Positions 1 through 32,000 of a stretch of 32,000 nucleotides of DNA are shown one piece after another. The first letter of the stretch is position 1. Each line of letters opens with the position of its first letter. Source of the stretch: Planctomycetales bacterium (GTDB lineage: Bacteria; 4484-113; JAFGCY01). The stretch is taken from positions 2,790,001-2,822,000 of the forward strand of contig CP060262.1 of assembly GCA_022646745.1 (NCBI GenBank). The letters are read 5' to 3'. A model generated the notes under the pieces. That model was not told where the DNA came from. It did no database searches and was given only the letters and a program-made list of their open reading frames with translations. Both the position numbers and the translations under genes were made by a program.

Positions 1-1102
1 GGAACTGCTCGCGCGGCAGATGCGGGCAGAACTGTGCCGCGTCCACATACACCGCATGCCCGCCGGGAGGCCAGGTCACGCTGATGCCGGCCTCGCGCAG
101 CAGCACCGAGAGGTGCGCCACCTGGCCGGTGCGGTAGGCGAGGTAGTCCGGGCTGCAGCATTCCTGCAGGCCCTGGGCCAGCGCGTCCATGTCGCGCCCG
201 CTCATGCCGCCGTAGGTGGAGAAGCCGTCGAACAGGATCTCGTACATGCGCAGTTGCTCATATAGCTCGTGGCTGCGCACCGCGATGAAGCCACCCATGT
301 TGACAAGCCCGTCCTTCTTGGCGCTCATCCACATGCCGTCAGCCTGGGCCATGATCTCGCGCAGGATCGCGCCGATGCTCCAGTTGGAGAAGCCCTGCTC
401 ACGCTGCTGGATGAACCAGGCGTTCTCGATCACGCGCGCGCTGTCAATCAGGAAGGGCTTTTCGAACTGCCGGCAGATCTCTCCGACGCGCCGTACATTC
501 TCCAGGCTGGCAGGCTGGCCGCCGCCGCTGTTGCAGGTCAGGGTCATGCACACCAGCGGGATCTTGTCGCCATGCTCGCGCAGGTAGCTTTCCAGTTTGG
601 CGGTGTCCATGTTGCCCTTGAAGGGATGGTCGGACTGCAGGTCGTAGATCCTGTCGTGCACCAGGTTGACATCAATCGCCTGCTGGTACTGCACGTGCGC
701 GGCGGTGGTGTCAAAATGGATGTTGTTTGGGACATGGTCGCCGGGCTTGAGGAAGTGCGTCATCAGCACGAGCTCGGCTGAGCGGCCCTGGTGTGTTGGC
801 AGCACATGCTCGAAGCCGAAGATCTCCTCGATGGAATTGCGCAGGCGCCTGAAGCTCAGGCTGCCGGCGTAGGCCTCGTCGCCGCGCATCAGCGCGGCCC
901 ATTGGTTGTGGCTCATCGCGCCGGTGCCGCTGTCGGTCAGCAGGTCGATGAACACGTCGTCACTGGCCAGGTTGAACAGGTTGTACTTCGCCGTCTCCAG
1001 GCGGCGACGGCGTTCCTGCGCGCTGATCTGGCGAATCGGCACGACGCTCTTGACGTAGAAGGGTTCGGGTTGCAGGTAGTCCCATGCGTTGTCATTTGTC
1101 AT
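1..1102 (-). CDS. PLP-dependent beta-eliminating lyase, tryptophanase / tyrosine phenol-lyase family (N-terminal ~367 codons; 3' end lies beyond the window start)
   Basis: Absent from the ORF track because there is no stop in the window. My reverse-strand translation from ATG 1102..1100 reads MTNDNAWDYLQPEPFYVKSV..DVFIDLLTDSGTGAMS..MRGDEAYAGS..LPTHQGRSAE..TCNSGGGQP..MSAKKDGLVNMGGF..YGGMSGRDM..GGHAVYVDA. This is colinear with TnaA/TPL hallmark motifs, including the PLP-lysine SAKKD. GGAG lies 6 nt upstream of the ATG. Confidence 0.85.
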   Translation of the reverse strand, partial: MTNDNAWDYLQPEPFYVKSVVPIRQISAQERRRRLETAKYNLFNLASDDVFIDLLTDSGTGAMSHNQWAALMRGDEAYAGSLSFRRLRNSIEEIFGFEHVLPTHQGRSAELVLMTHFLKPGDHVPNNIHFDTTAAHVQYQQAIDVNLVHDRIYDLQSDHPFKGNMDTAKLESYLREHGDKIPLVCMTLTCNSGGGQPASLENVRRVGEICRQFEKPFLIDSARVIENAWFIQQREQGFSNWSIGAILREIMAQADGMWMSAKKDGLVNMGGFIAVRSHELYEQLRMYEILFDGFSTYGGMSGRDMDALAQGLQECCSPDYLAYRTGQVAHLSVLLREAGISVTWPPGGHAVYVDAAQFCPHLPREQF

Positions 1103-1149
1103 TTACTACTCCGGATATTACATCTTAGAGATATCGGATATTTGACGTA

Positions 1150-1195
1150 GGGACGGGGTAATACCCCGTCCCGGGAGGCGGTATTACCGCCTCCC
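1150..1195. repeat. Two abutting 23-nt perfect palindromes ~47 nt upstream of the lyase start codon (operator- or attenuator-like)
   Basis: Read directly: GGGACGGGGTAATACCCCGTCCC (1150..1172) and GGGAGGCGGTATTACCGCCTCCC (1173..1195). Each is self-complementary about its central base. Both fit GGGAnGnGGTAnTACCnCnTCCC. Confidence 0.7.
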
Positions 1196-1229
1196 TACTT
1201 CAATGGATCGTTGTCAGTTTCCGGAATGC

Positions 1230-1290
1230 CTGCATCCTGCCTGCGGCGGGATGCAGCACCCCTGGTCAGTCCTGCTTCGCGGGACTGACC
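1230..1290 (-). terminator. Two stem-loops immediately 3' of the TDO-like gene (possible terminator/attenuator; no U-tract)
   Basis: CTGCATCC-N11-GGATGCAG (1230..1256) and GGTCAGTCC-N9-GGACTGACC (1264..1290). The latter begins ~26 nt after the minus-strand stop at 1317..1319. Confidence 0.3.
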
Positions 1291-1316
1291 TCCGCGCCTG
1301 GCTTGCGCCTGGCCTC

Positions 1317-2048
1317 CTAGTGGATGCTGTCGCGAACCACTCCGTAGGTGCCGCCCCAGGCGTCGGTCATCTGGTTGCGGATCTCCCACAGCTCGGGGAA
1401 CAGCTTCTGCGCCATGCCACGGTTCAGCAGTTCCACGCTGCGGCCCTTCAGGCTCTTGGCCCCGAGCCCGATTGAGCGGTGGATCAGCTGGATGTGGTGG
1501 TAGCGGAACTTCTGGAAAAGCTCGTCGTAGTCCGCCAGACATTCCGCCACCATGTAGCAGTCGTCATGGGTGTACTGGGAGTTGTAGACCTGCTCGATGG
1601 TCTTGTCGTAGTGGTCGAGGTAGTTCGCCTTATAGGCGTCCCACAGCGGGTTGACCAGGCCCAGCAGGTTGTTGAAGCCGGGCGATTCCTGCCCGCTGCC
1701 GTTGCCAAGGTTGAGGCGGATCGGCTGGTACTCATGCGGGCTCATCGTCTCCAGCACCGGCAGGTGGTCGATCATCAGCAGCTGGATGGTGTGCACCCGC
1801 TTGAAGAGCGTGACCACGCGGTGCGTGTTGCGCTGTTCCATCCAGTCGATGATGCCAAGCAGGGTGTAGCCGATCAGCTTCATCCAGAGCTCCTCGCTCT
1901 GGTGCACGATCTGGAACATCAGTTCGTCCTCGTTGACGAACTCGGAGAAGTCCTTCTGGCAATGCAGCAGCTGCTGGGTGTTCAGGTACTTCTCATAATC
2001 CAGGCTGCCGTCGCCGTGCATCTGGTCGTAAAAGGGTTTCCGGTCCAT
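1317..2048 (-). CDS. kynA: Tryptophan 2,3-dioxygenase (TDO/KynA) family protein, short and divergent
   Basis: 243-aa ORF with GC-rich third codon positions. YEKYLNTQQLL..DELMFQIVHQSEELWMKL matches the conserved TDO N-terminal helices. FRYHHIQLIHRSIG aligns to the proximal-His segment (FRHxHxxMVHRMLG in TDOs). The following GTGGSSG motif is replaced by SLKGRSVE. Confidence 0.75.
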   Translation of the reverse strand: MDRKPFYDQMHGDGSLDYEKYLNTQQLLHCQKDFSEFVNEDELMFQIVHQSEELWMKLIGYTLLGIIDWMEQRNTHRVVTLFKRVHTIQLLMIDHLPVLETMSPHEYQPIRLNLGNGSGQESPGFNNLLGLVNPLWDAYKANYLDHYDKTIEQVYNSQYTHDDCYMVAECLADYDELFQKFRYHHIQLIHRSIGLGAKSLKGRSVELLNRGMAQKLFPELWEIRNQMTDAWGGTYGVVRDSIH

Positions 2049-2256
2049 GTATGTCTCCTCGGTTAGGTACGTGAATGCGTGCGGAAGGGGCCGGCGTGAT
2101 TACGAATCCGGCCGTTTCACGTAGCGCCAGGCGGCCTGGCTGCCGAGTATGTATTCAACTGACATACAGTTCCATCTTACATCAATATCGGCCCGATTCA
2201 CGGTACAATGGAGCTAGTGGTATGCCCCTGCGCGGGGCAGTATTGGGGACAGGATC

Positions 2257-2655
2257 ATGCGCCGGGAGATCAACCGGCAGGAGTATGAGGAAATGAGCAG
2301 CCAGCTTCAGGTTCGGCAGCACGGGAAGGTCACGGTCCTCACCGAGGACGAATTCTGGTCCGAGATCAGGCAGTTCAAGGTACGCCAGTTGATGAACTGG
2401 CATGAGGAGCTGCGGCTCAGGCGCTGGCATACCGAGGGGCTGTATGCCGTCACCGAGGAATACGAGGACCAGCTGGCGCAGATCCAGAAGATCCAGGAGC
2501 TGGAGCTCGCCGAACTGATGACGGAGCAGCTGGTTGACAACACCCAGCGCATCAACACCATCGAGCACCGCCTGCTGGGCATCGTGGTCTGGATGCTGAT
2601 CCTGCTAGGCCTGCAGGTGGCGATCCTGCTCAAGTTCGGCTCGCAGATCTTCTAG
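2257..2655 (+). CDS. Hypothetical coiled-coil protein with a C-terminal transmembrane anchor
   Basis: 132-aa ORF with host-like GC3. The body is charged and heptad-like (EEYEDQLAQIQKIQELELAELMTEQL). A single hydrophobic helix, LLGIVVWMLILLGLQVAILL, sits near the C-terminus. I recognise no family. Confidence 0.55.
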   Translation: MRREINRQEYEEMSSQLQVRQHGKVTVLTEDEFWSEIRQFKVRQLMNWHEELRLRRWHTEGLYAVTEEYEDQLAQIQKIQELELAELMTEQLVDNTQRINTIEHRLLGIVVWMLILLGLQVAILLKFGSQIF

Positions 2656-4028
2656 GATCGTGTCTCGATTACTTCGCTGATGTCCGAGAGGAACCTCTCC
2701 ACCTTCGACTCGTCCAGGTGCGGCATCACCAGCACCTTGTAGACCGGGCGGCAGTACTGCCAGCCCTCGCGGGCGAAAGCGAACACATGGCTCCAGCGCA
2801 GCACATAGCGTGAATGGTCATTGAACAGGTCCGTGAGCCTGCCGCGAGTGTCGTCATCCACGTCATCCCCGATATGGAAGCCGAAGGTGTTCTGTGGGCT
2901 GTCTATCACCTTGAGCTGCGGGAAGCCGGCCAGGCCGTGGAGCAGCTGCTGCTTGAGCTGCATCATTTCCTCGAACTGCCGGCGGTAGCCACTGCGGCCC
3001 ATCGCCCTGAATGCTGCCCAGCAGGCCACGGCGGCCGCCCCGCTGCGTGAACCGCTGATGGTGTCATCGCGGCCCTCGTGCAGGTAGCTGACCATCCGGC
3101 AGACGCTGTCCAGCTGGCCCTTACGGCAGATGAACATCCCGGCCGGAGCCGGCGTGCGGCCGAACTTGTGCGGGTCGATGGTGATGCTGTCAACGGCCGG
3201 GTTGGCAAAGTCCCAGCCGCCGGGGTTGTGTTCGCTGAAGGGCAGGGCCAGGCCGCCGAAGGCCGCATCCACATGCACATGCCAGGCAAGGGCCGGGTAG
3301 CGTTGGCGGTATTCGCGCAGCAGGCCGAGCATGCCATTTACGTCATCCACAGCACCGATGTGTGAGCTGCCGGCGTTGGCGACGAGGATGATGCCGTCAA
3401 AGCCCTCACGCAGCATGGCATCGAGCTCCATGCGCATTGAGGCCAGGTCGATCCCGCCGTCGGGCCGCACGCTGCACAGCGCCAGTCCGCTGTGGCCACG
3501 CTCGCGGCGGATGCGCAGCCAGCCACGGGGCAGCGGTTCAGCCTTTGCGTTTTCCAGGCCGATACCGAGTAAGTCAGAGCCTTTCATCACGGAATAATGG
3601 GCCTCGCAGCTGGCGATGATGCCGATCCGCCGGCAGCCCTGCTCGCGCAGGCGGTTGCGTCCGAGCCACATCCCCTGCAGGTTGGCTTCCGTGCCGCCCG
3701 GGCAGATGTATCCGTCGGCGTTGGCCGCAGGATCAGCCATTCCAAGCAGTTCTGCCGCCATGAACACCGCTTCGCGCTCGAGCGCACGGGTTCCCGCCCA
3801 TTCCGGCTCGCCATCGCAGTTGGTGGTGGTGATGATGTTGTTGGGCTGGCGCGGCATCGCCTCTGCAAAGGCCGAAATGGCAATGTCCAGTGGCCGCGTC
3901 ATCGGGAAGGAGAGGATCAGCGGGTAGCCGCTGTGGCGATGGTCGATGATGCCGTCGAGCGCCTCGCGCACACGCGCCAGCACCGCTGCCTCATCCATAC
4001 CCTCATCCGGCCAGTGCTGCTCAGGCAT
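2652..4028 (-). CDS. Group II pyridoxal-phosphate-dependent amino-acid decarboxylase (aromatic/Tyr/Glu decarboxylase, MfnA-like fold)
   Basis: Motifs GGTEANLQG, HVDAAFGG and SITIDPHKFG (PLP lysine). The ORF track extends to 4244, but those 72 extra codons overlap the methyltransferase. The ATG at 4028..4026 overlaps the upstream stop (ATGCCTGA). An alternative ATG lies at 3998. Confidence 0.85.
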   Translation of the reverse strand: MPEQHWPDEGMDEAAVLARVREALDGIIDHRHSGYPLILSFPMTRPLDIAISAFAEAMPRQPNNIITTTNCDGEPEWAGTRALEREAVFMAAELLGMADPAANADGYICPGGTEANLQGMWLGRNRLREQGCRRIGIIASCEAHYSVMKGSDLLGIGLENAKAEPLPRGWLRIRRERGHSGLALCSVRPDGGIDLASMRMELDAMLREGFDGIILVANAGSSHIGAVDDVNGMLGLLREYRQRYPALAWHVHVDAAFGGLALPFSEHNPGGWDFANPAVDSITIDPHKFGRTPAPAGMFICRKGQLDSVCRMVSYLHEGRDDTISGSRSGAAAVACWAAFRAMGRSGYRRQFEEMMQLKQQLLHGLAGFPQLKVIDSPQNTFGFHIGDDVDDDTRGRLTDLFNDHSRYVLRWSHVFAFAREGWQYCRPVYKVLVMPHLDESKVERFLSDISEVIETRS

Positions 4029-4818
4029 GTGCCGATCCCCGGATGGCCCAGACGCGGGCCGGGAAGCTGAGCGGGCCGGACGTGCCAAGTCGATTGCGCA
4101 GCAGCTCCTCCAGCGCGCTTCTCCCCTCTGGCTCAAGTTGTGCCAGGAACCCCGGTGCCGGGCCGCTGCCAAGAGTGAAGGGTTGCCAGAAGTCATTGAA
4201 GTCGCTGAACCCAGTTTCCATTTCGAGTGCCTCGACCTGCACATCAGTGAAGCCGGCCGCCATTACCTCGTCCCGCAACCCCTCCTGTGTGCAGAAGCTG
4301 AAGCGCGTTCGCTCGTCGCGGTTTGCTGCTCGTTCGCTGACATGCCGCGCCGCCTGCCAGAATGCGTCAATGAAGCCCAGCCCGCCGCCGGCGTAGTCCC
4401 AGACATAGATTGCCAGCTGGCCTGTCGGCTTGAGCACACGCCTGGCTTCCGCAAGCGCAGCCGGCCGGTCCGGGAAGAAGTTGTAGGCAAGCGCACTTGC
4501 CGCCACGTCAATACTGTTGTCACTGACTGGCAGTTCTCCCGCCCCGGCCCTGGCAAATGATGCGCGCGGGTCAGGCAAGGCAGCTCGAGCTCCAGCGAGT
4601 AAGTCCTCCGCAAGATCAACGCCCAGCAGCGAAGCCGGATTGCATGAACGCAGGATGGCAGCGGACAGTGCTCCGGTGCCGCAGCCGATGTCGAGCCAGG
4701 CCAGTCCCGCCGGGCAGTCCAGCCAGTCGAGGAACAACCCTGCCATGCGCTCGCTCCAGCGCCCCATGTAGCGCTGGTAGTGCTGCGCGGCCTGCCAGTT
4801 ATCGTGGCTGGAATCCAT
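4021..4818 (-). CDS. Class I SAM-dependent methyltransferase
   Basis: 265 aa. SAM motif I LDIGCGTGALS, followed by acidic GVDLAED and the later LKPTGQLAIYVWD (Methyltransf_11-like layout). The start lies 3 nt after the upstream gene's stop. Confidence 0.85.
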   Translation of the reverse strand: MDSSHDNWQAAQHYQRYMGRWSERMAGLFLDWLDCPAGLAWLDIGCGTGALSAAILRSCNPASLLGVDLAEDLLAGARAALPDPRASFARAGAGELPVSDNSIDVAASALAYNFFPDRPAALAEARRVLKPTGQLAIYVWDYAGGGLGFIDAFWQAARHVSERAANRDERTRFSFCTQEGLRDEVMAAGFTDVQVEALEMETGFSDFNDFWQPFTLGSGPAPGFLAQLEPEGRSALEELLRNRLGTSGPLSFPARVWAIRGSAHA

Positions 4819-4821
4819 TGC

Positions 4822-7800
4822 TCATTTTCCCTGCTGCCAGACATTGCGCACATATGGATTGTTCTCGTTGCCAATCATCATATCCAGGTTGCGCTTCATC
4901 AGGGCCAGTGCATCCGCTGCATCGGGATTCTCCTGGGCCTGCCACTTGTTGTGCAGCGCGGTGGAATCACCACGGATGCCCCAGTCCTTGTCACCGAGCA
5001 GCAGGGTCACGCTCTGGATGGTGTCAACCGAGGGCAGCTCCTCCAGTGTCTGCAATGTGCGCAGCAGGCAACGGACCTGGGTCACGCTGGCCATCTGCCT
5101 GCGGTCTGGCGGGATGCTGCCACTGCGCAACTGTGCCTGCTGGTTGAGCATTGCCAGGCAAGCTCCGCCGTACTGATCCCAGTGTGCACGCAGCTGGCCG
5201 CTGACGCAGTCGCGTACGGTGATATGCGGGTGGTCCAGCAGGGCGAGGTACTGCACCGCGCAGTCCAGCCCAAGAGTGGCGGCACTGACGATGGCGGACT
5301 GCAGGTCCTTCTCGTCAGTGGCGGGATCTGAGAGCATTGCCAGCAGTTCCTCGTCCGCGGCATGGCTGCCGATCATGCCCATCACGCCGATCGCGCGGCG
5401 CCGGAGTTTCGGGTCGCCGAAGTAGTTGATCACCACGTCGCCAAGCTCGGTGATCTTCAGGTCCCCGATCACTCTCAGCACGCAGTTGCGCTGGGTGTAA
5501 ACATCCGTGTCTGCAGCGCTGCGCAGGGCGTCCAGTACTGCTTCTCGGTCCAGCTCCATCAGCTTCGGATAGATGTCATTGAAGGCGCGCACGGCCAGCG
5601 AGTAGTCGTCATCCATTTCAGCGATGACAAATGGCAGCACAGGCATGCCGAAGGCGATGATGCGCTCGCGGGCTTTAGGCACAATCGCCACGTTCTCGCC
5701 GACTTCCCAGCGGATGGCGATCTCCCACAGCTCGTCAAACACCTCCTGTGTCAATTCGCCTTCGTAGGAGACCACTTCCGGCATCTCCACGTCATCACCG
5801 GGCGGCTGGTTTGGGCCACTGGTGCTGGCCGTCTCCTCCGCATCAGGCGGCGGAGCGACGTCCCAGCCCATGCCGTAGCGTGAGTTGCTCCACATCGAGC
5901 TGTCCGCCTGGTTGCCATCCGCAAGGTAGCTGTCGGTGCCTGCGAGATCCAGCAGCACGCCGATGCTGGCCGTATCGCGCGCGGGGCGGCCGGCGTTCAG
6001 CCCGCCATCCTTTCGCGAAGCGTAGGTGTCATTGCCGCTGCGGTCAATGTGGATGCCGACGCTGTTCGTCAGGCCGGTGCCGTTGCAGCTCGTGTTGCCG
6101 AAGTAGCGGTCGTCGCCTCCGCGGTCATGCAGGATGGAAGCCGCGAAGTCGTGGCTGCCGCCCTGGCCGAGCCCGCTGTGCATCACGTAGGTGTCGGAAC
6201 CGGCCACGTCTATGAGCCCGCCGACCGCGAGGTGGATGCCGCTGCCCTGGCCGTACTGCGTCATTTCGTAGAGGTCGTTGCCAGCGCCGTCCCACAGGAA
6301 GCCGCCGGAGTACCAGTAGCCGACGCCCTGGTTGTAGATGTCGCCGAGGTAGCGGTCGTTGCCCTCGTAGTCGATCAGCATTGCGATCCCGCCGGCGTAG
6401 TCAATGTCGCGCTCTCCGATGGCGAAGCCCTGGCTGAATGACTGGTAGCGGTCGCCGAACAGCGGGGCATGCAGGTAGACCCCGCCGGCTTCGTAGACCT
6501 CATTGCCGCGCCGGTTGATGCACAGCGCGATGCCGCTCGTGCGCGCGAAGGCCTGGGCCTCGCTCCAGGCGGAGTAGCTGTCATTGTCAACCGCCGAGAG
6601 GATGTCCGGGTTGGCATTGGGGTCACGCTCAAAGGCGTCAATCTCACCTTCGTTGCCTTCGGCGATGTCGAACTGCGGGGTGGAGTCCTGCGCGCCGTCG
6701 TACATAAGCGCAGTGCCGAAGCCGGCAGCACCCTGGCAGTAGGCCTTGCCGTTATAGCTGTCGGACCCGCCGTCGTCATAGAAGCAGGCCACGCCGCACA
6801 TTGCGGCCCCGAGGCTGACGCTGCCTGCGTAGTAGCGGTCGTCACCGCCGCCGAGGTCGTAGAACAGGCCGGTGCCGAGCACGGCGGCCCCGAGCGTGAT
6901 GTCCACGTCGGCGCAATCGTAGAGGTCGTCGCCGCCCAGGTCGAGGAAGAAGCCGAAGCTGCCGTCCCCCAGCGGGGAGAAGTCGGCCGACATGCCGGTC
7001 GCCTCGAGACCGTCCGCCAGGCGCGGGCCGAAGCTGCGCCTGCCATAGGCCGCACCGATGCGGCAGTTGCGGTAGGTGTCGTTGCCACCGGGGTCAATCA
7101 CGATCGCGAAGTCGCCGGAATAGGTGTCGTCACCGAAGGTGCCAAGTGCCATCTGTCCATACTCGGTCTGGATCACACGCACTTCGTCGCGCGGGAACAT
7201 GTAGCCGAGCGGGGCCATCGCCAGCAGGCTGCCAGCCAGGTTGAATGCCTCCTGGTAGGAGCTGTCAGGCCGGGCCGCAGCCTGCTTCATCAGTTCGTAC
7301 AAGGCATTGGAGTCAAGCTCAGGCGGGGCATCCGCGTCAGCCACCAGTGGGCGCTCCACATCGTGCCAGGCCATCGCCTTGACGATCTGGCTGCGCAGCT
7401 GAGCATGCTCTTCGGCAGTGAGATCGGGGTCGGGGAGGGTAGCGGTGGCAATCGCAAACAGGGACAGCAGCTCTTCCTCATTCTGGGGGGTCGGGCGGCT
7501 GGACATGTCCACGAAAGTGCCGTACTGCTGTTCGCGGGACAGTGCGTCAGCGCTGATCATCAGGGACAGGCAGTCCAGGAAGTGGAAGTCGCCGTAGCCG
7601 GCCAGCGCATCCATGTAGTTGCCGATGTATAGTGGTTCGCGCATCATGTGGCGCACTGACTCGTAGCACTCGTAGCCCTGGGCGTAGTCCTTGTCGAACT
7701 GCAGGTCCTCAAGCGTCATGTTGCCAGCCTGCATCGCCGTTGCCAGCGCCTCCAGTTCCTGCGAGGTGTAAGTCCCGGCAGGTTCTGCAGCGATCCCGGC

Positions 7801-7890
7801 TGTGCCCATAAGGCAGCTTGCAAGCAGTGCTGCGGCAATGCCAATGCAGCGCTTCAGTGCAGCAGTGCGGACTCGATCGGAAGTATCCAT
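4822..7890 (-). CDS. Secreted (possibly lipoprotein) repeat protein: ~12-14 copies of an h-h-D-x-x-G-x-D-x-Y module (RTX-like, probable beta-helix) plus C-terminal HEAT/PBS-lyase-like repeats
   Basis: I prefer the ATG at 7890 (GGAGGA 6 nt upstream) over the track's 7911. Signal peptide MDTSDRVRTAALKRCIGIAAALLASC with an LASC lipobox-like site. Repeats seen: GGNDTY, GGDDLY, GGGDDRY, GGSDSY, EGNDRY, AGNDLY, AGSDTY, GGDDRY, SGNDTY, AGTDSY. C-terminal HEAT-like units: YFGDPKLRRRAIGVMGMIG, LLDHPHITVRDCV, LLLGDKDWGIRGDS. Confidence 0.8.
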   Translation of the reverse strand: MDTSDRVRTAALKRCIGIAAALLASCLMGTAGIAAEPAGTYTSQELEALATAMQAGNMTLEDLQFDKDYAQGYECYESVRHMMREPLYIGNYMDALAGYGDFHFLDCLSLMISADALSREQQYGTFVDMSSRPTPQNEEELLSLFAIATATLPDPDLTAEEHAQLRSQIVKAMAWHDVERPLVADADAPPELDSNALYELMKQAAARPDSSYQEAFNLAGSLLAMAPLGYMFPRDEVRVIQTEYGQMALGTFGDDTYSGDFAIVIDPGGNDTYRNCRIGAAYGRRSFGPRLADGLEATGMSADFSPLGDGSFGFFLDLGGDDLYDCADVDITLGAAVLGTGLFYDLGGGDDRYYAGSVSLGAAMCGVACFYDDGGSDSYNGKAYCQGAAGFGTALMYDGAQDSTPQFDIAEGNEGEIDAFERDPNANPDILSAVDNDSYSAWSEAQAFARTSGIALCINRRGNEVYEAGGVYLHAPLFGDRYQSFSQGFAIGERDIDYAGGIAMLIDYEGNDRYLGDIYNQGVGYWYSGGFLWDGAGNDLYEMTQYGQGSGIHLAVGGLIDVAGSDTYVMHSGLGQGGSHDFAASILHDRGGDDRYFGNTSCNGTGLTNSVGIHIDRSGNDTYASRKDGGLNAGRPARDTASIGVLLDLAGTDSYLADGNQADSSMWSNSRYGMGWDVAPPPDAEETASTSGPNQPPGDDVEMPEVVSYEGELTQEVFDELWEIAIRWEVGENVAIVPKARERIIAFGMPVLPFVIAEMDDDYSLAVRAFNDIYPKLMELDREAVLDALRSAADTDVYTQRNCVLRVIGDLKITELGDVVINYFGDPKLRRRAIGVMGMIGSHAADEELLAMLSDPATDEKDLQSAIVSAATLGLDCAVQYLALLDHPHITVRDCVSGQLRAHWDQYGGACLAMLNQQAQLRSGSIPPDRRQMASVTQVRCLLRTLQTLEELPSVDTIQSVTLLLGDKDWGIRGDSTALHNKWQAQENPDAADALALMKRNLDMMIGNENNPYVRNVWQQGK

Positions 7891-8024
7891 CGGTGTTCCT
7901 CCAGCGTGCATCCACGATATCAGCTGTGCAGGATGGGTGCTGCAGGTATCACGGGCTTGTCAATATAATTAAGGTATACCAGACATGAATATATATTAAA
8001 TACACTCTAATGCGCAAATAACGC

Positions 8025-8052
8025 TTGACAAATGTTTGCTTCAGGTTAGAAT
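8025..8052 (+). promoter_or_regulatory. Sigma70-type promoter candidate for the RayT-like gene
   Basis: TTGACA (8025..8030), 16-nt spacer, TAGAAT (8047..8052), inside a local AT-rich patch. GGAG (8071..8074) lies 5 nt before the ATG at 8080. Confidence 0.4.
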
Positions 8053-8079
8053 AGTGACAACAACAGTAAAGGAGCGCTT

Positions 8080-8703
8080 ATGAACCGCTTCCAACACGAT
8101 GAAATCTTTTCTGAAGCACCGATCAGTGTCCGCACTGGGCCGGGGGCTTTGAAGCTGATGACCCTGATGCTTGGCGATGCCTTGCCGGAGGACAAGCTGG
8201 CGAGCATCGTGGACTGCCTGCCGCAGGATGAACAGCGCGAGCGCCAGCGCCGGCTGCACCACCTGCTGGACAGTGGCTACGGCAGCTGCCTGCTGGCGAG
8301 GCCGGATGTGGCGGAGCTGGTGGACAGTGCGCTGCAGAGCTTCAACGGCCGGCAGTTTGAGCTGGTCAGCTGGGTGCTGATGCCAAGCCACATCCACATC
8401 CTTGCCGGGGCCAACTGCGGCTACCGGATGGAGCAGGTGCTGCTGGCCCTGATGGGCTGGACTGAGGAGAAGCTTGAGGAGCAGCTCGGGATCGAGGGCC
8501 GCATCTGGAGCCGGCAGTACCGTGAGCAGGTGATCCGCGATGAGGAGCATATGTTCGCCGCGATTGACTTCATCCACTCCGACCCGGTGCGCAGTGGGCT
8601 GTGCATCGAAGCCGAGGACTGGGAATACAGCTCAGCCAGCGGGCTGGACATCCGGCGCGTTGTCAGCGTTGTGGATGCGCTGCTGGAGGACCAGGCGGGC
8701 TGA
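8080..8703 (+). CDS. REP-associated tyrosine transposase (RayT)-like / IS200-superfamily Y1 HUH transposase-like protein
   Basis: 207 aa. LDSGYGSCLLARPDVAELV..FELVSWVLMPSHIHIL (HUH motif H-I-H). GRIWSRQYREQVIRDEEH carries the catalytic-Tyr segment. AIDFIHSDPVRSGL..WEYSSA matches the YIHxNPVxAGL..WxWSS tail of this family. The N-terminal RLPHW-type motif is not evident. Confidence 0.8.
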   Translation: MNRFQHDEIFSEAPISVRTGPGALKLMTLMLGDALPEDKLASIVDCLPQDEQRERQRRLHHLLDSGYGSCLLARPDVAELVDSALQSFNGRQFELVSWVLMPSHIHILAGANCGYRMEQVLLALMGWTEEKLEEQLGIEGRIWSRQYREQVIRDEEHMFAAIDFIHSDPVRSGLCIEAEDWEYSSASGLDIRRVVSVVDALLEDQAG

Positions 8704-8704
8704 A

Positions 8705-8787
8705 CAGACAACAGACTTCAGACTACAGACTACAGATCCTGTATTAGGCTTTGATGTGGCAACATGGGATCTGAAGTCTGTTGTCTG
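8705..8787. repeat. Long hairpin element A: 18-bp perfect inverted repeat between convergent genes
   Basis: CAGACAACAGACTTCAGA (8705..8722) pairs with TCTGAAGTCTGTTGTCTG (8770..8787) across a 47-nt spacer. It starts 2 nt after the RayT-like stop. The spacer holds CTACAGACTACAG. TCTGCTTTCC (8798..8807) follows. Confidence 0.85.
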
Positions 8788-8808
8788 ATGTCTGTGCTCT
8801 GCTTTCCC

Positions 8809-9195
8809 TCAACCAGGGAAAGCCCAGCCGAAGGCATATGTCTGGGCTGGGACACTGACGATCGCGATCCAGATAGCGGCCCAGCGGGCATCCTTCTCAG
8901 GCATCTTGCAGATTGCCAGCATGATGAAGTAGGACGCCAGGCTGCACAGTGCGGCGTACATCGTGCCGGCCAGGGCATGCAGTTCACCGCCGATGGCGAT
9001 GATGGAGATGATGAAGGCCACGACCTGCAGCATGCAGGAGCAGCCCGCGCTCTGGCCAATCAGCTTGTTGCCACGCAGCGGCATGTGGAAGTGCTCGTAT
9101 ATCTTCCACAGCAGCAGTCCGACGGGCAACAGCACGAGGCTTATGAGCATGCTCAGTGCCAGGCCGATCCAGTTGGCATCGATCACAGGGTCCAT
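8809..9195 (-). CDS. Small integral membrane protein (about 4 TM helices), hypothetical
   Basis: 128 aa with strongly GC3-biased codons. Hydrophobic segments: WIGLALSMLISLVLLPVGLLLW, MLQVVAFIISIIAIGG, MYAALCSLASYFIMLAI, WAAIWIAIVSV. Lies directly downstream of rarA on the same strand. Confidence 0.65.
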   Translation of the reverse strand: MDPVIDANWIGLALSMLISLVLLPVGLLLWKIYEHFHMPLRGNKLIGQSAGCSCMLQVVAFIISIIAIGGELHALAGTMYAALCSLASYFIMLAICKMPEKDARWAAIWIAIVSVPAQTYAFGWAFPG

Positions 9196-9239
9196 CCGCC
9201 GCCATTGTAGGCCGGGCGGGGCAGTGTGTCACGCCGGAC

Positions 9240-10610
9240 TTATGACTGCTGCTCGTCCTCGTAGGCTCCGCGCTCAGCGCCGAAGCGCTCGCCCCACCAG
9301 TGCTTCAGGCGCTCGAGGATGCCCTTCTCCATGCCGCGGCCCTTGAGCTTCAGCAGCTGCGGCGGGGATTCGGAAAGGCGTTCCGGCCAGTAGTTGTCAG
9401 GCACGAAGCCTCCCTTGTACTCCTGGGCGTACTTGTAACCCTTGCCGTAGTCAAGTTCCTGCATCAGTTTCGTCGGTGCGTTGCGGATGTGTAGCGGCAC
9501 CGGCAGAGCGCCATGCAGGTTGACGGCCTCGCGCGCCGCGTTGTAGCTCATGTAGACACCGTTGCTCTTCGGGGCGGCGGCGAGGTAGATTGCCAGCTGG
9601 GCCACGGCATTGTTGCATTCCGGCATGCCGAGGAACTCGACGGCATCCTTGACCGCCACGGCATGCACCAGTGCCCAGGGGTCTGCCAGCCCGATGTCCT
9701 CGCTGGCCATGCGTACCATCCGCCGGACGACGTACTTCGGGTCCTCGCCGCTTTCCAGCATGCGGGCGGTCCAGTACAGCGCGGCATCCGGGTCGGAACC
9801 GCGCACCGCCTTATGCAGCGCGGAGATGATGTTGTAATGCTCTTCGCCGCCCTTGTCGTAATGCAGGGCGCGGCCGGCGACGGCCTCCTCGAGGATTGCC
9901 ATATCAATGCGCAGGGCTTCGCTGCGTTGCTCATCGCCTTCGCCCCGGCGGCTGAGGTTGTCACAGATCTCCAGCGAGTTGAGTGCGAAGCGTGCATCCC
10001 CGGCGGCGAACTGTGAAATGCCGTCCAGCACGGCGTCGTCAATGTCGGCAGCATCACGGGCCAGCCCGCGTTCGCCATCAGTCAGCGCACGCAGCAGCAG
10101 TTCCCGCAACTCGTCAGGCTCCAGCCCGCGCAGGGTCAATACGCGGGCGCGGGACAGCAGGGCGGAATTGACCTCGAAGCTCGGGTTTTCCGTGGTGGCA
10201 CCGACCAGCACGAGGGTGCCGGCCTCCACATGCGGCAGCAGCACATCCTGCTGCGCCTTGTTGAAACGGTGGATCTCATCTAGGAAGAGCAGGGTGCCAC
10301 GGTTCTCCAGCCGGCGGCGCCTGAGCGCGTGCTCCACCTGCTCGCGGATCTCCTTCACGCCGACCACCACTGCGCTGAAGGGCAGGAACTCGTACTTCTC
10401 GGCGGCCAGCAAGCGCGCAATGGTGGTCTTGCCGCAGCCCGGCGGACCCCAGAGGATGATGCTCGGGAGCGCGGCCTGCTGCTGCAGACCCTTCAATGTC
10501 TTCACCAGCTCCGGCTGGCCGACCACTTCATCGAGCGAGCGCGGACGCATGCGCTCCGCCAGCGGGGTGAGGCGCTTCTGCTCGTTCGGGTCGGTGAAGA
10601 GGGAGTCCAC
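9240..10610 (-). CDS. rarA: Replication-associated recombination protein A (AAA+ ATPase RarA/MgsA)
   Basis: 456 aa. LAERMRPRSLDEVVGQ, Walker A LWGPPGCGKTT, Walker B LLFLDEIHRFNK, sensor VGATTENP. C-terminal MgsA domain: HYNIISALHKAVRGSDPDAALYW..ASEDIGLADP. Confidence 0.92.
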   Translation of the reverse strand: MDSLFTDPNEQKRLTPLAERMRPRSLDEVVGQPELVKTLKGLQQQAALPSIILWGPPGCGKTTIARLLAAEKYEFLPFSAVVVGVKEIREQVEHALRRRRLENRGTLLFLDEIHRFNKAQQDVLLPHVEAGTLVLVGATTENPSFEVNSALLSRARVLTLRGLEPDELRELLLRALTDGERGLARDAADIDDAVLDGISQFAAGDARFALNSLEICDNLSRRGEGDEQRSEALRIDMAILEEAVAGRALHYDKGGEEHYNIISALHKAVRGSDPDAALYWTARMLESGEDPKYVVRRMVRMASEDIGLADPWALVHAVAVKDAVEFLGMPECNNAVAQLAIYLAAAPKSNGVYMSYNAAREAVNLHGALPVPLHIRNAPTKLMQELDYGKGYKYAQEYKGGFVPDNYWPERLSESPPQLLKLKGRGMEKGILERLKHWWGERFGAERGAYEDEQQS

Positions 10611-10651
10611 AGGAGTATCTTAGTGCGCGGCTGCCTGCGGCAGCAGCGCGG

Positions 10652-10720
10652 AGAAAGCTGAGAGCAGAAAGCAGACTCGGCATGTGAACTCTGTGGTCTG
10701 CTTTCCGCTTTCAGCTCTCT
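10652..10720. repeat. Imperfect palindromic element B (purine-rich arm / pyrimidine-rich arm) filling the rarA-epimerase divergent gap
   Basis: GAAAGCAGAC (10667..10676) pairs with GTCTGCTTTC (10696..10705) across a 19-nt loop. The stem extends with 2-3 mismatches to about 10652/10720. Contains the 16-mer GAGCAGAAAGCAGACT (10662..10677), which is identical to 13680..13695. Confidence 0.8.
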
Positions 10721-10741
10721 GCTCTCTAGTAAACTTCCCGC

Positions 10742-11698
10742 ATGCGTGTGCTTGTCACCGGCGGTGCCGGCTTCATCGGCAGCCATCTCTGCGAGGCCCT
10801 GCTGCAGCGCGGAGAGCTCGTCACCATCCTCGACAACTTCGACGACTTCTACGACCCGGCGATCAAGTGGCGCAACATCGAATGGTGCGAGGACCAGCAC
10901 GGCTGCGGGGTGGTGGAGGGCGACATCTGCAACCCGGCGGCGATGCTCGACCTGTTCTCCCGCGGGCAGTTCGATGCGGTGGTGCACCTCGCGGCCCTGG
11001 CCGGTGTGCGCCTGAGCCTCGATGAGCCGCAGCGTTTCAATGATGTCAACCTCGGCGGCACGATCAACCTGCTGGAGGCAGCGCGGCGGCATGGTTGCCC
11101 GCGCTTCATCCTGGCATCCACCTCGTCCGCCTACGGCCTGTCCGAGGCAATTCCCTACCGCGAGGATGACCCGCTGCTCAGTCCTGTCAGTGTTTACGGC
11201 GCGACGAAGATCGCCTGCGAGAAGTACGGCCATATCTACCACCAGGTGCATGGCCTGCCGCTAGTTTCACTGCGCTTCTTCACGGCTCATGGCGAGCGCC
11301 AGCGGCCGGACATGGCAATCCATCGCTTCACCCGCATGATCCTCAATGGCGAGGAACTGACGATGTATGGCGATGGCAGTACAAGCCGCGACTACACCTA
11401 CATCGCGGATGTTGTCAACGGGATCCTCGCCGCACTGGACAGCGGGATCGGCTACGGTGTGTTCAACATCGGCGACAGTGAACGACATAGCCTGAGCTCC
11501 GTGATCAAGTTGATTGAGCAGGCCTGCGGCGTGGCGGCGAGGATCAAGCAGCTGCCGGAGCAGCCCGGCGACCCGCCGCATACCTGTGCGGACATTTCGC
11601 TGGCGAAGGAGCAGCTGGGCTATGCGCCGACAGTCAGCCTCGCAGAGGGGATTGGCAGGTTCGTGGACTGGTATAAGGGAGGTCAGGTGAAAACCTGA
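10742..11698 (+). CDS. NAD-dependent sugar-nucleotide epimerase/dehydratase (extended SDR; UDP-glucuronate/UDP-glucose 4-epimerase-like)
   Basis: 318 aa. MRVLVTGGAGFIGSHL Rossmann motif, STSSAYG, catalytic YGATKIACE (YxxxK), RFFTAHGERQRPDMA. Confidence 0.9.
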   Translation: MRVLVTGGAGFIGSHLCEALLQRGELVTILDNFDDFYDPAIKWRNIEWCEDQHGCGVVEGDICNPAAMLDLFSRGQFDAVVHLAALAGVRLSLDEPQRFNDVNLGGTINLLEAARRHGCPRFILASTSSAYGLSEAIPYREDDPLLSPVSVYGATKIACEKYGHIYHQVHGLPLVSLRFFTAHGERQRPDMAIHRFTRMILNGEELTMYGDGSTSRDYTYIADVVNGILAALDSGIGYGVFNIGDSERHSLSSVIKLIEQACGVAARIKQLPEQPGDPPHTCADISLAKEQLGYAPTVSLAEGIGRFVDWYKGGQVKT

Positions 11699-11960
11699 CA
11701 ACCAGGGTGCTGGTTGCTGGTTGCTGGGAGCAGAATCAGAAGCAGAAGCAGAATCAGGATCAGAAGCTGAAGGCAAACGGCAATAGGCAGTAGGCAGAAG
11801 AAGGAAGGAAGAAGGCTAAAGGTAGAAGGCGAGATCAAAGTACTGCATGCTCCACTGGCCGCTTCAGTCGTGTACAACCAGCTCCTTCCTCACTCGATTG
11901 ACTTCCTGACTCATTGACTTCGTGACTCCTTGAGCCGCGATCCTTCAAGCAGTCACCTCC
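11699..11960. repeat. Composite low-complexity/palindromic element C
   Basis: Hairpin CAACCAG-GGTG-CTGGTTG (11699..11716) sits right after the epimerase stop. Then GCTGGTT x2.5, followed by seven degenerate CAGAAK hexamers (11731..11772). A GAAGG-rich purine run extends to ~11830. The pyrimidine-rich counter-arm carries a 16-nt tandem duplication, ATTGACTTCCTGACTC / ATTGACTTCGTGACTC (11897..11928). Confidence 0.75.
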
Positions 11961-11980
11961 CAGGCCGATATCCCTGAGGC

Positions 11981-13090
11981 ATGCCAGCACAATCCAGCCA
12001 GCAGCACTCTGCCTTGTCCCTTGTCAGCGGACCTTCCGAATCACTGCTGGCAGGGCAGGTCTACCAGGCCCGGGTCAGCCGCGTGCATGCGGGGCAGCTG
12101 GAACTGGCAATCGGAGACAGTTGCCTGCTGGCCGACTCCGTCTACAGGTTCCGCCAGGGGGACTGGCTCAGCCTGCGCTGCATGGGCCGGCAGGATGGGC
12201 GGCTGCGTTTCGAACTGGTGATGCCGGAGGGTGGGCAGGCACGGGAGAGCCTGGCAGCCCTGGCCCGGGCGAGCGGCGTTTCCAGCGACAAGGCCTCAGT
12301 CGAGGCAGTGGCTGAGCTGCTCAGGCTGGGCTTGCCGGTTCGGCCCGGGACTGTAGCACTCCGGATGGAATTGCAGCGCAGCGATTGCCAACTGGATGGG
12401 GAGCTGGCGGCAGTGATCATGCGCCTGCAGGCAGCTGGGCTCGACATTGATCAACCAGGCCTTGCCGCATATGGCAAATGGCGACAGGGTGGCGGCAGCC
12501 TGGCCGGGCTGATCCGCTGTAGCTGTCCGCAACTGGCGGGCAGGCTGCTTGCCGGGGCTGATGGCATCGTACATAGCCCGGCTGCCATCCGTGGGATTCT
12601 CCACAGTCTGTACGGCAGTCCTTCGTTAGTCACTTCAAATGATGGGGCCGCTGGTCCTGAGTCCTGCTGCGACTCACTGGCTGGACTGCTGGCCCTGCTT
12701 GCCACACTGGCTGAACTGGAAAAGCCGAAACTCAGGTTCCGGCTACCCTGTACGGCTGCTGGCGGGGACTTTGACATCGAGATTGAATACACTGCACTGG
12801 GCCGGCGCAACTACAGGCAGTGCTTCAGTGCCATGCTGTCGCTGCAAGCAGCGCAGCGACCGCCATCGCGCATCCAGCTGGTTGACACAGGCAGCACGCT
12901 GCAGGTCTCGATGCTTGCCGGGGATGATTCGCTGCCGGAGCGGATGCGGAGGATCAGTATGCCAGGCTCTTCACAGCAAAGTGCCACGCAAGCATCTGGC
13001 AAGGAAGGCCGGAGCCTTGCCACACGTCTGCCGCATACCTTGATGGAGCAGCTGGCAAGAATGGTCGCCGTGCTTCAGGAGCGCTGCTGA
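11981..13090 (+). CDS. Hypothetical protein (no family recognised; weak, unverified resemblance to flagellar hook-length-control type proteins)
   Basis: 369-aa ORF with host-like codon bias. Ala/Leu/Gly-rich. Its 3' end overlaps the convergent adenosyltransferase gene by 16 nt. Confidence 0.5.
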   Translation: MPAQSSQQHSALSLVSGPSESLLAGQVYQARVSRVHAGQLELAIGDSCLLADSVYRFRQGDWLSLRCMGRQDGRLRFELVMPEGGQARESLAALARASGVSSDKASVEAVAELLRLGLPVRPGTVALRMELQRSDCQLDGELAAVIMRLQAAGLDIDQPGLAAYGKWRQGGGSLAGLIRCSCPQLAGRLLAGADGIVHSPAAIRGILHSLYGSPSLVTSNDGAAGPESCCDSLAGLLALLATLAELEKPKLRFRLPCTAAGGDFDIEIEYTALGRRNYRQCFSAMLSLQAAQRPPSRIQLVDTGSTLQVSMLAGDDSLPERMRRISMPGSSQQSATQASGKEGRSLATRLPHTLMEQLARMVAVLQERC

Positions 13091-13629
13091 CGGCTCTGCC
13101 AGGCTTCCTCGGGTGCGCCATGCACGTGGTTGGCATAACGCGCCAGCACGAACAGCAGGTCCGCGAGGCGGTTCAGGTAGCGCAGCGCGACGGCGTCGAA
13201 GCGCCCCTCCTCACTCTCGAAAGCTGACACCGCCAGCCGTTCGGCACGGCGCGAGACGGTGCGGGCATGGTGCAGCGCAGCGGAGACCGGGTGCCCGGCG
13301 GGCAGGATGAAGTTAGTGAGCGGCGGCATCTCGGCGGTCAGCTCATCGATCCACTGTTCCATGTTGGCAACATCGTCATCGCTGACGCGCGGGTCGTCCG
13401 GCTTGCCGGCGGCCAATGTGGCACTGCATTCAAACAGCTCACACTGCAGCTGGTGCATGATCGCGGCCAGCTTGTCGTTGTGCTCATGCAGCGCGCGGGC
13501 CACGCCGAGCACACTGTTCAGCTCGTCCACCGTGCCGTAGGCCTCCACCAGCGGGCTGGCCTTGCTGACGCGTTCCCCGCTGAACAGGCTGGTCTTTCCC
13601 TTGTCACCGCCGCGTGTGTAGATCTTCAT
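13075..13629 (-). CDS. PduO-type ATP:cob(I)alamin adenosyltransferase
   Basis: MKIYTRGGDKGKTSLFSGERVSK..VEAYGTVDELNSVLG is the canonical PduO-type N-terminus. I chose the ATG at 13629 (GGAGG 5 nt upstream) rather than the track's 13647. Confidence 0.85.
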   Translation of the reverse strand: MKIYTRGGDKGKTSLFSGERVSKASPLVEAYGTVDELNSVLGVARALHEHNDKLAAIMHQLQCELFECSATLAAGKPDDPRVSDDDVANMEQWIDELTAEMPPLTNFILPAGHPVSAALHHARTVSRRAERLAVSAFESEEGRFDAVALRYLNRLADLLFVLARYANHVHGAPEEAWQSRQQRS

Positions 13630-13663
13630 GTCTGCCTCCGGGGACATTATCCCGGATGGGATA

Positions 13664-13744
13664 GGAAGCAGAAAGCAGGGAGCAGAAAGCAGACTGGGTT
13701 GTATCCACAGAGTTGTGATCTCCTGCTCTCAGCTCTCAGCTTCC
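13664..13744. repeat. Imperfect palindromic element D, immediately upstream of the flagellin promoter
   Basis: Purine arm GGAAGCAGAAAGCAGGGAGCAGAAAGCAGAC. Pyrimidine arm CTCCTGCTCTCAGCTCTCAGCTTCC. Shares GAGCAGAAAGCAGACT (13680..13695) with element B. The loop word CCACAGAGTT is the reverse complement of AACTCTGTGG in the loop of B. Confidence 0.75.
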
Positions 13745-13755
13745 TTCTCGCTGGC

Positions 13756-13783
13756 TAAAGCCCCACGCCTTTCATGCCGATAC
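13756..13783 (+). promoter_or_regulatory. Sigma28 (FliA/SigD)-type flagellar class III promoter
   Basis: TAAA (13756..13759), N16, GCCGATAC (13776..13783), against the consensus TAAA-N15-GCCGATAA. Lies ~130 nt upstream of the flagellin ATG. GGAGGAA sits 6 nt before the ATG. Confidence 0.6.
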
Positions 13784-13913
13784 ACAGCCTGATGGACCAT
13801 GTGGCAAGGATGCCCAGGCGGTCCCAGGGAGAAAAGTGGAAGGATGCGGAGGCCTGCGCGGCTGGACCAGTGATCCATTCCATTTCTCCCCCGTATTCAT
13901 GGAGGAATAGTGG

Positions 13914-16601
13914 ATGTCGATACTGAGGATCAACCAGAACCCGGTTGCGATCAATGCCAACCGCAACCTGAAGGTGACGGGCATGGCGATCAGCCGCTCG
14001 CTGGAGAAGCTGAGCTCCGGCCTGCGCATCAACCGCGCTGCCGATGACGCCGCCGGCCTGTCCATCTCCGAGAAGCTGCGGGCCCAGATCAAGGGCCTGA
14101 ACCGCGCTTCCGCCAACTCGCTGGACGGCATCTCGCTGATCCAGACCGCGGAAGGTGCGCTCAACGAGGTGCACAATATCCTGCAGCGCATGCGTGAGCT
14201 GGCCGTGCAGGCTGCCAACGGCGTGTACACCGCCAATGACCGCCAGGCCCTGCAGCTCGAGATCAGCGAACTGACGGATGAAATCAACCGCATCTCGCGC
14301 ACCACTGAATTCAACTCCAAGCGCCTGCTGGACGGCACCCTCGGGGCGCTGATCTCGACCGATGACTTCAGCCGCATCAAGGGCGTCGTCACCGGCAGCG
14401 TCGGGTTGGGTGGCAACTTCGTGATGCGGGCTGTTGCCAAGACCGCCGGAGTGCTGCAGAAGCAGAAGAGCGACGTGTTTGCCGTCAAGCATGACGGGGA
14501 CAGCGTCGGCAGGCTGAACTACCTCAACACATGGCGCGCCGATGCCAGCCTGAAGACCGCCAATGCGAGCGGGGCGGGCAACACCGGACTGTACCAGCTA
14601 GAGGTGCCGGCCACCGCCTTCGGCAGCGTGGCGGTATCCAGCGTGCTGGATGGCAGCGTGCGCATCGGCAATGCGATTGGTGCCGGCGGTGGTGCGACCC
14701 TCGGACAGAACATGCAGGCCGAGGAGCTCAGCATCGGTGACAAGGTGATGATGACGCTCGACACGGTTGGCGGTGTACAGACGGTCTCGATCACGATTCT
14801 GTCCCTCAACACCACGAACGGCGTACTGGCCAGCCAGATCAGTGCTGCGCTGGGCGGACTGACGACGGGCGTGGCCTTTGACGGCGCGGCCAACAACAAC
14901 AACTTCAGCGTCGCGCTGGCCGCCGGAGTGACGATCCTGAACACGCAGTTCATTGACTACGACGGCAGCGGCTCGCAGTTCCACCTGAGCTTCTCAGCCA
15001 ACGGACAGAGCAACCGCATGTTCAGCGCATTTGACCTGTCGTTCTTCAACAACACGAATGCCTGGAGCAGCACGCTGACCCGCCCGGCCGGTGACAGCGG
15101 GGCGCGTTTCAGTGTCGGGGATGGCACAACCGGCACGCTGCACCTGCGCTTTGACACGCGCTACGACTGGAGCACGGTCAGCATTGCCGGCGTGACACGC
15201 ACCGACGAAATCAGCTGGAGCAAGATCTCCGGCAAGAACTCACTGCAGGATTACGGCAGGGTCTGGCAGGACGGGCCGATGCCCGCCAATGGCACCTTCC
15301 TCGTCAGTGCGGTGGATTCCCGCACCTACGCCGTATTCAGCTTTGACAACCAGAAGTACACTGACCTCGTGGCCACGGGCTGGGACCAGGGCGATGCGAT
15401 CGCCGCGGCGCGCGGGGCGCAGGTCGGGGCCAACACCTCGATCGGTGCCACCTTCGACGGCACAGGCACCACGATCGCCAACCTGCGGATCACATTCGAC
15501 GGCATCCTGCAGGCCGGTGAGACCGCGACATTCAACGTCGGCACCGGCAATGTGCTGACCGCCGACCAGCAGAACACGCTGGCCAGCATCGCCCGCTTCC
15601 AGGAGTTCGAGGTGTTCAACGGCCGCAGCAACGTGCAGCTGGACATCTACCTGCGTGGCACGGCCAACCGCACCACGATCAACGTCGGCAGCAATGACAC
15701 CCTGGAGGACCTCGCCGGAAAGATCAGCCTGGCGATCTGGAACCCGGACGGCAGCGGAGTGGTGCAGAGTGCGGTGATCAACCCCGACAACCCGCCGGAC
15801 CTCGTGCATGTCAACACGCTTGGCAACGCCAAGGGCACGATCAGCATCACCACCCCCGTGCCCGGTTCGCAGATCGTGCTGGCCGCGGATGAGAGCCTGC
15901 TGAAGACCCTGTCACTCGTTGAGGTGGCAAAGGGCAAGAGCCCGGTCTACAGCGTGAGCGCCTTCAACCTGGAGGAGAATGCCAGCGTCGGCAGCATCCT
16001 GACGGATTCCAACGAGATCAACGGGCTGCTGCCCGGCCTGCGGATCATCTTTGACAACACGCTCGGACTGAAGCTGGACCCGCAGCCCCCGACAAACCTG
16101 AATGGCGGCGTGAACGGGATGAACAGCTTCGCCTTCCCGCTGGCCTATGAGTCCCCGGTGCTGTCCTTCAGCGGTGAGGTGGACAGCTTCTTCATCCACG
16201 TCGCCCCGCGCGGTTTCCAGCTGCAGATCGGTGCCAACCAGGGCCAGACCATCGACAGCTTCGTCGCTGACACTTCGGCCACGGCACTCGGGATCGAGGG
16301 CCTGCTGGTGGTGGACGGCGGACTGGCGCAGGAAGCGATCTCGCTTATCGACGTGGCGATAAACCGCGTCAGTGACCAGCGTAGCCGGCTCGGTGCGATC
16401 CAGAACCGCCTCGAAAGCACGATCCGCAACCTGGACGTGGCCAGTGAGAACCTGACCGCATCCGAGAGCCGGATCCGTGATGTGGACGTGGCACTGGAAA
16501 CGCTGACGAGCACCCGCAACCAGATCCTGCTGCAGTCCGGCGTGGCAGCCCTGGCCCAGGCCAACCAGCTGCCGCAGGCGGTGCTGCAGCTGATCCAGTA
16601 G
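13914..16601 (+). CDS. fliC: Flagellin, giant form (895 aa) with a ~600-aa central variable region
   Basis: N-terminal D0/D1: MSILRINQNPVAINANRNL..LSSGLRINRAADDAAGLSISEKLR..GISLIQTAEGAL. C-terminal D1/D0: QRSRLGAIQNRLESTIRNLDVASENLTASESRIRDVDVALE..LLQSGVAALAQANQLPQAVLQLIQ. Confidence 0.92.
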   Translation: MSILRINQNPVAINANRNLKVTGMAISRSLEKLSSGLRINRAADDAAGLSISEKLRAQIKGLNRASANSLDGISLIQTAEGALNEVHNILQRMRELAVQAANGVYTANDRQALQLEISELTDEINRISRTTEFNSKRLLDGTLGALISTDDFSRIKGVVTGSVGLGGNFVMRAVAKTAGVLQKQKSDVFAVKHDGDSVGRLNYLNTWRADASLKTANASGAGNTGLYQLEVPATAFGSVAVSSVLDGSVRIGNAIGAGGGATLGQNMQAEELSIGDKVMMTLDTVGGVQTVSITILSLNTTNGVLASQISAALGGLTTGVAFDGAANNNNFSVALAAGVTILNTQFIDYDGSGSQFHLSFSANGQSNRMFSAFDLSFFNNTNAWSSTLTRPAGDSGARFSVGDGTTGTLHLRFDTRYDWSTVSIAGVTRTDEISWSKISGKNSLQDYGRVWQDGPMPANGTFLVSAVDSRTYAVFSFDNQKYTDLVATGWDQGDAIAAARGAQVGANTSIGATFDGTGTTIANLRITFDGILQAGETATFNVGTGNVLTADQQNTLASIARFQEFEVFNGRSNVQLDIYLRGTANRTTINVGSNDTLEDLAGKISLAIWNPDGSGVVQSAVINPDNPPDLVHVNTLGNAKGTISITTPVPGSQIVLAADESLLKTLSLVEVAKGKSPVYSVSAFNLEENASVGSILTDSNEINGLLPGLRIIFDNTLGLKLDPQPPTNLNGGVNGMNSFAFPLAYESPVLSFSGEVDSFFIHVAPRGFQLQIGANQGQTIDSFVADTSATALGIEGLLVVDGGLAQEAISLIDVAINRVSDQRSRLGAIQNRLESTIRNLDVASENLTASESRIRDVDVALETLTSTRNQILLQSGVAALAQANQLPQAVLQLIQ

Positions 16602-16667
16602 CGCTGGGCCAGCTGGCCTATATAATGCGCGGGTGAACCGATCCGGCACCAGGCGGTCTATATAGGC

Positions 16668-18242
16668 ATGTGGCAATGCAGCTCCTGCGAGTACGTCAAT
16701 GACGACTGGGACGAGCGCTGCCTGCGCTGCGGCGTGGACCGCGTGACCAGCGAGGCGGAGCATGCACTGCGGGCCCAGCGTGAAGCGGAGGAGCGGGCCA
16801 GCCAGCCCCCGGAGCCACCCGTCGAGCTGAGTGCGCTGGAGCGCAGCATCCTGGCCGGGAAGAAGGCAGGATCAGAAGCAGAAACAGGATCAGGAACAGA
16901 AGCAGAAGCAGAAGCAGGAGCAGAATCAGGATCAGGTGCCTCAGAAGGGCAGGGGGCAGGGAAGTCTGCTGAGCTGGATAACACGGCAGTGATGTCCGCT
17001 TTGACGCCGGGAACTTCATCGGGCATCTCAGGATCAATGCCACGCATGCAAGGCATGCAGGATGAGGTTGACAAGCTGCTGGTGCGGGAAGTCGCCAGTG
17101 GCAACGCCGAGGTTCCGGAAGAGAAACGTGGCAAGCGCAGTGAGCTGGCTTCGGTGATCATCATTGCCATCTGCCTGATCGGCCTGGTGGCTGTCGGCTA
17201 TGTAGCCTGGAGCCGCGGCCTGATCAGCCTGCCGCAGACCGTGCCGCAGAACGCGCTGGACTACCAGGCGCTCGGCTATGAAAGCCAGCCTGCGTACCCG
17301 AAGAATGATGCGCTCAGCAGCCTGCTGGCAGACCGTTCACGCACCGCGCGTGCCTTCCAGGGCCATGCGCAACTGCTGTATGACTGCCAGGCGGCCTATG
17401 CGCGCATCCTGGATGACATGACGCCGATGCCCTCGCAGGACGGCATCCGCGAGCAGCTTGACCGTGCCGAGGCCGTCAGCAAGCGCTGGCTGGAAGACTA
17501 TGCCGGGTTTGAGGATGCGACTGTGCCGAAGATGCGTAAGCTGGATGTCGACACGATCGGCATGCTGCGCGAGCAGTACGCGGCGCGCGCCAGTGAGCTG
17601 ATGGGGATCATGCAGCTTGGTTACCTCGGGCTGGATGACCCGCAGCACACGGCCTTCCTGTTCGTTGACAGCATCCCGCAGGAGTTCGGGCGCTTTGGCC
17701 AGATCGATGCCTCCAGCTTCAGCGAGCAGTGGCAGCAGGTGCGTGAGCAGCGCCGCCAGACTGAGCTTGATGTGCAGTACGCGCTGGAGATCGAGGAAAC
17801 CGAGGCCTGGTACTCCACGCTGGCAACGCTCCATGCCGAGGTGGACAAGGTGATCCGCAGCCTCGGTGAGGTCGGCAGCAACCGCGGGCGGCTGAACCCG
17901 GCGGCAGTCAAGCTGGTGGTGCTGCTGGATGACTACGCCACGAAGATCGAGGGCCTGAATAGCGAGTTCGAGCAGTATGCAAGCTCCCTGCCGGAAACGG
18001 AATGCGACAGCCTGAACGAGGCGGTGGAGAAGTTCCGCGCACTGGCGCTGGAAGACCACATGTACTGCTTCGGGGAGATCTACAAGCGCTACAGCGAGGA
18101 CCGCTATGCCGAGCTGGAGCAGTACGACAGGCTCGGTGCGCATTACGAGTATGCGGAGCAGTGGTGGCCACGCAAGAAGGCTGACTACGAAGGGATCTTC
18201 ACGACCTACGAGAAGCGCTGGCGCGAAAGCTGGACGGAGTAG
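16668..18242 (+). CDS. Hypothetical membrane protein: N-terminal zinc ribbon, acidic low-complexity linker, one TM helix, large alpha-helical C-terminal domain
   Basis: MWQCSSCEYVNDDWDERCLRCG (CxxC..CxxC, RanBP2-like). GSEAETGSGTEAEAEAGAESGSG linker. TM helix VIIIAICLIGLVAVGYVAW. Host-like codon bias. Confidence 0.7.
   Translation: MWQCSSCEYVNDDWDERCLRCGVDRVTSEAEHALRAQREAEERASQPPEPPVELSALERSILAGKKAGSEAETGSGTEAEAEAGAESGSGASEGQGAGKSAELDNTAVMSALTPGTSSGISGSMPRMQGMQDEVDKLLVREVASGNAEVPEEKRGKRSELASVIIIAICLIGLVAVGYVAWSRGLISLPQTVPQNALDYQALGYESQPAYPKNDALSSLLADRSRTARAFQGHAQLLYDCQAAYARILDDMTPMPSQDGIREQLDRAEAVSKRWLEDYAGFEDATVPKMRKLDVDTIGMLREQYAARASELMGIMQLGYLGLDDPQHTAFLFVDSIPQEFGRFGQIDASSFSEQWQQVREQRRQTELDVQYALEIEETEAWYSTLATLHAEVDKVIRSLGEVGSNRGRLNPAAVKLVVLLDDYATKIEGLNSEFEQYASSLPETECDSLNEAVEKFRALALEDHMYCFGEIYKRYSEDRYAELEQYDRLGAHYEYAEQWWPRKKADYEGIFTTYEKRWRESWTE
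16867..16938 (+). repeat. In-frame array of 12 degenerate CAGRAN hexamers inside the zinc-ribbon protein gene
   Basis: CAGGAT CAGAAG CAGAAA CAGGAT CAGGAA CAGAAG CAGAAG CAGAAG CAGGAG CAGAAT CAGGAT CAGGTG. The 17-mer AGCAGAATCAGGATCAG (16919..16935) is identical to 11747..11763 in intergenic element C. Confidence 0.85.
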
Positions 18243-18248
18243 GGGCGA

Positions 18249-18563
18249 TTACTCCTCCTCGTCCTGCTCCAGGCGCAGCAGTGCGTTGATGCGTTCAAGC
18301 AGGATCGCCGCCATGCTGAGCACGAGTGCTTCCTCATCCTCGATGTGCTCGGGGGTCATCACCATGTATGCGTCCTCGCTGTAATCCATCCCGAGGTGGA
18401 TCTTCCAGTGCAGGCGCAGGTACATCTCGCCCTCGGAGTCGACTCCCTGCATGCCCTCATAGGAGATGTGTTCGACGAACTGCGCATCCTCCTGCTCGGC
18501 GACGTGCATGTCCAGCGCGTGCTCAGCGGCGATGGCGCACAGTTCGTTCAGTCGTTCCAGCAT
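18249..18563 (-). CDS. Small acidic hypothetical protein
   Basis: 104 aa with host-like GC3. Asp/Glu-rich, ending in a ..LEQDEEE tail. Tail-to-tail with the zinc-ribbon gene (6-nt gap). Confidence 0.55.
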   Translation of the reverse strand: MLERLNELCAIAAEHALDMHVAEQEDAQFVEHISYEGMQGVDSEGEMYLRLHWKIHLGMDYSEDAYMVMTPEHIEDEEALVLSMAAILLERINALLRLEQDEEE

Positions 18564-18624
18564 GGCGGGAAGAGAATATCAGCCGCAAGAATGGCTTTGC
18601 CTGACGTGCAGGCCTCAATCCCAA

Positions 18625-18729
18625 GACGACAGACCTCAGACTTCAGTATCCCAATCCGGGATGTCTGCTTCCTGCTTTCTGCTCGCTGCTACCTTCTGAC
18701 GTCTGAACTCTGAAGTCTGAAATCTGACA
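18625..18729. repeat. Composite palindromic element E carrying both repeat modules
   Basis: TCAGACTTCAG (18636..18646) pairs with CTGAAGTCTGA (18710..18720). The centre, GTCTGCTTCCTGCTTTCTGCTCGCTGCT (18663..18690), is the reverse complement of the AGCAGAAAGCAG..GCAGAC module found in B and D. Confidence 0.75.
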
Positions 18730-18739
18730 GGGGCTTCGG

Positions 18740-18745
18740 TATAAT
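18740..18745 (+). promoter_or_regulatory. Candidate -10 box (TATAAT) for tRNA-Ser
   Basis: TATAAT at 18740..18745, 11 nt upstream of the mature tRNA 5' end. No convincing -35 at proper spacing. Confidence 0.35.
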
Positions 18746-18756
18746 CATGCCCCTGC

Positions 18757-18844
18757 GGAGGAGTGGCCGAGTGGTTTAAGGCGGCAGTCTTGAAAACTGT
18801 TTGGCGGCAACGTCACGGGGGTTCGAATCCCTCCTCCTCCGCCA
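18757..18844 (+). tRNA. tRNA-Ser (anticodon UGA), CCA encoded
   Basis: Folded by hand. Acceptor GGAGGAG/CTCCTCC. D-arm GCC-GAGTGGTTTAA-GGC. Anticodon stem GCAGT/ACTGT with loop CTTGAAA (anticodon TGA). Long variable arm. T-arm GGGGG-TTCGAAT-CCCTC. Discriminator G plus CCA. Confidence 0.9.
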
Positions 18845-18888
18845 ATGAGCTCCCTGCGTGATTTCCCGGAATCTGGCATATTAACTGT

Positions 18889-21645
18889 ATGTACCGGCTG
18901 CGCGGCCCAGACCCCGTGAACAGATACATCCCGCTTGCAATTGCAGTGCTGCTTGGGGCAGTGCTGGTGGCATGTGGCCGGGTGCGGGACATGGGAACTC
19001 TGGAGACTGAAAGCAGACAGGCAGGTCTGGCCAAGGGCACTGTAGAGCCACAGCCCTTCGAAGAATATTCCCCAAATGAACTGCTTGTTGAGTTCCGCGC
19101 TGACATCGACAGGTCGAAGCTGGAAGCCGCCGGGATAGATGCCAGCCAGCCAATTCCAGCGAGACGTAATGCAGTGCTCCGCACTGACAGCAACTGCGAG
19201 CTGCTTGCGGCGGAGATCGCCACGCGCTTCTGCCTGCAGCTTGACAACCAAGTCTATACCGGTCGTACGCGGATCGCCGAATTCAGGCTAAGCGATGGCC
19301 AGGACATGCAGGAAACACTGCAGCAGATTCGTGAGGCTTTCGCCGGGTTCATCCTGTCGGTGAGTCAGTCAACCCTGGCAATTCCGGCATTCACGCCTGA
19401 TGATCCGGATTACAACAACAGCGGCAAGTCCGGCGGGCCGCAGTGGTACCTGCACGCAATGGAGTTTGACGAGGCCTGGGATGTCAGCCTCGGTGATCCC
19501 GCGGTGCTGGTGGCTGTGATTGACAGCGGCTGCAACATGCAGCATGAGGAGCTGGCCGGGCAGGTGCTGGACCCCGCCACGCAGTTCCCGGAGATAGAAG
19601 CCGACATCGTGAATGGCAACGCCTCGATCGAGGACAGCTACGGCCATGGTACGGCGGTCTGTGGCCTGATCTGTGCGGCGACGGACAATGGGCGCACCAT
19701 CGCCGGGGCGGCACCGGGAGTCTCTGTCCTGCCGATCAAGGCCACGAATGACTGGCTGGACTTTACGATCGGCAACTACATTGAGGCCGGGTACCTGGCG
19801 CAGCAGCTCGGGGTGGACATCCTCGTGCAGAGCTTCACGATCTACGGCAATGACAGCACCGTGCACGGCATGGTCCAGGACCTGAGCGAGGACGGGATGC
19901 TGCTTGTGGCGGCTGCCGGGAATGATGCTGACAGTGCTGACAACTGGCCGGCGGCATGGCCGGAGGTGCTCAGTGTCGGGGCCGTTGACATCGGCGATTC
20001 CCGCAGCAGTTTCAGCAATCTCGCTGCCAGTGTGGAAGTGGCAGCACCCGGGCGGGACATCCGCATCTGCGGCCACCAGTTCAACAGCGGTGCGCTGGCC
20101 TACGGGATGGAGCAGGGCACCAGCCTGGCAACGCCGCTGGTTGCCGCCGCGGCAGCCCTGCTGTGGAGTGCACAGCCTGAGCTGGATGCCGGCCGGGTTC
20201 GTGAGTTGCTGGCCCTGAGCGGGCGGTCGTCGACTGGATTTGAAGGCAATGTGCCCGTAGTGGATGCCGGAGCTCTGCTCAACCTTCAACCCGGGCTGCG
20301 CCTGCCGGAGCTGCCGGGAATGATCCTCCGTGGGAAAAACCACATCTCCGCCGGTGAGCTGCTGGCCCCGGACTCCGCCCAGCTTTTCGTCGCCGGCCAG
20401 CTCAGCGATGAGCGGACAGCTGCTCCCTGGTCGTTCCAGCTTGATACGGAGGCCGCGCTGTTATCCGCAGCAGCAGTCCAGCTGCTAAGCCAGTTCGGTG
20501 CTGGCCAGTACAGCGACGAAGCATGGGTGCTGGTTGACAACACGGAAGGCACATATCCTCTCGGTGAGGATGCCGAGGCAGGCTTTGGCAACCTGGCTTC
20601 CTTCGATGCCGGCCAGGCCCAGCAGCAGGTGCGCATTGCACTGGAGAACCAGTTCCTGCCGGACTGGACGGAGCAGTCGGTGAAGCTGTATGGCAAGGGC
20701 CAGTGGCAACGCATTGAAGGCGACAGTGCCAGCGGCAGCCACAGCTGGTACTTTGGCGAACTGGCGAAGCAGGAATATGACCGGGATGAGTTCGACTGCC
20801 TGGTGACTTCCCGGCTTGACCTCAGTGGTGCTGTCGAGCCGGTGCTGCGCTTCAGCCAGCATTACAACATCCAGGATGATGAGTTCGGCTATGACCGGGC
20901 CAGCTTGCTGGCCAGCACTGACAACGGAGAGACATGGACGCTGCTGTCGGGTGAGGGGCATCCCGGCTGGTTCAGTGGCTACCTGGCGGACTGGGAGCTG
21001 GTTGAGATCCCGCTTGATGCCTACATCGGCCAGACGATGCACATCTGCTTCTCATTCCAGTCTGACAGCCTGCTGGCGGGCGAACAGGCCGGGCAACCGG
21101 AGGGCTGGTGGCTGGATGACATATACGTCGGTGAAGCCAGTGCCGGCAGCGCGTTGTTCAGCCTGTCGACGCCGCAGGCGGATTCCGTCTATGGCGCGGT
21201 GAATGGCCAGACAGGGATTTCCCTGCTGCTGGAAGGACTGCAGGGCGTCGCCAGCATGCGATACGAAATTGACTACATCCCGCTCGGTGCAGACCGCGGC
21301 GAGGACCAGCTGGTCAATTCGACGAACCTTACCGGCGTGAACATCCAGGTCAATTCGCTTACGCGCCCGAACCAGCGCTTCTGGCTGCGGGCCACGGCCT
21401 ATGACGCCGATGGCAAGGCCGGGCAGAGCAGGCTGCTGCCACTGTACCTGTTCAACCGGCCGGGGGACGTGAATGCGGACTGGCTGGTCGATGGCAATGA
21501 TGAGCAGCTGCTGCGCCAGTCCATTGGACTGACTGCTGCCGACCAGGGCTGGTTGCCCTGGATGGATGCAGACCAGGATGGCGTGGTGACTGAGCTGGAC
21601 CTTGCCGCCGTCGCCTACCACTGGACGGACCCAGATGGCAGCTAG
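18889..21645 (+). CDS. Lipoprotein subtilisin-like serine protease (peptidase S8) with C-terminal dockerin-like module
   Basis: Lipobox LVAC in MYRLRGPDPVNRYIPLAIAVLLGAVLVACG. Catalytic triad contexts VAVIDSGC (Asp), SYGHGTAVCG (His), GTSLATPLVAAAAALL (Ser). C-terminus has two 12-residue Ca-loop motifs, DVNADWLVDGND and DADQDGVVTELD. Confidence 0.85.
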   Translation: MYRLRGPDPVNRYIPLAIAVLLGAVLVACGRVRDMGTLETESRQAGLAKGTVEPQPFEEYSPNELLVEFRADIDRSKLEAAGIDASQPIPARRNAVLRTDSNCELLAAEIATRFCLQLDNQVYTGRTRIAEFRLSDGQDMQETLQQIREAFAGFILSVSQSTLAIPAFTPDDPDYNNSGKSGGPQWYLHAMEFDEAWDVSLGDPAVLVAVIDSGCNMQHEELAGQVLDPATQFPEIEADIVNGNASIEDSYGHGTAVCGLICAATDNGRTIAGAAPGVSVLPIKATNDWLDFTIGNYIEAGYLAQQLGVDILVQSFTIYGNDSTVHGMVQDLSEDGMLLVAAAGNDADSADNWPAAWPEVLSVGAVDIGDSRSSFSNLAASVEVAAPGRDIRICGHQFNSGALAYGMEQGTSLATPLVAAAAALLWSAQPELDAGRVRELLALSGRSSTGFEGNVPVVDAGALLNLQPGLRLPELPGMILRGKNHISAGELLAPDSAQLFVAGQLSDERTAAPWSFQLDTEAALLSAAAVQLLSQFGAGQYSDEAWVLVDNTEGTYPLGEDAEAGFGNLASFDAGQAQQQVRIALENQFLPDWTEQSVKLYGKGQWQRIEGDSASGSHSWYFGELAKQEYDRDEFDCLVTSRLDLSGAVEPVLRFSQHYNIQDDEFGYDRASLLASTDNGETWTLLSGEGHPGWFSGYLADWELVEIPLDAYIGQTMHICFSFQSDSLLAGEQAGQPEGWWLDDIYVGEASAGSALFSLSTPQADSVYGAVNGQTGISLLLEGLQGVASMRYEIDYIPLGADRGEDQLVNSTNLTGVNIQVNSLTRPNQRFWLRATAYDADGKAGQSRLLPLYLFNRPGDVNADWLVDGNDEQLLRQSIGLTAADQGWLPWMDADQDGVVTELDLAAVAYHWTDPDGS

Positions 21646-21663
21646 CTGTGAGATAATTCCCGG

Positions 21664-22263
21664 ATGCCAAGGCAATACTTCCTGTATGACGACAAGGTGG
21701 CCCTGCGTCCGCTTGAGGACTCTGATGCCGCACTGCTGTGCGACTGGGTGAATGACCAGGCGGTACTGCTCTACCTCGGCATCCCCGGCCGCCTGACCGA
21801 TGGACAGGAGCTGGAATGGATCGCGGCGATGCGCGGCAGCCAGCGGGACGTGGTGCTTGGCATTGTTGACCTGTCAGACGGAGCACTGGTCGGGACGGTC
21901 GGCATCCACCTGATCAACCGTACTGATAGCAACGCGATGTACGGCATCATGCTCGGGGATAAGGAACGCTGGTCTAAGGGGATTGGCACCGCCGCCGGGA
22001 TGCTGGCCTGTGACTACGCCTTCAACTCGCTGAACCTGCACCGCCTGCACCTGTCCGTTGCGGCATTCAATCCGCGTGGCACGAAGAGCTATGAGAAGAT
22101 CGGCTTCAGGCACGAAGGCAGCATGCAGCAGCACATCTACAAGCAGGGCAGCTACCACGACGTGCTGTTCATGGGCCTGCTGCGGGATGACTTCAATGCC
22201 AGTCATGCAGAGTGGAGGAAGCAGCAGCAGGCACGCTACGGAATGGACGCCGGATTGGAATAG
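21664..22263 (+). CDS. GNAT family N-acetyltransferase (RimJ/RimL-like)
   Basis: 199 aa. VALRPLEDSDAALLCDWVND.., then ..GDKERWSKGIGTAAGMLACDYAF..LHRLHLSVAAFNPRGTKSYEKIGFRHEG. This is the typical Acetyltransf_3 layout. Confidence 0.85.
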   Translation: MPRQYFLYDDKVALRPLEDSDAALLCDWVNDQAVLLYLGIPGRLTDGQELEWIAAMRGSQRDVVLGIVDLSDGALVGTVGIHLINRTDSNAMYGIMLGDKERWSKGIGTAAGMLACDYAFNSLNLHRLHLSVAAFNPRGTKSYEKIGFRHEGSMQQHIYKQGSYHDVLFMGLLRDDFNASHAEWRKQQQARYGMDAGLE

Positions 22264-22415
22264 TCCATTCCGGCGAATAATCGCCACACACTTAACCGTG
22301 TCTTAAAATTCCTCTGGGAATTCGATTCCTAATAAGGATAAGCGTCTGTTCACCGGGTAGTAAACATCTGTTTGCGCAGTCCGTGGGGCTGCAGACCCGG
22401 GTCAGGAATATACAC

Positions 22416-23915
22416 ATGGGAAGAATCACAGGCATTTTGATACTGCTGACGCTGCTTTGCAGCTGCAACAGAGGAGGCCAGCAAGGCGCTGCTGGCGGGA
22501 TGGGAGGAATGGGAGATGGACCGCCGCCGGTGGCGGTGTTCGTTGAGCCCGTCCAGATGGTCCCCTATTCGCCGGCAATCAAGCTGATCGGCGAAACCAA
22601 GGCTGAGCAGCGCGCCACCCTGGCCGCCGAAGTGGCCGGCAGTGTGACCGGCATCCGCCATCGCGTGGGTGAGCGCCACAACGTGTCTGACGGCTGGCTG
22701 GTCAGCATCGATCCCGCCACCTACCAAGCTGGCGTCGGATCGGCACAGGCAGCGGTGGACATGGCCCGCGAGAACCTGCGCAAGGCCCAGAACGGTCCGC
22801 GCAGCGAGGACGTGCGCGCCCAGGAAGCCCAGGTTGAAGCCGCCAAGGCACGTGTGTCGCAGGCGGAGGACAACCTGAAGCGGATGGAGGCACTGGCCGC
22901 CGGCGGCGTGATCGCCGAGACAGCGCTGGTCACCGCACGAACGGAGTATGAAACCGCAAAGAATGCCCATGAAGCAGCCAGGCAGGTACTGGCGGCGATG
23001 CAGGCCGGCACCCGTGAAGAGGACATCGCTGCTGCAAAGGCCGCGGTCAGCCAGGCTGAATCAAACCTGAAGAACAGCCGCGTTTCGCTGGGACGCACGA
23101 CGGTCGGCCCGGAGTTTGATGCCATTGTCAGCAACCTGATGGTGGAGGTCGGGCAGTACGTCGGTCCCGGCACCCCGCTTGTGGAAGTTGTCAGCGCCGG
23201 CTCCACCGAGGCCTGGTTCAACCTGCCGGAGGAGGAGCTTGGCAACGTGTCACCTGGCGACGACGTGGAGATGCGCTTTACCGCCTTCCCGGACGAGGTG
23301 TTCCACGGCGCGGTGATCAGCATTTCACCGGCCGCCAATGAGCAGACCCGCCAGTTCCCGCTTCGCGTGGAGATCCGCGATGAACGGATCCTGCCCGGCA
23401 TGACGGTGGAGGGCCGGATCCTGCGCAGCGAGCCCGTGCCGACGAAGATGATCAACATGGACTCCGTGATCCAGGCCCCGCTCGGCACCGTCTGCTGGGT
23501 GATGGACCCGGACCCGAACGACCCGCAGAAGACCAGCGCGCGCCAGGTGATCATCGAGACCGGCGCCCGCGTTGACAACATGGTAGTCGTGATGAGCGAT
23601 GAGCTGCAGCCGGGAATGATGGTTGTCACCCGTGGCAAGCAGCAGGTCTACCCGACCGCGATGCTGATCCCGGTCAACCTGATGAACATGGGCGGCGGAG
23701 GCGAGGGCGGACCACCCGCCGGGGCGGAGGGTGGTGGCATGCCGCCTGGGGCCGGTGCTCCCGCCGGTGACGATGTGTCCGAAGGCGGCCAGTCAGCCGG
23801 TGATGCGGCGGCAGGAGGCCAGAATGCCGGAGATGGTGAGGCTGGCCAGCAGGCCGGCGGTGATGATGCTGCCGGCGGACAGGAGAACCCCTGTGGCCAG
23901 GAGAGCAACGGATGA
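22416..23915 (+). CDS. RND efflux periplasmic adaptor (membrane fusion protein, HlyD family) with Gly/Ala/Asp-rich C-terminal tail
   Basis: ATG at 22416 (AGGAA upstream) preferred over the track's GTG at 22383. N-terminal MGRITGILILLTLLCSCN signal. Coiled-coil hairpin (AQAAVDMARENLRKAQ..AQVEAAKARVSQAEDNLKR). Beta-barrel segments. Stop overlaps the pump start (ATGA). Confidence 0.85.
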   Translation: MGRITGILILLTLLCSCNRGGQQGAAGGMGGMGDGPPPVAVFVEPVQMVPYSPAIKLIGETKAEQRATLAAEVAGSVTGIRHRVGERHNVSDGWLVSIDPATYQAGVGSAQAAVDMARENLRKAQNGPRSEDVRAQEAQVEAAKARVSQAEDNLKRMEALAAGGVIAETALVTARTEYETAKNAHEAARQVLAAMQAGTREEDIAAAKAAVSQAESNLKNSRVSLGRTTVGPEFDAIVSNLMVEVGQYVGPGTPLVEVVSAGSTEAWFNLPEEELGNVSPGDDVEMRFTAFPDEVFHGAVISISPAANEQTRQFPLRVEIRDERILPGMTVEGRILRSEPVPTKMINMDSVIQAPLGTVCWVMDPDPNDPQKTSARQVIIETGARVDNMVVVMSDELQPGMMVVTRGKQQVYPTAMLIPVNLMNMGGGGEGGPPAGAEGGGMPPGAGAPAGDDVSEGGQSAGDAAAGGQNAGDGEAGQQAGGDDAAGGQENPCGQESNG

Positions 23916-26900
23916 TCAAGGCTGCCATCAGCAACCCCTACGCCACGCTGGTCGGCGTGATCATCCTGCTGATCTTCGGCGCGATCTCGATGGGGCAGAT
24001 CCCGATCCAGCTCAAGCCGGCGATCGAGCCGCCCGAGGTCAGCGTGCAGACCTTCTACTTCGGTGCCAGCCCGATCGAGATCGAGGACCAGATCACCAAC
24101 AAGCTCGAGGAACAGCTGAACACAATCAACGACCTGCGGCGCATCACATCGTCCTCCAATGACGGCTACAGCTCGATCAACCTCGAGTTCGTCGAGAACG
24201 TTGACAAGAACCGCGCGCTGCTGGACGTGCAGCAGGCCGTCAACCTGGTCACCGACCTGCCGGACAAGACGCAGATCGTCGGCCCGGTGATCGCGCTCGT
24301 CAGTGCAGCCCAGAACGAGCAGATCATGTGGATCTCGCTCGGTGGCGATGCCAGCGTTGACGACAAGTACGACATGGTGAAGGACGTGATCGAGCCGCGC
24401 CTGCTGCGCCTGCAGGGAGTCGGTTCCCTATTGGTGGCCGGAGGACGCAAGCGCCAGATCGTCGTCGAGCCTGACCTGAAGAAGATGACCCTGCACGGCA
24501 TCGGCGTGCAGGAACTGATGGGCCGTATCCGCAGTGAGAACCGCAACGTGCGAGGTGGCTACCTGGACGAGGGTGAAACCCAGCTGATCGTGCGCACGAT
24601 GGGCAAGTACGAGTCGCTGGATGACATCCGCAACACAGTGGTGCGCCATGATGCGCGGGGCACGATCACCGTGGGCGATATCTGCACCGTGGTGGATGGC
24701 CGCGAGCGCCAGCAGGGCTACGTGAAGGCGGATGGCCACCCGACGGTTGCCATCGGCGTCTCGCGCCAGAGCGGTGCCAACACGGTTGACACCATCAAGG
24801 GAGTGATGGGCGTCGTGGCCGAATACAACAAGGACTTCGCGGACCGCGGCATCGAGATCGAGATCCGCGAGGCCTACAGTGAGCTGAGCTACATCCAGGA
24901 GGCGATTGCGCTCGTGCGCAACAACCTGCTGTTCGGTGCGCTGCTGGCAGCCGTCGTGCTGTCGCTGTTCCTGCGCGGTGCACGCCCGATCCTGATCGTG
25001 CTGGTGACCATCCCGGTCTCGCTGATCACCGTGTTCATCATCCTGCTGGCACTCGGCCGCACGATCAACATCATTTCGCTGGCCGGCCTCGCATTCTCGG
25101 TCGGCATGGTGGTTGACAACGCGATCGTGGTGCTGGAGAACATCGACCGGCACATGAAGGAACTGGGCAAGCCGGTCCTGCAGGCGGCCTATGATGCGAT
25201 TACGGAGATCGCCGGCGCGATCCTCGCATCCACGCTGACGACGATCGCCGTGTTCATCCCGATCATACTCAACACCACCGAGGCCGGACTGCTGTTCAAG
25301 GACATCGCGATTGCGATCGTGAGCAGCATCATCATTTCGCTGCTGTGTGCCTACACGGTGGTGCCCGGCTTCAGCGCGGTGATCCTGCGCTCGCGTAACT
25401 GGCGTGACAGGATTGACGACAGCAACCCGGCGATGGCCCGGACGCTGGACCTGATCACCCTGCAGTGGGTCGGTACCGCGGTGGAGAAGTTCTACCTGCG
25501 CTTCCTCAACTGGGCCTGTGCCGGAGTCGGCAAGGGCACCACGCCCGGCAGGCTGCTGCTGCTCGGTCTGGTTGCGGTCGGCTGGTACTTCAGCACGCTG
25601 CTGCTGCCTGGTGCCAACTACCTGCCGACGGGCACCCAGCCCTTCATCTTCTGCTTCACCCCCTCCGTGGTGGGCCAGAGTAATGAAGTGACGAGCGAGG
25701 CCTACACGGCGATCGAGCAGTTCGTCGGCAACGACCCGGATTTCTCACCCAAGGTCAAGACATACTTCACAGTGGCCAGCGCCCCGTTCTTCACCGGCAT
25801 GGGTGTGCGCGTCAAGGACGAGTTCGCCAACGACCGGATGATGGACCAGATGGCCGGCAAGCTGATGGAGGTCGGATTCATGCAGCCCGGCTTCCAGTTC
25901 TTCTTCGCCAGCCGCACCTCGATCTTCCGCGTGCCGGACAAGGAATTTACGCTCGAGATCACCGGCCCTGACCTGGAAGAGATCCGCAAGATCTCCGAGC
26001 GGGTGCAGGGTGAGATCCGCTCCAAGGTCGGTCCCTACCTGCAGCCCGGCCCGGTGCCGGTGCGCAGCGGATTCAGCGAGGGAGTGCCCGAGCTGTCGAT
26101 CCATGTCGACCGCTACAAGGCAGCGGAGATGGGCCTCAACCTGAGCGATGTTGCCAATGTGGTGGAGACGATGATCGCCGGCCTGCAGACCAGCAAGTAC
26201 ACCGACCGGGGGCGCGAGTACGACCTCGTGGTGCGTGGCGACAAGGAACACTACACGACCCGTGATGAGCTGGAGGCGCTGACCGTGCTGGCCAGCAACG
26301 GTGAGTTCGTCAGGCTGGACGAGGTTGCCAGCATCAATGACAACACCGGCCCGACCTCGATCCGGCACTACAACCGCGACCGTTCAATCCAGCTGACGGT
26401 GAACACCAACCCGGCCTTCCCGACGCAGACCGCGCTGGACATCACCCAGCAGGAAGTGATCGACCCGATGTCCGCCACGCTGGCGCCGGGCTACCGCATC
26501 CGCTTCGGCGATGCGGCGGACAAGCTGCGCAACACGCTCAGCTCTTTGGTGGTGCAGGGCGCGCTTGCGATCGTGATCATCTACCTGCTGATGGTGGCGC
26601 TGTTCCGCTCATTCACATACCCGATCATCATCCTCGTGACCGTGCCGCTGGCCTGGAGCGGAAGCTTCATCGCGATGTGGTTCGCGCATTCACTCAGCGG
26701 CGGCGTGGTGCAGTTCGATGTGCTCGGCATGCTCGGCCTGATCATCCTGTCTGGCATCGTGGTGAACAACGCGATCCTGATCGTGCACCAGATGCTCAAC
26801 AACCAGGAGGAGGGCATGGGTCCGCTGGAGGCGCTCAAGGAGAGCAGCCGCACCCGACTGCGCCCGATCTTCATGTCCGTGCTTACATCCGTGTTCGGCA

Positions 26901-27082
26901 TGCTGCCGCTGGCAATGGGGCAGGGCAGTGGATCCGAGCTGTACCGCGGCCTCGGCGTGATCGTGGTCGGCGGCATGCTGGTGTCCACGATCTTCACCCT
27001 GTTCGTGGTGCCGACGATCCTCAGCCTGGTGCAGGAAGTCAGCGAGCGCATCCAGCTCAAGCGTGAACACCGCAGGGCCTGA
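23912..27082 (+). CDS. RND family efflux transporter permease (AcrB/AcrD/AcrF-type, 12 TM)
   Basis: 1056 aa. N-terminal MIKAAISNPYATLVGVIILLIFG, GLAFSVGMVVDNAIVVLENI, and the second-half repeat GLIILSGIVVNNAILIVHQM. Two large periplasmic loops. Confidence 0.92.
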   Translation: MIKAAISNPYATLVGVIILLIFGAISMGQIPIQLKPAIEPPEVSVQTFYFGASPIEIEDQITNKLEEQLNTINDLRRITSSSNDGYSSINLEFVENVDKNRALLDVQQAVNLVTDLPDKTQIVGPVIALVSAAQNEQIMWISLGGDASVDDKYDMVKDVIEPRLLRLQGVGSLLVAGGRKRQIVVEPDLKKMTLHGIGVQELMGRIRSENRNVRGGYLDEGETQLIVRTMGKYESLDDIRNTVVRHDARGTITVGDICTVVDGRERQQGYVKADGHPTVAIGVSRQSGANTVDTIKGVMGVVAEYNKDFADRGIEIEIREAYSELSYIQEAIALVRNNLLFGALLAAVVLSLFLRGARPILIVLVTIPVSLITVFIILLALGRTINIISLAGLAFSVGMVVDNAIVVLENIDRHMKELGKPVLQAAYDAITEIAGAILASTLTTIAVFIPIILNTTEAGLLFKDIAIAIVSSIIISLLCAYTVVPGFSAVILRSRNWRDRIDDSNPAMARTLDLITLQWVGTAVEKFYLRFLNWACAGVGKGTTPGRLLLLGLVAVGWYFSTLLLPGANYLPTGTQPFIFCFTPSVVGQSNEVTSEAYTAIEQFVGNDPDFSPKVKTYFTVASAPFFTGMGVRVKDEFANDRMMDQMAGKLMEVGFMQPGFQFFFASRTSIFRVPDKEFTLEITGPDLEEIRKISERVQGEIRSKVGPYLQPGPVPVRSGFSEGVPELSIHVDRYKAAEMGLNLSDVANVVETMIAGLQTSKYTDRGREYDLVVRGDKEHYTTRDELEALTVLASNGEFVRLDEVASINDNTGPTSIRHYNRDRSIQLTVNTNPAFPTQTALDITQQEVIDPMSATLAPGYRIRFGDAADKLRNTLSSLVVQGALAIVIIYLLMVALFRSFTYPIIILVTVPLAWSGSFIAMWFAHSLSGGVVQFDVLGMLGLIILSGIVVNNAILIVHQMLNNQEEGMGPLEALKESSRTRLRPIFMSVLTSVFGMLPLAMGQGSGSELYRGLGVIVVGGMLVSTIFTLFVVPTILSLVQEVSERIQLKREHRRA

Positions 27083-27157
27083 TCCGTCAGTGCCAGCCGG
27101 ATTCCATGATGCGATAATGATGGGCACAGCGGCCCTGCGTGCCGCTGCGGGAACCTT

Positions 27158-28873
27158 ATGAAAAGCAGACTGGCCAGCTTGCTGTTCGTGCTCGCAACCG
27201 GCTTCGCGCTGGCGGGCTTCATCGTGTCGCTGTACACCCACTGGTACTTCGCCAACCACTACTGGCTGAAGACCGGCCTCGCCATGCTGCTGACCGTGCC
27301 GGGCTATGCGCTCGCGCTGTCCGGTGGCAATGCGAAGCTGTGGCGTGGCTTCGGCTGGTACTGGATCGGGCTGTACGCCCTGTCCGTGTTCCAGCATCGC
27401 AGCATTGACCTGCGTGAGCTGAGCTTCGTGGCCGGACTGGACTATGAGGCCAGCATGGTCTGGCTGCCGGGCATCGTGCTGCTGGCAGTGGCCATGCTAA
27501 ACATCATCAGGCAGAAGCGTGCAGAGGCCGCGGCCCGGCGTGAGACCAGGCGTGCATTGGCTTTCCGCCGCCGCCTGCGCGAGATCCACGGCCAGCCCGT
27601 GGTGGCCACCGGTGAATGGATCCGTGAGCGACTGCGCTCCGGCAGCATCGTGCTCTTGCTGGGCTTCGCCACCATGCTCGCGCTGGGCGGCAGTGTGCTG
27701 GCTGATGAAGCGGATGCCGAGCCTGACAACGGCATCGACCGCCATTCCGAATTCAAGGACGAGGCCCTGCGCCACTGGCCATCGATGCCGGACATCTCCG
27801 GTGTCTACCCGCAGGCGGCGCATTCGCAGGAACGCACGACCTATTTCATCGAGATTGACAATGTGGTGGACGGCGAGATCCGCATCGTGTCCGACGGCTT
27901 CAACGGGGTGGTTGGGCATGTACTGGCTCCCGTCTCCAACTACAACAAGGAGGGTTTCACCGCCTCCGGTTGGGCTGAGAACGGCACATGCACCGCCAGT
28001 GCCGTGAACGCGATCCACCTCAAGGTGAAACATAACTATGAGACCGGCCGCGCGACGATCTTCTCGCTGGTGCCGATCGAGTTCACCACCTTCGACCCGA
28101 AGTCCTACAAAAGCTACTTCAACCAGAGCAGCACGTTGTTCACTGACATCACCGCCGGCAGCGAGATCTTCGGCGGCCAGTGGGCACCGCTGGTCAACAG
28201 CCCGCTGACCTTCCAGCGCGGCGAGGCGGACTGGCAACGCGTGGACGAGAGCTATGTGCCGGCAGTCGGCGACCAGATGCGCATCACCGTCAGCCGCCGC
28301 AAGTACAATCCCGAGTGGATCGAGTTCGAGAACGGCTTCGGCGGCCTGATCTGGATCAAGGAGCTGGGGATGGACCCGTACCCGATCGGCCAGGTGCTGA
28401 AGCCCGTGGCCGGCGTGGGGCGCTTCCTCGGCACACAGTACGCCGAGCGGGGCCGGATCCGTGCCGCACACCCGGGCGTAATTGATATCTCCACCTCGCC
28501 ATATGACGTAATCGGCGGCTTCCAGATCATCCCGCGTGACCATGCGATGTCCAGCGAGATGAAGTTCGCCCGCCTGAAGACGCAGTGGATGGTGGTTGGC
28601 CCGCTGTGGGCGCTGGACCCCTCCTGGGAAGGCCTGCCGCCGCTGTTTACGGACTACCTCTACCCGGCCTTCACGCCGGCCTTCAATGCGGACGGCAGCG
28701 TGAATGAGGATGTGCAGGGAGCGGCGGTGTTCCTCGACCGATTCACGGTGCGGGCCCGCTACCGCGACAGCGAGGACCCGACGCAGTATGAGCTGCTGCG
28801 CGAGTCCGTCTACCTGGACTACGATGCGCTGGAAACCATGACGCATGTGCGCATCTACTTCCCGCGGGGATAA
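27158..28873 (+). CDS. Hypothetical membrane protein: N-terminal multi-TM region plus ~370-aa extracytoplasmic domain
   Basis: 571 aa with host-like composition. TM segments LASLLFVLATGFALAGFIVSLY, LAMLLTVPGYALAL, WYWIGLYALSVF, VWLPGIVLLAVAML, IVLLLGFATMLALGG. I recognise no family. Confidence 0.65.
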   Translation: MKSRLASLLFVLATGFALAGFIVSLYTHWYFANHYWLKTGLAMLLTVPGYALALSGGNAKLWRGFGWYWIGLYALSVFQHRSIDLRELSFVAGLDYEASMVWLPGIVLLAVAMLNIIRQKRAEAAARRETRRALAFRRRLREIHGQPVVATGEWIRERLRSGSIVLLLGFATMLALGGSVLADEADAEPDNGIDRHSEFKDEALRHWPSMPDISGVYPQAAHSQERTTYFIEIDNVVDGEIRIVSDGFNGVVGHVLAPVSNYNKEGFTASGWAENGTCTASAVNAIHLKVKHNYETGRATIFSLVPIEFTTFDPKSYKSYFNQSSTLFTDITAGSEIFGGQWAPLVNSPLTFQRGEADWQRVDESYVPAVGDQMRITVSRRKYNPEWIEFENGFGGLIWIKELGMDPYPIGQVLKPVAGVGRFLGTQYAERGRIRAAHPGVIDISTSPYDVIGGFQIIPRDHAMSSEMKFARLKTQWMVVGPLWALDPSWEGLPPLFTDYLYPAFTPAFNADGSVNEDVQGAAVFLDRFTVRARYRDSEDPTQYELLRESVYLDYDALETMTHVRIYFPRG

Positions 28874-28877
28874 CCTA

Positions 28878-28906
28878 TTGACATAACCATTAGACCTTTG
28901 TACTAT
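28878..28906 (+). promoter_or_regulatory. Near-consensus sigma70 promoter for the island gene, positioned for a leaderless or very short-leader mRNA
   Basis: TTGACA (28878..28883), 17-nt spacer, TACTAT (28901..28906). The ATG at 28915 lies only 8 nt after the -10 box, with no Shine-Dalgarno between. Confidence 0.5.
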
Positions 28907-28914
28907 GTTTATTA

Positions 28915-30723
28915 ATGAAGATTAATGAAATTAAAATAAAGAACTACAAAGGCATTGAGAGTCTTCGCCTTGAGTTTGACAACGGATTTCGATCTAACGT
29001 TGTTACACTTGTTGGATTGAATGAGAGTGGTAAAACTACCATTTTGGAAGCAATTAATGACTTCTACAAGCTAAATAGATTTGAAAAAAACTTAGATATT
29101 ATTCCAAAATCTAGAAAAGGTAATTTTAATGACACAGTTGAAATCGCATTCGTATGCGAGATTACGAAGGAAGATACGGATTTAATTGATGAGTTTTTGC
29201 ATGAACATAAACTGAAATATACCTCATTACCCATGAATATCGAGATTAGAGTAAGAGTCTATTACAGGGATTCAAAATACTCAATGCATAAATTAGGAGG
29301 CGAATTTGTCGGTGAATTCAAAGTTCGTAAGGGAAAATCAAATAAGACGGTAGATTTTAGTTCATTGGAAGCAGTCGTAGAAGATTTCTTTTGGTTTATT
29401 TATGATAACTTATTACCTCCCGTAATTTATTATCCAAACTTTTCTGAGACTTTTCCAAGGGCAATCTATGTAGAGGAGGATTTAACACCAATTGAAGGTA
29501 CACTGAAAAATTCATATTTTACGGAAGTCCTAACCGACATACTTGATAGTCTGGAAAAAGGATATGAACTTCAAACTCATATAGTAGATAGAATCGGTGT
29601 GCCTGATCAAGAAGATAGTCTTAACATAGTATTAAATGAAATGGGCAAAGCTATAACTAACGCTGTTTTTAGAAATCAAGATTCTCCCTTCTTTTCAACA
29701 GAGTTGCTAGTGAGGTTTAAAGACAGGATTATTAGTGGGAAGAAGGTGATTGAGATAAAAATATATAAAGATCCAGAGGAGTACTTTCCAGATCAAAGAA
29801 GCCTAGGTTTCAGATGGTTCTTTGCGTTTGTTCTGTTTACTGAATTCAGATCAAAGAGAAAAACGGATTATGGGAGAAGGCTATTTTTGTTAGATGAGCC
29901 TGCTTCCAATCTGCACAGTAGAGCACAAGAGCAGGCTCTGCAAATTCTAGTAAACATGTCTGAAAATAATTCATTAATCTACAGTACACATAGTCCACAT
30001 ATGATTCATCCAAAATGGTTAGAAGGAGTACATATTGTTATTAATGATGCAATAAAGCCTTCAGACGGATTGAGTTCAGAAGATTCACCTACAAATGTTA
30101 GAACAACGCCATATAGAAACTTTGTGGCAGAGAGTTTAGATCAGGAAAGTTATTTTAAGCCGATATTGGATTGTCTGGAATATAGGCCAAGTAGACTAGA
30201 GCTAGTTCCTAAGCTAATTGTTGTGGAGGGAAAGGGGGATTTCTATTGCTATTCATATTTCTTTACAAAGCAATTCATTGGTGAGTTTGATTTCAGAATA
30301 TATCCAAGTACTGGATCGACTAGTAGTCATTTTGCTGTATCTATGTATTTGGGATGGAATCGGGATTTTATTGTGCTTTTAGATAGTGATCATGGAGGCA
30401 CAAGTGCAAAGGAGAAACTTCTAAGGAAATTAGGACTTGTAGCCGAGCCTTTTGTTTACACATTGGCGGATGTTTGTGAAACATTTAATAGTTATACATT
30501 AGAAGATTTAATAAAAGAGGATGTACACAAATCAATTGAAGTAATAGGAATTGAAGGTAACATGAGTATCAAAACAAAAATTGCTAGGTCTTTTGAGTTA
30601 TTATATGCCACAGATCACGAATTTGACTTTTCTGATTTGGTAATTGCTCGTATGAGAAAAGTTGGTGATTGGTTGCAGAACAAACTTAATCAAATGGAAG
30701 GTCGTATTGTTGATGTTCAATAA
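28915..30723 (+). CDS. ABC-type ATPase fused to a Toprim nuclease domain: OLD-family nuclease / fused PARIS (AriA-AriB)-like candidate defence protein
   Basis: 602 aa. N-terminal MKINEIKIKNYKGIESLRLEF. Walker A GLNESGKTT (aa 34-42, nt 29014..29040). Signature-like RSLGFRWFFAFVLF. Walker B/D-loop RLFLLDEPASNLH (D327 E328). H-loop IYSTHSPH. C-terminal Toprim: LIVVEGKGDFYCY (E438, nt 30226..30228) and LLDSDHGG (DxDxxG, D490/D492, nt 30382..30390). Confidence 0.85.
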   Translation: MKINEIKIKNYKGIESLRLEFDNGFRSNVVTLVGLNESGKTTILEAINDFYKLNRFEKNLDIIPKSRKGNFNDTVEIAFVCEITKEDTDLIDEFLHEHKLKYTSLPMNIEIRVRVYYRDSKYSMHKLGGEFVGEFKVRKGKSNKTVDFSSLEAVVEDFFWFIYDNLLPPVIYYPNFSETFPRAIYVEEDLTPIEGTLKNSYFTEVLTDILDSLEKGYELQTHIVDRIGVPDQEDSLNIVLNEMGKAITNAVFRNQDSPFFSTELLVRFKDRIISGKKVIEIKIYKDPEEYFPDQRSLGFRWFFAFVLFTEFRSKRKTDYGRRLFLLDEPASNLHSRAQEQALQILVNMSENNSLIYSTHSPHMIHPKWLEGVHIVINDAIKPSDGLSSEDSPTNVRTTPYRNFVAESLDQESYFKPILDCLEYRPSRLELVPKLIVVEGKGDFYCYSYFFTKQFIGEFDFRIYPSTGSTSSHFAVSMYLGWNRDFIVLLDSDHGGTSAKEKLLRKLGLVAEPFVYTLADVCETFNSYTLEDLIKEDVHKSIEVIGIEGNMSIKTKIARSFELLYATDHEFDFSDLVIARMRKVGDWLQNKLNQMEGRIVDVQ

Positions 30724-31846
30724 ATTAGAGAGTTTGCGCACGTCTAATTCCTGTTTTGTATGCCCTTTGATTCTCTTTATTCTCATTTGCAACACCGCGC
30801 ACGCCGAGCCCTTCGCCGGTGCATCCGGCATGGCACAGATTTCTGACAACGCCTACCTCTGCGTGCAGGACACCAAGGCCGACCGGCCAGGCAGCCGGAT
30901 CGGCATCCTGACCGTTGACACCGAGAAAGGCGGTTATGACTACCTGCCGCTCGAGCCGGACTGGGAGGGAGAGCTGCCGCATGACCTGGAGAGTGCATTC
31001 GCGCTGCGGGACCGGCCCGGTGAACTGCTGCTCTGCGAAAGCGGGGCCTACGAGAATTGGACCACGCACGAATACCACATCGGGCGCATCTTCCACATCC
31101 GCCTGACCGCGGCAGCCGAGAGCTGGGACTTCGAACTGCTGGGCACGATCCCGATCCCGGAACACCTGCATGAAATCGAGGGGATGTTCCTGCTGCCCGT
31201 TTTCAATCCCGAGGACATCCAGTTCGACCGCGACCTGTTCGGGGACGTGGATGTGGCACGCGATGCGCTGGTGCAGGAAGCAATGGCTGCGGCAGGACTG
31301 GAAGAAGCCGGCGCGGATGAGGCTGCACTGGATTGGGGTGCCCCAGGGGTCAGGCAGCCTCAGCCATCAGACCTCCCCGGGCGTGACCTGGCCTATCTCA
31401 TCCTTTGTACCAGGGGTGGAGATGAGGCATATGAACCGGCCAGTTTCCATGAGAATGTGATTGACCTGAAGAACCACGAGCTGCGTGAGCTGCGCAATGG
31501 ACAGGGAATTGATATCAGTGTTCCGCCGCAGTCAGACCCCTTCCAGCGCGGCTGCAGTGATGTATACCTGGACAGGGTCGGCATCCTGTGGATCGTCAGC
31601 TGCAGCGACCTTGGTGACAACGGACCGTTCAACTCCCGCATCTACCGCTACGGCCAGTACGATATCGAGAGAGGCTATGGGATGTCACGCTCAATCTATG
31701 ACAACACCTCGTGGTTCATCTCCGGCCTGAAGGTTGAAGCGCTCTGCGGCAGCGTGATGGAGGGTTCAACACTCTGCTATGCCACCGATGATGAGGGATT
31801 CGGCGGGATCTGGCGTTCACTCGGTGCGGCAACCAGCCTGCGCTGA
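30713..31846 (+). CDS. Secreted hypothetical protein with a chimeric (island-encoded) N-terminus
   Basis: ATG at 30713 gives MFNKLESLRTSNSCFVCPLILFILICNTAHA|EPF, a classic signal peptide with an AHA cleavage site. The first ~26 codons are AT-rich and the rest has host composition. Overlaps the nuclease gene by 11 nt. The mature part has no family I recognise. The track's start at 30662 is less likely. Confidence 0.65.
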   Translation: MFNKLESLRTSNSCFVCPLILFILICNTAHAEPFAGASGMAQISDNAYLCVQDTKADRPGSRIGILTVDTEKGGYDYLPLEPDWEGELPHDLESAFALRDRPGELLLCESGAYENWTTHEYHIGRIFHIRLTAAAESWDFELLGTIPIPEHLHEIEGMFLLPVFNPEDIQFDRDLFGDVDVARDALVQEAMAAAGLEEAGADEAALDWGAPGVRQPQPSDLPGRDLAYLILCTRGGDEAYEPASFHENVIDLKNHELRELRNGQGIDISVPPQSDPFQRGCSDVYLDRVGILWIVSCSDLGDNGPFNSRIYRYGQYDIERGYGMSRSIYDNTSWFISGLKVEALCGSVMEGSTLCYATDDEGFGGIWRSLGAATSLR

Positions 31847-31873
31847 TCCGGCACTCCTTCTATAATCAGTGCC

Positions 31874-32000
31874 GTGTTCAAGAAGATCCTGATAGCCAAT
31901 CGCAGCGAGGTGGCTGTGCGCATCATCCGCGCCTGCCGTGAGCTGGGCATCGCCTCCGTGGCGGTGTACAGTGAGGCGGATGCGGACGCAGTGCATGTCA
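31874..32000 (+). CDS. Biotin carboxylase (acetyl-CoA carboxylase AccC-type or related biotin-dependent carboxylase), 5' end only
   Basis: A GTG start at 31874 translates to [42 protein letters not shown]. This is the canonical biotin-carboxylase N-terminus (KILIANRGEIAxRIIRAC..L..xxVAVYS..D). Runs off the window. Confidence 0.85.

Follow-up and report, generated by a model that had tools for sequence, protein, structure and literature searches.

The window, by which we mean the whole 32,000-nt stretch of DNA analysed here, contains a single AT-rich island, since the other 28.8 kb stay at 0.55-0.67 G+C throughout. Measured in 300-nt intervals, the G+C content falls from 0.65 at positions 28500-28799 to 0.31-0.38 at positions 28800-30749 and returns to 0.62 at position 30750. 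At 20-nt resolution, the left edge of the island lies at about 28870 (...CGCGGGG/ATAACC, the slash marking the edge) and the right edge at about 30793 (...CATTTGCAAC/ACCGCGCACGCC), in agreement with the bounds of 28874-30792 given in an earlier note on this DNA. That note had described an AT-rich, 1.9-kb single-gene cassette, and the tract of 31-38% G+C indeed holds one promoter-like site and one ORF of 602 codons. The GC3 of this ORF is 0.28 compared to 0.85-0.89 for the two upstream host genes. The features of the locus are as follows:

27158-28873, plus strand: upstream host gene, 571 aa; no Pfam or PADLOC match
28870-30793, no strand: AT-rich foreign insert of ca. 1.92 kb, about 34% G+C (from the G+C profile and empty sites in the related genomes L006 and L008)
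28878-28906, plus strand: σ70-like promoter TTGACA-17 nt-TACTAT, matching 10 of 12 consensus positions, inside the insert
28915-30723, plus strand: OLD-family ATPase-Toprim nuclease gene, 602 aa (from Pfam, homologues, fold and hhalign)
28915-30006, plus strand: N-terminal ABC/SMC-type ATPase region, residues 1-364 (AAA_15, AAA_21, AAA_23)
30202-30720, plus strand: Toprim core and helical bundle, residues ca. 430-602 (E438, D442, D490, D492, T528, E530, K553)
30713-30805, plus strand: predicted signal peptide of the downstream gene, a chimera with MFNKLESLRTSNSCFVCPLILFILICNT insert-derived and AHA/E host-derived
30713-31846, plus strand: downstream host gene, 377 aa from the chimeric start or 338 aa from an alternative ATG at 30830

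Promoter-like sites are not enriched in the region (7 found vs. 6.2 expected from shuffles), and no terminator-like site was found in it. The ATG of the OLD gene is located 8 nt past the -10 hexamer and has no Shine-Dalgarno sequence; therefore, the OLD mRNA is probably leaderless or nearly so. The gene would be driven by its own σ70-like promoter from a leaderless or near-leaderless start. Being 34% G+C in a host with GC3 near 0.87, it may be expressed poorly.

Domain organisation of the 602-aa protein

All motifs quoted in the earlier note are present in the translation: GLNESGKTT (residues 34-42), SLGFRWFF (296-303), LLDEP (325-329), SNLH (331-334) and THSP (358-361) in the ATPase part, and VEGKGD (437-442) and DSDHGG (490-495) in the Toprim part. 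Pfam AAA_15 spans residues 1-364 with an E-value of 3.3e-20, above the curated cut-off, and AAA_21 and AAA_23 are above their cut-offs, too. The ATPase residues, i.e., K40 of Walker A, the signature-like S296-LGF, D327-E328 of Walker B, N332-L333-H334 of the D-loop and H359 of the H-loop, are all invariant in an alignment of 34 homologues whose members share only 34-38% identity with the query. An AF2 model of the protein (pLDDT 82) has insertions inside the ATPase fold (strands 74-147 and helices 196-252). In a full-length Foldseek search, the top match was Ts OLD (6p74; 5.9e-15, 651 columns), GajA structures were second to sixth, and matches to OLD, GajA, Rad50 and SMC heads were retrieved.

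No Pfam model matched the C-terminus of the window protein itself even at E<=10, so that it was assigned to Toprim through its homologues, its fold and profile comparison. PF20469 (OLD-like_TOPRIM) was matched by 13 of 21 homologue C-termini (best E-value 5.6e-5), Toprim_2 by 7 and Toprim by 6. A Foldseek search with the C-terminus only retrieved 6nk8 (7.7e-4), 6p74 and 6njw at probabilities of at least 0.99, which are the C-terminal regions of Bp, Ts and Xcc OLD; no other specific matches were present among those listed, and the TM-scores were modest (0.33-0.46). Profile comparison by hhalign aligned the protein with P2 Old from Walker B to the DxD motif (probability 90.5%, E 1.4e-6), with VEGKGD/VEGKTE and DSD/DCD in register, and with E. 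coli YbjD at the P-loop region only (probability 61%). Residues E438, D442, D490, D492, E530 and K553 are invariant across the same 34 homologues; T528 is two residues before E530, and one homologue, P0001, has Ser there. The pattern E-x3-D ... D-x-D ... S/T-x-E and its spacing are the same as those of the Ts OLD metal ligands E377, D381, D431, D433, S478 and E480 (PMC7049728). The earlier note had made its Toprim reading depend on profile matches and on conservation of the acidic residues: the homologues and the invariant residues bear this out, and the window protein's own C-terminus stays unmatched. The ABC-ATPase plus Toprim architecture of the OLD family, likewise proposed there, agrees with the AAA_15 match, the OLD-like_TOPRIM of homologues, the OLD and GajA fold matches and the alignment with P2 Old.

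If P2 Old, Ts OLD and Vc OLD are taken as models, metal A would be coordinated by E438, D490 and D492 and metal B by D442, T528 and E530, and K553 of the C-terminal helical bundle may assist. P2 Old is a single-gene Class 1 OLD that defends against phage. The same has been reported for two other single-gene Class 1 OLDs, Vc OLD (PMC12392090) and YbjD (PMC13261556). An anti-phage or abortive-infection role of the window protein is inferred from its membership of this family; its ATPase and nuclease activities, its trigger and the use of the promoter are predictions, too. In a cell, the nuclease would limit the spread of phage by damaging phage DNA during replication or, in an abortive response, the host's own DNA.

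The homologue family and its genomic context

The family is small: at E<=1e-30, 1.84 billion representatives yielded 303 clusters. The closest relatives are from Patescibacteria, near integrase and HTH_17 genes, and some homologues are located beside Type I R-M, Kiwa, AbiEii or PIN genes. The median difference in G+C between homologue genes and their flanks is -0.079, the gene being more than 10 points lower in 21 of 53 loci. A neighbourhood survey had been suggested earlier, and, as can be seen, the homologues are not uniformly housekeeping in context and host-like in composition; they are usually more AT-rich than their hosts, and some are accompanied by defence genes. A census of the 118 immediate neighbours at 63 loci revealed no conserved partner: no family had more than 7 members, HsdS and HsdR being the commonest.

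Of the 89 loci sampled, 11 have Type I R-M genes next to or around the homologue, typically arranged as hsdM-hsdS-OLD-hsdR; 7 of the 11 group together as a single clade in a rough NJ tree. It is conceivable, if quite unlikely, that the family normally works with Type I R-M, either as a second nuclease or as a guard that fires on restriction inhibition (the logic of PrrC, PARIS and the MADS MAD3-MAD4 pair), and that the window copy has lost its R-M partner or acts far from it. Consistent with such a role, the PADLOC model that matches the C-terminus best is mad4 (12/21 members, best 2.7e-6), and the N-terminus matches mad3 (2.2e-13) and NCBIfam MAD3. Since mad5 of MADS can be deleted only with mad2 or mad3 (bioRxiv 10.1101/2023.03.30.534895), a contribution of mad3 to toxicity is suggested. 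However, about 88% of the sampled loci have no R-M genes in the flanks that were covered, there are none in the window or 10 kb beyond it, and in the rough NJ tree the window protein sits alone on a long branch outside the R-M-embedded clade. In addition, unrelated defence genes are often found inside R-M operons, and the proximity may thus mean no more than clustering in defence islands. A further-reaching scenario, which we regard as rather unlikely, is that of a small undescribed OLD clade which ancestrally occupied the hsdS-OLD-hsdR slot as a fused MAD3-MAD4-like nuclease or restriction guard, the window copy being an escapee. A move from an AT-rich Patescibacteria-type donor into a UBP7/Planctomycete-like host may also be envisaged; the entry point would be a recombination hotspot, and the host would have tolerated the insertion thanks to an in-frame swap of signal peptides.

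The gene may also be imagined to encode a non-defence OLD-like ATPase, or to be an unexpressed or silenced passenger without a current function in the host. There is a precedent in Cran1, an archaeal OLD-family ATPase that acts in cell-cycle progression and not in defence (PMC12796447). Furthermore, the codon mismatch (GC3 of 0.28 vs. ca. 0.87) may curb expression, the genes surrounding the window locus are housekeeping and not a defence island, and the five known copies, described below, are all identical and so give no evidence of purifying selection. Against this, the ORF is intact, none of the catalytic residues invariant in the family has been lost, and the homologues are mostly compositionally foreign and near integrases, R-M and other defence genes, a pattern typical of mobile defence genes and not of housekeeping ones. 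We therefore consider a non-defence or passenger role very unlikely.

Class assignment and comparison with named systems

Within the OLD family, the window protein is an unremarkable if divergent new member, with Class 1 (single-gene) organisation, because no helicase, reverse transcriptase or DUF4435 accompanies the gene. The earlier note had considered the minimal, single-gene size unusual; this view is not borne out, since Class 1 OLD nucleases are single genes by definition (PMC7049728, PMC12392090). Like them, the gene is without a conserved partner and encodes an N-terminal ABC ATPase and a C-terminal Toprim, its best full-length fold match is Ts OLD, and its Glu and DxD are in register with P2 Old. 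Unlike them, it is only 15% identical to Ts OLD in the structural alignment, aligns with YbjD at the P-loop region only and has a Toprim of its own that is below all Pfam thresholds. Ts OLD lacks a C-terminal helical domain (PMC7049728), whereas the window model has helices at 534-594 with the invariant Lys553, and the SLGF signature-like motif, invariant in the window family, is degenerate in Class 1 homologues (PMC7049728).

Resemblance to Class 2/Gabija GajA is seen in the C-terminus, whose best fold match when searched separately is Bp OLD 6nk8; a helical region follows the Toprim, and the conserved Lys may match K562 of Bp OLD. [quoted passage not shown] Class 3, that of retron effectors with a reverse transcriptase and an ncRNA next to them, was rejected as well on the former, there being no RVT gene among the called neighbours of the window locus; RVT_1 was found in 2 of 118 homologue neighbours, and the NCBIfam retron Eco8 effector model scored 37.5 bits vs. 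a cut-off of 250.

PARIS consists of a DUF4435 (PF14491) Toprim joined to, or next to, an AAA_15/AAA_21 ATPase; its detection is defined by DUF4435, and fused genes exist (PMC9122126). The earlier note had likened the C-terminus to DUF4435 and considered a fused PARIS-like protein, which would make it a Class 4 OLD in a single polypeptide, triggered by anti-restriction proteins and cleaving tRNA rather than DNA. The best whole-protein PADLOC match is indeed the AriA model (1.7e-23), the VEGxxD..Y motif resembles DUF4435, both systems combine an AAA_15-type ATPase with a Toprim-type nuclease, and the subset of the family beside Type I R-M fits a "guard of restriction". The AriA match, however, covers the generic AAA_15 region, residues 1-364, only, and the PADLOC AriAB fusion model matches just residues 1-54, i.e., the P-loop region. 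Neither DUF4435 (at E<=10) nor PADLOC AriB was detected in any of the 21 family C-termini, and the C-terminal fold matches are headed by three OLD C-terminal regions, with no AriB chain among the 50 best listed. The Toprim of the window family is thus OLD-like and not DUF4435, and a fused PARIS is highly improbable.

In comparison with MADS, the N-terminus resembles mad3 and the Toprim core mad4, the best PADLOC match in 12 of 21 members; MADS is methylation-associated, and one sub-clade of the window family sits in Type I R-M operons. In the window protein, by contrast, the MAD3-like and MAD4-like parts form one polypeptide, and the NCBIfam MAD3 score is 26 bits vs. a cut-off of 420. The MADS model makes mad6, mad7 and mad8 mandatory, with methyltransferase components. 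Since the similarity to mad3/mad4 is within the protein only, and neither of the two flanking genes has a PADLOC match, MADS was rejected. PrrC/RloC-type nucleases share the operon slot between hsdS and hsdR that homologues occupy in L027, L036, L037 and L040. They belong to an unrelated family, however, and are anticodon nucleases rather than a predicted Toprim two-metal nuclease, and the window copy has no R-M neighbours.

The insertion site and the origin of the segment

Comparison with related genomes, which the earlier note had recommended, revealed that L006 and L008 lack the insert: its two flanking genes are direct neighbours there, with 43 bp between them in L006. The insert has taken the place of ca. 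110 bp of host DNA, namely the original spacer between the two genes and the beginning of the downstream one. A third relative carries a different AT-rich cargo that starts at the same left boundary. At the left junction, the window reads ...CGGGGATAA/CCTATTGACA, compared to ...CGGGGCAACTGA in L006 and ...CGGGGCTAG in L008. The stop codon of the upstream gene, TAA (28871-28873), is at the composition break, so that the insert is either flush against this codon or is its source. At the right, the downstream gene starts before the OLD gene has ended, with 11 nt shared from its ATG to the OLD stop codon. The insertion has remodelled the ends of both host neighbours. Gene callers gave a downstream product of 377 aa on contigs L002 and L003; it is a predicted secreted protein, 55% identical to its L006 homologue, whose native signal-peptide counterpart is MHRNILSLVCAYLLLLSISAAHA/EDFAG. 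Pfam and PADLOC found no match for either immediate neighbour of the OLD gene in the window.

The exact 602-aa protein is encoded on five contigs, one each from NCBI (GCA_020440665.1) and ENA (ERZ28655783) and three from Logan (SRR12358676, SRR12358675 and SRR7638773). They come from at least four samples, and their DNA is 100% identical to the window. When AT-rich reads of another organism are joined into a GC-rich contig, the chimera can show just such a 29-point change in G+C right at gene boundaries, but since these five contigs reproduce both junctions (L002, L004 and L005, all short, each span the two) and the reading frames of both neighbouring genes run on across them, an assembly chimera or contaminant can be practically dismissed.

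The empty site of two related genomes, together with GC3, supports the horizontal acquisition put forward in the earlier note. Also in line with that note, both edges abut host coding sequence, and the locus offers no partner helicase and no sign of a mobile element: no convincing direct or inverted repeats flank the insert edges, no integrase or transposase is among the called neighbours, and the sole tRNA gene of the window, tRNA-Ser at 18757-18844, is 10 kb away. Our preferred reading, with a probability of about 0.7, is that the segment is recently acquired foreign DNA whose composition has barely shifted towards that of the host and which carries one intact Class 1-organised OLD-family nuclease gene. 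Insertion would most likely have occurred by illegitimate recombination without a dedicated recombinase. The surviving variant would be an in-frame one, in which the upstream stop was kept and the downstream gene was given a presumably working signal peptide; this gene would now be translationally coupled to the OLD gene via the 11-nt overlap.

The locus is an unusually clean natural example of a single defence-type gene entering a chromosome without mobile-element machinery. The insert brings with it a putative promoter and, for the downstream gene, the larger part of a new, predicted signal peptide, and the related genomes offer both an empty site and an alternative cargo for comparison. To our knowledge, no OLD class is less well understood than Class 1, in which only P2 Old, Vc OLD and YbjD have phenotypes, and the reviews we know of place Class 1 OLD genes away from other defence genes, a picture with which the R-M-embedded sub-clade contrasts. 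The window locus does not overturn current understanding; it represents a divergent and easily missed Class 1 lineage, whose Toprim is invisible to Pfam and which PADLOC mainly reports as a generic "AriA".

An AT-rich island carrying a single gene

As can be seen from 300-nt windows, the G+C content drops from 0.65 to 0.31-0.38 at ca. 28800-30750 and then rises to 0.62. Since the remaining 28.8 kb of the window are at 0.55-0.67, this is the only compositional island there. At 20-nt resolution, the breaks are located at ca. 28870 (...CGCGGGG/ATAACC, the slash marking the break) and ca. 30793 (...CATTTGCAAC/ACCGCGCACGCC), matching the limits of 28874-30792 proposed in an earlier note made from the sequence alone. 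The motifs quoted in that note were all found in the translation of the single ORF.

Features of the island (window positions)
28878-28906: promoter-like site TTGACA-17-TACTAT, within the island
28915..30723, plus strand: the single ORF of the island, 602 aa (OLD gene)

The region shows no enrichment for promoter-like sites as a class, and no terminator-like site was found in the region of the insert. The OLD ATG lies 8 nt past the -10 hexamer, with no Shine-Dalgarno sequence upstream (28878-28917); the OLD mRNA would be leaderless or nearly so if the predicted promoter is used. The search for flanking direct or inverted terminal repeats gave weak, probably chance, matches only, the best candidate being a 25-nt inverted repeat (76%) with one arm within the ORF. 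There is no integrase or transposase among the called neighbours. The sole tRNA of the window, tRNA-Ser (TGA) at 18757-18844, is 10 kb from the insert; it is located just 5′ of a 918-aa Peptidase_S8 gene and has no association with the insert. On the minus strand ca. 3-7 kb past the 3′ end of the window (L001:14932-18806), a 953-aa AAA_23/SMC_N protein and an adjoining 338-aa protein are encoded. This pair, unrelated to the OLD insert, could be SbcCD-like or some other ABC-ATPase pair for defence or repair.

Since a 29-point G+C jump could come from a chimeric join, the exact protein was searched for in other assemblies. It is present on five contigs (NCBI GCA_020440665.1, ENA ERZ28655783 and Logan SRR12358676, SRR12358675 and SRR7638773), all of which are 100% identical to the window at the DNA level, with both junctions spanned by three short contigs. 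An assembly artefact is thus close to excluded. Two contigs with the identical protein, L004 and L005, were considered as a second genomic context, and this was rejected: the DNA is the same and only the gene calls differ.

The ATPase and Toprim halves of the protein

The N-terminal half matches Pfam AAA_15 (residues 1-364, 3.3e-20), and AAA_21 and AAA_23 likewise score above curated cut-offs. The C-terminal 237 amino acids had no Pfam match even at E≤10 and retrieved mad4 alone from PADLOC, weakly (E 0.025). PDB sequence searches with the full protein and the full-length profile gave matches confined to the ATPase region, and the C-terminal profile gave spurious Rab GTPase matches only (E 0.3-0.5). 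Because the direct Pfam scan of the C-terminus was empty, we identified this part through homologues, which are numerous, 590-650 aa long and at most 40% identical to the window protein, many of them from Patescibacteria. In an alignment of 34 homologues, K40, S296-L-G-F, D327, E328, H359, E438, G439, D442, D490, D492, G495, E530 and K553 are invariant. When C-terminal pieces of 21 family members were scanned singly against Pfam, 13 matched PF20469 OLD-like_TOPRIM (best 5.6e-5), seven Toprim_2 and six Toprim.

The full-length protein, modelled with AlphaFold2 (pLDDT 82), has Thermus scotoductus (Ts) OLD (6p74; 5.9e-15, 651 aligned columns) and then Gabija GajA as top full-length matches. The C-terminus modelled on its own (pLDDT 81) has high-probability matches to three chains only: the Burkholderia OLD C-terminal region (6nk8), Ts OLD (6p74) and Xanthomonas OLD (6njw). 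Profile comparison with P2 Old gave 90.5% probability over 166 columns, from Walker B through the Toprim part, pairing VEGKGD with VEGKTE and LLDSDHGG with LADCDFLS; a comparison with E. coli YbjD by hhalign was uninformative (P-loop region only, probability 61%). Homologue Toprim matches, fold matches and the P2 Old alignment support the OLD-family membership claimed in the earlier note. In Ts OLD, metal A is bound by E377/D431/D433 and metal B by D381/S478/E480 (PMC7049728), and the spacing of these ligands is reproduced by the invariant E438-x3-D442 ... D490-x-D492 ... T528-x-E530. The correspondence at metal B, as well as the putative role of K553, is drawn from residue spacing rather than superposition.

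Gene context defines four OLD classes: Class 1 is a single gene, Class 2 is found with a UvrD-like helicase (Gabija), Class 3 is the retron class and Class 4 is PARIS, in which AriA and the DUF4435 protein AriB are separate or fused (PMC12392090, PMC10568477). The two genes flanking the window OLD gene have no Pfam or PADLOC match. In a Pfam scan of 118 immediate neighbour proteins from 63 homologue loci, the most recurrent family has at most seven members, and UvrD-type helicases and DUF4435 are absent from the 25 commonest families. Since no conserved partner emerges from this census, the OLD clade of the window protein has Class 1 organisation. Gabija was rejected on this census and on the absence of an adjoining helicase, and a retron effector because no reverse transcriptase is beside the gene. 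The single-gene size, which had been called unusual, is what defines Class 1. An exhaustive search with the C-terminal-domain profile, covering 1.84 billion 50%-identity representatives, retrieved 303 clusters at E≤1e-30, rising to 1,114 at E≤0.001, most of 590-650 aa; the clade is small and well-delimited. Some representatives are merely 170-350 aa long, with the match beginning near residue 4-13 (e.g., P0124, 247 aa; P0150, 231 aa; P0167, 250 aa; P0188, 241 aa). These may be fragments from contig ends or true split versions, in which an AriB/MAD4-like Toprim stands alone.

Detection of PARIS relies on AAA_15/AAA_21 together with DUF4435 (PMC9122126). The suggestion that the window protein is a fused PARIS, made in the earlier note, is disfavoured, since four independent tests point away from it. 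The PADLOC AriA score (1.7e-23) is confined to the generic AAA_15 region, and the fused AriAB model aligns with residues 1-54 only. None of the 21 family C-termini matches DUF4435, the defining feature of PARIS, or the PADLOC AriB models, and there is no AriB chain among the 50 best C-terminal fold matches listed. In PADLOC, the Toprim core is best matched by mad4 from MADS (12 of 21 members, best 2.7e-6), and the N-terminus of the window protein resembles mad3; however, the mandatory MADS genes are not beside the window OLD gene, and the link to MADS is resemblance only.

The insertion site in related genomes

Comparison of the 571-aa protein encoded upstream of the insert with reference genomes yielded eight related loci, in MAGs that carry a UBP7 or Planctomycetales label. 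In two of these, L006 and L008, the upstream gene is directly followed by the downstream one, and the OLD gene is missing between them. These empty sites, together with a GC3 of 0.28 in the OLD ORF versus 0.85-0.89 in two upstream host genes, bear out the horizontal origin that had been proposed.

In L006, the upstream gene ends with ...CGGGGCAACTGA, and 43 bases on is the start of the downstream gene, whose native signal peptide reads MHRNILSLVCAYLLLLSISAAHA/EDFAG. In the window, the upstream gene ends with ...CGGGGATAA, the composition break being at the stop codon or just 5′ of it, and the downstream gene starts at ATG 30713. Between this start and the OLD stop codon there is an 11-nt overlap, implying that the two genes are co-transcribed and coupled in translation. 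The resulting signal peptide is chimeric, its n- and h-regions being encoded by the insert and its AHA cleavage motif by host DNA.

Chimeric signal peptide of the downstream gene (window positions)
30713-30805, plus strand: MFNKLESLRTSNSCFVCPLILFILICNT from the AT-rich insert, AHA/EPFAG from host DNA

The n-region is charged, the hydrophobic core of 13 residues has a Kyte-Doolittle mean >3, and the cleavage motif is A-x-A. In total, 1.92 kb took the place of ca. 110 bp of host sequence, namely the intergenic region plus the 5′ part of the downstream gene. The target is not duplicated, and no gene for a recombinase is close by. In the simplest account, illegitimate recombination would have inserted the segment, and selection would then have kept an in-frame, export-competent fusion. 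The 5′ head, 3′ tail and signal-peptide segment of the insert had no meaningful match in ca. 100 homologue loci, and the donor context was therefore not recovered. The downstream gene (30794-31846) is 55% identical to its homologue L006:11832-12839, compared to 81% for the adjacent upstream gene and 96% for the RND pump, and its GC3 is 0.73 versus 0.85-0.89 in the neighbours; it is fast-evolving or exchanged.

A third related genome, L007, holds different cargo, beginning at the same nucleotide as the window insert (...CGGGGATAA/GATTTTC).

Low-GC segment in L007 (JAWLAZ010000002.1, MAG AC1.30)
L007:11717-14445: segment of ca. 2.9 kb, G+C 0.36-0.55
plus strand: cargo ORF of 361 aa
minus strand: cargo ORF of 388 aa, N-terminus lipoprotein-like in appearance

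The 338/377-aa downstream gene is absent from L007. Since the cargo differs from the same left boundary, the site is a variable hotspot in the UBP7/Planctomycetales-labelled lineage. It is not called a "defence hotspot" here, because the L007 ORFs have no Pfam and no significant PADLOC match. The GGATAA common to the window and L007 may be ancestral host sequence, in which case the insert would start just past the stop codon and would not supply it.

Homologue contexts and the proposed role

Relatives were found in only five loci in a scan of viral contigs, and phages are thus no notable carriers of the family. A uniformly host-like composition of the homologues, which the earlier note had listed as speaking against its reading, is not what is seen: in 53 loci with sufficient flank, the gene is more AT-rich than its flanks, with a median G+C difference of -0.079, and it is >10 points lower in 21. 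The window gene (ca. -0.29) is the extreme case. The closest relatives are on Patescibacteria/Paceibacteria-type contigs, no more than a few kb from a tyrosine integrase, an HTH_17 (excisionase-like) gene or a recombinase fragment (L103:3323-4818, L105:582-767, L017:6269-6463 and L104:1910-2332), which suggests small integrative elements as their vehicles.

Type I restriction-modification (R-M) genes flank the homologue in 11 of 89 sampled loci (L027, L036, L037, L040, L014, L015, L034 and L068; also L016, L066 and L093), usually in the order hsdM-hsdS-OLD-hsdR. Kiwa, AbiEii or PIN genes are near some homologues: L015 also contains Kiwa (KwaA/KwaB), and L014 contains AbiEii, PIN_12 and Peptidase_M78 genes. 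According to reviews, OLD genes of Class 1 lie away from other defence genes. The R-M loci make it plausible for part of the family that the protein is an R-M-linked effector or guard, here without its former partner. For the window copy this explanation is weak: in a rough neighbour-joining tree, 7 of the 11 R-M loci form one clade and the window protein sits outside it on a long, isolated branch, and there are no R-M genes in the window or 10 kb beyond. The gene may also be non-defence or silent; the OLD-family protein Cran1 shows that members are not always defence proteins (PMC12796447).

The evidence best supports an OLD nuclease of Class-1 type that was acquired horizontally, both the OLD identity and the horizontal acquisition being well supported. 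Based on the precedents of P2 Old, Ts OLD and Vc OLD, a two-metal Toprim nuclease would be under the control of the ABC ATPase and would limit phage replication by nicking or cleaving DNA; the activity, trigger and anti-phage role of the window protein are predicted by analogy. The window protein adds a new and divergent member to a known kind of nuclease, the OLD family. Of most interest are the anatomy of the insertion, with its chimeric signal peptide and alternative cargo at a shared boundary, and the R-M-embedded sub-clade.
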